NCBI GenBank assembly: GCA_038887515.1
Contig: JAWAKK010000001.1
Coordinates: 390,205-454,204, forward strand
DNA: 64,000 nucleotides
From: Candidatus Nezhaarchaeales archaeon
GTDB taxonomy: Archaea > Thermoproteota > Methanomethylicia > Nezhaarchaeales > WYZ-LMO8
Direction of reading: 5' to 3'
This document shows, piece by piece, positions 1-64,000 of the stretch (the stretch's first letter is position 1; every line of letters starts with the position of its first letter). The position numbers and the translations under genes were made by a program. Below the pieces are notes generated by a model that saw nothing but the letters and a program-made list of their open reading frames with translations, was not told the origin of the DNA and did no database searches.

Positions 1-1
1 C

Positions 2-208
2 AACTTAAAGCCGAGCATGAGGACTAGAGCTGCTCTAATAATCACCCACTTAGGGTACATCTTGAATTACGTTAAGGCTGATAGAGCCCACGTGCTCTTC
101 AATGGCAAGATAGCTTGCTCTGGAAAACCTAACGAGATACTGAAGCAGATAATGGAGCACGGATTTGAGAGGTGCCATGAATGCCTTCAGGAACAAGGAG
201 TCAAATAG
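2..208 (+). CDS. sufC: Fe-S cluster assembly ATPase SufC, C-terminal end (gene begins upstream of window)
   Basis: Frame is open from nt 2. Translation '...[47 protein letters not shown]' matches the SufC C-terminus. It overlaps the next gene in an ATGA-type junction. Confidence 0.7.
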
Positions 209-1401
209 AGCAATTAAAGAAGAAGGCTGAAGAAACTTTAACCAAACCCCCTGCTTTCGGGCCAGACTTAGACCTCTCCAAGTACAGGTATGAAGTCGAG
301 AAGCCGAAAGACTGGCTCACAGAAGATCTTATAGAAAGAGCTGAGACCGTTGGAATCGACTTACGCGAGAGGGAGAGATCAGGAACCTACCTACAGCTTG
401 ACCACTACTCAATAATCGAAAAGGCTACAGCAGGCGGCGTAGAAGTCATGAGCATAAGCAAGGCACTTGAAAGTTACGACTGGCTCCTCGACTACTACTG
501 GAAGGCACTAAGCGTCGACATGGACAAGTTCACAGCACTAGCAGAAGTTAAGAGAACTGAGGGTTACTTCATAAGGGCTAAAAAGGGGGTTAAGATAGAC
601 CTCCCAATACAAGCATGCTTATACTTGAAGACTCCAAGGATAGCTCAGAACGTTCACAACATAATAATCGTAGAAGAAGGAGCTGAGCTTCACGTAATAA
701 CTGGTTGCGTTACACCAAAGAAGGCTGAAGGGCTCCACGTAGGAGTTTCAGAGTTCTACGTTAAGAAGGGCGGTAAGCTGACCTTCACTATGATTCACGG
801 ATGGACTGAAGAAGTTGACGTAAGGCCGAGAACAGGTGTGATACTTGAAGATGATGCCTCTTACACCTCAATTTACGTAAACTTAAACCCTGTAAGGACG
901 TTTCAGATGATGCCTAAAGTGTACTTGGAGGGCAGGAATGCGAGGTGCTACTTAGCCTCAATAATAGCAGCCTCAAAGAGCTCCTATTTTGATGTAGGTG
1001 GAGCTACTTATTTAAGAGCCGAGAACACGAAGGCAGAGATAGTCTCAAAGACTGTGGCCAAAGATGAAGCTTACGTTGCTGCTCGGGGCTTCATCGTCGG
1101 CGAGAGGGATGGAGTTAAAGGACATTTAGAGTGTAGAGGGATGCTCCTTTCACCTAAATCAGTGATACTAGCTATTCCAGAACTTGAAGCTAGAGCTAGG
1201 GATGTAGAGTTATCACACGAAGCTGCTGTTGGAAAGATAGCGGAGGAGGAGATATACTACCTTATGGCTAGGGGCTTCAGTGAGGAAGAGGCAACCTCAA
1301 TAATAATAAGAGGCTTCATGAACGTGGATGTGAAAGGCTTACCGCCAGCACTTGCACTACAAATTAAGAAGGCCTTGGACATTAGCGCAAAGAGTCTCTA
1401 G
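181..1401 (+). CDS. sufB: SufB/SufD-family Fe-S cluster assembly protein (406 aa)
   Basis: Directly follows sufC. The C-terminal '[22 protein letters not shown]' is typical of the SufBD beta-helix family. Its length fits the short archaeal SufB/D. Confidence 0.8.
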
Positions 1402-2029
1402 ACATTTTCCTCCCCTCTATCATGGCCTGTGCGAGAAGAGTGTACGCCATCTTGGCAGCTCTCTCAGGCATATAGCAATTGGGAACAAGCCCCTTACCTA
1501 GTATTTCAAGTGCTTGCTCAAACTCTTGCATTCTAACGCCCAAAGGAAGAGTCCAAGCCACAATTATCGGCTTTCCATATCGCCTGCTAGATTCAACGAT
1601 TGCCCTCGAAATGTTGATGGGCGAAGGTGCATGGATTATTGGTGGTGAGATTATCATGTCTATATTAGGGTCTCGGCACATTATTTCAAGAGCCTCTCTA
1701 TACATGTCTATATTTTCAAGAATAGAACCCGTAGTATCTACAGGGTTCGTAACTGAAGCTATTGGTGGTAGAATTGCTTTCAACTTCTCAATGCTCTCCT
1801 TAGTCAGTGAGGGGACTTTAAGGCCATACCTTTCACAAGCTATGACAGCAGGTCCTCCTAGAACCGATATTATTCCAACCCTGTTGCCCTTTGGTCTTAA
1901 GGAGCAGGCAAGGGTCATGGAGAGCTCGTAGAGCTCCTCGAAACTTTCAGCCTGATCTTCAAAGGCCCCTCTGCAATATAGTGTCCGAGGAGGTTCTCGA
2001 TTTTCACTAGACGTTCCATTGACTTGCCC
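1382..2029 (-). pseudogene. C-terminal fragment of an NDP-forming acyl-CoA synthetase (succinyl-CoA-ligase-like flavodoxin domain); N-terminal ~300 codons absent
   Basis: The 178-aa ORF '...GKPIIVAWTLPLG...AQAMIEGRK' resembles only the C-terminal domain of ADP-forming acetyl-CoA synthetase alpha. The frame is open upstream to a stop at 2030-2032 with no further ATG. It is followed by about 300 nt of AT-rich non-coding DNA. Confidence 0.45.
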
Positions 2030-2335
2030 TCAAATGTAATCATCGAGACTTATATATTAAGGATATCCAAAGCCTTGAAAATTAATTTGATGACATAAGA
2101 ACGTTGTAAGCTCAAGAAGCGCTAAGCTCTTCTTTGGGACGTCGAGGCTCCGCATCGTAATAGCTTCTCAAGATAGCATCAATATAGTTGATGACAATTT
2201 ATGAAATGGATAGTCAAATGAATTCGATGTGGCATTTTGATGCTTAAAGGAAAGAGGAGTTGAAGCTTTAAGTGATTTGCGCATCAAGCTTCATTTAGAA
2301 GAAATTTTTAAACTTCCTTCGATTAGCCGCTCATC

Positions 2336-3523
2336 GTGTGGTGGCTAAGCTTCGTCCTTCACGAAGCAGGGTTTAACCTGCTGTTGATATTGCTGCCACT
2401 CTACGTGGTCTCCATTGGTGGATCGCTCACTGATGTAGGCATTATGTGTATGATAGGGCAGCTCGTAGCCATTCCAGCTTCAATGTTTTGGGGCTACATC
2501 TGCGATAAAGCGAGGAGTTACAAGCCCTTCATCATCTTATCCTTCTCATCCCTCTCAATAGCTATATACTCCTTAGTAGTGGTAACTAAAGTAAGTCATC
2601 TGATCTTCCTTTATGCTATATTATCAATATTTCATTCAGCTCACGGTCCTCCACGAAATGTGCTGATAGCAGAACTACACACATATGAAGAATGGAAAAG
2701 GAGCTTTGCAGTATTTGGAGGGTTCGCGGAGATCGGGCGGCTTATAGGATTGCTCATGGGCGCCTACATTTCATTTAGCGGGGCAAGTACCATCTCTCTG
2801 ATATCCTTATGTGGTAGCCTACACATAGCTGCCCTCCTCTTATCCATCATCCTTATTAGAGATCCCATTTTGATTCTAGAGCGCCGTTTAGTATACATAA
2901 AGAGGATGGTGGACTTAGTAGATAGAGGGACTTATGCTTTCTGTAAAGCTCTCGATGGGTTCTCTAGAGTTTGTAACCTTAAGGAGGTGAATGTAAAAGC
3001 TTTTTATGCTGGATTAACCTTCTTCCAAGCAGCATCAACCATGCTCTTCACTCCATTGCCTATATTTCTCTCACGTGAACTAGCCCTCCAACAAGGCCTA
3101 GTCTTCACTATATATACCTTAAACTCCTTGGGTGTTGTTCTAGGTTACTTACACCTAATTTATCGATCTAGCGAAAATGTTGAGAAGACCTCTTTGCTTA
3201 AAGTCGTGCTACTAAGAAGTGTAACGGTCTTCTTAATGTTCATTGCACTATCATCGACCTTTAATGTAGTGATAATTACAGCGTTGCTAACCCTGCTAGG
3301 CTATCTCTATGCGCTATTCTACGTCTATGTGTTGACTATTTCTATGGAGCTTTTACCTCCTAAGAAAGTGGGGTTAATTGACGCCATAATAAACCTGGGC
3401 TCGGTTTATGGAGCCTTTATTGGACAGCTTATAGCCGATAAGGTGGGCTTTAACTACGTGTTCCTATTGAGTGGGCTAACATTCTTCGCTTCATTCATAG
3501 CGTTTAAAGTCTTCAATAGATAG
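2336..3523 (+). CDS. MFS-type transporter, paralog A (GTG start)
   Basis: About 12 predicted TM helices. MFS loop motif 'GYICDKARSYK' lies between TM2 and TM3. It is about 80% identical to the ORF at 33824..35011. Confidence 0.6.
   Translation: MWWLSFVLHEAGFNLLLILLPLYVVSIGGSLTDVGIMCMIGQLVAIPASMFWGYICDKARSYKPFIILSFSSLSIAIYSLVVVTKVSHLIFLYAILSIFHSAHGPPRNVLIAELHTYEEWKRSFAVFGGFAEIGRLIGLLMGAYISFSGASTISLISLCGSLHIAALLLSIILIRDPILILERRLVYIKRMVDLVDRGTYAFCKALDGFSRVCNLKEVNVKAFYAGLTFFQAASTMLFTPLPIFLSRELALQQGLVFTIYTLNSLGVVLGYLHLIYRSSENVEKTSLLKVVLLRSVTVFLMFIALSSTFNVVIITALLTLLGYLYALFYVYVLTISMELLPPKKVGLIDAIINLGSVYGAFIGQLIADKVGFNYVFLLSGLTFFASFIAFKVFNR
2704..2786. repeat. 83-nt tract perfectly identical to 34193..34275 inside otherwise ~78%-identical paralogs
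   Basis: Found by direct comparison of the two MFS copies. Identity drops to about 75-80% immediately on both flanks. Confidence 0.8.
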
Positions 3524-3650
3524 TTGTTTGACCATAAAGCTACTAGCCTAGAAATATGTGTCTTTGATGTAAAATGCTGCTTTAAGAGAAGACCTGAGCA
3601 ACTCTAACTGTTCACACGGCAGTAAGCAACATTAATTAATGTACGCTTCC

Positions 3651-4751
3651 TCAAACTTCAAAATGCTTCGCAAGCACTTTAACTCTTGAGGCTTTAATTT
3701 GCACAAAAACCGTGGCTCCGGGTTTAACATTGAAATCGTCAAGATAATCCGGGTTAATCTCAGCTTTTAGGTTAACATTGCCTAAATCGACGTCAACCTT
3801 AACAACTGATCCTTCCATATACATGCCTTTTACCCTTCCCACCAAGATGTTGCATTGGCAGCCTTTCCACTTCGGCTTGACGATCTCCCTCGTAGGCGAT
3901 AAAATGATATCTTGAGGTTTTATGACAACTATAACATCTTTAACTTTTTCTGGGAAGTTTCCACAACCCTCAGCATTCAAGATAGTGTCTCCAACATCGA
4001 CAGAGACGCGTCCATCCTCGATTGAAATGACATGTCCATCAAGGACATTATAGCCTAAAAATTCTGCGATGAATTTTGAACTTGGATTTTCAAATATAGT
4101 CTCAATAGAGCCTACCTGCTCAATCCTTCCATCACTCATTATGGCTATTTTATCACCGACTGCTCTCGCTTCCAACAGGTCGTGAGTTGTATGTATGACT
4201 GAAGTGCCAAATTGACGGAAGACCTCCTTAAGCATACCGCAGATTTCTCTTCTAAAAACTTCTCTTGTAGGTGGGTCCAGCGCTGAGCACGGTTCATCTA
4301 ACAATAAAACGTCAGGTTTAGCTGCTAAGGCTCTCGCAATAGCCACCCTCTGTTTCTGCCCAGAACTCAGGGACTCGACACTTTTATTCATTAAATTCTC
4401 AATTTGAAGTAGGCGTACGATCCTTTGAAGATCATTTAATCCCATGCCCTTCGATTTCTTAAATGCAAGCTGAATATTCCGCTCAACAGTCATATTCGGG
4501 AACAACACGTAATCAGCTGGTACATACCCGACTCTCCTCTTTTCTGGTGGAAGATCCGTGACGTCAATTCCGTTAATTATTATCTTTCCGGAATCGATCT
4601 TCTGAAGACCGGCTATGCATTCAAGCAGCGTCGTCTTTCCACATCCATTGGGGCCCATTAACGTAAGAATTGTGCCGCACTGAACTTCAAAGCTAATATC
4701 TGTTAAGAAGAAGGAGCCTCGTTGTGCATGCAAATTTAAAACAGTTATCAT
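3651..4751 (-). CDS. ABC transporter ATP-binding protein with C-terminal TOBE/Mop domain (ModC/WtpC-like)
   Basis: Walker A 'GPNGCGKTT' and signature 'LSSGQKQRVAIARAL' are present. A roughly 130-aa C-terminal extension is typical of molybdate/tungstate/sulfate importer ATPases. Confidence 0.75.
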   Translation of the reverse strand: MITVLNLHAQRGSFFLTDISFEVQCGTILTLMGPNGCGKTTLLECIAGLQKIDSGKIIINGIDVTDLPPEKRRVGYVPADYVLFPNMTVERNIQLAFKKSKGMGLNDLQRIVRLLQIENLMNKSVESLSSGQKQRVAIARALAAKPDVLLLDEPCSALDPPTREVFRREICGMLKEVFRQFGTSVIHTTHDLLEARAVGDKIAIMSDGRIEQVGSIETIFENPSSKFIAEFLGYNVLDGHVISIEDGRVSVDVGDTILNAEGCGNFPEKVKDVIVVIKPQDIILSPTREIVKPKWKGCQCNILVGRVKGMYMEGSVVKVDVDLGNVNLKAEINPDYLDDFNVKPGATVFVQIKASRVKVLAKHFEV

Positions 4752-5554
4752 ATAGCGAGCCCCCCGTACAAGAGCTTTCTAGTAGCTATTAATGCTAGGC
4801 AAGCTGTGAAGAGGAGAATAAATGACAAAGCAGCCACATTTCCTAAGTCTGCTGCAACGAGATTAAGATAGAGCGCGATGGGTAAGGTTTCAGTCTTGAA
4901 TCTAGTAGCACCGGCAAGCATGAGTGTTGCGCCAAACTCTCCCAACGCTTTAGCCCAAGATATGAGGGCTGCTCCAAGAATGCATCGCTTAGCAGCTGGC
5001 AACGTTACATATAGGAAAGTCTCCAACTCCGTGTATCCAAATGTCCGAGCAACTCTTTCATAGCGAGCAGGTACTCCATCGAAAGTCTCTTTTAGGAGCT
5101 TTATTGTTAAAGCGCTTATTACAGCTAATTGGGCTACGATGATCCCCGGGACTTCGAAGACAATCCTTACAACACTTTCATTTATGAACATACCTAGAGG
5201 ATTTCTCGCGAAGAAAATAAGTAGCATAACTCCTAGTGCGACTGGAGGAACTGCTATAGGTACGTCTAGGAAGCCTTCAATCACGGTTTTCCCCCGAAAT
5301 TCGAGACGAGATAGAGCGTAAGCTACTGGAATGCCGATGACTAGAGAGATTAAAGTTGAACATGTAGCGGTAAAGATTGAGAGGGAGAGAGCGAACCTTA
5401 CTTCATCAGAGATAAAAGCATATGCGAGCTGCCAAGGATCAACAAAGATTGCTGGCGATGTAAAGACGCATAAGAAGAATATCAAAATGAGTATTAAGAA
5501 GGAGAACACTACGACTCTGAACACATTGGGCTTCATGCTACCCAAGCTCCTCAA
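4748..5554 (-). CDS. ABC transporter permease (ModB/WtpB-like)
   Basis: Six-TM permease with an EAA-like loop. It overlaps the ATPase by 4 nt. Confidence 0.75.
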   Translation of the reverse strand: MRSLGSMKPNVFRVVVFSFLILILIFFLCVFTSPAIFVDPWQLAYAFISDEVRFALSLSIFTATCSTLISLVIGIPVAYALSRLEFRGKTVIEGFLDVPIAVPPVALGVMLLIFFARNPLGMFINESVVRIVFEVPGIIVAQLAVISALTIKLLKETFDGVPARYERVARTFGYTELETFLYVTLPAAKRCILGAALISWAKALGEFGATLMLAGATRFKTETLPIALYLNLVAADLGNVAALSFILLFTACLALIATRKLLYGGLAI

Positions 5555-6401
5555 TTATTGCATTTGGAGCATAGGCTCTAGCTTCCTCTAATGTCGAGAA
5601 GTATCCATACTTTGCCCAAACGCCATGCATGTCCTGTGAAGTTAAGAAGTCTAGAAACTTCTCGGCAAGAACTTTATTTTTACTATATGTTGACACTGCT
5701 CCAGCTATGTAGCCTATCTTCAGGATCTTATTCGGTTCGATCCACACGATGTCAGTCTTCTCGGGGCTCCAATAATGGAAAACGTGCCACCCGATTACGG
5801 CATCCACAGTACCAATGTAGATTAGCTGAGCCGTCGCCTCGCAGCTAGCCGCGTAAACAGCAATATTCTTACTAACAGCTTCCCAAAGCCCATTTATCTC
5901 TAAAAGCTCCTTAGCGTAAAGACCGACACAAACAGATTTAGGATCAGCTATTCCAACATGGATTCCAGGTCTTGCAAGATCCTCAATTGACGTGATGTTC
6001 TTCGGATTTCCTTTCTGAACAATGATTGCTGGAACTAGATAAGCAAGTATTTTTGCTGGGTGCTCAGTAAGGTTAACAACATTCCTCTCATTTGCCAAAA
6101 TAAGATATTCTGGCGAACCCGGAATATAGACGTCGCCTGTTCTTGCAATTTCCATAGACGACAGCAAACTCCCTGAGCCACCAAGCTTCAACTCAACTTT
6201 AATGCCATACTTCGATTCAAAAATGCTAGCAGCTTCTCTATAAACGGGAGCGGCGGCTGCACCAGCGAATACGACGATCGATTGATCTGCTGGGTTGCTA
6301 CCATAGAACGTATAAATGACTACTCCAAGTGCAACTAATATGAGACCAATCAGAGAAGATATGTTCAAAAGTCTCAAATGAGACCTGCTTGGCTTCATCA
6401 A
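5538..6401 (-). CDS. Molybdate/tungstate-type periplasmic substrate-binding protein (ModA/WtpA family)
   Basis: N-terminal signal anchor. 'GGSGSLLSSMEIARTGDVYIPGS' is similar to the ModA 'GSSG...AD.F.SA' region. It is the first gene of the three-gene transporter operon. Confidence 0.65.
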   Translation of the reverse strand: MMKPSRSHLRLLNISSLIGLILVALGVVIYTFYGSNPADQSIVVFAGAAAAPVYREAASIFESKYGIKVELKLGGSGSLLSSMEIARTGDVYIPGSPEYLILANERNVVNLTEHPAKILAYLVPAIIVQKGNPKNITSIEDLARPGIHVGIADPKSVCVGLYAKELLEINGLWEAVSKNIAVYAASCEATAQLIYIGTVDAVIGWHVFHYWSPEKTDIVWIEPNKILKIGYIAGAVSTYSKNKVLAEKFLDFLTSQDMHGVWAKYGYFSTLEEARAYAPNAIIEELG

Positions 6402-6598
6402 TTATCGTCCTTTTATTGCTGGGAAGAGATGGTTATATCTTCAACCTTATAAGACCTACTGAAAACTAGTTTTAACTTTCTATAGTTAACAATTTAATTT
6501 AAATTCATAGTAATGGCGTAGAGCTTATGGTTTCTGGAGTAATGTTTATAAGCAAATTCATATCATTAGTGTTACGAACTGATAGTTAAGGTGTTACC

Positions 6599-7252
6599 AT
6601 GCATATACCAGATGGTTTTCTAGATTTTACCACAGCTACCTTAACATATCTCGTAACCATCGGCTATGGCTATGTAGCTTGGAGGAGGTTCAAGGTCTCC
6701 TTTGCTCCTGAAAGAGTATCGCTTCTAGTTATCCTCTCAGTAGCAATATTTGTGGCTCAAATGTTGAATTGGCCTTTACCTGGAGGTACTAGCCTGCACT
6801 TTGTTGGTGGAGCATTAGCTGGAATGCTGCTTGGCCCTTTACTTGGCTTCATATCGTTAGCGCTAGTTGTTGGCGTTCAATGCATCATCTTCCATGACGG
6901 TGGAGTAACTACGCTTGGAGCCAACCTCTTAAACATGGCGATAATCGCGGTACTAGTGGGTTACGCAACATTCAAGATTACCATCAAGCTCATAGGAAAT
7001 AAGCGAAGCTCAAGAGCTATAGGTGCATTTATAGGTGGATGGCTGAGTATCGTGCTAGCTGGTCTTGCGTGTGGTCTTGAGATAGGTTTGTCGCCGGCAT
7101 TTGGCTTTTACATTGACGTCACAGTCCCAGTAATGGTTGGGTGGCATGCGATATTAGGTGTAGTAGAGGGTGTGATAACTTCCCTCGTGGTTGACTTTAT
7201 CTACACGAGATTACCTATGGCGACCTATAAGGGTGAGGGGGTAAAAGCATGA
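6599..7252 (+). CDS. cbiM: Cobalt ECF transporter substrate-capture component CbiM
   Basis: N-terminus 'MHIPDGFL' is the characteristic CbiM start. It is a multi-TM protein. Confidence 0.8.
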   Translation: MHIPDGFLDFTTATLTYLVTIGYGYVAWRRFKVSFAPERVSLLVILSVAIFVAQMLNWPLPGGTSLHFVGGALAGMLLGPLLGFISLALVVGVQCIIFHDGGVTTLGANLLNMAIIAVLVGYATFKITIKLIGNKRSSRAIGAFIGGWLSIVLAGLACGLEIGLSPAFGFYIDVTVPVMVGWHAILGVVEGVITSLVVDFIYTRLPMATYKGEGVKA

Positions 7253-7560
7253 GCAACCTCATCAAGAGCAAGAAGGCTTGGACAACAATAATAGTACTAC
7301 TAATTCTAAGCCCAATATTTGGTGTAGTACTAGCTGATATCGTCGGCTATCATGAGCCTCTCGATCTAGCAGCTGAAGCTATAGGTCTTCGTGATGTGAG
7401 CGAGGAAATAACTTGGACTCCATTCTTCGACTACAACGTTCCTGGCTTGCCAGCTGAGATCGGCTACATCATTAGTGGAGCTATAGGGGTCATTGCTATC
7501 ACGATGATAGGTTATGGAATCTTAAAATTGGCTGAGAAGAGAGTGAGGAGAAAGGTGTAA
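7249..7560 (+). CDS. cbiN: Cobalt transport protein CbiN
   Basis: 103-aa two-TM protein in 4-nt overlap with cbiM. This matches the canonical cbiMN arrangement. Confidence 0.7.
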   Translation: MSNLIKSKKAWTTIIVLLILSPIFGVVLADIVGYHEPLDLAAEAIGLRDVSEEITWTPFFDYNVPGLPAEIGYIISGAIGVIAITMIGYGILKLAEKRVRRKV

Positions 7561-7563
7561 TCT

Positions 7564-8355
7564 TTGTCTAAGAGCCTCTTATCATCGTTTTTAAACGGCA
7601 TAGCCGATGTGTTGGAGGTCTTCTCGTTTGAGAGGAAAGAAGATGTAAAGCTCTTTGACGACAGATCTATTTCTATTTCACTCTTAACGCTAGCTATCGC
7701 TGTCTCTTTCTCTAAGACCGTATATTCACCTCTAATAGTGCTCTTACTAATAGCCATACTAGCAAGGCTATTCAAAGTAGATGTTAGATACACGCTGAAA
7801 GTAGCAAGCGTAGTGGCTATCTTTGTTATGGGAGTAACGCTCCCAATGGCTTTGTACCAAGCATACATCAGCTACGATGTTAAAGGAGGCTTACTCGCAA
7901 GCTTAATGCCAATAGCGAGCAGCGTCACCATCCCACTAATATTAAGAGCTGTTGCAGCAGCTACTGCCGTAACGCTTATGGTTCAATGCTTGGGGTTAAC
8001 AAGATTAATGAAGGTGCTTAGAAGTCTAAGGTTTCCTCCAAAGCTCCTCTTCGTATTAACGTTATACATTAGGTACATACCCATAATGCTAAGACGGTTA
8101 GTAAGATTATTTTCAGCTCGTGAAGCGCGTTTACTGAGCAAAAGTAAATCGAAGAATTCTTGGTTTATGCTGTCAACGGTAGCAGGGAGCTTACTCATAA
8201 TTGGGTTTGAAAAAGCTCTTAGATTACAAATGGCTCTTAAAGCCAGGGGACTCCACTATGATTTGATCCCAACATATTCAGGAAAAATTAGCTTACAGGA
8301 TTCAATATTCATGGCATTAATGCTTGGATTAGCTTTCATGTTGGTGTTGATGTGA
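7564..8355 (+). CDS. cbiQ: ECF transporter transmembrane (T) component CbiQ (TTG start)
   Basis: Polytopic protein positioned between cbiN and cbiO. Confidence 0.7.
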   Translation: MSKSLLSSFLNGIADVLEVFSFERKEDVKLFDDRSISISLLTLAIAVSFSKTVYSPLIVLLLIAILARLFKVDVRYTLKVASVVAIFVMGVTLPMALYQAYISYDVKGGLLASLMPIASSVTIPLILRAVAAATAVTLMVQCLGLTRLMKVLRSLRFPPKLLFVLTLYIRYIPIMLRRLVRLFSAREARLLSKSKSKNSWFMLSTVAGSLLIIGFEKALRLQMALKARGLHYDLIPTYSGKISLQDSIFMALMLGLAFMLVLM

Positions 8356-8356
8356 A

Positions 8357-9289
8357 ATGAGTGAAAATGAGCCCCTAAAGCCACTAATAGAGCTTGAGAA
8401 TGTGTCATACACATATCCTGATGGAACTTGCGCACTTAAGAAGATTAGCGTTAAAATACCAGAGAAGAGCATTATTGCGATAACAGGGGCTAATGGATCC
8501 GGTAAGAGCACCTTGCTTCTGATAATGGCCGGCTTATTAGATCCTCAAGAGGGCTGCGTTAGGTTTAGAGGCATAGACATGAAGAAGCTTGGACACAAAG
8601 TAAGGCGCGAAATAGGAGTAGTCTTTCAAGACCCCGATGATCAGCTCTTCGCACCAACAGTCTACGACGACATAGCCTTTGGCTTAAGGCTTCTGAAGTT
8701 AAGTGAGAAAGAAGTTAGAGCGCGCGTCTATGAGATAGCGCGCGAGCTGGGCATCGAGAACTTGCTGAATAGACCTCCACATAGGCTTAGTGGTGGCGAG
8801 AAGCGTAGAGTAGCTCTCGCCACAACTCTGATCTTAAATCCATCAGTACTACTCCTAGACGAACCCTTCTCAGACTTAACTCCTTACGCAGTCGAGTACT
8901 TAATGGACTTTATCATGAAGCTTAGAGGCTCTGGGAGGACCATAGTGTTCACGAGTCACGATATAGACATCGTCGCTGAGTTATCCGATTACGTCTACGT
9001 CTTAGCCAAAGGTCAGTTAATAGCTCAAGGAAAGCCTAACGAGGTTCTGTGCAACGATGAGCTGTTGAGCAAAGCCGAGATGAGACCTCCAACAGTGACG
9101 ATCATATATAGAGAGCTTATGGGCTATAGTGATAGATGTCCCATTAAGATGTCAGAACTTTTATCAATACTAAGAAGTAGAATCGTAGCCCCTCATTCGC
9201 ATGATGGTGTGGCATGCAATAAGTTTGCCTTAAGTGAGGAGAAAATCAGCTATCTAACAAAATCACCACAATATGATGGGAGTTTCTGA
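8357..9289 (+). CDS. cbiO: ECF transporter ATPase CbiO
   Basis: Walker A 'GANGSGKST', signature 'LSGGEKRRVALA', and the Q and H loops are present. Confidence 0.8.
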   Translation: MSENEPLKPLIELENVSYTYPDGTCALKKISVKIPEKSIIAITGANGSGKSTLLLIMAGLLDPQEGCVRFRGIDMKKLGHKVRREIGVVFQDPDDQLFAPTVYDDIAFGLRLLKLSEKEVRARVYEIARELGIENLLNRPPHRLSGGEKRRVALATTLILNPSVLLLDEPFSDLTPYAVEYLMDFIMKLRGSGRTIVFTSHDIDIVAELSDYVYVLAKGQLIAQGKPNEVLCNDELLSKAEMRPPTVTIIYRELMGYSDRCPIKMSELLSILRSRIVAPHSHDGVACNKFALSEEKISYLTKSPQYDGSF

Positions 9290-9514
9290 CGGCGATGACG
9301 ATCACCATGGCATAATGACATCAACATGCGATGAGAGGGCTGTAGATTATTAATGTCATAACCTAAATGATGAGATTCATCTCGTATTATCGTCACGTGA
9401 CTAAAGTCAACAGCTATGATAGGATAGGAGAAAGGCTACGGATGGATTATTCATCCAAAGTCTTTATAACTCTGAATTTAAGAGACAGCGAGGGGTGTCG
9501 GTGGTTTTTAGGAG

Positions 9515-9841
9515 ATGAAGGCTATCATTATAATCGGTGATGGAATGGCTGATCGACCGTTAGAGGAGCTCAACTTCATGACTCCATTGGAAGCTACTAG
9601 AGTAAACAACATGAACTGGCTTGCCTCAAATGGCATTTCAGGGCTTCTCTGTTCAACAGTTCCTGAAAGTGATGTAGCGAACTTAGCCGTCTTCGGCTAT
9701 GATCCCTCTAGCGTTTACACTGGTAGAGGGGGGTTCGAAGCTGTTGGAGCTGGAGTCCAACTTTTGGATGAAGATTTAGCTTTTAGATGCGACTTCGCCA
9801 CTATTCTTACAGCTCTATCAAGGAGCTCTACGAGGTTGTAG
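9515..9841 (+). pseudogene. apgM: N-terminal ~100-codon remnant of archaeal cofactor-independent phosphoglycerate mutase (ApgM)
   Basis: 'MKAIIIIGDGMADRP...TPLE...GISGLL.TVPE...SDVANLAVFGYDP...YTGRGGFEAVGAGV...AFRCDF' matches the ApgM N-terminus. The ORF stops after 108 aa, whereas the full protein is about 410 aa. Confidence 0.55.
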
Positions 9842-10182
9842 AACGTGTCCCTAAATATCCCGCATATCGTGACCACTACATCTATTCTAGGTCTACCGAG
9901 CTCTGAGAGAGGTATTACTTCGAGGTCCCTAATGTACAGGCCTCTCCAAACAGGTTTTACACCTAGAAGGTGGAATATTGCTGCTAGCGTCTCTCCACCG
10001 GTCTTCATGGTCTCAAAGGCCCATAAAACAACGCCAACGGCCTTCGGGTACCTCCCATTCTTCTGGTAGAACCTCTTAAGATATTCTTCAGCTATCTTCT
10101 TACCTCTCTCCTCCTTCTTGCAATCTTCACTACGCCTACTATCAAAAATGGTATCGCAATGGCGAACCAAACTGCTACCCAT
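9715..10182 (-). pseudogene. cobN: Internal fragment of cobaltochelatase CobN / Mg-chelatase H family
   Basis: 'YPKAVGVVLWAFETMKTGGETLAAIFHLLGVKPVW...LEVIPLSELGRPRIDVVVTICGIFRDTF' matches a conserved CobN block. The ORF is 155 aa, whereas CobN is over 1000 aa. It overlaps the apgM remnant. Confidence 0.55.
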
Positions 10183-10220
10183 AATGGAGAAAGAAAACCA
10201 TCCATTATATGCATAGGAAT

Positions 10221-10237
10221 CACTAGCTGGATAGATT
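10221..10237. promoter_or_regulatory. Perfect 7-bp inverted repeat CTGGATA-gat-TATCCAG in the intergenic region upstream of cbiC
   Basis: Read directly from the sequence. Candidate operator or hairpin. Confidence 0.3.
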
Positions 10238-10445
10238 ATCCAGCCAACTCATATAAAACTTACCATCAACGTAATTACTGTTGGGAAGAGATGTCTTAAA
10301 GCAAGATGTTGGCTTCTCTGTTTATGAAGTCGTGACCGCACTTAGCCTATATTAAGGTTAGATGGTCAACTTACTTAGCCATTTAAGGACGAGGTCTAGA
10401 GTGAAGTTTAAATTGTTGGTTAGCTTCACCTATCCTTAAGGCTGG

Positions 10446-11129
10446 ATGGGTTATCCAACCATGGATCAACATCACGATCCTGATGACATTCAAGCTTCGA
10501 GGGCACTTCTATCCATGAGCATCAATAAGGTTAGAGAGCTTATTGGAGATTACTTAAGAAGTTTGCCAGCAAGCCATGCGAGAATCGTTGAGCGAGTCGT
10601 GCATGCTACTGCGGATCCAGAGTTTGCTAAACTAGTAGTTATAAGTAATGGAGCTGTCGAAAGTGGGATCAAAGCCATAAGGGCTGGCGCAAAGGTCGTG
10701 ACCGACGTTAAGATGGTTAAAGCCGGGTTGAGAGAAGTAGGGCTTAGAAGGTTTGGAGGAAGAGTTGAGTGCTACGTGGATGATGAAAGAGCCATTAAGG
10801 TAGCTCGAGAAGAAGGAATAACTAGAACTGCAGCGGCAATGCGAGTCGCCGTCGAGATGGGGTTAAACGGAGCGATAGTCCTGATCGGGATATCTCCCAG
10901 TGCAACACTTGAGCTGGTTTCAGCTATTAAGAGAGGAGAAGCAAAGCCAGCTCTGATAGTTGCAACACCAGTTGGTTTCATAGGGGCTAGAGAGTCTAAA
11001 GAGGAGGTCATGAAGCTACCAATCCCCTACATAGTCGTAACAGGTTCAAAGGGTGGTAGCCCCGTAGCTGTAGCAATATTCAATGCGCTATTAACGTTAG
11101 CAGAAGAGGGTATGGAGGGCTTCACTTGA
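10446..11129 (+). CDS. cbiC: Cobalt-precorrin-8 methylmutase CbiC
   Basis: 'HATADPEFAKLVVISNGAVESGIKAIRAGAKVVTDVKMVKAGL' matches the CbiC/CobH core. Its size is about 210-230 aa. Confidence 0.75.
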   Translation: MGYPTMDQHHDPDDIQASRALLSMSINKVRELIGDYLRSLPASHARIVERVVHATADPEFAKLVVISNGAVESGIKAIRAGAKVVTDVKMVKAGLREVGLRRFGGRVECYVDDERAIKVAREEGITRTAAAMRVAVEMGLNGAIVLIGISPSATLELVSAIKRGEAKPALIVATPVGFIGARESKEEVMKLPIPYIVVTGSKGGSPVAVAIFNALLTLAEEGMEGFT

Positions 11130-12214
11130 AGTTTCTAAAGTACGGGATTTCGACAGGTGCATGTGCAGCTGCTGCAGCTAAAGCTGCTGCTCTAGCCTTG
11201 ATGGGGGTCAAGACTGATAAAGTCAGCATTCCAACACCTATTGGACTACGACTTGAAGTACCTGTTGAAGGGTGTCGAAGAATCGACGATGAGAGGGCAG
11301 TGGCTTGGGTGGTAAAGGATCCTGGAGATGACGTTGACGTAACTAGGGGGCTTAAAATACATGCTACTGTTAGGCTTACTAGAGATGGAGAGATCGTCAT
11401 AAAAGGTGGAGAAGGCATCGGAGTAGTCACCAAGCCTGGATTACCAGTCCCCGTAGGAGAGGCGGCTATAAACCCCGTGCCCAGAATGATGATCAAACAA
11501 GCTCTTCAAGAAGTACTGCCTCCAGGCATTGGCGCCGAGGTCTTGATAGAGGTCCCCGGCGGTGATGAGGTAGCAAAGAGGACCCTCAACCCAAAGCTTG
11601 GCATCATTGGAGGAATATCGATTCTAGGCACCACCGGAATCGTGAAACCACACTCTACTTCAGCATATAAGCGTTCGCTCTCAGTTCAAGTAGACGTAGC
11701 TTTGGCTAATGGGCATGATAGAATAGTCATAGTTCCTGGGAACGTTGGTGCGAGGGTTGCCAGACAGCTCCTCAAAATCCCAGATGAGGCTATAGTGCAA
11801 GCAGGCGACTTCATCGGCTACATGCTTCGTAAAGCAGTAGAGAAGGGGGTGAAAGAAATCCTGCTAGTTGGACATGCAGGTAAGCTTGTGAAGATCGCAG
11901 CAGGCATCTTCAATACTCATCATAAAGTTGCTGATGCTAGAATGGAGGTCATTGCAGCATATGCTGCTGCAGCAGGAGCTGATAATCATCTAGTTAAGAG
12001 AATCTTAGAAGCTAACACAACGGAGGAGGCTATTAAGCTCCTTCAACTTCATGGAATCCTTAAGCAAACCTTCAACATGATTGCTGATAGAGCCAGGTCT
12101 AGGTGCATTGACCTAATCGATGGAAGGGCAAACGTAGGCATCATAATAGTGTCGCTTGAAGGTGAGGTTTTAGGAGTTAGTGGCGTTGATAGGTGGTTGT
12201 CAGCACATGGCTAA
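11126..12214 (+). CDS. cbiD: Cobalt-precorrin-5B (C1)-methyltransferase CbiD
   Basis: 'GISTGACAAAAAKAAALAL' is the CbiD signature. Length is 362 aa. Confidence 0.85.
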   Translation: MKFLKYGISTGACAAAAAKAAALALMGVKTDKVSIPTPIGLRLEVPVEGCRRIDDERAVAWVVKDPGDDVDVTRGLKIHATVRLTRDGEIVIKGGEGIGVVTKPGLPVPVGEAAINPVPRMMIKQALQEVLPPGIGAEVLIEVPGGDEVAKRTLNPKLGIIGGISILGTTGIVKPHSTSAYKRSLSVQVDVALANGHDRIVIVPGNVGARVARQLLKIPDEAIVQAGDFIGYMLRKAVEKGVKEILLVGHAGKLVKIAAGIFNTHHKVADARMEVIAAYAAAAGADNHLVKRILEANTTEEAIKLLQLHGILKQTFNMIADRARSRCIDLIDGRANVGIIIVSLEGEVLGVSGVDRWLSAHG

Positions 12215-12887
12215 GATCTACATTGTCGGCGCTGGTCCAGGAGATCCTGACTACGTGACTCCAATTGCCAGGAAGATGGTTAGGCAGGCGGAGTTGGTAA
12301 TAGGCTCAGAGAGAGCAGTTAAGCTCTTCAATAACGACGTAAGAGGAGAGGTCATCATTCTCGATTCGAGGAATTTTAGGGAGGTAATGGTTTACGCTGT
12401 AGAACGAGCAAGAAGTGGAGCAAACGTAGTAATGGTATCCACAGGAGATCCTGGCTTCGCTGGTCTACTTGGAACATTCATAAAGAGTTTTGGAACAAAA
12501 TTGGACGTGGAGGTTGACGTCATCCCTGGAGTAAGCGTCATTCAAGTATGCGCTGCTAAACTCAAGATCTGTTGGGATGATGCTGTCCTAATTAGTCTTC
12601 ATGAGGGCGCAACCGAAGAAAAGAGGAGGAGACTGGCTGGAGCTGTTAAGTCGGGTAAGACGGTAATCCTCTTGCCAAACACTAGGTCTTTCACTGTCAG
12701 GGATGTCGTGAAGTACCTCTTGAGCGAGGGAGTAGACGAGGAGACAATCGCGTACGTGTGCGAGGACTTAACTCTTAGTAGTGAGAGGATCGTTAAAGCC
12801 ACTTTAAGAGAATTAATGTCCTACGAGGGTAGCTCTCTATGCGTTATGGTGATCACTCCAAGGAGGGGTAATTGTGTGGAGCTATAA
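12207..12887 (+). CDS. cbiE: Cobalt-precorrin-7 (C5)-methyltransferase CbiE
   Basis: 'MAKIYIVGAGPGDPDYVT' is a tetrapyrrole-methylase N-terminus. The likely start is the ATG at 12207, within the ORF that is open from 12180. Confidence 0.75.
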   Translation: MAKIYIVGAGPGDPDYVTPIARKMVRQAELVIGSERAVKLFNNDVRGEVIILDSRNFREVMVYAVERARSGANVVMVSTGDPGFAGLLGTFIKSFGTKLDVEVDVIPGVSVIQVCAAKLKICWDDAVLISLHEGATEEKRRRLAGAVKSGKTVILLPNTRSFTVRDVVKYLLSEGVDEETIAYVCEDLTLSSERIVKATLRELMSYEGSSLCVMVITPRRGNCVEL

Positions 12888-13467
12888 AACACCTGGAATA
12901 CCGGATGAGCTCTTCATAACTAGCGATAAGGTTCCTGGACCAACCAAAGAAGAGGTAAGAGTTGTGACCATATCGAAGGCAAGGCTTAAGGAGGGATGTC
13001 GCGTTGCTGATGTTGGTTGTGGTGTTGGAAGCATAACTGTCGAAGCTGCATTAATTGTTGGCTCTACGGGGAAAGTATACGCTATTGATAAAGATGAAGA
13101 GGCTATTAGAATCACGAAGCTGAACGTGGCTAAATTTGGCGTTCAAGATCGCGTTCAGGTAATACTTGGGAAAGCTTCTAAGGTTCTTGAGCTAATCCCG
13201 GAGGTCGATAGCATAATAATAGGAGGTGGAAGGCCCTTATCCAAGGTCCTTGAAGCTGCTGTTAAGAGACTGAAGTTTGGTGGACGCATCGTAATCAATG
13301 CGGTCACTGTTGAAACGGCGAGTAGAGCTATCAAGATGCTCAAGAAGATGAAGTTCGGTGAGCTGGAAGTAGTTAACGTATCTATCGCTAAAGGCAAGCT
13401 TACCAACGCGGGAACTATCATGCTGGCTAGGAACCCTGTTTTCGTAATATCTGCGTCAAAATCTTGA
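12874..13467 (+). CDS. cbiT: Cobalt-precorrin-6B (C15)-methyltransferase (decarboxylating) CbiT (GTG start)
   Basis: 'VADVGCGVGSITVEAA...VYAIDKDEEAI' is a class I SAM-binding motif. Position after cbiE matches the cbiET pairing. Confidence 0.75.
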   Translation: MWSYKTPGIPDELFITSDKVPGPTKEEVRVVTISKARLKEGCRVADVGCGVGSITVEAALIVGSTGKVYAIDKDEEAIRITKLNVAKFGVQDRVQVILGKASKVLELIPEVDSIIIGGGRPLSKVLEAAVKRLKFGGRIVINAVTVETASRAIKMLKKMKFGELEVVNVSIAKGKLTNAGTIMLARNPVFVISASKS

Positions 13468-13477
13468 GGGAGCTATA

Positions 13478-13996
13478 TTGCTAGGCAAGTTATATGGTGT
13501 GGGTGTTGGTCCAGGCGACCCTGACTTACTGACTTTGAAGGCTGTAAAGGTTTTGGGTGATGTGGACGTAATATTCGCTCCAAAACCCAGCACTGACAAG
13601 CCTAGCTTAGCACTGACGATTGTTAAGCCAATGCTTAGAGACCATCAGGAAGTGGTAGAACTTGTCTACCCGATGACTAAGGAAAGAGAGGTCTTAGAAG
13701 CTTGTTGGGAAAAGAATGCTGACCTGATAATCTCAAAGCTCATGACAGGAAAGAACGCAGCCTTCATAACGTTAGGAGACCCCATGCTCTACAGCACCTT
13801 CATATATACTTGCAGGAAGATTGTAGCTAAAGCTCCTGACGTGGAGATAGAGATAGTCCCAGGAGTTACATCGATAACGGAATGTGCTGCAATCTCAAGG
13901 ACGTCCATAGCAGAAGGAGATGAAGTAGTGGTGATAATCCCTTCACTGAGTGATCGCGAAAAAATTAGAGGTCTAGCGAAGAAGCTACATCAATAA
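13478..13996 (+). CDS. cbiL: Cobalt-factor II C20-methyltransferase CbiL, C-terminally truncated (172 aa vs ~220-240 expected)
   Basis: 'MLGKLYGVGVGPGDPDLLTLKA' is the CbiL/CobI N-terminus. The protein ends shortly after '...VVVIIPSLSD' and lacks the last roughly 60 residues. Confidence 0.65.
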   Translation: MLGKLYGVGVGPGDPDLLTLKAVKVLGDVDVIFAPKPSTDKPSLALTIVKPMLRDHQEVVELVYPMTKEREVLEACWEKNADLIISKLMTGKNAAFITLGDPMLYSTFIYTCRKIVAKAPDVEIEIVPGVTSITECAAISRTSIAEGDEVVVIIPSLSDREKIRGLAKKLHQ

Positions 13997-14061
13997 TCAT
14001 AAGGGGCTTCATGGAGATAGACGTTAAAGGCTTACCGCCACTATTAGCTTCTCTCAGATAA
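13975..14061 (+). pseudogene. Relic of the 3' end of a SufB/SufD-family gene
   Basis: An alternate frame reads '[27 protein letters not shown]'. The intact sufB at 1290-1401 reads '[30 protein letters not shown]'. The frame is closed by a TAG just upstream at 13966-13968. Confidence 0.5.
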
Positions 14062-14111
14062 AGAGGGCATTAGATGTAGCGACCAAAGGCGTCCAGACAA
14101 CCTCCTTTCAC

Positions 14112-14135
14112 TTTCAGCTAAAAGCTAAAAGCTAA
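14112..14135. repeat. Tandem heptamer (GCTAAAA)x3
   Basis: 'agctaaaagctaaaagctaaaag'. Confidence 0.6.
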
Positions 14136-14249
14136 AAGAATTTAATCAATAATTTATAGAAAGTCCACATACAAAACTGAAAAATTAAAACATAGTTGAA
14201 AAGATGAATGAAGTACGTCTTGGGGTGTTAGTGAAGTACATGCCATTGC

Positions 14250-15179
14250 TTGCTGGTGTCGTGTATGAGGTTAAGGTATCGCCTGCAGAAGAGTCGGGAA
14301 GCGCTCATAATCTCTGTTTCGCTAAGCTCTCTAGGCGCAATTGTTGAAGGTGTGGCACTAACATTTTATGGGAGCATTATTCTCGCCACTGACTTTTTTC
14401 ACTGGGTCTTGGATACAATAGTTGAGGTTATGTTCCTATTTTCGATTTATTACGCTAGTAGAGTAGGAAAGAGGTTTCCTTGGAGTATAATAGCGCTTGA
14501 GTTCTTGACAAGCATAATAGTGATGATCGTTGTCTTAGGCTTCTATGGCTTCTACTTCTTCAATTACGTTAACAGCCTCATGCAACAGTATAGTGTATCA
14601 ACGGTATCGCCGCTGGCTGCAATAGCTACAGCTATTGGAGGAATAATTACTTTAACAGTGTTCGTGCTTCAAAGAAGGAACTACAGGAAATATTCGTTAG
14701 AGATCTTAAGAATTGATAGTAACCATGCACTGATAGATACCGCATCGTCTTTTTTCGCTACCTTTGGAATAATCCTTACAGCTTGGTTGGGAGACCCAAC
14801 GATAGAGATTTTTGCTACACTAATCATCATGATGTTCATAATTCATAGCATCTTTGAGATATTTAAAGATACCTTTAAGGTATTATCGGGAAGCAATTTA
14901 GATCACGAGATAACGGATAGAGTGAGAAGAGCCATCGAAGAGAGATTGTTCGATGCTAAATTAAAGAACGTGGAGGCTAGGAAGGTCGGATCGTTTTACA
15001 TAGTGTCTACCGATATATTTTTGGATCCAAACACCACCATTTCAAAAGCACATTCTTTACGCAGGAAGATCGTAAATTTAGTTAAAGAAGTCTCCGACCT
15101 CATTTACCATGTCGACGTTAAGTTCTATCCCTCGCTCGAATACAGGAGAGTTTTGAAAAAGCAAAAGAGGAGGAGTTAA
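14250..15179 (+). CDS. Cation diffusion facilitator (CDF) family metal efflux protein
   Basis: Six TM helices carry H..D pairs in TM2 ('FFHWVLDT') and TM5 ('NHALIDT'). The C-terminal cytoplasmic domain is '...VGSFYIVSTDIFLDP'. The true start may be an internal Met. Confidence 0.65.
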   Translation: MLVSCMRLRYRLQKSREALIISVSLSSLGAIVEGVALTFYGSIILATDFFHWVLDTIVEVMFLFSIYYASRVGKRFPWSIIALEFLTSIIVMIVVLGFYGFYFFNYVNSLMQQYSVSTVSPLAAIATAIGGIITLTVFVLQRRNYRKYSLEILRIDSNHALIDTASSFFATFGIILTAWLGDPTIEIFATLIIMMFIIHSIFEIFKDTFKVLSGSNLDHEITDRVRRAIEERLFDAKLKNVEARKVGSFYIVSTDIFLDPNTTISKAHSLRRKIVNLVKEVSDLIYHVDVKFYPSLEYRRVLKKQKRRS

Positions 15180-15260
15180 AGGTTTAAGTTTAAACCCCAA
15201 TTATACAGACTAAGGTATGTGGACGCTGTTGCGATGAAACCATTTGCGACTATTGATTGG

Positions 15261-16511
15261 CTACTCCTCTCTTCGCATAGGCTCTTTGATCAACGTTCCA
15301 ATCATTACCATTAACGGTATGCTAAGGGTCATTGCCAAGTAGAAAGGCGCCTTGGGCGATACATGTTCGTAGAGAGAGCCTCCTGCAAGATTTCCAAGAG
15401 CCATAAATATGACGCTAAGGAAGTTGGAAAGGGCATTAATCTTTCCTCTCTCGTCCCTAGGTGTGAGATCTGCGATAAGTGAGCTCGCCCCTGCGTACAT
15501 CATTACTTGGCCAGCTCCTACAAGTATCAAGGAGATTACTACTAAGAACGTGCTTCCATTTACGAAGAACCATATAGAGAAAGTAAAGAGTACGTAGGCT
15601 ACTATCAAGGATATCTTTCTGCTGGCCTTGTCGATTAACTTTCCTATCGGTATAGAGAAGACGACTGTAGTAACCGGTACAATTGTTAAGAGAAGCCCCC
15701 ATAGAGTCTCGTTTATCAATAATTCTCTCACCGCGTATACCGGGAGAAATGGTGTTATTGCGGAGAAACCCGATTGTCCGATAGCAACCGCTAAAACGAG
15801 GTATAAGAGAGACCTCGACGCTTTCTTGTACGCTGTTAAACATTCCCTAACCGCAATCGGGTAGTTCCTCCAGAGATTCGATACGCTAGGCTTCTCGGAA
15901 CCCCTAAAAGTCTCCTTTAAGTAGAACAATCTGAGGAAAGCCGCGGCGAGAAAGAAGGTGACCACTAACCCGTAACCCATCCTCATCCCCATCATCAACC
16001 CAAAGGTTCCACATAAATAAGCGGCGATTATAGGGCCTGGAGTCGTCGAGGCGTTACCTATTAGCGAAACTATACCGAAGCCCATGCCCCTCTTTTCGGG
16101 CGGTAGAGAGTCGGCCAGCATAGCCATGAGGGCTGGCTGATACATAGAGTTAAATACGGCCATTAGTACACTGCCCACTAAGATGAAGTGCCAGGAGGGG
16201 GCTAGGGCGAAGAATAGGTAACTTAAAGCCACCCCGAATGTCATGGTACATATTATCCACTTTCTCCCAAACTTATCGGCAATATAGCCTCCGGGAAACT
16301 GCATTGAAGCTAAAGCAATGAAGTGACAAAACCCTATTAGCCCTACTATAGTCTCGCTAGCCCCTAGACCGATTACGTATAGAGCATAGTAGACGGCTGG
16401 TATCTCCATCGCAAAATCCATGAGTAGCCAACTTACAACCAAGACGGCATAGTTTCCTTTAACGAAAGCTAGGTCTTCTCTGATATGCTGAATAAACCGT
16501 GCAACCATCAA
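15261..16511 (-). CDS. MFS transporter (416 aa)
   Basis: Twelve-TM topology with 'GGYIADKFGRKW' as the MFS motif A. Confidence 0.65.
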   Translation of the reverse strand: MMVARFIQHIREDLAFVKGNYAVLVVSWLLMDFAMEIPAVYYALYVIGLGASETIVGLIGFCHFIALASMQFPGGYIADKFGRKWIICTMTFGVALSYLFFALAPSWHFILVGSVLMAVFNSMYQPALMAMLADSLPPEKRGMGFGIVSLIGNASTTPGPIIAAYLCGTFGLMMGMRMGYGLVVTFFLAAAFLRLFYLKETFRGSEKPSVSNLWRNYPIAVRECLTAYKKASRSLLYLVLAVAIGQSGFSAITPFLPVYAVRELLINETLWGLLLTIVPVTTVVFSIPIGKLIDKASRKISLIVAYVLFTFSIWFFVNGSTFLVVISLILVGAGQVMMYAGASSLIADLTPRDERGKINALSNFLSVIFMALGNLAGGSLYEHVSPKAPFYLAMTLSIPLMVMIGTLIKEPMRREE

Positions 16512-16659
16512 CGGCTCGCCTCAAACACTCGCCGGAATAAACGCTAATTACTACTCAACGCTGAGGCTTCTACCTATAACTATAGATTTGCTTTAAACTT
16601 TATGTCTAATAGGCCTTCAAAATGATTGGTTTAGCAGGTCTCTATCGACCTTTTCATGT

Positions 16660-17721
16660 TTAATTAATATCCTTCGATTTTCTTTGTATCATGTATTGAT
16701 ACTTTACTTCTCCATCCATTATATAGTACACTAAACATTCACCATCTTCGGCTTTTAGTATCGGCTTTGTTAAGACTTCCGCTATTTTTACGAGGTCCCC
16801 AAGACTCTTCACGTCTATTGTTGTCCACGTCTCGGGAGGTAATCTCGTTGCCTCAATTATCAAGTCTTTATATTCTTCAGCCACTTTTTCGGTCTTTGCT
16901 ATTTCGCTAGACTCTTTCTTGGCCTTCCTTGAACCCTTAAAGTATAGGGCTGTCGATACGACTAATCCTGAAATCATAACTGCGGTCACAGCATAAGACG
17001 CATCTTTCTGTAGTTCGACGTCGGGGTACCCTACTTCAATAGTTTCCCTAATTTCTTTATTTTCAGTCTGGTTTAGGCCCTCCAGCGATATGTAGCTACC
17101 CTTATCGGTTGTCGATTTAAAAACTACGGTCAGCTGAGGGGTAAACTTTTCCCCTACTTCTCTCCCAGCAAGAACGGCTTCTATGTTTATGTTTGGCATC
17201 ACGTAGATACTATAGGAGGAGGAGTACATTCCCAACTCTTTGTCTATCGCATGAGCGATATTCCTTATTGCTGGACAGTTTATTTCAAGTGTAAAGTTTA
17301 GCGACCCCCTAAAATTCAATAACTCCACAAGTTCTGTCTCCTGCAGGTACTTTACCCATCTACCTGGCGATTCTATTTTTGCAGCCACACTCTCCATTGT
17401 TACGTTAAGCTTCTCTGGACTTGGGTTTGAAGCGAATACGTACGTAAATGTTACGTTAATCCTGTTCGTTAGAGATGTATACAAGATCCCTTCGTCGGGT
17501 CTCAATACGGTCTTATTATAAATGACGTTCGGCTTCAACTCTGCTACGCAATCGTAAAATGCTTTATGCATATATGAAGCTAAGGTTACCGTTCGCCTCT
17601 CAAACGTTGGCCTCTGTTGTACATAGTAAAGGTTTACGAGTGAGAAAACAGTTAGCGCAATGAAAGAAATGACCAATATTTTCTTAATTAACTCCTTGTC
17701 TTTCTTCATGCCTTTCATCAC
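16660..17721 (-). CDS. Hypothetical membrane protein (N-terminal TM, large extracytoplasmic domain, second TM near C-terminus)
   Basis: Long ORF with no recognisable motif. Confidence 0.4.
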   Translation of the reverse strand: MMKGMKKDKELIKKILVISFIALTVFSLVNLYYVQQRPTFERRTVTLASYMHKAFYDCVAELKPNVIYNKTVLRPDEGILYTSLTNRINVTFTYVFASNPSPEKLNVTMESVAAKIESPGRWVKYLQETELVELLNFRGSLNFTLEINCPAIRNIAHAIDKELGMYSSSYSIYVMPNINIEAVLAGREVGEKFTPQLTVVFKSTTDKGSYISLEGLNQTENKEIRETIEVGYPDVELQKDASYAVTAVMISGLVVSTALYFKGSRKAKKESSEIAKTEKVAEEYKDLIIEATRLPPETWTTIDVKSLGDLVKIAEVLTKPILKAEDGECLVYYIMDGEVKYQYMIQRKSKDIN

Positions 17722-18010
17722 TAGCCGTTTTCCTTATAATATTAATTTGACACATATTTTAGCCTTTACCATGTTTTTCCTTACGGCCATAAACGGATTA
17801 ATTCTTCTTTCTCGCAATAAGCGGGGTTGCCCCACGTGGGCTATATTGCCCCCTTTAAATTTTTTATTTACTATAATTCTTCATTATTTGCTGCGTTCTC
17901 AACGCCTTTCTATATCTATTAGATCTTTAAATGTGAGGAAATGACTACACGTAGTCGCCCAACTACAAAACTTAGAAAGTTCCGCTTCTGATAGACGTTC
18001 TCGACAAACC

Positions 18011-19786
18011 ATGAGGCCCCCAAGCGTTAGGCTTGTGGGCGCTTTATTGATCGCATTACCTCTAATCATAGCTATTTCTTCTATGTGCATGATGGCTTCT
18101 CAGCCCACCGTCCAATTATTGCTAAGGTTTAGGCCGGGCGTTCCCGAGGACTTTAAGAAGGAGTTCCTAGAGTCTCACGGTCTACAGACGGTAGACTACA
18201 TAAAGCAAATAGATGTTTTCGTTGTTTCAGCTCCAGTACAAAGACTTCCATCAATTAAATCGGCATTGGCTGAGAGCCCTATAATAGACTTTGTTGAAGT
18301 AGACTCGATTATAGCCTACTCGCAGGTGCCCAACGATCCATATTATCCAGTCCAATGGTATTTGGCTAAAATTAATTGTCCTAGCGCTTGGGATATTTCG
18401 ACTGGAAGAAGCAACATTATAATAGCAGTGATCGACAGCGGGGTTGACCCCACACACCCTGATTTAGCCGGTAAACTCATTCAAGGATGGAACTTCTACG
18501 ATAACAATGACGATACCTCCGACGCCTTTGGACACGGTACAAGGGTTGCAGGTATAATAGCTGCAGTAACTAATAACAATGTAGGCATAGCCGGCGTGAC
18601 CTGGAACTGTCTGATACTACCTATTAAGGTCACAAACCCAAGCGGTTACACTACCACCTCGCTATTAAGCAAGGGTCTAGTTTACGCCGCCGATAGAGGT
18701 GCCAAGGTCGCAGTGATAAGTTATCAAATATTTGGTGGCTCCTCTATTTCGAGTGCGGCTAAGTACTTTGTGGACAAGGGAGGAGTAGTTGTAGCAGCAG
18801 CAGGCAACACCGGGAAGTACGAGAGCTATAACGATAATCCATACATAATCTCCGTCAGCGCTACGACTAGTAGCGATACGTTAGCAAGTTACTCGTCCTA
18901 TGGACCGTACGTGGACCTTTCAGCTCCAGGTTCAGGCATATACACTACGACTAGAGGTGGCGGTTACGGTGCAGTTTCAGGAACATCGTTCTCGGCTCCC
19001 ATTGTTGCTGGGGTTGCTGCATTGATGCTCTCAATTAATCCCTCTCTAACACCATCGCAAATCGAGCAAGTACTAGAGTCCACCGCCGTCGACTTAGGTG
19101 CGCCCGGCTACGACGTCTATTATGGTTGGGGAAGAATCGACGCTTATGCTGCCCTCAAAGCGGCTTTAGAGATGACGAGCAGAAGTACCAGCCCTCCAAC
19201 AATAATAGACACTACCCCACCAAGTGTTAGGATAGTCTATCCAGCTAGTGGAGAGGTTGTTTCAGGCTCGGTGACAGTCAAGGTTGAAGCGAGCGACAAC
19301 ATCGGAGTAGCTAAGGTAGAGCTATACAAGAATGGCAATTTACTCGCTGTAGATTATGATGCGCCCTACGAGTTCTACTGGGATAGTGCGGCAGATCCAA
19401 ACGGAGTGTACCTCTTAGTAGCTAGAGCCTACGACTCTTACGGTAACGTTGGTGAGTCGAACGCAATCGCGGTCAACGTCGTTAACAGTCTTGTAAGCAA
19501 CCCTTCCGACACTAATCCTCCAACAGTTAAAATAGTTAAGCCCTTGAACAGACAGGTGGTGTCAAAAGCTGTAGATATAGTTGTTTCAGCATCGGACGAT
19601 TCAGGGATAGGGAGGATCGAGATTTACGTGAATGGCAACTTAATAGCTACAATTAATGCTGAACCGTACACCTATAATTGGAATACAAGGTCTGTCAAAA
19701 ATGGTTGGCATACTATAACTGCTAAAGTCTACGATATCTACGACAATTACGCCGAGACTTCGATAAGCGTTTACGTGTACAATTAA
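18011..19786 (+). CDS. Secreted subtilisin-like serine protease (S8) with N-terminal propeptide and two C-terminal ~90-aa Ig-like repeats
   Basis: Signal peptide is present. Catalytic motifs are 'VIDSGVDPTHPDL', 'HGTRVAGIIAA' and 'GTSFSAPIVAGVAALM'. The C-terminal repeats are 'PPSVRIVYPASGEVVSGSVTVKV...' and 'PPTVKIVKPLNRQVVSKAVDIVV...'. Confidence 0.85.
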   Translation: MRPPSVRLVGALLIALPLIIAISSMCMMASQPTVQLLLRFRPGVPEDFKKEFLESHGLQTVDYIKQIDVFVVSAPVQRLPSIKSALAESPIIDFVEVDSIIAYSQVPNDPYYPVQWYLAKINCPSAWDISTGRSNIIIAVIDSGVDPTHPDLAGKLIQGWNFYDNNDDTSDAFGHGTRVAGIIAAVTNNNVGIAGVTWNCLILPIKVTNPSGYTTTSLLSKGLVYAADRGAKVAVISYQIFGGSSISSAAKYFVDKGGVVVAAAGNTGKYESYNDNPYIISVSATTSSDTLASYSSYGPYVDLSAPGSGIYTTTRGGGYGAVSGTSFSAPIVAGVAALMLSINPSLTPSQIEQVLESTAVDLGAPGYDVYYGWGRIDAYAALKAALEMTSRSTSPPTIIDTTPPSVRIVYPASGEVVSGSVTVKVEASDNIGVAKVELYKNGNLLAVDYDAPYEFYWDSAADPNGVYLLVARAYDSYGNVGESNAIAVNVVNSLVSNPSDTNPPTVKIVKPLNRQVVSKAVDIVVSASDDSGIGRIEIYVNGNLIATINAEPYTYNWNTRSVKNGWHTITAKVYDIYDNYAETSISVYVYN

Positions 19787-19844
19787 AGGTGGTTGGCAAG
19801 GTAGCAAAGTAGCCAGCGAAATCCACCAACACCCTAACATTTTA

Positions 19845-20414
19845 TTAGGGCGCGCTGTATCGCAATGTTACATAAATTATCATGTAATCTCTCTCCTCTT
19901 GTCCGCATTCCATTCTAATCCACACGATTGCTTTCTCTCCTGGATTCAGAACCACCATTCCAAAGTGATTTAAACCGTCGAGCGGCGGATCGCCAACCTC
20001 ATATTCTCCACAGCCATCTCCACTATACGGACCATAAAAGTACGTTTGCACAGTATTGCCGTCATAGTCTGCGCCGTTTACCCATACCATAGGGCTCTCT
20101 AGAACTGAAGGCACAGTTCCATCGTTTCGCACTAGAAGCCCCACCCAGATGTACCATCCGCTCGACACGTTGGTGCATTCAATTATAAGCGTCTGTCCGC
20201 CACCTATCACGTTACTAACTATTGTCCCATCGTATCCCATTGAGCTGACTATCTTGCTTAAACAAATAGTCTGTCTAAACACTGCAGTTTCAACTCTTCC
20301 AACGACGTATAGGTTGTCCTGCAACAATGTGTGGGTCAGGCCGACTACAGCTAAAGCTACTATTGGGATTAGCGCCATCACGAACATTCTATTAAGAAAA
20401 CTGCTCCTCCTCAC
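19845..20414 (-). CDS. Small secreted protein, divergent paralog of the TasA-like subunits (TapA-like position)
   Basis: Signal anchor followed by 'HTLLQDNLYVVGRVETAVF'. This parallels 'YALWSTNLYVSGTINTGTV' of the downstream paralogs. Confidence 0.35.
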   Translation of the reverse strand: MRRSSFLNRMFVMALIPIVALAVVGLTHTLLQDNLYVVGRVETAVFRQTICLSKIVSSMGYDGTIVSNVIGGGQTLIIECTNVSSGWYIWVGLLVRNDGTVPSVLESPMVWVNGADYDGNTVQTYFYGPYSGDGCGEYEVGDPPLDGLNHFGMVVLNPGEKAIVWIRMECGQEERDYMIIYVTLRYSAP

Positions 20415-20423
20415 TTCACCTCT

Positions 20424-21752
20424 TCACCTCCTAACGATTTTTCTAGAGCCATTCACGTGCTTGTACGCGTATATTATGGATGCGTTAATAACAGCAGTTA
20501 ATAGTACGTATGCGATCAATGGGTTTTCAGTCAGATATACTGCAACGGTGCCAACCATGTTCTTTAAGAATATGCTGGCCCAGCCTATCTTCGGCACTGC
20601 GAAGACAAGCTTCCATAATTTTTGGCTAGGTATTACAACTATTGGTTCGTCGGGTACGTTGTTAGCATCACCCTTAGTCACTATTACTATTACGCCTCCA
20701 GACCTGCTTACTTCCACGACCCTATGTGCTATTGGGGAATCGATCCCGCTTCTCAAGTATTGTATTACATCGCCCACGTGAACCTTTTCTGCCGATGTTT
20801 GTACGGTTACGATTATGTCGCCTACATCAAGCATTGGCCTCATACTTCCACTTACGACTACGCTAGCTTGATACCCCAGTAGCCCACTCGTACCCCAGAC
20901 CATTGCTACCATAATCAAAGCCGCAACAAGACCTACCAGCTCTACGGACCTTGAAGCCTTACGCCCCCTCAATTTTATTTGCTTGATGTCCTTCTTGTTC
21001 ATGATTCCTACAGCGATTAACTTCATGGGCGAGAGAGCTTCATTTATCATTATCACTCCAATAGCAGGTGTAAGCGTAGTTATCAACGATTCTACCCCCC
21101 ACGGTGGTTTTGGTAGTATAGGTGCTAACCAATTGTATGCTTCTATGGTCCATACGTAGGTAATCGATGCTAGTGGCCCGCCTATTAGAGCTAGGTAAGT
21201 TGACAATAGACTCTGTGCGCCGGCCGGTAGTACTTTCGAAGCTAAAAACTTTACTGAATCAGCTAAGCTATTCTGGGCAATAAAGCTGAAAGCTGAAAGT
21301 TTAAGGAACATAAAAAATACTGTTACCAGGATTAGTCCAGTATACTTTCTACTTCTGGGTACAGACTTGACTACGTATGCTCTTGCAGTCTCCTGAGCTA
21401 AGATCGGAGCTGTAAAGTATACTATGTTTGTAATCATTCCTATTAGCGTGAACGAGTAGGGACTTCTCCCGAACTCCGTAAACAATGCTACAAGGTTTAA
21501 GCTTACGATTTGCAGTAAAGCCGTTAAAAACGCTATTATAATTACGAATCTATGGGTCTCCAACTTAAACCGTCTTAGACCTCCAATAAGATAAAGCGAG
21601 ATTAAAAACGATAACGTCCACAATAGTGATGGAATCACGTAAGCCAATAATCCAGTAAAATTAAAGGAGTTCAAAACGACATATATACCGATAATTAAGG
21701 TTAGCGTTGAGACCTGCCCTTTGTATTGGGCAAACGTGTCTTTCAAGCGCAT
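20424..21752 (-). CDS. Fusion protein: N-terminal ~270-aa polytopic membrane domain (about 7 TM, unknown function) fused to a type I signal peptidase (S26B, SipW/archaeal type) catalytic domain
   Basis: SPase boxes are 'VVSGSMRPMLDVGDII' (catalytic Ser), 'IAHRVV' (His) and 'TKGDANNVPDEP' (box D). A TM anchor precedes the boxes and a C-terminal TM follows them. Confidence 0.6.
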   Translation of the reverse strand: MRLKDTFAQYKGQVSTLTLIIGIYVVLNSFNFTGLLAYVIPSLLWTLSFLISLYLIGGLRRFKLETHRFVIIIAFLTALLQIVSLNLVALFTEFGRSPYSFTLIGMITNIVYFTAPILAQETARAYVVKSVPRSRKYTGLILVTVFFMFLKLSAFSFIAQNSLADSVKFLASKVLPAGAQSLLSTYLALIGGPLASITYVWTIEAYNWLAPILPKPPWGVESLITTLTPAIGVIMINEALSPMKLIAVGIMNKKDIKQIKLRGRKASRSVELVGLVAALIMVAMVWGTSGLLGYQASVVVSGSMRPMLDVGDIIVTVQTSAEKVHVGDVIQYLRSGIDSPIAHRVVEVSRSGGVIVIVTKGDANNVPDEPIVVIPSQKLWKLVFAVPKIGWASIFLKNMVGTVAVYLTENPLIAYVLLTAVINASIIYAYKHVNGSRKIVRR

Positions 21753-21839
21753 CCATGGCGACCTCCAACATTATCGTTAGCATAAAAAAAGAGGGGTTTA
21801 TTCGGACTCTAACTTAACGTAAGGCTTAGTTAGCTGTCT

Positions 21840-22883
21840 CTACGGTGTGTACGTGTACTTTACTTCAACTACCGCTAAATCGTGGTAAGTGTATGCGCCC
21901 CATCCGTCGGTTGCCTGGAAGCGTACCTTTAAGTCGTTAATTTCAGCAACTGTATCTACACCGAGCGCCTTTAAGTCTATAACCTCGGTACGATCTTGTC
22001 CAGGCGCAGGTAGGGGCGACAAGTTAATCGTACCCATCAACGTCGGCCCAACGTACACTCTTATCCTTGCATTATCTACGTGTGATGGTCTGTTCCACTC
22101 GAAGTACAATACAACACTGTCTATCGATGCTCCAGCAGGTAGGGTTACCTTTTCAAACCATATATCTAGGTACTCAAACTCACTATAGCACTCACTCCAC
22201 GTACTCTTAGTGCGATACCTATCATCATCACTTTGTTTAAGCCTGTTTAGATCTTGGCTCTTTAGCTGGTACCCAAAGTCTGTAGTGTCACAGCCTTTAT
22301 TCGGATTCAAACGCACTGTCTCCGTTATCGCTTGAGCTGGCGGTACATACTCATTCCACTGTATCAATTCCATCTCTAGAGCAAACGGGTAGGATGCATC
22401 TTGGTCGGCACACTGCTCAACATGCACCTTAATTACGACGGTTATTTCATCTCCTTGATGTAATTGTCTCCCTACAGGGGCATCGTGCGTAATCTGTAAC
22501 CAGACAGGTCCATCATTTGCTCCATATCCGCTCGACGGTGTCCAACCAATAGTGGTTATAACGGTTTCATTAACTATTGCTGGGACCGTTCCAGTATATC
22601 TATACACGGCAGTTATTGTTGCGTTGTAGCATGGATACGTATTGTCTACGACTACAATAAGTGTATCTGTCCCCAAGCCGTCGAATATAACTCCTCCAAC
22701 ATCCTTATCGTAACCAGGATCTACACCTTCATCGTTAGATACCGCAGATACCCACATTCCTTCAACAGTACCAGTTTCAATAGTACCACTTACCAAGACG
22801 TTCGTGCTCCATAACGTGTACACTAAACCTATCAATAACATGACAGCTACGAGGGCTGAAAGTACATACGCAAGTTTTTTCAC
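21840..22883 (-). CDS. TasA/camelysin-like secreted fibre subunit with ~165-aa C-terminal extension (347 aa)
   Basis: Signal plus 'YTLWSTNVLVSGTIETGTV', which is SipW-cognate-like. The core ends in 'ELIQWNEY', compared with TasA '...EATQWNG'. Confidence 0.5.
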   Translation of the reverse strand: MKKLAYVLSALVAVMLLIGLVYTLWSTNVLVSGTIETGTVEGMWVSAVSNDEGVDPGYDKDVGGVIFDGLGTDTLIVVVDNTYPCYNATITAVYRYTGTVPAIVNETVITTIGWTPSSGYGANDGPVWLQITHDAPVGRQLHQGDEITVVIKVHVEQCADQDASYPFALEMELIQWNEYVPPAQAITETVRLNPNKGCDTTDFGYQLKSQDLNRLKQSDDDRYRTKSTWSECYSEFEYLDIWFEKVTLPAGASIDSVVLYFEWNRPSHVDNARIRVYVGPTLMGTINLSPLPAPGQDRTEVIDLKALGVDTVAEINDLKVRFQATDGWGAYTYHDLAVVEVKYTYTP

Positions 22884-22909
22884 AGCAGATACCCCGCTAA
22901 TTGCTTAAA

Positions 22910-23419
22910 CTACTCTGGTGCTTGGAATTCGTTCCACTGTACGAGCATTATATCAATCGTGAACGTGTATGTCGCGCCCTGTAGAGCATCATTTGTTAAG
23001 TGGACAGTTAACAGACAGTTGACCTCTTGCCCTGGCTCTATTTGGTCTCCCACAGCTATCCCGCTAACCACGACCCATACAGACGCGTTACCGTTAATAG
23101 CTATGCTTTGAACTTTGACAGGAATTGTCCCAGTATTCTTTACCTTAAACTCTTGGAAGTAGTCTATGCTCGGATAGGCGTTTGTAATCGTAACCACCAA
23201 CGTATTTCCATCAACAAGAGCAGATATTTCGCTAACGTCTTTTCCAGGAACATCATCATCTCCATCGTAGCTGGCGCCTGCTATTATTTCTGCAGAGACC
23301 GTTCCAGTATTTATAGTACCGCTTACGTAGAGGTTCGTGGACCACAACGCGTAGCTTACTCCTAAGGCCAGCATAACTACGAGTAGTGATGCAACAATAC
23401 CGACAATCTTGGTCTTCAC
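22910..23419 (-). CDS. TasA/camelysin-like secreted fibre subunit (169 aa)
   Basis: Signal plus 'YALWSTNLYVSGTINTGTV'. The C-terminus is 'IMLVQWNEFQAPE'. Confidence 0.55.
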   Translation of the reverse strand: MKTKIVGIVASLLVVMLALGVSYALWSTNLYVSGTINTGTVSAEIIAGASYDGDDDVPGKDVSEISALVDGNTLVVTITNAYPSIDYFQEFKVKNTGTIPVKVQSIAINGNASVWVVVSGIAVGDQIEPGQEVNCLLTVHLTNDALQGATYTFTIDIMLVQWNEFQAPE

Positions 23420-23479
23420 TCAAGCCACCTCCATATTTCATACATATTCTTGGGATCTATCATCGCCTTACGGCTTTAA

Positions 23480-23527
23480 CGGGGGCCACCCCACATTAGT
23501 CCCCCGGGAAGTACGTTTCATACGTAC
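23480..23527. promoter_or_regulatory. Two palindromic elements 60-110 nt upstream of the TasA-like operon start
   Basis: 'cggggg'...'cccccg' (6-bp inverted repeat, 15-nt spacer) and 'GTACGTttcatACGTAC'. Confidence 0.3.
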
Positions 23528-23736
23528 TCCGTAGGTAGGAGTTATCATGGAAAATGGTTTTTAAACATGTGAAACTTTCAGTAAGAATGAGCTGGTAGTT
23601 ATCTAGGGGTATGTATCTGCTCGACCACACTTAATGCAGTTCAATCTACATGTAGAAGCATAGCGTAAATCAAAGGCCTACTTTCTATTATAAGCTTAAA
23701 TCCAAAGGGCTTTAGGCCTTAAGGAGTTTTAGGTAC

Positions 23737-23973
23737 TTACTCTTCTACTAGCAGTTTAAGAAAAAGTCTTCCCTTATCGGTTGTTCGATAAATTTTTGGG
23801 CCGCTCGGTACTTCAACGATTTCTAGCAACTCTTTGCCGACGAGGTACTGGAGGTACGCTTGAAAGCGTTTAAAGTTTAAATTAGATTTATAGATGATAT
23901 GGGTTATTTTCTCGCCCTTAAGGCATAACCTAAGTATCTCCATAATTATATTAACTTGGTTTCTACGCATCAC
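23737..23973 (-). CDS. Small winged-helix DNA-binding protein (COG3432-like)
   Basis: 78 aa: 'IIMEILRLCLKGEKITHIIYKSNLNFKRFQAYLQYLVGKELLE'. It has the same pattern as the ORF at 24376..24699. Confidence 0.5.
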   Translation of the reverse strand: MMRRNQVNIIMEILRLCLKGEKITHIIYKSNLNFKRFQAYLQYLVGKELLEIVEVPSGPKIYRTTDKGRLFLKLLVEE

Positions 23974-24164
23974 GAATCTACCATCTTCGTATTAAAACTT
24001 TAATTAACCAGTGTTGCGCGTCTAGTAGTAGACGTTTACGTCCTTTGCTTTTAAAAGTATGTGAACTTTTTCAAGGTGAGGGGTATTAATCTACTCCAAG
24101 ATATGGTCTATTAATTAAGGAACTGATAGTCCATAACGTCTATAAGTATCATCAATGATATCTC

Positions 24165-24410
24165 ATGTGTAGGCATTTTAAAAGAGGCGGCTCGATTGAG
24201 AGGATGAAGAAAAACATTAGGCGTTTTCTTAGAGCACTGGAAGACGGGGAGTTTCACAACCTCGAGGACCTATCTAGGAAATTGAATATGCCGCTTGAAT
24301 TATTGGTAGCCTTCTCAAACTTCTTGAAGAAATGGGACTTCGCGGATTTCGATGAGGAGGGTCGAAGGGTAAGACTTAAGCCTGACTTTCTTGAACTCCC
24401 CCGAGACTAA
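24165..24410 (+). CDS. Hypothetical small protein (81 aa)
   Basis: ORF only. It is basic and lies between two wHTH genes. Confidence 0.3.
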   Translation: MCRHFKRGGSIERMKKNIRRFLRALEDGEFHNLEDLSRKLNMPLELLVAFSNFLKKWDFADFDEEGRRVRLKPDFLELPRD

Positions 24411-24699
24411 GGTGTCTCTCGAGCTTCTTAAGAGCTTGGAAAAGTTTTTCTTCAGCTTCTTTGAGTTTCATAAATTCTTCAACGAAGTCCAGACCATTCT
24501 TGGTAATCGCTATCTTTGAAGAACTACCATTTAAGGAAACGAGCTTCCTAGAAAGAAGGAAGGATAAGTACTTATTAGTCCTATTTAAGTTCAAGTTGAC
24601 CTTGCGCATAATCATGGTCTTACTTTGTTTTCCTTCCTTAAGTAGAAGGAGGATGTCTGATAGGATGTCCAAGCCACTCCTTCTCTTCCTTTTAATCAT
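24376..24699 (-). CDS. Small winged-helix DNA-binding protein (COG3432-like), paralog of 23737..23973
   Basis: 'ILSDILLLLKEGKQSKTMIMRKVNLNLNRTNKYLSFLLSRKLV'. Confidence 0.5.
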   Translation of the reverse strand: MIKRKRRSGLDILSDILLLLKEGKQSKTMIMRKVNLNLNRTNKYLSFLLSRKLVSLNGSSSKIAITKNGLDFVEEFMKLKEAEEKLFQALKKLERHLSLGGVQESQA

Positions 24700-25094
24700 G
24701 GCTCTAGCAAGTACGATGACTTATATCCCCCTTAATAGATCTTCCCCCAACGCAAAAAGGGCAGCGGGCCCTACTAGGCCGCCACCCTACAACCGGCCAG
24801 GTTAGTTAACTAGTAATACTTCAGTTAAGTATATAATTGTTTCTATAAAATTCTTCTTATTTAAGCGAAGATTCTTTTAATCAATAAATGCAATGGTGGT
24901 TTTTATTTAATTTAAGCGTTGAAAATAAACGATATAAATACGTTAAAAATGTGCAAGCGTAAAAGTTTATGATTATAAAAGGGCTTCAACCATGTCACGT
25001 TTACTGACATACCTTTTCTTTAGTTGAAGCGATTTCGTGAAGTCAAAAAAGCTTGTTTCATATTTAGGGAGACAAATTTGGATTTGACGTAAAG

Positions 25095-25127
25095 GATAGC
25101 AGTTGTCAATATATGGATTCTGCTATC
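25095..25127. promoter_or_regulatory. 8-bp inverted repeat GATAGCAG-(17 nt)-CTGCTATC in the 475-nt AT-rich intergenic region
   Basis: Read directly from the sequence. Confidence 0.3.
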
Positions 25128-25279
25128 CTGAAGTTACGATTTTCGATGTAGTCTTCAAGAACTTTAAGGCAAGGTAAAGGCGTTTTGACGTTGAAATGTT
25201 TTAGAAGTCAACTTCTTAGCTTGAAAGTTCCTTAAATTTATTTGGAGCCAATAACTATTTTAAATTATTAAGGATACAT

Positions 25280-26089
25280 GTGCTAACTAGTTTTTTAGGA
25301 GTCGAATGGGGTTTGAAGGAGAATAATTGCGGCTCTTCTCTAATTCATGAATTTAAGGTTTACGTTGGTACTTCTGGTTGGCTTTACGATTGGAACGTCG
25401 ATGGAAGCTTTGACTGGTATGTGAGCTACTCTGAACTTAACGCTGTTGAGCTAAATGCCTCTTTCTACAGATTCCCATTTCCGAGCCAAGTGTCTTCTTG
25501 GGCTAAGAAGGGAAGTAAGCTTAAGTGGGCTATTAAGGTTAACAGACTCATAACTCACGTCAAGAGACTGAAAGAGGACTCTCTAAACATTTGGATGAGG
25601 TTTAGGACTCTCTTGAAGCCAATGGATCACCTAGTAGACTTCTATTTGTTCCAGCTCCCACCAAACTTCAAGAGGACTAGCGAGAACGTTAGGAGGTTAA
25701 AGACCTACGCTGAGGAGACTGACTTGGGCTCTAGGTTTGCAGTAGAATTTAGAGACGTTTCTTGGTTTAACGATGAGACCGTCGATGTATGTGAAAAGCT
25801 TGGAATAACTGTAGTATCGATAGACGCCCCCATAGGTACCTGGATAGCTAGAAGCAGCGATGCCATATGTCTTAGAATGCATGGACGAGACATCTGGTAC
25901 GCATACGATTACGAGGAGAATGAGCTTAGAGAGTTGGCCGTAAGAGTTCTAATGCTCAAGCCGAAAAGGGTGTACGTCTTCTTCAACAACGATCACTGGA
26001 TGCTTGACGACGCAAGAGCTATGCTTCACATCCTAAAAGCTACACCAAACCATCATCTCCAAGACTTGACGTATAATGCACACTTCTAG
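25280..26089 (+). CDS. DUF72 (YecE-like) family protein
   Basis: 'VGTSGWLYDWN', 'LNAVELNASFYRFP' and 'FAVEFRDVSWF' match the DUF72 signature blocks. Confidence 0.7.
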   Translation: MLTSFLGVEWGLKENNCGSSLIHEFKVYVGTSGWLYDWNVDGSFDWYVSYSELNAVELNASFYRFPFPSQVSSWAKKGSKLKWAIKVNRLITHVKRLKEDSLNIWMRFRTLLKPMDHLVDFYLFQLPPNFKRTSENVRRLKTYAEETDLGSRFAVEFRDVSWFNDETVDVCEKLGITVVSIDAPIGTWIARSSDAICLRMHGRDIWYAYDYEENELRELAVRVLMLKPKRVYVFFNNDHWMLDDARAMLHILKATPNHHLQDLTYNAHF

Positions 26090-26138
26090 GCGGAAGCCTC
26101 AGGAAGTTTTTTCTACGATTTTCGCTTAACAGTGAATT

Positions 26139-26942
26139 GTGCATGGTGGTCTCTTCATGGGGCTCGACGTGATAATATTGGCGGGCGGCTTTGCAAAGAG
26201 GTTGAGACCCATATCGGACGTCATGCCCAAGCCGCTACTCCACATAGATGGAGTACCGTTGTTAAATCACGTTTTAGAGAAAGTATTAGAGATAGACTAC
26301 GATAGGATAATAGTTTCAACGAACAAGAAGTTCGAGAGCTCATTTAGGTACTGGATGAAAACTCTTGAAGCAACTTACGAAAACGTCAAGATCTTCTTGT
26401 CCGTCGAACCTTCACAAACAGAAGAAGAGAAATTTGGCGCTATAGGAGGTCTCTCTTATACTATAAAATTATTTAACGTGGACAAGGCTGGAAACGACCT
26501 TTTAGTTATTTTGGGAGATAATCTATTCGACTTTGATTTGAAGGGATTTGTAAGTTATGGAGCGAGGTTAAATCGGATAGTTATAGGAGCTTACAACGTA
26601 AAAAACGTCGATTTAGCAAAGAGATATGGTGTTATAGTGGCCGATGAGAAAAATAAGGTCCTATCCTTCATAGAGAAGCCAGAGAAGCCTCCTTCAACGC
26701 TGATATCTGTAGGAATATATTACATACCGAGCGGCTTTATTCAGAAAATTGAGGAATTCTTAGGAATGCAGAAGTACAAGGATGCAGTAGGCAAGTTCTT
26801 TGAATGGCTCTCTAAGAATGCAGATGTGTATGTGTACGGGTTTACAGGTTATTGGACTGACATAGGGACCCCGGAGTCCTATTTAGAGGCGAATAAATGG
26901 GCTAGCGAGAGGAACTTAGGGAGAAGATGGCAGTGGCCTTAA
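26139..26942 (+). CDS. Sugar-phosphate nucleotidyltransferase (NTP-transferase superfamily)
   Basis: 'VIILAGGFAKRLRPISDVMPKPLL' is a G-rich nucleotide-binding loop. The true start is probably the ATG at 26157. Confidence 0.7.
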   Translation: MHGGLFMGLDVIILAGGFAKRLRPISDVMPKPLLHIDGVPLLNHVLEKVLEIDYDRIIVSTNKKFESSFRYWMKTLEATYENVKIFLSVEPSQTEEEKFGAIGGLSYTIKLFNVDKAGNDLLVILGDNLFDFDLKGFVSYGARLNRIVIGAYNVKNVDLAKRYGVIVADEKNKVLSFIEKPEKPPSTLISVGIYYIPSGFIQKIEEFLGMQKYKDAVGKFFEWLSKNADVYVYGFTGYWTDIGTPESYLEANKWASERNLGRRWQWP

Positions 26943-26957
26943 CTTAAGCTCCAATAA

Positions 26958-27743
26958 TTATGGGAAAATGCACTTAAGCTTACCAAGCTCTGGAAACTCG
27001 TAGACTCCGGCTTCGGGCTCAACGACTATTGGCTTAAACGAGTCTATGTCGACTTGACTCTCCAAGATAGGAGAGAGTAAAAGGTTCTTAGGGGTTTCAT
27101 TCATCGTAGAACCGCTTGCTAACGGCGAGAGCGCTGGAAGTACTATTACCATAACATTTTTCCAGAATCCCTTCAGGAAGCACTTGAACTTTCTCTTAAC
27201 TCCAAAGCTATCTCTGACAGCTAGGGCTGGATGCTCGTGGCCCATAAGTAAGACTTCAACCTCTCTAGGTAGCTCTTCTAACAATTTATGCCCGTGAACC
27301 ATTAAGTATCGACCTCTAATCATCATTGGATCATGGAGTTCTGCTCCATACTTCTTTAGTATGGTTATTATGTAGTTGTCGTGGTTCCCTCTGACGACGT
27401 GGACTTTTAGGTTGCTATCTGTAAGGTGCTTGAGCATGTCTTTGACTTCTACCCATTCTTGACTTGTTGGAATCCCAAATTCGTGCTTAACGTCGCCGAG
27501 CATGACTATGCTTTCAGGCTTAATCTTTTCTACCATGTCGCTTATGGCTTGCTTCATTTTAGGGTAGGTAGATCTAGGCACATATATGCCCTGCTTTTGA
27601 AGGGCTTGCTCGTAACCTATGTGTAAATCTGTGACCACGAGTATCCCTACATCTTTCAAGTAGAGCCCCGGCAGCATACGATCAATCTCTATGTTCTTTG
27701 AGACTTCAAAGTTCACAGTAAAGGCACCCATGCCACTATACAA
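26958..27743 (-). CDS. Metallophosphoesterase (MPE-like nuclease) encoded downstream of lhr
   Basis: 'VVTDLHIG', 'GDVKHE', 'RGNHDN' and 'MGHEHP' are calcineurin-like phosphoesterase motifs. Confidence 0.65.
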   Translation of the reverse strand: MYSGMGAFTVNFEVSKNIEIDRMLPGLYLKDVGILVVTDLHIGYEQALQKQGIYVPRSTYPKMKQAISDMVEKIKPESIVMLGDVKHEFGIPTSQEWVEVKDMLKHLTDSNLKVHVVRGNHDNYIITILKKYGAELHDPMMIRGRYLMVHGHKLLEELPREVEVLLMGHEHPALAVRDSFGVKRKFKCFLKGFWKNVMVIVLPALSPLASGSTMNETPKNLLLSPILESQVDIDSFKPIVVEPEAGVYEFPELGKLKCIFP

Positions 27744-27799
27744 ACTAACCTCCTTAACCTTATTATATGTTAGCGAAAATTAGCCCAGTAAAAAAATGT

Positions 27800-30433
27800 C
27801 TAGCTGTTAATCGATAGGCTCCTCTGAACCCTTTCAATAACTTGGTCGTAGAGATGCTGGAGCAAGGCTCTCCTATCGTCCATTAACACTACGTCGCTTA
27901 ACCCTTGTAGTACTAAGCCGTGGGCAAACGGCGAAGGTAAGTCGTAGATGGGCATAACATAGAAATTCCTAAGACCCATTTCTATCTCTTTAAGGACGTT
28001 CTCTGCCGTCTTAACGTCCATGAGGTCTTCGAGTACTTCTCTATAGGTTTCTTCGAGTACCGGAAATCCCTCTATGTCCTCGACAACGTCCATTAATATT
28101 TGTGCGTTAATAATCTGCCTGCTGACCTTTACCTCTCTACCCTTATAGTTCCTTAGAATCATAAATGATCGTGTAGCACAGTGTCTAAACCTTCTTTTAA
28201 CCATCTCCGTATGTTTAACTGCATCTCGAAGTAGTCTTCTTAAATTATCGTGGCTCACAGCGTTAAGTAACACGTTTACGTCGCGAAGCAACCTTCTAGG
28301 TAGAGTTAAGATGAAGCCTGTATCCCCCACCGTTACCGCGACGTTTACTCCAAGCATCTTCATTAAAGCATAGGCGTAAGCCCTTGAAAGCGCATCGTTA
28401 ACTCTTCTACCGAAGACACAGTGGAATATTATGTTTTGCCTTCCTTCCGGGTCTAAGTAGTTCTCGACTAGGATTACCTTATTATTCGGTCTAGCTTTAA
28501 TCCCAAGCATCTTCAAGAAGGATAGCATCGAAGCAAAATACATGTATATAGAGTTCGCGGCTTTTCTATCGCACCTGTACTCTACCATTAAGTACTTTAC
28601 TACCTTGGTTTTCGACTCCTCCTCAACGAGCTTAAACATTTCTTCCCTGAACTTACCTATAGCTTCACCTAAATCGAAGCTTAACGGCAACATCTCTGAA
28701 AACCACGAGGGAACTGTAGGTTTAACGCCTTCCTTAGGGGTAACGTAGGCTCTCAGTCCAACTGCATACCTAAATTCATAGGGCTTACCGCCTAGTATGA
28801 AGATGTCGCCTGGGCTAAGCCTTTCGAGAAACTCTTCCTCTATCGAACCAACCCATCTACCATCGAGTGTGAAGACTTTAACTGCAACTTCATCAGGTAT
28901 GGTCCCTACATTCGTTGAATATATGAGCCTAAGTAGAGGTCCCCTTCTACCGAAAACTCCCTCCTTATCATCACACCATATCTTTCCATATACCTTGTAT
29001 ACTTCAAGCGTCGAGTACCAACCGCTTAAGTACTTTAAGATCGACTCGAAACTTTCATAAGACAAATTCTTATAGCAGAAACTTCTCTTGACGAGTTTGT
29101 ATGCCTCCTTAACCGACCACTTCCTCTCAAGAGCCATTCCCACTACGTGTTGAGCTAGTACATCAAGGCAGTTTTCAGGTATATATACTCTATCGAGCTT
29201 GCCCTTGTACGCCTCGGAAACCATTACTGCGTCTTCAACCAAGTCGTCCATTTCTAGGCCTATAAGTATGCCTTTAGAAACTTTATCTAAAGCATGACCT
29301 GACCTGCCTATTCTCTGCAAGCAGCGCGAAATGGACTTTGGAGAACCTATCTGTACGACTAGGTCTATGTAGCCTATGTCTATGCCGAGCTCAAGCGATG
29401 TGCTACAAACAACGGCTTTCATCTTTCCTTCCTTAAGCCTATCTTCAACGTTTCTCCTAATCTCTCTTGAGAGGCTACTGTGGTGGGCTGCAAGTTCATC
29501 ACCGTCGACTACCTTAAGTTTAGATAGGTGGTACACTACCCTCTCGGTTCCACTCCGAGTATTAGTGAAGACAAGCGTCGTCGTGTGGGACCTTATCAGC
29601 TTCTTGAGGGCTCTATACATCTTCTCGCTCGTAATCGACGCTGGAGTGTGCACTAAATCGTCTACGGGGCACGTGACCCTTAGATCTATTGATTTTACAA
29701 ACCTTGTATCAACTACAACGCAATCCCTCGGGGTCCCGTCATCGTTGCAACCCACAAGAAACTCTGCTACAGTCTCAAGTGGATGTATTGTCGCCGAGAG
29801 ACCGATCCTTACGAACGGTCTACCGACAAGTTCTTGAAGCCTTTCAAGGCTCAACGTCAAGTGGACGCCTCTCTTCGAACTACAGAGTTCGTGTATCTCG
29901 TCTACTATTACCCACTTGACAGTTTTGAGTTTCTGCCTAAACTTGGGAGCGCAGAGTATTATCGCTAAGCTTTCAGGGGTTGTAATTAGTATGTGAGGTG
30001 GCTTTCTAAGCATCGAAGCTCTTTCCGACTGAGTCGTATCGCCGGTTCTAACTGCAACTCTTATCTCGCCTACATTAATTCCCTCGGACTTAGCAAGCTC
30101 TTGAATTTCCTCTAAGGGTTTCTTAAGATTCTTGTATATGTCGTAGTTAAGAGATCTAAGAGGGGAGACGTATACACAATATACGCTATCTTGAAGCTCT
30201 CCGTTCCTTGACATTTTAAATAACTCGCTTATGATACTTATGAAGGCTGCTAAGGTCTTACCGCTACCAGTCGGTGACGCTATGAGAACGTTCTTGCCTT
30301 CGTATATGTGAGCTATGGCATAGCGCTGAGGCGGCGTTATATCTGGAAAACGCGAAAACCACTTAGCAACGATAGGGTCGAGTAGCTTAAGGACCTCTTC
30401 TTTACTAAAACTTTTATCGGCTCTTATAATCAA
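27800..30433 (-). CDS. lhr: ATP-dependent helicase Lhr (Lhr-core, 877 aa)
   Basis: 'ASPTGSGKTLAAF' is motif I and a DEIH box is present. The N-terminal 'PPQRYAIAHIYEGKNVL' and a large C-terminal WH/beta-barrel region are typical of Lhr. Confidence 0.8.
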   Translation of the reverse strand: MIIRADKSFSKEEVLKLLDPIVAKWFSRFPDITPPQRYAIAHIYEGKNVLIASPTGSGKTLAAFISIISELFKMSRNGELQDSVYCVYVSPLRSLNYDIYKNLKKPLEEIQELAKSEGINVGEIRVAVRTGDTTQSERASMLRKPPHILITTPESLAIILCAPKFRQKLKTVKWVIVDEIHELCSSKRGVHLTLSLERLQELVGRPFVRIGLSATIHPLETVAEFLVGCNDDGTPRDCVVVDTRFVKSIDLRVTCPVDDLVHTPASITSEKMYRALKKLIRSHTTTLVFTNTRSGTERVVYHLSKLKVVDGDELAAHHSSLSREIRRNVEDRLKEGKMKAVVCSTSLELGIDIGYIDLVVQIGSPKSISRCLQRIGRSGHALDKVSKGILIGLEMDDLVEDAVMVSEAYKGKLDRVYIPENCLDVLAQHVVGMALERKWSVKEAYKLVKRSFCYKNLSYESFESILKYLSGWYSTLEVYKVYGKIWCDDKEGVFGRRGPLLRLIYSTNVGTIPDEVAVKVFTLDGRWVGSIEEEFLERLSPGDIFILGGKPYEFRYAVGLRAYVTPKEGVKPTVPSWFSEMLPLSFDLGEAIGKFREEMFKLVEEESKTKVVKYLMVEYRCDRKAANSIYMYFASMLSFLKMLGIKARPNNKVILVENYLDPEGRQNIIFHCVFGRRVNDALSRAYAYALMKMLGVNVAVTVGDTGFILTLPRRLLRDVNVLLNAVSHDNLRRLLRDAVKHTEMVKRRFRHCATRSFMILRNYKGREVKVSRQIINAQILMDVVEDIEGFPVLEETYREVLEDLMDVKTAENVLKEIEMGLRNFYVMPIYDLPSPFAHGLVLQGLSDVVLMDDRRALLQHLYDQVIERVQRSLSINS

Positions 30434-30988
30434 CTTTCGCTCCCAAACCCAACCCTAGGTTAGGGGTAGGACTCTCTTAATCTTGCCGTACATGCCCTAC
30501 GATAGTTGCCAAGAGTTAAGCATTGAAACCTTCATTTCCATTGGAGAGCTCTGTGATATAAGAATCAAAAAATTTACCGAACGAAAGACTTTTACTTTAA
30601 ACGCTGAAATTATATTGATAGACGTGGAAAGTTAAGCGCCCCATTCATTGCCTAAGTGGTCTTTAAGTATTTTGAGGAAAAGGTTTTTAAGTTCGCCCCT
30701 GCCCTTTCTAGGGCATTCCTCGAAACGGGGTCACCGTGTGAGCTACAACGATAATATATTGAAGGTTGTTAAGGAGGCCGTAAGCTGCTTAAGCGCAACC
30801 GTAAACAACGGTATGAACGGTAGATGTAATCAGTGTTGCAGGAAGGAACTATGCGATTTACTTTACGAACTCGTCTCCTGCGGATATCGCATGTGTAGTG
30901 ACTTGATGCATGGAGCGGTAATGCACACCATACTAGAAGTGGAGAGAACTGAGAGAGATATGGAAAGGGACGCTACGACGTAGGAAAG

Positions 30989-32086
30989 CTAAGTTCGGAG
31001 AGCCCTCTCAATTCCATGAGCTATAACTTTGGCCGCTGACTCTATATCCCTCACGTCCACAAGCTCAACAGTTGTATGCATATACTTTAGCGGTATCGAA
31101 ATTAACATAGATTTTAGACCAGTCCTCGCTAACTGTACGACATCCATATCTGTCCTAGTTTTTCCAGCTTCAGAACCTATCTGGTAGGGGATGCCTGTCT
31201 TTTTAGCTTCATCTTCGAAGATCGCAGGCAGAGTTGATGGCACTGGCGGACCCCTCGCTATTACCGGACCTAGCCCGAGCTTTATCGGGCAGTCTTTCTC
31301 TTCAAAGCCAGGATATCCTCCTGCATGCGTAACGTCGACTGCTATTGCAAGTCTAACGCCTTCTTGATGCAATTTGTATCCAGCAACTGTAGCACCTCGA
31401 GCACCAACCTCTTCTTGAACCGTGAAGACTGCGTAGTGTTCAATGTCCAACTCATTCAGAAGCTTTGATGCCAAGATTGTTGCTGCACAGCCAGCCCTAT
31501 CATCAAAGCCCCTTGATGCTATTATCGTTGAATTGCTTCTAGGTATTGGCGTGAAGTTCTTGTAGAGGTGGGCCAAATCCCCTATTCTAATGAGGTTCTC
31601 CACCTCGTCTCTGCTCTTCAAGCCTACGTCTACAAACATTTCTTGGATCTTAGGTGCTTTATCCCTCTCTTCGGGTCTTAAGTGGTGTATAGGCTTTGAG
31701 CCGATAACACCTAGAACTACTCTATCTCTCAAGTCCAGTCCGTCAAGGTCTCTTCCGCTACCATAGATGACTACTACCTCGCCGAGTAACACCCTATCAT
31801 CCCATCCGCCGATGGGCTCTATGTACACCAAGCCGTTCTCCACAATGCTCTTGACTGTAAAGCCCAGCTCATCCATGTGTGCTATAAGTGCTACCTTAGG
31901 CCTATCGCCAACCTTAACGTATAGATTTCCAAGCTCATCGACACTAAATGATGCTTGAGGTAGCGTAGTTCTAAGAAGCCCTTCTATTTCATCCTTGACA
32001 GGGTCCTCCCAACCAGATACTCCGGGAGTTAAGGTTAAGGTGCGCAATATGCTCATGAGTTCCAAGTCTATCACCGAGATGCTCAA
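30989..32086 (-). CDS. M42-family metallo-aminopeptidase (TET/FrvX-like)
   Basis: 'LTPGVSGWEDPV' and the overall M42 length and pattern. Confidence 0.75.
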   Translation of the reverse strand: MSISVIDLELMSILRTLTLTPGVSGWEDPVKDEIEGLLRTTLPQASFSVDELGNLYVKVGDRPKVALIAHMDELGFTVKSIVENGLVYIEPIGGWDDRVLLGEVVVIYGSGRDLDGLDLRDRVVLGVIGSKPIHHLRPEERDKAPKIQEMFVDVGLKSRDEVENLIRIGDLAHLYKNFTPIPRSNSTIIASRGFDDRAGCAATILASKLLNELDIEHYAVFTVQEEVGARGATVAGYKLHQEGVRLAIAVDVTHAGGYPGFEEKDCPIKLGLGPVIARGPPVPSTLPAIFEDEAKKTGIPYQIGSEAGKTRTDMDVVQLARTGLKSMLISIPLKYMHTTVELVDVRDIESAAKVIAHGIERALRT

Positions 32087-32159
32087 TTTGGTGTCAGAAA
32101 TCCCTCTTCAATAACTTAAATGTTTTTATAAAGACAGTTATTAGAAGCCTAGCTAGAGA

Positions 32160-33443
32160 TTAAATGAAGCCCGGCTCTAGCTTCTCGACTTCTCGACACT
32201 CCTCCAACTTAACGTATCCCAGTTTTACAGCTCTGACCCGTTCAACGCTCCTTAAAGGAGTCGATATCAACGCTTTCGCAGATTTAAAGTCTATGTTCTT
32301 CAGTATTCCTAAATCTAGGAAGACGCCTCTCTCGCCCATTAACCCTACAACGAGCCCACGTTCAAACCCCTTTATCAAGGTCCTGATAGCTCTATCGGCG
32401 AATGCGTTTCTAATGTCTCTGTAAAACTCTTTGTTTTCCGGAGGCTTCTCTAAAACTATTACTACCGAGTCGCAGGAGAGCTCACAATATTCAACTTTAC
32501 AGCCAGCCATTGACTCTATTGCTTGGACAACTTCTGGAGGAGCTTTATATCCGCTGCCCATGAACGAACCTACTATAGCCACCCTATCCAAGCTTAAGGT
32601 ATGGTCTACCAACCCCCTCTTAGTAAAGTAGTTATAGAAGGCTCTTTCGCGCAATGCCTTACGATCATTGCGATTACGTTGTCTAACCCAAGGAGAAGCT
32701 GGTAGCTCAACTACGCTGTATCCTAGAGCTTTAAACTGCTTTGTTAGATGCTTGAGCTCATTGTTTCTCTGGAGAGCAACTATGACGCTGGGATTTAAAG
32801 TCTCGACGGTGTAGAGCTGGTAAGCTCTTGCGGGTCCTCCGTAAACCATGCCTGGCGTATCTATCAAGACCGCTCCTCCAGCCTTTACTGCCTCGTTCAC
32901 TAGTTTTAAGGTCCCCGTAACCATTGGCAGTAGGTGGCCAGCAGGAGAGGTCGAGCCTACAAAGTAGGCAGAAGTTAGGGGGGCTTCTTCGAGAAATGCT
33001 ATTTGCCTATCTAAAACGCTTAATCCTATTGTCGTGGGAGGGCCTATATCTGATTGACCTACATCACAGTCAACTACTGAAACCCTAAAACCCTTGGCGA
33101 GAAGCTTGTTCGCAGTGTAAGTGACGAAGAAGGTCTTGCCAGAGTCTATGTAGCCCAGCGTAAATATTATGGAGTCTTTAGACAGCGAGTCTATTAGGTT
33201 AACCCACTCTTTAGGTACCGTTGAGGTTTCGAGCTTGGTTATAGAGCCGCTTCCTCTAAGCTCTATTTTAGCTTCAGCAGGCGCCTCTATGAGTGTGGCT
33301 TTGGACATTGGTATGATGACTTCTTCACTTGCATTAAGGCTTTTGCCCGTAACCTCCATAAAACCTTCAATTAACTTGATCTTTAAAGGTCCTTCCGCGA
33401 TATAGTAGCCTGCAATTCTCTCAATTTTCCCCGGAAGCACCAT
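32160..33443 (-). CDS. Clp1/Grc3-family polynucleotide 5'-hydroxyl kinase
   Basis: P-loop 'GYIDSGKTFFVTYTANKL' and downstream 'VVDCDVGQSDIGPP'. Its length of 427 aa is typical of archaeal Clp1. Confidence 0.6.
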   Translation of the reverse strand: MVLPGKIERIAGYYIAEGPLKIKLIEGFMEVTGKSLNASEEVIIPMSKATLIEAPAEAKIELRGSGSITKLETSTVPKEWVNLIDSLSKDSIIFTLGYIDSGKTFFVTYTANKLLAKGFRVSVVDCDVGQSDIGPPTTIGLSVLDRQIAFLEEAPLTSAYFVGSTSPAGHLLPMVTGTLKLVNEAVKAGGAVLIDTPGMVYGGPARAYQLYTVETLNPSVIVALQRNNELKHLTKQFKALGYSVVELPASPWVRQRNRNDRKALRERAFYNYFTKRGLVDHTLSLDRVAIVGSFMGSGYKAPPEVVQAIESMAGCKVEYCELSCDSVVIVLEKPPENKEFYRDIRNAFADRAIRTLIKGFERGLVVGLMGERGVFLDLGILKNIDFKSAKALISTPLRSVERVRAVKLGYVKLEECREVEKLEPGFI

Positions 33444-33823
33444 CGCTTCGACCTCCGACTGTAGCTCTCGAAGTTTATATTGAAAAGTAACAAAACGACT
33501 TTGAAAAGTTAACCAATATCAAAATCGAAAGAATGTTATAAAGTAAGCCAGCGACCTATCCTGGACTCCTTTTATTTTAAATGTTCGTTTAGCATTTAAC
33601 ATTCTCTTAGTTATATCTGAAGACGAGGGGTCTAAAGCAACTTTTACATCTTAAGGCCTCGGCTGCGTTGGCTTGATTTACGATATTCCATGTAATATAA
33701 ACAGAGCGAGTTTAACGTAGTATTTTGGTATCCAAAGGAAAAGGGAGATTAAAGCTTAAGGTGAACGATACGTCCGATCCTGCTTAGAGAGTTTTTCTAT
33801 TTCTTTCTTATTAGCCGTTCATC

Positions 33824-35011
33824 ATGTGGTGGTTAAGTTTCGTCTTCCACGAAGCTGGGTTTAACTTACTATTGATATTCTTACCGCTCTACGTAGTTGC
33901 TATTGGTGGATCACTTATCGATGTCGGCATTATGTGTATGATCGGTCAACTCTTAGTTATTCCAACCTCGATGTTTTGGGGTTACGCTTGCGATAAGACT
34001 AGAAGTTACAAGTTCTTTATCCTCCTGTCATTTCTATCCCTCTCGGTAATAATTTACTCCTTTATGATAGCCACGAAGGTAAGCCACCTAATAATCCTAT
34101 ATGCTGCATTATTTATTTTCCATTCAGCTCACGGTCCTCCGAGAAACGTGTTGATAGCAGAGCTATATACCTACGAAGAGTGGAAAAGGAACTTTGCAGT
34201 ATTTGGAGGGTTCGCGGAGATCGGGCGGCTTATAGGATTGCTCATGGGCGCCTACATTTCATTTAGCGGGGCAAATACTGCCTCCCTAATAACCCTATGT
34301 GGTAGCCTACACATAGTTGCTTTCATTTCATCTATCGTCCTTATTAAAGATCCCATAGTAATATTGGAGCGTCGTTTAGTAACTATAAGAAAGGTCGTAG
34401 ACTTCATAAATAGTGGAGTATCTACCCTTTGTAAAGCCCTCGACGGTCTCTCTAGAACCCCTACTTATAGAGGGGAAAACATAAAGGCTTTTTGTAGCGG
34501 CTTAACTTTTTTTCAAATGGCATCGTCCATGCTTTTTACCCCTATGCCCATATTTCTTTCACGTAAACTAGCTCTTCAACAAGGCATGATCTTTGCAGTG
34601 TACGCCCTAAATTCTCTGGCTGTGATTTTAGGTTACCTATACTTAATTCATAGACCGAGCGAAACTGTTGATAAGACTTCTCTGCTTAAAATAGTATTAT
34701 TAAGAGGCGTGTTAGCCTTCTCAATGATCGCCGCATTATCATCAACATTCAGCATAGAAGCAATTACAGCCTTATTAGCTCTACTAGGCTACCTCTACGC
34801 GCTGTTTGACGTCTACGTATTGACTATCTCTATGGAGTTTCTACCGCCTAAAAAAGTGGGGCTTATTGATGCTACAATAAACTTAGGCTCAGTCTGCGGA
34901 GCATTTATTGGGCCTCTCATCGCTGATATTATGGGCTTCAATTACGTTTTCCTGTTAAGTGGCATAACGTTCTTTGCTTCATTCGTAGCTTTTAAAGCCT
35001 TCAACAAGTAG
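33824..35011 (+). CDS. MFS-type transporter, paralog B (ATG start)
   Basis: About 80% amino-acid identity to the ORF at 2336..3523. About 100 nt upstream are also similar. Confidence 0.6.
   Translation: MWWLSFVFHEAGFNLLLIFLPLYVVAIGGSLIDVGIMCMIGQLLVIPTSMFWGYACDKTRSYKFFILLSFLSLSVIIYSFMIATKVSHLIILYAALFIFHSAHGPPRNVLIAELYTYEEWKRNFAVFGGFAEIGRLIGLLMGAYISFSGANTASLITLCGSLHIVAFISSIVLIKDPIVILERRLVTIRKVVDFINSGVSTLCKALDGLSRTPTYRGENIKAFCSGLTFFQMASSMLFTPMPIFLSRKLALQQGMIFAVYALNSLAVILGYLYLIHRPSETVDKTSLLKIVLLRGVLAFSMIAALSSTFSIEAITALLALLGYLYALFDVYVLTISMEFLPPKKVGLIDATINLGSVCGAFIGPLIADIMGFNYVFLLSGITFFASFVAFKAFNK
34193..34275. repeat. 83-nt tract identical to 2704..2786
   Basis: See the partner repeat. Confidence 0.8.
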
Positions 35012-35178
35012 TTTCTCGATTGATGCGATTCGTGCCGCATAGCTTCGTATAGACTGACGAGCCAGAGATTCATGGAGAAATACTACAGAATAACGTAAAG
35101 TTCGACACAAAGTCTCAACCAATTTTCGTAGAAGATTAGTGACAGTGCTAGTTTTATAATAGCAAGGGTTGAAGCTAT

Positions 35179-36072
35179 ATGATACCTAATAGGATGAAGA
35201 ATGTAGTATTCTCGGCTATATTTATCATCCTCATCTTTACGTCGAGCATCCTAGCTTATGAAAATTACATACTACAAGGGGCTACAACTTCCCTTCGACA
35301 AGAATTAAATGATGTGACTCTAAACTTTAAAGCCATCGAAGATAGATATGAACAGTTATTAAAAGAATACGAAAAACTCTCCTCAACGCATCAACATTTC
35401 TTCGAGAGGTACCTTTCCCTCAACGAATCATATAACGCACTAAAGATGGAGCACTTTATAATCCTCAAAAACTACGAGAAGCTTATGGCGGACTACCTAG
35501 AATTAACTACAGCTTATTTGCTACTCAACAATTCTTATACAGCTCTCCTTCAAAGATACGAAGAACAGGTTAAAAGTTACTTGGAACTTCAAGGTACTTA
35601 CGAGCTCATTTCTAACAAGTTCGAAGCACTACAAGCTAACTTTTCGCTCTTAAAGAAGGCTTATGATGATGTCTGCTTTGCGATGTATCGCCCGCTTCTA
35701 TCGAGTGATATTATTACTCCAACAATCAGCGAACTCGATGACTGGCTTAGACAAGACACTACAGATCTTATACCTTACTCAAAGTGGGACTTCATTTGTG
35801 GGGACTATGCAGTAATGTTGTCGATGCATGCCAAGCTAAATCGCTGGGACATGGGTATAGTGCTGGTCATTGGCAGAGATTCTCAAGGAAACACTTTCAA
35901 TCACGTATTCAACGCTATAAAGTGTAGAGAAGGTTTAGTATACATTGAACCCCAAAACGACCAAATTTTCTACGGACCAATAACGGTAAGCGGTTGGTAT
36001 TACCATCCGGGATTTGGAATGATACATGTCGAAAACTTCATAATTGTAGTGCCCTACCAAATACCATTATAA
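35179..36072 (+). CDS. Membrane-anchored coiled-coil protein with C-terminal transglutaminase-like (papain-fold Cys-His-Asp) domain
   Basis: Signal anchor, then repeated 'Y..L...Y' heptad-like segments from about residue 40 to 170. The C-terminus 'FICGDYAVM...NTFNHVFN...IEPQND' matches the transglutaminase-core C/H/D spacing. Confidence 0.4.
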   Translation: MIPNRMKNVVFSAIFIILIFTSSILAYENYILQGATTSLRQELNDVTLNFKAIEDRYEQLLKEYEKLSSTHQHFFERYLSLNESYNALKMEHFIILKNYEKLMADYLELTTAYLLLNNSYTALLQRYEEQVKSYLELQGTYELISNKFEALQANFSLLKKAYDDVCFAMYRPLLSSDIITPTISELDDWLRQDTTDLIPYSKWDFICGDYAVMLSMHAKLNRWDMGIVLVIGRDSQGNTFNHVFNAIKCREGLVYIEPQNDQIFYGPITVSGWYYHPGFGMIHVENFIIVVPYQIPL

Positions 36073-36180
36073 GAGGCTAAAAATAAAGAAGAGAACAATG
36101 TTGTATGCTTCTATAGGATGAGGCTAATCAAATTAAGACGTAGATTCAAGTTTTAAAGCTAGATTTACATCAACCATCGC

Positions 36181-36507
36181 TTACCTTACTTTAGACCCGG
36201 GAGGAGCATCGCCGTCAACAGTTAACCAGATCGGCTTACCGTTAACGTCCGCTGCTAGTAGCATGCCTTTCGACTCAACCCCTGCAATTCTCTTCGGCTT
36301 CAAGTTCACTAAAACTACAAGGCGCTTACCTACGAAATAACTTGGATCGTAGTATTCAGCTCCTCCTGCAACTATCTCTCTCACTTCGTCTCCTACATCA
36401 ACCTTTAACTTTAAAAGCTTCTTTGACGTTGATATTCTTTCAGCTTCAAGTACGACTCCAATCCTAAGATCCAACAAGTTGAATTGATCTATAGTTACCT
36501 CGCCCAT
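36181..36507 (-). CDS. tRNA-binding domain protein (Trbp111/CsaA/MetRS-C-like)
   Basis: 'LDLRIGVVLEAE...KLKVDVG...RQIVAG...YFVGKRLVVLVNLKP' is OB-fold tRNA-binding domain conservation. Confidence 0.65.
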   Translation of the reverse strand: MGEVTIDQFNLLDLRIGVVLEAERISTSKKLLKLKVDVGDEVREIVAGGAEYYDPSYFVGKRLVVLVNLKPKRIAGVESKGMLLAADVNGKPIWLTVDGDAPPGSKVR

Positions 36508-36622
36508 AAATATCGCCGAAGAGATTATTAAGCTAGAATTTTAGGTTTTCGAGCGAATTTTTAACTGTCAGCTCAGCCGTCTTGAAGTCGTTGTACGAAT
36601 AAGACCTCGATGTAACCGCTAT

Positions 36623-37666
36623 TTACATGGTCTTGATGTGCTTTATCGGTATCTTAACGTAAATTTCATCCCCAACGTTGACTGGCGAAGATAGATATTC
36701 TTCTTCGGTTTGAACGGATACTAGCCTTAATCTATCTATAGAGACGGCTATTTTATATAGCGAACCGTTTCTAATTACTTGTTCGACAACCCCTCTAAAA
36801 GTGTTAAACCTTGTTTTGGGGTTTAACGTTTTCATTAATGCTATTCTCTCTGGCGGTATCGCTATTTTAGTTATTACACCGTCGTCGTGTGGCGCTAAAA
36901 GTTTAATGCCTCCACATTTGACTTCAGCCAACCCTTCGTGGATCAGCTTAAAGCTTTCACAACTTAAAATGTTATAGCTTCCAAGAACCTCTCTAACTAT
37001 GGGATCTGTAGTGTTAAAGAAAACTTCATTGAAAGAGCCTACACAACGTATTTCGCCTTTGACTAAGACTGCCACCCTATCGGCCAGCTGTTCTGCTTCA
37101 ATTATATCGTGAGTTACGAACATAGTCGTAAGTTTAAGCTTTTTCTGCAAAGCTTTTAGTTCCATTCTTAGGCTCCTCCTCAACGAAACATCGAGGTTAT
37201 TGAAAGGTTCGTCCATGAGTAAGACCTTGGGTTCAAGCACTATAGCCCTAGCTATTGCAACCCTCTGCTGTTCGCCGCCGCTAAGCGTTAACGGATATCG
37301 GTTTGCTAAGTATTTTATGTTGAGTGCATCCATGACCCTTTCGACTCTCTCATCTATGGTCTTCTCGCTCACCTCTCTCATCCTTAAGCCGAATGCTATG
37401 TTGTCCTTTACTGTTAGATGATTAAAGAGAGCTAAGTCTTGAGGTACATAGCCTATACCTCTTTCATAAGGCTTTAAGTGGTCGATAGGCTCTCCATCGA
37501 ATAAAACCGAGCCGTTGTAATCCACTAGGCCGGCTACAACGTTTAGGAGGGTCGTCTTACCAGAACCCGACGGCCCAAGTATTACCATAAGCTCTCCATC
37601 TTCAACTTCTAGATCGACTTTTCTTAACACGAAGTTTGAGACATTTCTAATACTTATTCTGGGCAT
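36623..37666 (-). CDS. ABC transporter ATP-binding protein (NitT/TauT-type importer)
   Basis: 'GPSGSGKTT', 'LSGGEQQRVAIARA' and a C-terminal regulatory extension. Confidence 0.75.
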   Translation of the reverse strand: MPRISIRNVSNFVLRKVDLEVEDGELMVILGPSGSGKTTLLNVVAGLVDYNGSVLFDGEPIDHLKPYERGIGYVPQDLALFNHLTVKDNIAFGLRMREVSEKTIDERVERVMDALNIKYLANRYPLTLSGGEQQRVAIARAIVLEPKVLLMDEPFNNLDVSLRRSLRMELKALQKKLKLTTMFVTHDIIEAEQLADRVAVLVKGEIRCVGSFNEVFFNTTDPIVREVLGSYNILSCESFKLIHEGLAEVKCGGIKLLAPHDDGVITKIAIPPERIALMKTLNPKTRFNTFRGVVEQVIRNGSLYKIAVSIDRLRLVSVQTEEEYLSSPVNVGDEIYVKIPIKHIKTM

Positions 37667-38431
37667 TTACTTAACATACCCCCATTTCTTAAGCATTTTA
37701 ATTTCAATTTTTTCGATAATCAACTGAAATACGTAGTTCGTAATGGTTAGTATCAATATTATTGCCAGTATTATGTCCACCCTAAGCACTGACTGGGCCT
37801 CCATTGCTAGCGACCCTAAGCCTGGCGAGATGGCAGTCATCTCGACGACGAAGCAGGATCTCCACGCCATACCAGATTCAACTTTAAGTCCAGAAAAAAT
37901 CGATGGAAGTACTTGAGGAAGTAGGACGTGAAGTATAGCCTTAAATCCCCTCGCACCCAAGGTCTGCGCTACTCTTATGACGTTCGGGCTTAAGCTTCTA
38001 ACTCCAGTAAGGGTTACGTAGACCATTGGAGCGAAACTACACATGAAGATCACAGCTATAGGTAAACCCTCGTTTAACCCTATCCATATTATGAATAGTG
38101 GGATCCAAGCGACAGCTGGTACAGTGTAGAGCAGAGTTACTATCGGGTATATAGCTCGATAGCTAAGCGTATGGTAAGCTACTACAAGACCTAAAAGTAT
38201 TCCAAGGCTTGAGCCCAGACCTAAACCTATGAGGACTCTAGTAAGAGTCGCTACGTAGCTTAAGCCGAGCTTACCCGTAACGGCTAAGTTGAAGAGCGAT
38301 TCCATAGTTTTACTAAAAGGTGGAAAAAGGTATGTTGGAAAAACTCCGGATCTAGCAACAATTTCCCAAATAACAAAGAGCAATATTAGCGATACCAGCT
38401 CAATTTTCAAGTATTTTTCGAGCGACTTCAT
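37667..38431 (-). CDS. ABC transporter permease (NitT/TauT family)
   Basis: Six-TM permease immediately upstream of the ATPase. Confidence 0.7.
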   Translation of the reverse strand: MKSLEKYLKIELVSLILLFVIWEIVARSGVFPTYLFPPFSKTMESLFNLAVTGKLGLSYVATLTRVLIGLGLGSSLGILLGLVVAYHTLSYRAIYPIVTLLYTVPAVAWIPLFIIWIGLNEGLPIAVIFMCSFAPMVYVTLTGVRSLSPNVIRVAQTLGARGFKAILHVLLPQVLPSIFSGLKVESGMAWRSCFVVEMTAISPGLGSLAMEAQSVLRVDIILAIILILTITNYVFQLIIEKIEIKMLKKWGYVK

Positions 38432-38441
38432 GGACCTAAGT

Positions 38442-39401
38442 CTACCTCCCCAATACGCTTGATAATATTGTAGTATTGATAAAGTCGCTAACGTTCACGG
38501 GCTTTTCTATTACCCCGTATTTAACCATTAAGTCGATGTACCTCGTTACTTGATTAACATCTATTTCGTTACGGTAGTCGAGCCACCTCATGGAATCAAG
38601 AGCCTCCTTGAAACTTATGTCAAGCTTATCGGCTACGATCCTCGCAGACTCCTCAAAGTGGTTGCGAATAAACTCCGTAGCCTTGACAGTAGCCTTCACT
38701 AGTCTCGCAGCCTTCTCAGGATCCTTCTCTAAAAAATCCTTCTTAACTACTAGGAAGCTTCCGGGCATTTCCGGCCATACGTCTTGGCTTCTTAAGAGGA
38801 TCTTACACTCTCCGCGTCTAACAGCTAATGTAGCGTAGTGCTCTGGCAAGGCTGCGGCATCTATTTGTCCTGTTACCAAGGCATTTACGATTGCTGGAGG
38901 CTTCATCGGCTTAAGCGTAACGTTGAGCTTGTACTCATCCATGAGCATTCTTATCAAAAGGTAGTTGGGGCTACCGACGCCTGGATGCGCGATGACCTTG
39001 CCGTTCAATTGATGTACGTCTTCTATATCTGACTTTACGACTAAAGCATAACCATGGAGGTGCGCTTGAGCTACTACTACTATGGGTACTCCAATACTGT
39101 ACGCTGACACTAGGGGTCCTAGGCAAGCCCATGCCACTTCTACGTCACCTTTAGTTAAGGCAGCAGCAAGCTCTACGCCCGTAACAAACGTTTGAAGGGA
39201 CGTCACGTTCAAGCCTTCTTCCATAAAGATTCCCTTATCAAGAGCGACCCACGCGGCGGCTGAATGTGTGTTAAACTCGACGGCCATGGATATAGACTCG
39301 ACCTTCGTTTTAAAGGTCGGCAAAGTTATGAAAAGAACCAATGCCAACAGCGATATTAGCATGACGCCCGTTATAACGCTTACAACTCTGCTCGGTTTCA
39401 T
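38442..39401 (-). CDS. NMT1/SsuA-like periplasmic substrate-binding protein
   Basis: N-terminal TM anchor. It is the first gene of the three-gene operon, with the length and pattern of this family. Confidence 0.6.
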   Translation of the reverse strand: MKPSRVVSVITGVMLISLLALVLFITLPTFKTKVESISMAVEFNTHSAAAWVALDKGIFMEEGLNVTSLQTFVTGVELAAALTKGDVEVAWACLGPLVSAYSIGVPIVVVAQAHLHGYALVVKSDIEDVHQLNGKVIAHPGVGSPNYLLIRMLMDEYKLNVTLKPMKPPAIVNALVTGQIDAAALPEHYATLAVRRGECKILLRSQDVWPEMPGSFLVVKKDFLEKDPEKAARLVKATVKATEFIRNHFEESARIVADKLDISFKEALDSMRWLDYRNEIDVNQVTRYIDLMVKYGVIEKPVNVSDFINTTILSSVLGR

Positions 39402-39575
39402 TAATTACCACTAAGAAGAAAGAAGAAGTTAAATTACTTATAAGACGTGCTAGAAAAAAATTTTAACTTTTTAAAGTTAACAAATGAATACATAAACAAA
39501 ACACTAAATTTACAAGAAGAATTTAATTATACTAGCCTGTTTTTGAACATTTAAATGCTTAAAACATGCACGTAA

Positions 39576-40325
39576 TTGGAGGATCTTCAGGTGATTATTG
39601 AAGAACTTAAGCGAAGATGGTGGTCGAGGGTCTTAGCAAACAATCTCGAGAGAATTGAGGTAAAAGTTGAGGCAAGAGGGCTAAGTCCTGAAGAGGCAAT
39701 TGGCAAGCCGCTTCGGATGGATTACCCGCTTTTTAAGGGGCGTGAAGTAATGATTCAGGCAGAGCTTTGTGGAGTGCCTGGACAGGCCTTTACGGACGAG
39801 CCTTGCTACTATAGAGGAAGCATAAAGGATGTTCAGCAGATGGAGCTACGTTCCAACAAGGATAGAGCGCTTTTTGTAGCTACTGCGAATGCCACCTACA
39901 AGTACTTGGGGTTAATTTCGAATACCGTACACTGCAAAAACAATGGACCCGAGCTATGTGGCAAGAAAATTGCGGAGTTTCTCGCTTCTTTCTTACCTGT
40001 GCGAACAAGAGTACTAATGATAGGCTTCCAACCTGCAATAGCACGCCATCTTTCAAGAATCTTCAAGGAGTTTCGAGTTACAGATATGGACCCTTCAAAC
40101 ATTGGACAGAAGAAGGAAGACGTATGTATTGAATCTTACGAAAATAATGCGGAGGCAATCGAATGGAGCGATGTGGTTTTAGCTACAGGTTCAACCATAG
40201 TTAACGGCTCCATAGACGAGATAGTGAAGTTGTGTGAAGGCAAGAAATTAATGTTCTATGGAGTAACTATAGCGTCGGCTGCTTACGAATTCGGCTTCGA
40301 AAGGTTGTGCTTCATGTCAACCTAA
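39576..40325 (+). CDS. DUF4213/DUF364-like protein (putative Rossmann-like 'heavy-metal chelation' domain)
   Basis: The C-terminal 'VVLATGSTIVNGSIDEIV...KKLMFYGVT' pattern matches. TTG start. Confidence 0.45.
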   Translation: MEDLQVIIEELKRRWWSRVLANNLERIEVKVEARGLSPEEAIGKPLRMDYPLFKGREVMIQAELCGVPGQAFTDEPCYYRGSIKDVQQMELRSNKDRALFVATANATYKYLGLISNTVHCKNNGPELCGKKIAEFLASFLPVRTRVLMIGFQPAIARHLSRIFKEFRVTDMDPSNIGQKKEDVCIESYENNAEAIEWSDVVLATGSTIVNGSIDEIVKLCEGKKLMFYGVTIASAAYEFGFERLCFMST

Positions 40326-40373
40326 GTCCCAGTACTAAGAGGTTTAATAAAACACACTATTGACGTTCCCTTT

Positions 40374-40862
40374 TCAACTAGATTCTCGGACTATAATAGT
40401 TATGCTAGTAGGAGGTACTGTCCCAGTGCTATACATTAAAGTAACCTTTTCGCTTTGACTAGTATCGCCGGTCTCGTCTTGTATCTCTATATTCTCAATT
40501 CTACTTCCGTCAACTACCAAAGTTACTAAAGCCTTCTTTGAGCTACCATAGTTTTTGTTTGCATATTCTCCGATCACGATTTTAACGATAAAGTCATTGA
40601 CACTTACATCGTTGAGGCGGTATACAGAGCCATCATTAAGAATATAGGGAGCCATCTGCCCTGAACCTGCCTCATTGCCGGTGGCTGAAGTAACGTTAAT
40701 CCAGTAAATCTTAGTATCAGTGGCATCTATTATCTTTACATAGGCAGTCTTCATGTACATGTTAATGTCTTGGTGCCAAGGAATGTTTGCACCTGCGATG
40801 AATGTACTGAAGGCAACTAAAATAAAGATTAACATTAGATATAAAATCCTTTTTCTCATCAA
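40374..40862 (-). CDS. Secreted hypothetical protein (signal peptide, 162 aa)
   Basis: ORF plus an N-terminal hydrophobic segment. Confidence 0.35.
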   Translation of the reverse strand: MMRKRILYLMLIFILVAFSTFIAGANIPWHQDINMYMKTAYVKIIDATDTKIYWINVTSATGNEAGSGQMAPYILNDGSVYRLNDVSVNDFIVKIVIGEYANKNYGSSKKALVTLVVDGSRIENIEIQDETGDTSQSEKVTLMYSTGTVPPTSITIIVRESS

Positions 40863-41264
40863 TATTTTACACCGAATGGTTCTAACATAGAATAAGCCGA
40901 TAAGGGTTACGAAGATGGGCGACTATGAGCCTTCTTCGTACGAAGGTTAAATATAAGAGGTATAAACTTATTAAGAGTTGCCTCTTCAGCAATGTTTCAT
41001 CGAAACCTTCGTAATTCGATTTAAAATCATAATTCTAAGCGAACGAACCTCTTTGTTCCAAGATTTATGCTAGGTCCTAACGCACTGTTTCAGGGCTTAC
41101 CGTCGTTACATATCAATCCCACCTTTAATTGCATCATTTAGCACAACGCCAGGTAAGCGTAAAAAGGACGTACTTACGATCAATTTATGAGAAAAACATA
41201 AATTCTCCTCTGTTTCAGCTAGAACGAACTTTGGCGCCATAAACAAAGGTGTAGGCGATGATCA

Positions 41265-42261
41265 ATGCTCGATTACAAATACTTCATTGGTCTAGGGACT
41301 CTAACGTTCTTAATAGTTTCTCTCTGTCTTCGAGGAAAGAGACCTAAAACTCCTATTTGGGGTATAATGGCTTTTGCATCTTTCATTACCGTGGTATCAG
41401 GCCTTGAACCCATCGAAGCCGTCGGCTACAGCATAGACCTTAACGTAATATTATTCCTCATAGGCTTCTTTAGTATTGCTAGTTTAGCTGAGAGTTCCGG
41501 CCTTTTGACGGCAATTGCCTATTGGGTTCTATCGAAAGCTAAGAGCGTTTATGCTCTCATGTATATTTCAGCATTCTTATTCGGCATTCATGGTTAACGA
41601 TACCGTTGCCCTAGTAGGTCCTCCAATAGCTTATGTTATATCTAGAGTTGCCGGTGTGGATCCAAGGGTAGCGTTCCTATTATTGATGTTCTCCATTACC
41701 GTAGGGTCAGTGATGACGCCCATAGGTAATCCTCAGAATATAGCTCATAGGGGCTTCATACCCTTAATAATAGCAACCGCCATGTATATAGTTACATCAG
41801 AACCTAGAAAAGTACTTGCAGGTGTCGACTGGGGAACCATAATATTCTTTATAACTATGTTCGTCACTATGGACGGAATATGGAAGAGTGGTGTATTGCA
41901 ACCTCTGCTAAGCGCTATACACCCGTATAAGTTCGGTTGTTTATTGGACATAGCATCAATAACAGTCCTTTCAGTGATAGTCAGCCAAGCATTAAGCAAT
42001 GTCCCCTTTACGAACATATACGTCGAATACATGAAAAGTCTCGGTTATACGGGGCTCGAAGTGAATTCTTGGCTTACACTAGCTTTTGTCTCTACAATAG
42101 CAGGGAATTTAACTCTCTTAGGGGCTGCGTCAAACATAATAGTAGTCGAGATGATGGAATCCAAGTACGGCTCAACTGTAACATTCAAGGAGTTCTTTAA
42201 AGTCGGTGTTGTAGTGACTAGCGCCAATATAGCTATCTACCTGGCCTTCCTATTAATTTAA
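41265..42261 (+). pseudogene. ArsB/NhaD-superfamily anion permease, interrupted by a frameshift near 41590
   Basis: ORF1 ends '...YISAFLFGIHG*'. The overlapping ORF2 continues with 'MVNDTVALVGPPIAYV...', which is the conserved 'AFL..NDT..L' permease motif split across frames. Confidence 0.5.
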
Positions 42262-42329
42262 GAGCGGTGGGCTTTGCTGGCATGAACATTAATTATTAAG
42301 ATGGGCTACATCTTCAAAACCTAGCGTTT

Positions 42330-42906
42330 AAGGCTAGCCAACTCTTTATGAATCGAGAGGGGTATTATGGAACTTACCACTATTAGAATGCCGGCTACCG
42401 TAAACACGGTCTCAAACCCATACTTTTCAGTCAGAGTTCCACCGACGGCGGCGGTCAATGCTTGACCTAAACTCGTTGACACAGCGACCATCCCCCATTC
42501 GAGGGATTCCCGGCCCTTATCTATGTAACGAGTAAAGAAGGCTCATGAATGGAGAGTAGCGTAGACCTATTCCTATACCATTTAACGTTTGGAGGAGGTA
42601 AACGTGCCATGGTAGCTTAGCTACGACGTATAAGAGGTATGAAAAGCCCGCTAGTACTGTGCCAAAGACTGAGAGGAGTATCTTCCCTCTCTCACTTAAC
42701 TTTTTGTCGACTACGTAAGCCGAAGATAGCCTTGCCACTGAAAATGAGGCCATATAAGCTGTCGACGCAAGACCTGCAACGAACGGTGTTCCCCCTACAA
42801 TTCTGTTGGTAATAAAGATCGCGAATATTGGAGTTACCAGGCCCATACCAGTTAGAACTACGAAGTCGAATGATATTAAACTCCTTATAACTTTATTAAC
42901 TTTCAT
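42330..42906 (-). pseudogene. MFS transporter remnant (N-terminal 129 codons, then a frame change, then more MFS-like sequence; far shorter than a full transporter)
   Basis: ORF at 42517..42906 reads '...ARLSSAYVVDKKLSERGK...'. The minus-strand alternate frame of 42330-42520 reads '...LEWGMVAVSTSLGQALTAAVGGTLTEKYGFETVFTVAGILIV'. Confidence 0.45.
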
Positions 42907-43150
42907 CGACCTTACACCCCAATTATCTTTATATTAAAATATCATCGATACATCTACTGACTTCTTCGTGCAGTCCTAAAATTGATTAACAGACTTATAA
43001 GCTTCTAATTTGAAGAGACCACAGTTTAACCCTTCGCCGTAAACTGTCATTGAAAAGATAGAGCATCACGTGTTTCCTAATCGTAAATTCATGGATTTAC
43101 AATAACGTTAAGCTAAACAAATATCCACAGTTATGCCTTTTCATAACCCT

Positions 43151-43759
43151 TTAAGCATCTAATATTGTTAGGACGTCTTTCATCGGTTTTCGGATCGGCA
43201 TTTCAGGTTTTTCAGCCGGATATCCTACTTCTACTATTGCTTGAGGTTCATAGTCCTCTGGTAAATTAAGTATCCTCTTCACCTCCTCTTGTGCGAAGAG
43301 GGGGGCGCACCTCCAACACCCAGCTAATCCTAAGGCATGTAGTGCTAACAAGAAGTTCTGTATCGCTGCTGCTACACTCTGAATTCCCATTATCCACTCA
43401 GCTCTCGACCTCTCTTCATCGGAGTAGTTTTCGAGGTCCCTCTTAGCTAAGCAGAACATCACTAGCAATGGAGCGTTCATGAACCTTTCACTTGAACTTG
43501 AAATTATGAGCTCGGCCTCACTTCGAGGAACCCTGTCTCTCAGCAAGTCAGCCATAAACTTCTTGGACATAGCTTCAACAAGCATTTTTCTCACACTCCC
43601 TCTACCAATAACTACGAACCTCCAAGGCTGAGAGTTGTGGGCAGATGGAGCCCAAGTAGCAGCTTCGAGCGCCTTAAGTACAAGGTTTAGTGGGACCTTA
43701 CGATCTTCAAATTCTCTCACAGTCCTCCTAGCTCTCAACAATTCAAGCAAGTCAACCAA
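43151..43759 (-). CDS. Nitroreductase-family flavoprotein
   Basis: 'RRTVREFEDRKVP...APSAHNSQPWRFVVI' is the nitroreductase N-terminal signature. Confidence 0.7.
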   Translation of the reverse strand: MVDLLELLRARRTVREFEDRKVPLNLVLKALEAATWAPSAHNSQPWRFVVIGRGSVRKMLVEAMSKKFMADLLRDRVPRSEAELIISSSSERFMNAPLLVMFCLAKRDLENYSDEERSRAEWIMGIQSVAAAIQNFLLALHALGLAGCWRCAPLFAQEEVKRILNLPEDYEPQAIVEVGYPAEKPEMPIRKPMKDVLTILDA

Positions 43760-43863
43760 AGCTCGTCACCAAGAAACGGTTATTTCTCGTCAAACTGCCC
43801 TTTCCCTTAAATCACAATTTTAGAAACTACCATTTTAAATGCTTACAAAAAGTTCTTAGGTTT

Positions 43864-45258
43864 TCAACTCTCAACCCTCTTAACCCTTATTACTTGTTCG
43901 CTCTCCCTAAGCCCGTACGTCAATACTACAAGATCTCCCAACTTAATTTCATTCAATCGTCTAAGAAGCTGAAAAGTTTCTTCAAGCCCTTCATCATAAC
44001 TCGACGCCTTGACCAAGTAACCCTTTATGCCCCAAAGTACGTTTAATTGCTTTAAGACCTTAGAGTCTGGCGTTCCAACATAGAAGTCTACAGCTGGTCT
44101 TAGCAACGAAGTAAGCCTTGCAGTATTGCCATGAACACTATATATTATCAGCTTAGCATTAAGGTGCTCAGCAAGAGAAATTACTCCTTTAGTGAAACTT
44201 GCCCATAGGCTCTTAGCTACTCGTTGTCTAGATACCACAAAGCTTTCTTCAGCGGCCTTAATTATCTTTTTGAGCCACTTTACTGCCTCAACTGGGTATT
44301 TGCCCACAGCAGTCTCTCCAGTTAACATTAGGGCATCAACTCCTTCAGCCACAGCTGTGTTTACGTCTACGACTTCAGCTCTAGTTGGTACTGGGTTCTC
44401 CATCATGGATTCTAAGAGTTGGGTCGCTATTATCATAGGCTTTTCTTTTTCCATTACCTTGTTAATTATGGCGTTCTGAAGGTGAGGAATTTTCTCCAAT
44501 CCCATAACCATTCCCAAGTCTCCTCGAGCAACTAATACTGCATCAGAGACCTCAATTACTTCGTCGAGATTGTCTACAGCCGCTTTGGTCTCTATTTTAG
44601 CTATTATCTTAATTTCTTCGTGGCCCCACTTTTTCAATAAACTCCGCAGGGACTCTATGTCGGCTGCAGTTCTCACACAACTTAAACCGATATAGTCTAC
44701 GTTATGTTCTAAAGCGAACTTCAAGTCCTCCAAATCTTTATTTGTCAATGGAGGTAGGTCGAAGTCCTTGTTAGGAATTGTTAAAGCCTTCCTTGACTTA
44801 ATAGTAGCATCGGTAAGGGCCATCAGTTCTATGTAGTTAGGGGTTACATCAATTACTTCCAATTTAGCCCTGCCGTCATCCATGACCATTACGTCCCCGA
44901 CTTCCAAGTTTTCGTAAACCTCCTTGATTGGTAATGGTAGTTCGAGATTATCAGGCAAGCACTTATCGCTAAGGATCAACCTAGCTCTATCACCCCTCCT
45001 AAGCTTGACGACCCCATTAATGTCTCCAAGCCTAACTGATGGACCTTGTAGGTCTCCTATGAAAGTCAAAGGCCTTTTTAAGAGCTCCTCCACTTTTGCT
45101 AGGTCATCTAGTATTGGCGACCAAAAATCATGGTCACCATGAGCAAAATTAACTCTGAAACCAGAGGCTCCTGCCTCAGCAAGTTCAAGTATCGTTTTGA
45201 ACTCGCTCGATGATGGTCCTAAAGAGACTATAATCTTAGTCTTGTTTTCTCTCGACAC
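43864..45258 (-). CDS. pyk: Pyruvate kinase
   Basis: 'KIIVSLGPSS...GASGFRVNFAHGD', 'MVARGDLG' and a length of 464 aa. Confidence 0.85.
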   Translation of the reverse strand: MSRENKTKIIVSLGPSSSEFKTILELAEAGASGFRVNFAHGDHDFWSPILDDLAKVEELLKRPLTFIGDLQGPSVRLGDINGVVKLRRGDRARLILSDKCLPDNLELPLPIKEVYENLEVGDVMVMDDGRAKLEVIDVTPNYIELMALTDATIKSRKALTIPNKDFDLPPLTNKDLEDLKFALEHNVDYIGLSCVRTAADIESLRSLLKKWGHEEIKIIAKIETKAAVDNLDEVIEVSDAVLVARGDLGMVMGLEKIPHLQNAIINKVMEKEKPMIIATQLLESMMENPVPTRAEVVDVNTAVAEGVDALMLTGETAVGKYPVEAVKWLKKIIKAAEESFVVSRQRVAKSLWASFTKGVISLAEHLNAKLIIYSVHGNTARLTSLLRPAVDFYVGTPDSKVLKQLNVLWGIKGYLVKASSYDEGLEETFQLLRRLNEIKLGDLVVLTYGLRESEQVIRVKRVES

Positions 45259-45469
45259 GTTTCATCCTTGTTTTCTGGGGTTGCTCTACTATAAATTAGT
45301 TATAGGTTGTTGGTTTTTTCTTTATGTGATCCATAGAAGCTTAAGGCTCCACAGCCTCCTACAACAAGAAAGGCTTGTAGTGATGCTTAGAAAGGTTTAT
45401 TTTCAGGCCTTAAAGGACCTTCAAGGGGTATAGACCCCCGGCGGGTTGAGCTCCGCCGTTACTCTAAAT

Positions 45470-45496
45470 GCGGCGAAGCCCCAATGAGGGCTAGCT
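45470..45496 (+). promoter_or_regulatory. Perfect 7-bp stem hairpin CTCCCAC-tgagag-GTGGGAG inside a GC-rich ~110-nt leader upstream of the yhhQ-like gene
   Basis: Read from the sequence. The surrounding region 45421-45535 is unusually GC-rich for an intergenic region here. Confidence 0.3.
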
Positions 45497-45534
45497 AAGG
45501 GAGAAATCAACCTCTCCCACTGAGAGGTGGGAGG

Positions 45535-46191
45535 TTGCCTGGTGAGGGTACTCGAATAATATTAACGTCAACATTTACCGCGGCTCTAGTAGTAGCCAAC
45601 ATAGCGGCCTCGAAGATTGTACAGTTTTGGTGGCTGACGTTTCCAGCCGGTACTTTAGCCTATTGTATCACTTTCCTCTGTACAGATTTGTACACAGAAT
45701 TTTTTGGCAAACGCGAAACTCAGTTTGTTGTTCTTGCAGGCTTTGTAGCGAACATCCTCATGACGGTCTTGATCCAAGCATCTATAATCGCTCCAATCGC
45801 TCAGTTCCAAGAAAGTTACCAAGAAATATACGGAAGAGTTCTAGGCTCTACATGGCGCATCGTGCTTGCAAGCATGGTAGCCTACATAATCTCGCAGAGC
45901 CACGACGTCTGGGCGTTCCACTTTTGGGGTAAGCTAACTAAAGGAAAGCATCTGTGGATACGTAACAATGCTTCAACAATGGTTAGCCAAGCTATGGATA
46001 CTTTGATATTCACGTTCATAGCGTTCTGGGGGGTCATTGATATAGCTAGCCTGTTTAGCATGGCATTCACGCTCTACATTGTCAAATGGGTTGTAGCAGT
46101 TCTGGATACACCCTTCTGTTATCTAGGCGTTTACTTGATCCGTAGGTTGACGGGTATGAAGCCCATATGGTTTAGAGGGGAGACGGTTTGA
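45535..46191 (+). CDS. YhhQ/Vut-family queuosine-precursor (preQ0/preQ1) transporter
   Basis: 'GTLAYCITFLCTDLYTEFFGKRE', 'VLAGFVANI' and about 6 TM in 218 aa match the DUF165/Vut_1 pattern. Confidence 0.7.
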   Translation: MPGEGTRIILTSTFTAALVVANIAASKIVQFWWLTFPAGTLAYCITFLCTDLYTEFFGKRETQFVVLAGFVANILMTVLIQASIIAPIAQFQESYQEIYGRVLGSTWRIVLASMVAYIISQSHDVWAFHFWGKLTKGKHLWIRNNASTMVSQAMDTLIFTFIAFWGVIDIASLFSMAFTLYIVKWVVAVLDTPFCYLGVYLIRRLTGMKPIWFRGETV

Positions 46192-46928
46192 AGAAAGTGG
46201 TATCCTTAGTCAGCGGAGGACTTGACAGTACGAGTTATGCAGCACTGTGGAAGCATAGAGGCTACGATGTTTACCCAGTAATATTTGATTACGGTCAAAA
46301 AGGACGTAGAGAGGTTGAGGTGGCAAAGAGGTTGAGCATGATTATAGGGTTTGAAGAACCCCTCGTTCTAAACGTTTCATCTCTCAAGAGTGTGTGGTTG
46401 AAAACGCAGCTCCTAGATGAGTTAGTAAAAGTCGAGGAGAACTATAGCCCCACGGTAGTGGTGCCCATTAGAAACGTGGTCTTCATAACGATAGCTTGCG
46501 CGTACGCTTTGTCCATTGGAGCTGATATCGTGGCCTATGGGGCACATCTTAACGATATCGCTACTCGGGCAGATACTGGTGAACCGCTTTATCCGGACTG
46601 TCATCCGAACGTTGCGTTGGCCTTAGAAGAAATAATAAGAATAGCTCATTTCCCCGTTGGAGCAAAGAAGTTAGAGGTGTGGAGTCCGGCGAGAGAAGGC
46701 TTTACTAAAACTCAGGTTCTGAAGAAGGGTTACGAGTTGCTAGGAGATTTAATATACGAAACTTGGAGTTGCTATCTCAGTGATTCGATCCACTGCGGTA
46801 CATGCGAGTCCTGTATTAATAGACATAAAGCATTCATAGAAGCTATGGTTCCAGACAAAACTCGTTATAAAGAACATTCAAAGATTCATGAAAAGTGTTT
46901 TAGTGGAGATTGTGGTGTTAATCCTTAG
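46188..46928 (+). CDS. queC: 7-cyano-7-deazaguanine synthase QueC
   Basis: 'VSLVSGGLDST' is the PP-loop. The zinc motif is 'CGTCESCINRHKAF'. Confidence 0.85.
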   Translation: MKKVVSLVSGGLDSTSYAALWKHRGYDVYPVIFDYGQKGRREVEVAKRLSMIIGFEEPLVLNVSSLKSVWLKTQLLDELVKVEENYSPTVVVPIRNVVFITIACAYALSIGADIVAYGAHLNDIATRADTGEPLYPDCHPNVALALEEIIRIAHFPVGAKKLEVWSPAREGFTKTQVLKKGYELLGDLIYETWSCYLSDSIHCGTCESCINRHKAFIEAMVPDKTRYKEHSKIHEKCFSGDCGVNP

Positions 46929-48085
46929 CTTGCTCTTTTCTTGATCTTCTCCTTTGCCCTCTCTTTTGCGTCCTCATCTTCACTTGCTACGATGCCTACA
47001 CCCATGAGCCTATTAAAAGCCGAGTTTAAGAATTTTATGTAAGAGCCTCTTTGACCTACAAATGCTCCGAACTCTCCCTTCACTTTTACCATTAAATTCG
47101 GCCCAGCAAAGTCCACATCGGTTATGTGCTTGTGAATCCATGAAACTGGATGTATAGCCCTTACGATGTCTGCAAAGTTCAGCGTAAGTTCTACTGCTCT
47201 GAGTTTAAGCTGAACCTCTCGCTCAATCTTACTTATCCTATCACCGCTTTTACCTATCAACCTGGCTAGGTACCCTTCTTTAACTACAACAAGGGCGTCG
47301 GGCACGTGCTCAGCAGCTATATCAAAAATCCTCTTGCACTCAATTAAGTCTAAGACAGTTACGATGTCAGCATCCGGTGCATGCATCTTGGCCACGTCTA
47401 TTATGTTTTTCTCTACATCGTTTAACGGTCTCTTCCTCATCTTCATTTCAAGAAGTAGCTTAATACCCCTTTTCGCCCCCGGCCTAATTATATCCTTTAA
47501 ACCTAAGTCTATTACCTTAGCATAATCTTCGCCCAAAAGTACCTCCCTCAATGTAACCACTCCACTGGGGCTCGTTTCTAAAACGCTTTGCAAAATAGGG
47601 TCTCCAGCAATTACCAGCTTGCTCTTATGACCAATCCTCATAAATGTCTCTACGACGCATTCAGGCATTATTGCTTGAGCATCGTCAACAAATATTAGGG
47701 TTTTATCAAACGTTCTACCCCTCAAGTAATGTGCATCAGCAAATAGCAACCTACCTTCTTTGGCTACCTTCTCCACGACTTGCCACTCGATGAGGCTAGT
47801 TAAAATGTCTTTAAGATAAGATGAAGCTATGTCGTAGTACAGTTCCCCGGCATCAATTGTTGTGACTTCTCTCCCTGTTACGATGTCTACAACTGGTTTC
47901 ACTATGACAAACCTCTGATACTTACCCTCCATAACGCTGTCAATGCCGTAGGTTATGCTCAACAAGCTTTTACCAGTACCTGTAGGACCGAAGACCCCTA
48001 TAACTTCGTAAGAGTCGCTTTTCAGAGCTTGAAGTAGTTCTTCTTGCCCTGAACTCTTGGGCTTTACTTTATCGAGCAGGCTCAT
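46925..48085 (-). CDS. PhoH-family P-loop ATPase with C-terminal KH domain
   Basis: 'GPTGTGKS', 'LVIAGDPILQ' and a C-terminal 'LIGKSGDRISKIERE' KH-like segment. Confidence 0.7.
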   Translation of the reverse strand: MSLLDKVKPKSSGQEELLQALKSDSYEVIGVFGPTGTGKSLLSITYGIDSVMEGKYQRFVIVKPVVDIVTGREVTTIDAGELYYDIASSYLKDILTSLIEWQVVEKVAKEGRLLFADAHYLRGRTFDKTLIFVDDAQAIMPECVVETFMRIGHKSKLVIAGDPILQSVLETSPSGVVTLREVLLGEDYAKVIDLGLKDIIRPGAKRGIKLLLEMKMRKRPLNDVEKNIIDVAKMHAPDADIVTVLDLIECKRIFDIAAEHVPDALVVVKEGYLARLIGKSGDRISKIEREVQLKLRAVELTLNFADIVRAIHPVSWIHKHITDVDFAGPNLMVKVKGEFGAFVGQRGSYIKFLNSAFNRLMGVGIVASEDEDAKERAKEKIKKRAS

Positions 48086-48410
48086 AATTGCTCCCTCCAG
48101 TCACTGGTGGTATTATTGTTGTTGGATTAGTGCTTAAATCTATGCAGATGCCAATGGAGGATTAGGTCTATGAAGGCAAAGCTTCATAGATGGAATATCA
48201 TTACTTAAAAAGTGATGCCTAAATCACGATGGAGATCTTCAACGAAACTTATAGAAGCTTAAGGAAGGAGCCTTAATCTAGGGTTGGCATGTGTGAAAAA
48301 CCTTTTTGAAGTTCATGCACGATAATGGCTTAGTAAATTTTGACATTAATGACCATTGGGAGTTGCGTTAACTTTCACAAGCTTTAATATCGTCCTTGCT
48401 AGAAATTTAG

Positions 48411-49799
48411 TTGGAGATGGTTAAGAAATTTAAAAAGTTCGTCAAAGTAGTTAAGACGAGAACTCCTTGGCTAGAGCATGTAATCGAAGACTTCAATGAC
48501 GCTTGCGACTTAAATCAGATAGATTTAGTTATTAGGACACCCTCTGGAAGCATGTGTGTCTACTGTAAGGGCTCTAAATTGCTATGCGGCAAAACTAGGT
48601 GCCCCATATTAGTAAAGGTATATAGCATAACGAAGCTTAGTTCATTTTTAAATTCGCTGGATGTTGTAGGATCATCACCTCCTGCGGCGTTCGTTGGTCG
48701 CCTCGGGTACCCCTACGTCTATGCTGGCCCTCTCGTACCACCCTTCACGGGGGATACCTATATCCTCGATACGCCTGAGCTTTGGCTTAAAGCAAGCCTA
48801 CAAGACGTAGTGGATTTCAGGGTGAAGCTTATACGTGGAAAAGCTAGGTTTCACGTGAATGATGCTAACGAATCTCCAAGACTTTTGAGCGACGTTCAAC
48901 TAATGGCCATGGGAGTGAGACCCGTTGATTCTGAAATGAAGCTCTTAAAGAAGCCGAGCGCAAGCATACTGCTTGACGACGAAGTACAACCTATGGGTCC
49001 CTCAGCACCTATAAAGGAGCTTAGGATAAGCAACATTAGTACTAACAAGTTAATTGAAAAAGTCGTTAACGACACAGACTTGAAGGCTAAAGATGCAATC
49101 CTTGAATTATATAGAAAGGGGGCACCAGTATCACAAATTCAAAGAGTATTAAGCGTCGGCCTTCTTGGAACTAAAGGAAGGAGGCGGCTTGTACCTACGA
49201 GGTGGAGCATAACCGCCGTAGATAGCACGATATCCAGAGTCTTGAGAGATGAGAAGGTTAAGGGGATGCCTGAGCTTAATGAATATAGGGTCTATAGCCT
49301 AGACTACATGGACAACAAGTTCGTCGTAATAATGTTCCCTGGGAAGTGGAGCTACGAATCTATAGAGGCTTGGTTTCCTGGAACGACTTGGAATCCTGAA
49401 GGAGGCTCCATAGCTTTCTGCGGTGATTGGGAAGGTTATTGGGGGAGGACTACCTACGCCAGTATGGGAGGATGTTATTATGCTGCGAGGCTAGCCGTCA
49501 CTGAGTATCTTGCTAAAATAGGTAGGCAAGCTTCAGTCTTAATTCTTCGAGAGTCTCATCCAGGCTACATAATGCCAGTAGGGGTCTGGATTGTAAGAGA
49601 ATGCGTTAGAAGCGCGCTTAGCCGAGGGTATGAGAAATTCGATAATTTAAAGGAAGCGCTTGAAAGAGCCTTCAACAAGCTTTACATAAATCCAAGGATT
49701 TGGATGCAAGTTGGTAAGTTGTTAAGCGATCAAATTAAACAGGAGAGGTTGACGAAGTTCATTAATGAGGGGCCTGAAAGTTCGCGTCGATATCTTTAA
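48411..49799 (+). CDS. Archaeal NreA-like protein (DUF650/DUF651), putative PCNA-associated DNA-repair factor
   Basis: The N-terminal 'CVYCKGSKLLCGKTRCP' Cys cluster and a length of 462 aa are reminiscent of the Nre family. This is recall only. Confidence 0.45.
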   Translation: MEMVKKFKKFVKVVKTRTPWLEHVIEDFNDACDLNQIDLVIRTPSGSMCVYCKGSKLLCGKTRCPILVKVYSITKLSSFLNSLDVVGSSPPAAFVGRLGYPYVYAGPLVPPFTGDTYILDTPELWLKASLQDVVDFRVKLIRGKARFHVNDANESPRLLSDVQLMAMGVRPVDSEMKLLKKPSASILLDDEVQPMGPSAPIKELRISNISTNKLIEKVVNDTDLKAKDAILELYRKGAPVSQIQRVLSVGLLGTKGRRRLVPTRWSITAVDSTISRVLRDEKVKGMPELNEYRVYSLDYMDNKFVVIMFPGKWSYESIEAWFPGTTWNPEGGSIAFCGDWEGYWGRTTYASMGGCYYAARLAVTEYLAKIGRQASVLILRESHPGYIMPVGVWIVRECVRSALSRGYEKFDNLKEALERAFNKLYINPRIWMQVGKLLSDQIKQERLTKFINEGPESSRRYL

Positions 49800-49834
49800 G
49801 CTCTTAAAAATATATTTATTGATGGGCTACAACC

Positions 49835-50257
49835 ATGCCTTATCGAGTCTCTGCAATCAATATTGAGAGGTGTATTGGCTGTTATAGTTGCATGTTCGCT
49901 TGCTCAAGGTTAAGGTTCGGCGAAGTTAGCTTAGCGAAGAGTGCAATTCAAGTTAGATCAGCGGGCGGTATTGAGAGGGGCTTTGTAGTTGTAGTCTGTA
50001 GGGCATGCATTGACCCTCCTTGTGCTAAGAATTGCCCTACAGGTGCTATAGCTCCTCGACCTGGTGGAGGGATAACTTACGATGACTCCAAGTGCATTTC
50101 GTGTAAGAATTGTTATGAGGCGTGCATAGTAAAGGCGATAGTATGGGATGATGAAAAAAATAAACCAATAATTTGTAGGTATTGCGGTTTTTGTATAAAA
50201 TTCTGCCCACACAACGTCATAGCTCTCGAACACATGGGGAGGGAAGTTTTGACATGA
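49835..50257 (+). CDS. Polyferredoxin (four [4Fe-4S]-type Cys motifs), AOR-associated electron-transfer subunit
   Basis: 'CIGCYSCMFAC', 'CRACIDPPCAKNCP', 'CISCKNCYEAC' and 'CRYCGFCIKFCP'. It overlaps the AOR start as ATGA. Confidence 0.75.
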   Translation: MPYRVSAINIERCIGCYSCMFACSRLRFGEVSLAKSAIQVRSAGGIERGFVVVVCRACIDPPCAKNCPTGAIAPRPGGGITYDDSKCISCKNCYEACIVKAIVWDDEKNKPIICRYCGFCIKFCPHNVIALEHMGREVLT

Positions 50258-52026
50258 TTGACTCGGGGCTATACAACGTCCTCCACATAGATTTAAGCGA
50301 AGGAAAGTATGAAGTTCATGAAAGAAGAGACCTCTTTGAGAAATACCTAGGTGGGGCGGGCGTTGCGATAAAACTTCTCGAAGAAGAGTGCCCTAGAAAT
50401 ACCGATCCTTTATCGCCCGATAACCCTATAGTATTTGCTGTAGGACCTTTGACATGTTTCTATCCACTAGCATCAAAAACCGTAGCTATGTTCAAGTCGC
50501 CGTTAACAGGAAATCTAGGTGAAAGCCATGCTGGCGGTAGATCGGCTGTAGCCATTAGATTTGCCGGTTACGGGGCGATAGTAATCAAAGGCGCCTCGAA
50601 AAGTCCAGTTTACATATCAATATTTAATGACAAGGTCAATATAAAGGACGCTACAACTCTTTGGGGGATGAAGTCTAGTTACGCTGTCGGTAGAGTTTTG
50701 AGGGAAGTTGAACCTGCAGCGGGCAAGAGGACAATAATGAGGATAGGGATTGCTGGAGAGAACTTAGTTAAGTACGCTAATGTTATCGTTGAGAGCTATA
50801 GGCACTTCGGAAGGCTTGGGCTTGGTGCGGTATTCGGAAGTAAGAAGCTTAAGGCAATAGTCATTGCTGGCACAAGGAGCATTAAGGTCAACAACGTCAA
50901 GGAGTACACGAAAGTCTACGAAGAAATATACAAGGAAATAACTAAGACCGACGTCATGAGTAAGTACCACATCCTTGGAACCGCTGAGAACGTCTTACCC
51001 CTAAACGCTATGGGGGCACTTCCAACGAGGAACCTTATGCAAACTAGATTCGAACAGGCTGAGAACATATCGGGCGAAGCGTTGGCGGAAAAGTACTTGG
51101 TTAGGAAGATAGCGTGTACCCACTGCCCAATAGGATGTATCCACTTGGCATCGCTTAGGATAGCTTTTGCTCCAGGATATGAGTACGAAACCCTCATAAT
51201 ACCGTACGACTACGAGCCCATATATTCCTTGGGTTCAATGTTGGGAGTGGGCTCTCCGGAAGGATTGCTTAGACTTATCGAGAAAGTTGATAGCTTAGGG
51301 CTTGATGCCATAAGCGTAGGGGTCGCGATGGCTTGGACAACGGAATCCTATCACCGAGGTATCATAACCGATAAGGAGACCATGGGGTTGAGACCGAATT
51401 GGGGCGAGGATGTTGAGGTCTACATAAGAATGGCCGAGAAGATAGCTAAGAGAGCAAACGAGTTCTACAGCGCCTTAGCTGATGGAGTCGAAGCCGTAGC
51501 GTTAAAGTATGGAGGTCTAGACTTTGCACTTACATGTGGAGGCAACGAAATGCCTGGATATCATACTGGACCAAGTGCCATAGTAGGTTTCTTGACGGGA
51601 GCGAGGCACTCCCACTTAGATAGTGCTGGATATAGCATCGATCAAAAAGCCTTGAGGACCTCAATGAATGACGAAGAAATGGTAAGACAGCTAGTTATAG
51701 AGGAGAGATTACGAAACGTCTTGACGAGCCTAGTCATATGTCTCTTCGCCAGAGGGTCGTACAGGCTTGAAAGAATCGTCGAGGCGCTTAGACCTTTAGG
51801 AATCGAAACCACGCCAGAAGAGCTTATGAAGATTGGAGCAGAGATTCAGAGAATGAAGGCTTCGTTTAAGGCTAGAGAGGGCTACAGCCCATATAAGCTT
51901 AGAATAGCGAAGAGGTTCCTTGAAACCCCCACACCTCACGGTAAGCTAACCAGAGAGAGGCTCGAGAGGATGATAGACGTGTACGTCGAGACGTCAGGGT
52001 TAAGAGATCTCTATGGAACTCGGTAG
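50254..52026 (+). CDS. aor: Tungsten-containing aldehyde:ferredoxin oxidoreductase (AOR family)
   Basis: About 590 aa. 'LHIDLSEGKYEV...KYLGGAGVAIKLL' is the AOR N-terminal domain and the pterin-binding middle and C-terminal domains follow. The ORF is open from 50182 but the likely start is the ATG at 50254. Confidence 0.85.
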   Translation: MIDSGLYNVLHIDLSEGKYEVHERRDLFEKYLGGAGVAIKLLEEECPRNTDPLSPDNPIVFAVGPLTCFYPLASKTVAMFKSPLTGNLGESHAGGRSAVAIRFAGYGAIVIKGASKSPVYISIFNDKVNIKDATTLWGMKSSYAVGRVLREVEPAAGKRTIMRIGIAGENLVKYANVIVESYRHFGRLGLGAVFGSKKLKAIVIAGTRSIKVNNVKEYTKVYEEIYKEITKTDVMSKYHILGTAENVLPLNAMGALPTRNLMQTRFEQAENISGEALAEKYLVRKIACTHCPIGCIHLASLRIAFAPGYEYETLIIPYDYEPIYSLGSMLGVGSPEGLLRLIEKVDSLGLDAISVGVAMAWTTESYHRGIITDKETMGLRPNWGEDVEVYIRMAEKIAKRANEFYSALADGVEAVALKYGGLDFALTCGGNEMPGYHTGPSAIVGFLTGARHSHLDSAGYSIDQKALRTSMNDEEMVRQLVIEERLRNVLTSLVICLFARGSYRLERIVEALRPLGIETTPEELMKIGAEIQRMKASFKAREGYSPYKLRIAKRFLETPTPHGKLTRERLERMIDVYVETSGLRDLYGTR

Positions 52027-52035
52027 AACAATTAT

Positions 52036-53070
52036 TTAGAAGCCAAGCTTCTCTACGACTGTCCTAAGCTCGCTAGCTGCCCTTTCAGGCGGAACGGTAT
52101 TTATGTACATTCCAGAAGTAAGCTCAAATCCGCCGGGTACCATAACTCTTGGGTGGACTTCTATATGCCAATGATAGCTTTCCCCCTTCCATCGTAGAGG
52201 GGCTACGTGAAAACCGTAATTGTAAGGGGGATCGTTTAAGACCTTCTTTAATGCAAGTAGCGTTGCCTTAAGGGCCCTTGAAAGGGCTCTTCTCTCTTTA
52301 GGATAAGTATTTAAGAAGGAAGGTTCGTGTCGCCTTGGTATTATCCAAAACTCATAGGGTAGCACGCTTGCCCAAGGTGCCACGACGACGTAGTGTTCAT
52401 CGGCATAAATAAGTCTTGGAGAACATATTTCAAGCTCTATTAAATCACAGTAGATACATCCGCCTCGCTCCCGATTATATCTTCTAGCGACGTCAACCTC
52501 TCTCTTTACAGTTGAAGGTACGACTGGTAGGGCTATCACTTGGCTGTGAGGATGAGATATTGAGGCACCGGCCTCTGGTTTATAGTTTCTGAAGAGGCAT
52601 ACATATTTTATACCTCTCTCATAGGACAACTTGGTCATAACTTCAAAGTACGCTTCTACAACTAGCTCAAGACCCCTTATACTATTGTTGTGTGGGTGAG
52701 CTCTATGATCTGGGGACTCGACTATAACTTCATGGTAACCGAACCCGCTATACGACGTAGTTGCAAAGAATAGAGCCTCACCAAGCTTTTCTTCAAATGG
52801 TAAGTCGCTCTTAAGCGCAGGGAACATGTTCTTAAAGCACCTGATAATCCACTTCTCAACCCTTCCATCTTCCTTATCGAATGTCTTAACTAATTCGCCG
52901 TTTTCGCTACGAGAGTAAACAAGCCATGCTGGAGGAGTTAAATTCTCATTTCCTGGACAAAAAGGACATGAACTTAAGTTCTTCCTATCCTTCGGTCTCT
53001 TCGCCCTATCCGGAGCAATAATTACCCAACGATCTGTAGTAGCATCATGCCTATATTCAGGTTCGCTCAA
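52036..53070 (-). CDS. galT: Galactose-1-phosphate uridylyltransferase (GalT, HIT family)
   Basis: 'CPFCPGNE' and 'SHPHSQV' are the zinc and HxHxQ motifs. Confidence 0.75.
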   Translation of the reverse strand: MSEPEYRHDATTDRWVIIAPDRAKRPKDRKNLSSCPFCPGNENLTPPAWLVYSRSENGELVKTFDKEDGRVEKWIIRCFKNMFPALKSDLPFEEKLGEALFFATTSYSGFGYHEVIVESPDHRAHPHNNSIRGLELVVEAYFEVMTKLSYERGIKYVCLFRNYKPEAGASISHPHSQVIALPVVPSTVKREVDVARRYNRERGGCIYCDLIELEICSPRLIYADEHYVVVAPWASVLPYEFWIIPRRHEPSFLNTYPKERRALSRALKATLLALKKVLNDPPYNYGFHVAPLRWKGESYHWHIEVHPRVMVPGGFELTSGMYINTVPPERAASELRTVVEKLGF

Positions 53071-53333
53071 GGTTTCCTCAATCCTCCCTCTTGTTATGCA
53101 ATTCCGTGCTCTTAGTGCGAAAAAGCTCCTCTGCCTTAGCTTCTATATCGAAGAGTAGCATTTCTCTTTCCTCATAGCCTTCGAAGCTCCTTAATTTGAC
53201 TTTTAGCTTTACGGCCCTCAAATCTATCAAAATAAATCATATGCACCTGCTATTAAATGCTTGTAGAAGAGGCAATAACTATGTATTCGGTAAGTTAAAG
53301 GTTCAGCCCCCTACTACTTAAGGGGGGAAAGCA

Positions 53334-53828
53334 GTGCTAATAGGTTTAATATCTGATACTCACGACAACTTACCAGCAATAACTGAAGCAGTAAAGCACT
53401 TTAACTCCATGAGGGTTGGATTAGTTCTCCACGCCGGAGACTACGTTGCCCCCTTCACATTTAATGCCTATCGAGAGCTTAAATGCAGACTTGTAGGGGT
53501 CTTCGGTAATGTCGACGGTGATCGAAGGCTTCTACGTGAGAGATTTTCGAGCCTTAACTTCAAGGTTGAAAATGAATTTGAAGAAGTTGAAGTTGAAGGT
53601 ACCAAAATAGCGCTACTCCACGGCGTCCACCAACAGATAGTGGAAGCATTGGCTTTAAGCGGTAAATACGACGTCGTAGTTCATGGACATACTCATGTTA
53701 AGAGGCTTGAACGTATAGGAAAAACGCTCGTAGTAAATCCCGGCGAGACCTGCGGTTACCTATATGGAGTTAAGTCGATAGCTATTCTTGATACAGCAAC
53801 ACTTAAGGTTGAGTTTAAGGAACTATGA
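53334..53828 (+). CDS. YfcE/MJ0936-family metallophosphoesterase
   Basis: 'MLIGLISDTHDN', 'HAGDYV' and 'VVHGHTHV'. Confidence 0.7.
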   Translation: MLIGLISDTHDNLPAITEAVKHFNSMRVGLVLHAGDYVAPFTFNAYRELKCRLVGVFGNVDGDRRLLRERFSSLNFKVENEFEEVEVEGTKIALLHGVHQQIVEALALSGKYDVVVHGHTHVKRLERIGKTLVVNPGETCGYLYGVKSIAILDTATLKVEFKEL

Positions 53829-53847
53829 AAATGGGAGGATGAATTAG

Positions 53848-54222
53848 ATGAGCAGTGAAGATTTATGGTTAAAAATGAAGAAGCTAGAACTTCAGCGAAA
53901 ACTTCTAGCGTTGACGGCCAAGAAGGATGAGCCTAAGCCTAAAGACCCTTACGAAGTTATAAGACCTCTATTGGAAGAGAGAGCCGATGAAGTCCTTGAG
54001 GCGGCAAAAGCTCAGTTTCCGAGAGTTACAAATGTTGTTGTCGCAGAACTAGCAAAGTTGGTTGAAGCTGGTTTAATAAAGAAGATCACGGGTCCCTGGT
54101 TGATGGGTTTATTCGCAAAGCTAGGTTACAAACCTAGGCTTGAAACTAAGATATCGGTAATTTCTGATGGCAAGATTATGGATTTAAAGGAGAAGATATC
54201 TAGAACCCTTAAAGAATGGTGA
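53848..54222 (+). CDS. PDCD5/TFAR19-like dsDNA-binding protein (MTH1615 family)
   Basis: 124-aa helical protein with pattern '...LELQRKLL...KISVISDGKIMDL'. Confidence 0.5.
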   Translation: MSSEDLWLKMKKLELQRKLLALTAKKDEPKPKDPYEVIRPLLEERADEVLEAAKAQFPRVTNVVVAELAKLVEAGLIKKITGPWLMGLFAKLGYKPRLETKISVISDGKIMDLKEKISRTLKEW

Positions 54223-54246
54223 GAAACTTCATAGGCTTAAACAATT

Positions 54247-55650
54247 TCAACAAGCTTTTGCCACTTCTCTAACCTTCTTCAGTCCCCACTCAAGAAGCAT
54301 CTTGGCTTCTTCAAGACTTTCTGACTCGACGTAAACCCTCACTACGGGTTCGGTGCCTGAGGGCCTTATGAGAAGCCAGCCCTTCTTGGTTATGAACTTC
54401 ACTCCATCAACCTTCACTGTTCTCTCAACAGGTAGCCCGCCGACGTTATCGAGTTCTAGGTTCAGCAAGGTCTCTCTAACTTCATGAGATCTACCTATCT
54501 CCACCTTACCTCTTAAGCTGTATAGAAGTTTATACTCTTTACCCAATTCACGGATTAATTCTTCAAGCTTCTTCTTCCCAGATAAAGCCAAGCTCTCAAT
54601 TATGTATAGACAAGTTAAAACTCCATCCTTTTCTGGGATGTGCCACTTGTATCCGAAGCCTCCGCTCTCCTCGCCACCCATAATTGCCTCACCCATTAGT
54701 AGGTGAGGGGCTATGTTCTTGAAGCCTACCGGCACTTCATAAATTCTTATCCCGTTCTTAGATGCTATCTCGTCAACCATGTGAGTTGTAGCGACAGTCC
54801 TAACGACCCCACCTTTAATCCCTTTGTCAAGCATGTGTTTAAGAATTAGTGGAAATAACATGTTAGGCGAGATGTACGTATCGGAATAAGCTGATGCTCT
54901 ATCTCCATCGCCATCGGTTGCAAGACCTACATCCATATCATGCATGAAGAGCGGAATATCACTGACTGCTTCAGGCAACGTTGGGTCAGGTATGAGTCCT
55001 CCAAAACTGGGATCTTTATCGTACCGCATGCGTTTGACCTCACACCCAACCCTCATTAAGACCTCGTCTAAGAAGCCTATTGTGGAGCCGTGCATGTGAT
55101 TTACGAGTACCTTAAGCCTGGCTTTCCTAATAGCGTCCTTTTCTACTAGTGATAGCATCCAATCGATGTATTCTTCTTTAAAATCTACGTGCGCTATTAA
55201 ACCCTTCTTTTCAGCGTCCTTAATGCTCATAGTTCTAGTGCTCGACTTAAAAATCAACTTTTCGACTTCCTGCGTTATTTCAGATGAAGCAGGACCTCCA
55301 TAGTGAGGTATAAACTTTATCCCGTTGTATTCAGGAGGATTATGAGATGCAGTGATCATAACGGCTCCTCCAGCCCTAAGTTTGACGGTTGCAAAAGCGA
55401 CTAGAGGCGTTGGGACATCGCCTTCAACCATGTAAATCGGAATGCCATTCCCGGCGAAAACTTCAAGGCAAGCCTTAGCGTATGCCTTCGAATTCCTCCT
55501 AGAGTCATACCCTATAACTACGCCGTACTTAGCTAACCCTCTACTACTAATATAATCGGCTATCGCCTGAGCAACGACCTTGACCTTGTCAACAGTGAAA
55601 TCCCTATCCATAACCCCCCTCCAACCGTCGGTACCAAACTTTATGGTCAA
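54247..55650 (-). CDS. Phosphoglucomutase/phosphomannomutase
   Basis: 'GGAVMITASHNPPEYNGIKF' is the active-site Ser loop and 'GLATDGDGDR' is the metal loop. Confidence 0.85.
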   Translation of the reverse strand: MTIKFGTDGWRGVMDRDFTVDKVKVVAQAIADYISSRGLAKYGVVIGYDSRRNSKAYAKACLEVFAGNGIPIYMVEGDVPTPLVAFATVKLRAGGAVMITASHNPPEYNGIKFIPHYGGPASSEITQEVEKLIFKSSTRTMSIKDAEKKGLIAHVDFKEEYIDWMLSLVEKDAIRKARLKVLVNHMHGSTIGFLDEVLMRVGCEVKRMRYDKDPSFGGLIPDPTLPEAVSDIPLFMHDMDVGLATDGDGDRASAYSDTYISPNMLFPLILKHMLDKGIKGGVVRTVATTHMVDEIASKNGIRIYEVPVGFKNIAPHLLMGEAIMGGEESGGFGYKWHIPEKDGVLTCLYIIESLALSGKKKLEELIRELGKEYKLLYSLRGKVEIGRSHEVRETLLNLELDNVGGLPVERTVKVDGVKFITKKGWLLIRPSGTEPVVRVYVESESLEEAKMLLEWGLKKVREVAKAC

Positions 55651-55958
55651 AATCTCTCACCATTAAGATTGAGAATACTAAGGTCTCATAATAACTTAAG
55701 CTTGCAAAGAGATAAAATGTCTTGTGTTACCATTCAAATCATTAACGAATCCCGCTATTTCCCAAAGATGCTATTTTAAGCTCCACATAGCTAGCTATAA
55801 TGTCTTAGGCAACTAAATTATAGTCCATGCGATCAGCGACGTTACACGATAATAATTTAAAGCGTTCATAATTACAGATTTTTTGCGGTAAACTGCAAAA
55901 ATGTTATAAGTTTATCACCTTATTACTCCTTTAAAATACACAAAGCCTGTGTGTAAAT

Positions 55959-56774
55959 TTGGTCTATAGTGATATGGTTATGTATAAGGAGAAAAGTATT
56001 AAAGAGTTGCCCGTAATCATCTTTTCAAAAAATCGTGTTCTCGGAGAGTTTTGGGTTAAAGGATTTGCCAAGCCTTCGGTTTTGAGCGAAGTCGTAAAAA
56101 TCTTAAATGAGCATAACGTTCAGATAAAGAACCTTATTGCATATTCCATAAAGGGTGAAGAAGTGGCTTTCATCATAGTCGATCTAACGGACATTAAAGG
56201 CGATGTTAATGAGGTAATAAGTAAAATGAAGGCTTTGCCCAACGTTTCCGAAGTCGATTTTTTCAGCCCGAAACATTATGGCTGTGTGTATGAGGCTTTC
56301 GGTTTTCCAATTACTTCTTCCGGTTTCGACGAGAATATAATAATGAGGCTTAGGAGCTTTATCGATATGCTTGAGGGCATTAAAGCTTGCTTCGGCTCTG
56401 CTGGTGAAGCCTTCTTATGGTATCTGGCTAGGGATGGTGGATCTAGCACGGCTAAATGGTTTAATAGTAACCTTGAAAGTTTGGACGTAGAAGATAAAAT
56501 TAAGATTCACTTGGCTGCACTCTTTTCCGCTGGCTGGGGTAAGTTTGAGCTTAAAAGATTCGATTGGGTCGAAAAAGTCATAGAGATAGAAGCGATAGAT
56601 AACCTTGAAGTTAAACATAAGAAAGGTATAGCTAAAAATCCTCGATGCACCTTTATAAGAGGCTATTTGACCGGCTTATTAAGCGTTTATTTAGGCAAAA
56701 ACGTTAGAGTTGAGGAAGTAGAGTGTGAAGCCAAGAAGGATGGTCGTTGTCTATTTGTTTGTTATTTCGGTTAG
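55959..56774 (+). CDS. ACT-domain plus V4R (4-vinyl reductase) domain regulatory protein
   Basis: C-terminal 'CTFIRGYLTGLLSVYLGKNVRVEEVECEAKKDGRCLFV' matches the V4R pattern C.F..G...G....E..C.A.G...C.F. Confidence 0.5.
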   Translation: MVYSDMVMYKEKSIKELPVIIFSKNRVLGEFWVKGFAKPSVLSEVVKILNEHNVQIKNLIAYSIKGEEVAFIIVDLTDIKGDVNEVISKMKALPNVSEVDFFSPKHYGCVYEAFGFPITSSGFDENIIMRLRSFIDMLEGIKACFGSAGEAFLWYLARDGGSSTAKWFNSNLESLDVEDKIKIHLAALFSAGWGKFELKRFDWVEKVIEIEAIDNLEVKHKKGIAKNPRCTFIRGYLTGLLSVYLGKNVRVEEVECEAKKDGRCLFVCYFG

Positions 56775-56793
56775 TCTCGTTATTTAACAAAGT

Positions 56794-58176
56794 TCAACCA
56801 AATCTTTTCAATGTTACGTAGATTAATGGCGCTAGACAAGCTAACGACCATAACGATAGTACTACATAAGACTTCAGCATCGCAACGACTAAGGCTGACA
56901 GTGGTAAAATTGATAAGCCTAGTTCGAGCTTGGGTACAGCCTTTGAAGTCTTCTTTAAAGGACCTTTAGGCGTTACCCTCCACGTGCACGGTACTTTAAA
57001 GAGAGGTTTCAATGAGGATAGGAAAAGGTCGAAACTCATAGCTAAAGCTAGAGCAGCCGACCTTCCAAGCAACTTAATTCTCCGACTCAGGTTGCATTCT
57101 TCGATGGTATGTCTCATGAAGTTAAAGCTGTATATCATCGTTATAACAGCTCCAATAGTCATAAGAGGTAGCATCGGCAATAACGACGGCTCTCCGTTAA
57201 AGAACGTTAGTAACGGCAAGGCTATAATTGATAGACCCGCCAAAGCGAGGCCCCAATATTGGGTAAGGTAGATCAGGAGACTTACTTTTTCAAGCATCCT
57301 CAAGTTAGATTTAATAATTGCCTTACCGTGCTTCAATAAAACTTGGCTTATACCATATGCCCACCGCTTCTGTTGCCTTTTGAAGTCACTATAAGTCGAT
57401 GGATGCTCAACCCAAACGGGTACATCACTGTTATATACTATCCTGTAACCCTTAAGTCTAAGCCTAACGCCTAGCTCTACGTCTTCTAAGAGACACTTCT
57501 CATCCCACATACCAACTCTTAAGAGTGCATTCCTCCTTATCGCACACGCATTACCTAATAGTATTGAGCTTCCGAAGATGACTTGGAGTCCCTTGAATAG
57601 ACCATTAGTAAAGAATTTTTGTCCAAAGCCTATGGCTTCAGATACCGCACTCTCTCTTAAGTTAAGTGGTTCCCATCTGGCGACAACGGCTGCGACGTCG
57701 TTTGATTCATATAACGTTGTTAGAACCTTCATTAGAAAATCTGATGGTAATACGCTGTCTACATCCAGAACTACTATTACATCGCTTTGAACCTTTAAAG
57801 CCTCGTTTAGAGCTCCAGCTTTAAATCCCGTAGCGGTCCTCCTATGTATAAAGATGACCTCTAGATCCCTTCGAGCACGATTACATACCTCCTCCATCGG
57901 CTTAGGATCTTGGTCATCGCACACGATTACGACCTTGATCTTATCTCTAGGATATCTTTGCTGTCGGATCGAAGCAAGGACCCTTTCAAGAAGGGCCGGC
58001 GATTCTCCTCGAATAGGTATGTGAAAAGCGACAACAGGTGCACTCGAAATATATCCCTTGGGACTCAAATACCTAGAAGATGCGCTTGCTATACATACGT
58101 GGTAGCCTAGATAAACGAGTTCTGTTATCGCTATGACTAACAATAGTGTTAGAGATAGTATCGATGCTATCTCCAT
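56794..58176 (-). CDS. Membrane-embedded processive family-2 glycosyltransferase (cellulose/chitin/hyaluronan-synthase-like)
   Basis: 'VIVCDDQD', 'VLDVDSV' and 'QQKRWAYG' (QxxRW) motifs, with N- and C-terminal TM helices. Confidence 0.7.
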   Translation of the reverse strand: MEIASILSLTLLLVIAITELVYLGYHVCIASASSRYLSPKGYISSAPVVAFHIPIRGESPALLERVLASIRQQRYPRDKIKVVIVCDDQDPKPMEEVCNRARRDLEVIFIHRRTATGFKAGALNEALKVQSDVIVVLDVDSVLPSDFLMKVLTTLYESNDVAAVVARWEPLNLRESAVSEAIGFGQKFFTNGLFKGLQVIFGSSILLGNACAIRRNALLRVGMWDEKCLLEDVELGVRLRLKGYRIVYNSDVPVWVEHPSTYSDFKRQQKRWAYGISQVLLKHGKAIIKSNLRMLEKVSLLIYLTQYWGLALAGLSIIALPLLTFFNGEPSLLPMLPLMTIGAVITMIYSFNFMRHTIEECNLSRRIKLLGRSAALALAMSFDLFLSSLKPLFKVPCTWRVTPKGPLKKTSKAVPKLELGLSILPLSALVVAMLKSYVVLSLWSLACLAPLIYVTLKRFG

Positions 58177-58223
58177 GGCTTTATGCCTAATAGTAGTAGA
58201 TAAGCTTAGACTTAGCTATTTCT

Positions 58224-58502
58224 CTAGTCTTCCATAAACTTGCTCTTCCACGCACCCTTAAACTTACCTACCTTATCTACAAACCAGACGCTTCTACCAT
58301 CAACTACTTTATGGTAGAACTCGCTTTTGAAGCGCATTATCTCGTTTCTATATTCATCAAGCTTCTTAAAGACCCTAACCTCTGTTTCCCTCCTCCTCAC
58401 CCTATTCTTGCATACTGGGCATTGATATACCCTTGTTAAAGCAAAGAACTTTGAACCACAATTGCCACAGTTATATTCGTGAATTTTGATAACGTAATTC
58501 AC
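58224..58502 (-). CDS. Small zinc-ribbon protein
   Basis: 'CGNCGSKF...CPVCKN' is two CxxC pairs. Length 92 aa. Confidence 0.35.
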   Translation of the reverse strand: MNYVIKIHEYNCGNCGSKFFALTRVYQCPVCKNRVRRRETEVRVFKKLDEYRNEIMRFKSEFYHKVVDGRSVWFVDKVGKFKGAWKSKFMED

Positions 58503-58870
58503 AATACCACCTCGACAGAGGCACTAGAGTTAATTGAAACTATCTAATGAAAAGGTTTTTGGATTTACGTGAAAACTTTGTTTAAAAAGTTAAAGTTAAG
58601 AATGCACACCTCTAAATAAGATTCTGCAATAGTCGAAAAATAGTTATCGAGAGAAACTCACTGAGAAAGTATCTGAGATTCACGGACCCGAGCAGAAACC
58701 CCTTTTTAAGCTTCCGAGATACTTAGAAAGACAAAATTAATTATACCATAACTATGTGAAGAAAATCCAGAAATGTTTAAGATAGATGTACAACTTCTTC
58801 TGTTTGGACTTTAGTTGCATGCTTGTCTTAATCGACGTATTAAAACTTCAAAATTCTTTTTAGAGACCTG

Positions 58871-59077
58871 CTAGTAGTTGAAACTTCGACGCTTCGACGT
58901 AAAGTACAATGCTTTGTGAAAACTTTTGTCTTCAAGAGGTTTATGAAACTCTTTCGTTAAGAGATCTCTGAGGGCTGTCCTTATTGCTTCACTCCTCGAA
59001 GGGTAAATCCCTGACCTAACAAGCTCATCCAGCTCTCTTAAGTAGGCTTCAGGAATTTTGACCGTTATTATCCTCAT
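58871..59077 (-). CDS. Ribbon-helix-helix (CopG/Arc/MetJ-type) DNA-binding protein
   Basis: 'IITVKIPEAYLRELDELVRSGIYPSRSEAIRTALRDLL' is a beta-strand plus two helices. Confidence 0.55.
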   Translation of the reverse strand: MRIITVKIPEAYLRELDELVRSGIYPSRSEAIRTALRDLLTKEFHKPLEDKSFHKALYFTSKRRSFNY

Positions 59078-59376
59078 CCTATCACCTATAACGTAGGGAT
59101 AACACGTTCAATAAAAGGATAGGTTATATTCTTGAATTATACATCAAAATATGCTCTCTTATTAGAATTTAAACGACCATGGCAATGGTTTTTATCAAAA
59201 GTCATCAGTTAAAGGTCAAATCACGATAAGTGAATTATTGCGAGCTTAAACCCGTTACTTAAGAAAGTCCGGGCGACTTGAAAGTACAAATTAATTTACA
59301 GCTGACTTCTCACATAAAGCTTATATTAAATACAGTTTCAGGCTAACTTCGTGTCGAATTGTCTCGGTGATGAGTA

Positions 59377-60837
59377 TTGAAATTGATAAAGAGTACAAGG
59401 AGCCTATGCCCCGAATGCCTACAAGTTATCGATGCAAGCGTTTACGAAGAAAATGGGCGCGTATATATTTCTAAATCATGCCCTCAGCACGGAGAGTTCA
59501 CAGACGTCTATTGGAGCGACTACGAACTTTACTGCGAAGCCGAGAAGTGGAGTGTCGTAGGCACGGGTATATGGAACCCTCAAAAGAAGAAAGAGAAGGG
59601 TTGCCCTTACGATTGCGGATTATGCGAGAACCATAAGACCTGTACAGTGCTAGGAATCATAGATGTCACAAATAGATGCAACCTTAATTGCCCGATATGT
59701 TTTGCCCACGCAGGAGCTATCGGTTACCTCTATGAACCAAATAAGGATCAGATAAGACAAATGCTAAAGAACCTTAGAGGGCTTAAACCCATACCTCCTA
59801 CAGCTCTTCAATACTCAGGCGGGGAACCTACCATTAGAAAGGATTTACCAGAGCTAGTTGCCATGGCTAAGGAGGAGGGCTTTAGGCACGTAGAGGTCAA
59901 CAGCAACGGTATTGTTCTGGCAAAGAACATAGATTTCTATAAGGAGTTGCTTGATGCAGGCATGTCAACTATATACCTTCAGTTCGATGGCTTAACGGAT
60001 GACGTCTACATTAAGACAAGAGGGCTCCCGCTTCTTGACGTCAAGTTTAGAGTTATAGAAAACGCCAGAAAATTGAATCACGACTCCATAGTTCTAGTGG
60101 TGACCCTCGTCAAGGGGATTAACGATCATCAATTGGGCGATATAATAAGGTTTGCAGCCAAGAACTGCGATGTTGTTAGAGGGATAAACGTCCAGCCGGT
60201 CTCGATAACCGGAAGGATAAATAAAGCAGAGAGAGAAAAGATGAGGATAACTATACCAGACTTTATGAAGCTATGCGAAGAACAGACTGGAGGATCAATT
60301 AGGGTCTCTGATTTTAGGCCAGTACCTTGGCCTGTGGCTTTAGCTAGAGCTGTTGGAGCTCTTAAAGGCAAGAGCTATCCAGAGTTCACGGCTCACCCAC
60401 ATTGTGGTGTTGCCACGTTCTTCTTGGTAGAAGGCGATGATATCATTCCCGTGACAAGATACGTAAATGTAGATAAGGTAGCAGAGGACTTCTGGGAGGT
60501 CTATAAGCTTGCATCTGAAGGTAAAAGGTTTAGAGCATACATAAAACTTATGAAGACTAGTAGCCGAATTAAGGGAAGGCTTAGGAAGTACATGTTGAGC
60601 GTACTAGTTAAAGGATCTTATGATGCTCTCGGACAACTCATGAGAAAGATGGTGTTGCTGGGCTGCATGCACTTCATGGATCCTTACAACTTTGATACCC
60701 AAAGAGTTGAGAGGTGCTGCATTCACTACGCTCTACCTGATGGAACCATAAGGCCCTTCTGCACCTACAATAGCATCCATCGATCGTCAGTGGAAAAAGC
60801 CTTGAGTACCCCAATTTCGCTTAAAACTGAGAGTTGA
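59377..60837 (+). CDS. Radical SAM enzyme (486 aa) with N-terminal rubredoxin-like zinc ribbon and additional Cys clusters; possibly related to tetraether-lipid synthase (Tes/GDGT-MAS)-type enzymes
   Basis: TTG start. 'CPEC...SCPQHG', then 'CPYDCGLCENHKTC', then 'TNRCNLNCPICFA' (radical SAM CxxxCxxC). C-terminal 'RCCIHYALPDGTIRPFCTYN'. The family assignment is tentative. Confidence 0.6.
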   Translation: MKLIKSTRSLCPECLQVIDASVYEENGRVYISKSCPQHGEFTDVYWSDYELYCEAEKWSVVGTGIWNPQKKKEKGCPYDCGLCENHKTCTVLGIIDVTNRCNLNCPICFAHAGAIGYLYEPNKDQIRQMLKNLRGLKPIPPTALQYSGGEPTIRKDLPELVAMAKEEGFRHVEVNSNGIVLAKNIDFYKELLDAGMSTIYLQFDGLTDDVYIKTRGLPLLDVKFRVIENARKLNHDSIVLVVTLVKGINDHQLGDIIRFAAKNCDVVRGINVQPVSITGRINKAEREKMRITIPDFMKLCEEQTGGSIRVSDFRPVPWPVALARAVGALKGKSYPEFTAHPHCGVATFFLVEGDDIIPVTRYVNVDKVAEDFWEVYKLASEGKRFRAYIKLMKTSSRIKGRLRKYMLSVLVKGSYDALGQLMRKMVLLGCMHFMDPYNFDTQRVERCCIHYALPDGTIRPFCTYNSIHRSSVEKALSTPISLKTES

Positions 60838-60847
60838 CCTAGTAAAT

Positions 60848-61714
60848 ATGACTAGGAAAGGCCTACTAAGAGAGTTAACCAAAAAGATTGCACCGCCAAA
60901 TTTATTGGAGAAGGTACCTAAAGGATTTGAGATCATAGGGGACATAGCAATTCTAAACATACCAAGAGAGCTTGAAGAATATAGATTTAATGTGGCCGAA
61001 ACCCTCCTAAATTACTTAAAACCTAGAATTAGGCTCGTAGTCAGAAGGACATCACCTGCCAAGGATCCTGAAAGGGTTCATAATTATGAAATCTTGGCAG
61101 GGTCTGGAAGCTTTGAGACTTTACATAGAGAGAGCGGATGTGTTTTTAAGTTAGATATATCCAAGGTATTCTTTACGTCTAGACTTCAATACGAGAGGTA
61201 TAGGATAGCAAGTATCGTTAAGCCTGGCGAGCTTATAATAAACATGTTTGCGGGTGTAGGACCTTATTCGATAATCATAGCGAAGAGGGTTCCGGGCGTT
61301 AAAGTTTACTCCATAGATGTAAACCCTGAAGCTTACAGGTTCATGGTGGAGAATATAAAGTTGAATAATGTTGAAGACAAAGTCGTACCGCTTTTAGGCG
61401 ACGCATCAGAAGTCATAGATACTCACGATCTTAAAGGCATAGCGGACAGGGTTCTAATGCCATCGCCTGAACATGCAATTAACCACTTAGTTAAGGCTGT
61501 TAAGGCTTTGAAGAGAGAAGGATTCATCCATTACTATGATGTGGCTTGTCGAGTAGATGACTTGCAAGGTTACGTAGAAGATAAAGTATCGCCAATTCTA
61601 GACGACTTAAACTTGGAGTGGAAGATAAGCTTTGTTAGACCTATAAGATCTGTGGCCCCCTACAAGCGCTACGTTTGTGCCGATATTTACTTGAATAAGA
61701 AACGGGCTTGCTAA
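60848..61714 (+). CDS. Trm5/Taw2 (Met-10+)-family class I SAM-dependent tRNA methyltransferase or aminocarboxypropyltransferase
   Basis: 'INMFAGVGPYSIIIAK' is the SAM motif I. 'VYSIDVNPEAY' and 'DRVLMPSP' follow the Met-10+ pattern. Confidence 0.6.
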   Translation: MTRKGLLRELTKKIAPPNLLEKVPKGFEIIGDIAILNIPRELEEYRFNVAETLLNYLKPRIRLVVRRTSPAKDPERVHNYEILAGSGSFETLHRESGCVFKLDISKVFFTSRLQYERYRIASIVKPGELIINMFAGVGPYSIIIAKRVPGVKVYSIDVNPEAYRFMVENIKLNNVEDKVVPLLGDASEVIDTHDLKGIADRVLMPSPEHAINHLVKAVKALKREGFIHYYDVACRVDDLQGYVEDKVSPILDDLNLEWKISFVRPIRSVAPYKRYVCADIYLNKKRAC

Positions 61715-61992
61715 GTCACTCTCCTAACTTTACACACTATGACTTGATCAATGCTTCTTATGGCTGCACTGTTTTCAACTATTATTTTCGTTACCTCATC
61801 GAAATCTATGTTTGAACCAGTGATTGTTATTTTAACGGTTTCAGTTTTTGCGTCAACTTCCGTCACGATTACATCGACTTCTCTGACACCTTTAGCTGAG
61901 CATATTGCCCTAGATAGTTCTGTTATAGGTATCTCTCTCGGCTTTAACGCATCTATGAGGAGCTTCCTTATAACTATTGACATATGAAACAC
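61711..61992 (-). CDS. DUF211-family small protein
   Basis: 'RKLLIDALKPREIPITELSRAI...VREVDVIVTEVDAKTETVKITITGSNIDFDEV' matches recalled DUF211 sequences. Confidence 0.5.
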   Translation of the reverse strand: MFHMSIVIRKLLIDALKPREIPITELSRAICSAKGVREVDVIVTEVDAKTETVKITITGSNIDFDEVTKIIVENSAAIRSIDQVIVCKVRRVT

Positions 61993-62001
61993 CTAATACA
62001 C

Positions 62002-62655
62002 TTATACATAGATTCCGAGCAAGACTATAACCATTGCTGATGCAATTCCAGCCATTACCATATACAAGATGTACCCTACAGGCTTATTTCTAGCTATCCT
62101 ACCTAAGAAGAAGCCCAATAAGCCTAGCATCACAATGCTAATCACCATTGAAGTTATGACGCTCACGGTGAAGTCCAACATAAATACTTGAGAGGCTACG
62201 AAGGGCATCGATAGAATCGTGCACACTATGAGAGGCGAAATTCCATCAATTACTGAAACTATGAAGACCGCCAATCTCGATGACTTTTCAAATATAGATC
62301 CCTTCATTTCTTGAAACATAGTTTCTTCGAGTTCACGTACCTTTCTTTCTCTCTCAGCTTTCTCGGTCAAATAAGCCCCTAAAGATCCTGAAAAGAACAT
62401 CGCTAAACCGGCTGAAAGTATAGTCCTAACTATTATGCTCGGATTTTCAATGCCTGAAATCCACATGCCCATTATTATCCCTAACGCGGCTAAAGCACCG
62501 TCGAACATATTCATGACAAAGTATCTTCTACATATTTCGGTTACTCCACTTATTACTATCATTCTTTTAATGCTAGCACTAGGTTTACGCTTAAGTATAG
62601 TAGGCGTATGAACCTTATAACGCCGTTTCGACCCGTTACTACCATGTTCCTCCAT
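62002..62655 (-). CDS. VIT1/CCC1-family (DUF125) putative Fe/Mn transporter
   Basis: 'MFDGALAALGIIMG...GLAMFFSGSLGAYLTEKAERE' with a C-terminal TM bundle. Confidence 0.5.
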   Translation of the reverse strand: MEEHGSNGSKRRYKVHTPTILKRKPSASIKRMIVISGVTEICRRYFVMNMFDGALAALGIIMGMWISGIENPSIIVRTILSAGLAMFFSGSLGAYLTEKAERERKVRELEETMFQEMKGSIFEKSSRLAVFIVSVIDGISPLIVCTILSMPFVASQVFMLDFTVSVITSMVISIVMLGLLGFFLGRIARNKPVGYILYMVMAGIASAMVIVLLGIYV

Positions 62656-62788
62656 ATGCTCTAGCGCAAAGTGACACCCCTCTATTCGGGGGTTTAAGTT
62701 TTATGCTTTTATTACGTAAGACGTTGAGAAGTAAAACTTATTAGCCTTCTATAAAAAGTTGTAGGCTTGCGGAGGCTTCAGATCATGG

Positions 62789-64000
62789 GTGATCGTCAAA
62801 TCGAGGTTCATTGAGATATACGATACCACTCTAAGGGATGGAGCTCAAGGCGTTGGGATTAGCTTCTCGCTTCAAGACAAAATAAGTTTAACGTTAAAAC
62901 TCGACGAGTTCGGAATACCCTTCATTGAAGGGGGTTGGCCCTTCTCAAACCCCAAGGATGAAGAGTTCTTTAAAGCAATAAAGAATTATCACCTTAAGTA
63001 TGCTAAAATAACAGCTTTTGGAAGCACTAAGAGGAAAGACGTTAAACCTGAAAATGACGAAAACCTTAATGCTATAATCGACTGCGGCGTAGATTACGCA
63101 ACGATATTTGGTAAAGCGTGGACCCTTCATGTCAGGGAGGTTTTAAAAGTTAAGCTCCATGACAACCTAGATATGATATACGATTCGATAAGCTATCTAA
63201 GGGACCATGGAATAAAAGTGATATTTGATGTCGAACACTTCTACGATGGTTACAAGGAGGATCCCGAGTACGCTATAAAGGTACTCGAAGTTGCTTGGGA
63301 AGCCGGTGCCGAGAGACTTGTTCTATGCGATACCAATGGAGGTACCCTGACTCACGAGTTCTACGAAATAACGAAGAAAATATGCGAAAAGTTTGGCAGC
63401 AGTATAGGAGTCCACTGTCACAACGACTCTGGATTAGCCGTGGCCAATAGCTTAATGGCTGTAATAGCCGGGGCAGTTCATGTTCAAGGGACCATTAACG
63501 GTATTGGAGAAAGATGTGGTAATGCAGATCTCTGTCAAGTAATTCCTGCTTTGGAACTTAAAATGGGCCTTAAAGCTTTAAGGAAAGCTAATGGACTTCA
63601 AGAGCTTAAAACGCTTTCGACATTTGTATATGACCTCGTCGGGATGGATCCCAATCCGTATCAACCCTACACGGGACAATACGCGTTTGCTCATAAAGCT
63701 GGTGCGCATAGCGACGGAGTAATAAAAGTGTCGAGGGCATATGAGCATATAGACCCATCGCTTGTAGGTAATGAAAGGCTTATAACCGTCTCTGAGCTTT
63801 CGGGTAGATCCGCTATAGTCTACAAGGCTAGAAAGTTCGGGCTGAACCTTGATAGAAACGATTCTGTGGTCCTAAAGGTTTTGAGAACGGTCAAAGAACT
63901 CGAATCTTCCGGCAAGAGATACGAAGATGCTGATGGCTCGCTTTACCTTCTAATACTGAAGTCCATGGGTAAATATAGGCCTCACTTTGAAGTATTGTCG
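62789..64000 (+). CDS. 2-Isopropylmalate/citramalate synthase (LeuA/CimA family), 5' portion; continues past window end
   Basis: GTG start at 62789 with GGAGG 14 nt upstream. 'EIYDTTLRDGAQG' and 'VHCHNDSGLAVANSLMAVIAGAVHVQGTINGIGERCGNADL'. This ORF is not in the supplied track because it lacks an ATG and runs off the window. Confidence 0.8.
   Translation, partial: MIVKSRFIEIYDTTLRDGAQGVGISFSLQDKISLTLKLDEFGIPFIEGGWPFSNPKDEEFFKAIKNYHLKYAKITAFGSTKRKDVKPENDENLNAIIDCGVDYATIFGKAWTLHVREVLKVKLHDNLDMIYDSISYLRDHGIKVIFDVEHFYDGYKEDPEYAIKVLEVAWEAGAERLVLCDTNGGTLTHEFYEITKKICEKFGSSIGVHCHNDSGLAVANSLMAVIAGAVHVQGTINGIGERCGNADLCQVIPALELKMGLKALRKANGLQELKTLSTFVYDLVGMDPNPYQPYTGQYAFAHKAGAHSDGVIKVSRAYEHIDPSLVGNERLITVSELSGRSAIVYKARKFGLNLDRNDSVVLKVLRTVKELESSGKRYEDADGSLYLLILKSMGKYRPHFEVLS

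Follow-up and report, generated by a model that had tools for sequence, protein, structure and literature searches.

A signal peptidase I fused to an eight-helix, probably Rce1/CPBP-like membrane domain in an archaeal AbpX-type fibre locus

TasA-superfamily fibres (TasA, AbpA, AbpX, tafi and cannulae) build biofilm matrices in bacteria as well as in archaea. The processing of their subunits, the prevention of premature polymerisation and the attachment of the fibres to the cell are open problems, and these fibres have no known chaperone or usher. A signal peptidase carrying its own membrane domain of probable Rce1 fold, such as we describe here from a Candidatus Nezhaarchaeales archaeon (a stretch of 64,000 nt of contig JAWAKK010000001.1, hereafter the window), would be a specific candidate for the control point that is missing from this picture.

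Several peptidases dedicated to such fibres have been described. SipW of Bacillus subtilis is an ER-type Ser/His peptidase of about 190 aa with two TM segments, which resides in, and is dedicated to, the TasA-superfamily fibre operon tapA-sipW-tasA. The window protein shares these traits of chemistry and genomic setting, but it has eight extra helices and misses the cutoff of the SipW equivalog NF046067 (67.9 versus 190 bits), so that it is rejected as a SipW orthologue and is better called SipW-like; an initial sequence-only reading of the window, in which it was compared with SipW-type peptidases, stands for the likeness but not for an assignment. In Haloarcula hispanica, the dedicated signal peptidase TafD is required for the processing of tat-fimbriae subunits and likewise belongs to a TasA-like fibre locus with a DUF5305 protein (TafG). 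Unlike the window protein, it has four TM helices, an N-terminal peptidase domain and a C-terminal Ig-like ectodomain, and no eight-helix domain (PMC11821415).

The closest relative appears in a January 2026 preprint, which mentions a ten-TM signal peptidase I of abpX loci and proposes DUF5305 as an accessory protein or subunit of the peptidase (bioRxiv 10.64898/2026.01.04.697558); the additional helices are assigned neither a fold nor a function there, and the terms CAAX, Rce1 and CPBP do not occur. With its approximately ten TM helices, its TIGR02228 domain and the AbpX-like major and minor subunits and DUF5305 gene in its vicinity, the window protein is a new member of this recently noted class, although of the helices the preprint offers only a count and it does not discuss the Nezhaarchaeales copy. 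Beyond the preprint, the present analysis contributes the apparently disabled Rce1/CPBP fold of the eight helices, the parallel with the SpbR-SpsB pair of Staphylococcus aureus, and a putative module of peptidase, substrates and DUF5305 that extends across domains.

Two further systems are instructive. In the eukaryotic signal peptidase complex (SPC), a TM scaffold around SEC11 shapes the selection of signal peptides. SEC11 is the best structural match of our peptidase domain, and in both cases additional TM helices accompany the catalytic part, framing the signal-peptide site in the SPC; those of the SPC, however, come from separate and unrelated subunits (SPC12, SPC22-23 and SPC25), none of them a CPBP-like domain. 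In S. aureus, SpbR is a degenerate CAAX-like protein (motif 1 HELYMR) that binds the signal peptidase SpsB through a TM helix and its ectodomain and controls cleavage, while SpdC and LnsB are likewise non-catalytic CAAX-like partners which act by binding a partner enzyme (PMC12260438). As probably in our protein, a degenerate CAAX-like polytopic part, in which motif 1 retains its second Glu and its Arg, is paired with a type I signal peptidase. SpbR and SpsB are nevertheless two separate proteins, SpsB being a bacterial Ser/Lys enzyme of the P type, whereas the window protein is a single polypeptide with a Ser/His peptidase of the ER type; moreover, SpbR is an inhibitor and is recognised as CAAX-like by HMMs, whereas the N-terminal domain considered here has no detectable sequence similarity to CPBP proteins.

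The fused gene and its fibre locus

The gene is an uninterrupted frame of 442 codons in the ORF list of the window, preceded by a ribosome-binding site (GGAGGT) located 7-8 nt 5' of the ATG (Table 1). Its own database record, in a Candidatus Nezhaarchaeales metagenome-assembled genome, is annotated as signal peptidase I, and it is the only signal peptidase gene within the 64-kb window.

Table 1. Features of the fused peptidase gene and its neighbours (window coordinates; an arrow marks the suggested cleavage site)
Feature	Position	Strand	Basis
Whole 442-aa ORF	20424..21752	-	Probable CPBP-like 8-TM domain plus archaeal/ER-type signal peptidase I
aa 1-252, eight-TM N-domain, probable Rce1/SpdC (CPBP)-like fold	20997..21752	-	AlphaFold2 domain model and Foldseek
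E121-T-A-R124 on TM4, putative E-x-x-R remnant where CPBP motif 1 (EExxxR) would lie	21381..21392	-	Conservation and a non-significant hhalign alignment
aa 253-268, Lys/Arg-rich linker between the domains, predicted cytoplasmic	20949..20996	-	Translation and AlphaFold2 model
aa 269-389, TM anchor and predicted extracytoplasmic catalytic beta-domain (Ser303, His343, Asp362, Asp368)	20586..20948	-	TIGR02228, invariant catalytic columns, SEC11 match
aa 390-442 and stop, C-terminal helical membrane anchor and basic tail, predicted cytoplasmic	20424..20585	-	Translation and model
169-aa AbpX-like fibre subunit, probable major subunit, signal peptide and ...SYA↓LWSTNLYVSGTINTG donor-strand motif	22910..23419	-	phmmer match to AbpX 9sj2
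347-aa paralogue, AbpX-like N-terminal half and C-terminal domain, candidate tip or adhesin	21840..22883	-	BLASTP to the 169-aa protein, E 1e-28
189-aa divergent AbpX-like paralogue, 9 nt past the peptidase stop codon	19845..20414	-	BLASTP, E 2e-6
DUF5305 membrane protein	16660..17721	-	PF17231, E 2.2e-21
HTH_45 winged-helix regulator upstream of the operon	23737..23973	-	PF14947
Second HTH_45 copy	24376-24699		PF14947

The C-terminal part is an archaeal/ER-type (S26B) signal peptidase I. TIGR02228 is matched only by aa 278-407, where the score of 80.8 bits lies above the curated cutoff of 51.85, and the three boxes noticed in the sequence-only reading are present in the translation as VVSGSMRPMLDVGD (Ser303), PIAHRVVEV (His343) and TKGDANNVPDEP (Asp362/Asp368), so that both the frame and the C-terminal place of the peptidase are borne out. 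Among the 64 aligned homologues S303, H343 and R344 are invariant, the catalytic pair being the Ser of the SGSM box and a His, not a Lys, in the HR box, while in the GDxN...D box D362 occurs in 64 and D368 in 63 of them. In the AlphaFold2 model an N-terminal anchor helix (264-289) leads into a beta-domain (294-386), which is followed by a C-terminal helical anchor (390-441), bringing the total to about ten TM helices, and a Foldseek search of the PDB with this part retrieves SEC11 of the human SPC (7p2q_A, E 3e-4, TMt 0.67). The Lys/Arg-rich loop preceding the anchor helix predicts an N-in/C-out orientation, which would place the catalytic domain outside the cytoplasm.

The fusion is genuine, and not the product of a frameshift, of a missed stop or of the assembly. 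Among 5.8 billion proteins searched, 126 were homologous, and some 105 of these span 74-100% of the query with lengths of 370-450 aa, full-length relatives at 55% identity included; the relatives come from Ignisphaera, Hadesarchaea, Dehalococcoidia, Acidimicrobiia and Chloroflexota, and all of these related sequences are metagenome-derived. Furthermore, a scan of contigs from one genome per species found the full-length form in at least two dozen species, both in archaea (Bathyarchaeia, Hadesarchaea, Nitrososphaerota, Thermoplasmatota, Culexmicrobium and Thermoproteota) and in bacteria (Dehalococcoidia, Chloroflexia, Clostridia and Syntrophomonadaceae). When a profile of the first 268 residues alone was used, the best 146 clusters comprised 125 in which an HMM count places the peptidase downstream of the N-domain. 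It is because this architecture is shared by the near-full-length homologues and by these clusters that we consider the fusion real: that an error of assembly, reading frame or gene calling merged two separate genes, a suspicion which the metagenomic origin of the window might raise and for which no positive support was found, is next to impossible given an unbroken frame with its own ribosome-binding site and the recurrence of the full-length architecture in numerous assemblies, independent of one another and archaeal as well as bacterial. The check for a missed stop or frameshift proposed in the sequence-only reading is thereby settled in favour of one gene, while its expectation that such a fusion would be unusual has to be given up, since in many archaea and some bacteria the peptidase of AbpX-type loci normally takes this form.

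The peptidase gene occupies the third place in a row of four genes that run in one direction with gaps of 26, 87 and 9 nt, and belongs to an AbpX-type (TasA-superfamily) fibre locus with three paralogous subunits, in agreement with the fibre system that had been proposed for it. The 169-aa protein matches AbpX of Pyrodictium abyssi (PDB 9sj2; phmmer E 6.2e-5), its W26 aligning to residue 2 of the mature chain. The 347-aa paralogue carries the same signal and donor-strand motif, and its C-terminal half has no family match. In most of the 31 related loci scanned, one to three neighbouring ORFs show the motif (V/F)(G/A)Y(A/S)-x-W(S/T)(D/E)x(L/I)x(L/I)xGT(V/I)xTG after a hydrophobic signal region. 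Because this motif and the start of the AbpX chain agree, cleavage of the subunits at Y-A↓x-W is suggested, with small residues at -1 and -3 and conserved aromatics at -2 and +2.

This layout, in which small subunits and one of approximately 350 aa are accompanied by the fused peptidase and DUF5305, recurs in a related Nezhaarchaeales contig, in Bathyarchaeia and, among bacteria, in contigs of Dehalococcoidia and Chloroflexota. Of 29 related loci, 23 contain a DUF5305 homologue, usually as the next gene downstream of the peptidase. From Bathyarchaeia to Dehalococcoidia the fused peptidase is conserved and its presumed substrates share the Y-A↓x-W-S motif; judged from these comparisons, the enzyme, its putative Y-A↓x-W-S substrates and DUF5305 constitute a conserved module of archaea and bacteria alike. 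The two HTH_45 genes of the window match PF14947 with E-values of 9e-19 and 3e-17; a pair of them also occurs in two of the related loci (L003 and L004) and a single copy in a third (L007).

The N-terminal membrane domain

The N-domain has no family match in Pfam or NCBIfam (aa 1-270) nor among PDB sequences. Its structure was modelled with AlphaFold2, both as part of the full-length protein (pLDDT 89.4, pTM 0.76, from a 64-sequence alignment), where the pLDDT falls to about 70 in the linker and the TM anchor of the peptidase, so that the model does not fix how the two domains lie relative to each other, and as the isolated region aa 1-268 (pLDDT 93.8, pTM 0.90). The model shows eight TM helices (3-29, 36-56, 68-91, 103-129, 133-151, 163-191, 193-209 and 218-239) and two short paired strands (94-96 and 212-214) which the positive-inside rule assigns to the outer face. 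The region had been read from the sequence as about seven hydrophobic helices without a recognisable motif: its polytopic nature and the lack of a Pfam or NCBIfam match hold, whereas the number of helices rises to eight and the fold does find a match in the CPBP/Rce1 family.

Indeed, in a Foldseek comparison that covered PDB structures, the N-domain retrieved Rce1 of Methanococcus (4cad) and SpdC of S. aureus (6u0o), which are the two solved proteins of the CPBP/CAAX-protease fold, with a probability of 1.00, TM-scores of 0.51-0.57 over about 255 columns and modest E-values (0.016-0.03), every other match remaining at a probability of at most 0.16 and a TM-score of at most 0.27.

CPBP proteins are defined by the motifs EExxxR on TM4, FxxxH on TM5 and HxxxN/D on TM7 (PMC12260438, PMC11980579). 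In the 64 homologues of the window protein E121 is found in 61 and R124 in all, on TM4 as in the family, but motif 1 is incomplete, its first Glu not being conserved and the resulting E-x-x-R spacing being one residue shorter. Motif 2 is absent, since no column within aa 128-170 reaches 70% conservation and no His is conserved there; so is motif 3, TM7 having no conserved His and Y199 as its only invariant polar residue. Q81 and N109 are conserved in addition to Y199, and two strongly conserved motifs, G95-x-S97-P98-Y99 and W208-x-x-P211-x-L213-P214, lie at the outer-face strands as a feature that sets the domain apart from Rce1/CPBP proteins. These outer-face motifs are not explained by a simple docking of signal peptides at the inner leaflet. 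A relation to exosortases or archaeosortases was rejected, as no His or Cys of aa 1-268 is conserved among the 64 homologues and no NCBIfam exosortase or archaeosortase model is matched.

None of the 23 members tested matches PF02517 (Abi), and hhalign of the N-domain alignment (up to 165 members) against a 19-member CPBP alignment gave a non-significant result (P = 0.037-0.057, probability about 1%), in whose sole local alignment R124 coincides with the Arg of motif 1, and TM5 with the helix bearing FxxxH. Against PDB sequences a constructed CPBP consensus yielded only spurious matches to glutamate racemase, and a real CPBP protein, obtained by tblastn on plasmids, had no sequence match among PDB chains; a regex search for CPBP genes found none in the window or the related loci. 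Homology to CPBP proteins is plausible but unproven, and the N-domain is no member of PF02517. Taking fold and conservation together, it probably has a CPBP/Rce1-like fold with a degenerate active site and, since the catalytic His and Asn are lost and only E-x-x-R on TM4 is kept, it is most likely a pseudo-protease.

Possible roles of the membrane domain

Since no catalytic feature of an active ER-type enzyme is missing from the peptidase part, it can safely be inferred to process the fibre subunits. As to the eight helices, the reading that we favour by a modest preference over the others is that of a built-in, non-catalytic scaffold and signal-peptide dock of a dedicated fibre peptidase. The C-terminal third would be the Ser/His peptidase reserved for an AbpX-type donor-strand fibre locus, cutting the precursors of the three subunit paralogues next to it, probably at Y-A↓x-W-S, so that they lose their signal peptides and their N-terminal donor strands become exposed. 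The N-domain, in turn, would be a permanently attached membrane scaffold for a peptidase that has a single anchor, and would dock the membrane-spanning signal peptide of the cognate subunits, such that its basic n-region comes close to the conserved Glu at the inner leaflet and, on the outer face, the peptidase lies above the cleavage site. This arrangement corresponds to the predicted topology, in which E121 and R124 lie in the inner-leaflet half of TM4 and the active site of the peptidase on the outer face. Docking of this kind could confer specificity for, or control over, the processing of fibre subunits, probably together with DUF5305. The membrane domain may also act in the secretion or anchoring of the subunits, as the sequence-only reading had proposed.

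Comparative data provide several layers of evidence bearing on this proposal. SpbR, the closest functional precedent, supports the idea of a non-catalytic partner. Among the best 146 N-domain clusters, there is one protein (P0249) in which the peptidase precedes the N-domain, and this inversion speaks for a functional rather than an accidental link between them. Furthermore, the equivalent of the 189-aa paralogue is fused in frame to the peptidase elsewhere (P0130 and similar proteins; loci L007, L012 and L013), and peptidase-subunit fusions that include the signal peptide are found in several lineages (P0130, P0132, P0137, P0140, P0142 and P0152), while three proteins (P0123, P0124 and P0138) lack a peptidase domain and have the N-domain linked directly to a subunit-like partner, which brings its own AY-x-W motif and a TM resembling a signal peptide. 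All these architectures are consistent with, rather than proof of, a physical relation between the membrane part and the signal peptide of the subunits. As a Rosetta-stone link, the fusion would also support degenerate CAAX-protease-like proteins as general partners of type I signal peptidases.

A more far-reaching version, which we regard as tentative, holds that the eight helices descend from an intramembrane protease and now serve as a receptor for signal peptides, so that the enzyme would be, in a single chain, the prokaryotic equivalent of the eukaryotic SPC with its several subunits. If so, CPBP-like pseudo-proteases and type I signal peptidases would share an ancient, cross-domain partnership of which SpbR-SpsB is the unfused version and, in the strongest form, the N-domain would hold the newly exposed donor strand and couple cleavage to chaperone-free fibre assembly.

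Set against the scaffold and dock, an assembly or anchoring platform is the alternative that survives best, although we consider it rather unlikely. The N-domain would then be no helper of cleavage but a stand-in for a chaperone or usher, or an anchor for the basal subunit, its small outer-face beta-sheet taking the fresh donor strand by strand addition and passing it on to the growing fibre. The two invariant outer-face motifs do form short paired strands on the same side as the peptidase, the proteins P0123, P0124 and P0138 link the N-domain to a subunit without a peptidase, and the lack of any known chaperone or usher is stressed in the literature on TasA-superfamily fibres. Yet cleavage releases the subunit from its tether, AbpX is reported to polymerise unaided in vitro (bioRxiv 10.64898/2026.01.04.697558), and the three proteins are metagenome gene calls which could be deletion derivatives using a peptidase in trans.

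It is improbable that the N-domain is still an active intramembrane hydrolase working through E121, for example a signal-peptide peptidase that disposes of the signal peptides once these have been cut from the very abundant fibre subunits. Its fold is that of the intramembrane glutamic proteases, and the almost invariant, membrane-embedded Glu and Arg are accompanied by Q81, N109 and Y199, but these residues have to be weighed against the loss of FxxxH and HxxxN/D in all 64 homologues, the non-conserved first Glu of EExxxR and the non-catalytic nature of the comparably degenerate SpbR, SpdC and LnsB.

There is equally little to expect from a sensory or regulatory module that would gate the peptidase on a membrane or envelope signal instead of recruiting its substrates. 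The inhibition of SpsB by SpbR (PMC12260438) offers a model, as does P0251, in which the N-domain is combined with GAF/PAS, histidine-kinase and receiver modules and no peptidase; an architecture of this type, however, is seen only once among the best 146 clusters, and a covalent 1:1 fusion to a dedicated enzyme would be an odd design for an inhibitor.

Beyond these loci the N-domain constitutes a large family, with 1300 clusters at 50% identity reached by its profile at E<=1e-3 and 855 at E<=1e-10, which has no match in Pfam or NCBIfam and could receive a domain definition of its own. The search for stand-alone homologues next to TasA-like genes, which the sequence-only reading had put forward, found none among the best 146 clusters, where the short copies are mostly truncated or frameshifted and where the 20 clusters with an undetectable peptidase mostly stop at frameshift-derived junk endings or contig ends. 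Apart from such copies and from the alternative fusions, three or four short N-domain proteins stand out as candidates (P0159, P0169, P0188 and P0199).

Fusions of enzyme and subunit

In several archaeal lineages, an AbpX-like (TasA-superfamily) subunit is fused in frame behind the signal peptidase with its eight-helix domain, giving proteins with a total length of 617-733 aa, and the subunit part of these proteins retains both its own signal-peptide-like transmembrane segment and an AYSHWS... motif. Such a protein is an enzyme-substrate fusion. The counterpart of its subunit part in the window is the 189-aa gene of the fibre operon, which starts 9 nt past the stop of the peptidase gene.

The eight-helix N-terminal domain is also found in other arrangements among the homologue clusters retrieved with it by profile search. 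In P0123, P0124 and P0138 it is followed by a basic stretch, a transmembrane segment and an AY-x-W donor-strand subunit bearing dockerin-like or Ig-like repeats, and the peptidase domain is absent between the eight-helix domain and the subunit. The order of the domains is swapped in P0249, where the peptidase covers aa 1-130 and the eight-helix domain aa 353-590. P0251 has no peptidase; its eight-helix domain is combined with GAF/PAS, histidine-kinase and receiver modules.

The predicted cleavage site

Around the predicted cleavage site, the motif (V/F)(G/A)Y(A/S)-x-W(S/T)(D/E) is near-identical between the archaeal and the bacterial loci that carry relatives of the fused peptidase (L001-L033). 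This near-identity at the sequence level suggests that the module as a whole has spread horizontally, and likewise that the aromatic residues at -2 and +2 are recognised.

Genomic surroundings and the 347-aa subunit

Among the neighbours of this type of peptidase, the most constant is DUF5305, a membrane-protein family (23 of 29 related loci), mostly encoded on the same strand and immediately downstream of the peptidase. In the window, it is displaced from the peptidase by the 189-aa subunit gene and by the gene of an S8 subtilase, the latter convergent to the fibre operon and placed between the operon and the DUF5305 gene. Both the Nezhaarchaeales relative (L003/L004) and a Dehalococcoidia locus, L001, have an S8 gene in the equivalent position; across all related loci, such a gene is present in only 2 of 29. 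Just upstream of the fibre operon sit two HTH_45 genes; the pair is kept in the Nezhaarchaeales relative, and a single copy is found in the related locus L007.

The 87 nt that separate the peptidase gene from the gene of the 347-aa subunit contain a CCCCTCTTTTTTTATG tract. Two roles are conceivable for this tract: that of an archaeal oligo-T terminator or attenuator following the structural genes, or that of a TATA-like element serving the peptidase gene.

In the 347-aa AbpX paralogue, the C-terminal half has no match in Pfam, NCBIfam or PDB sequences and is a candidate for a tip or adhesin domain. A comparable additional domain lies behind the donor-strand module of P0140.

Features of the window and peptidase-subunit fusions in related genomes
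Feature	Position or identifier	Strand
DUF5305 gene	16660-17721	-
Secreted S8 subtilase, two Big_7 Ig domains	18011-19786	+
Intergenic gap, 87 nt	21753-21839	
347-aa AbpX paralogue, C-terminal half	aa ~185-347 of gene 21840-22883	-
Small HTH_45 winged-helix regulator	23737-23973	-
Second small HTH_45 winged-helix regulator	24376-24699	-
Peptidase + AbpX-like subunit fusions, proteins	P0130, P0132, P0137, P0140, P0142, P0152	
Peptidase + AbpX-like subunit fusions, loci	L007:7001-9130, L012:2255-4117, L013:1200-3110
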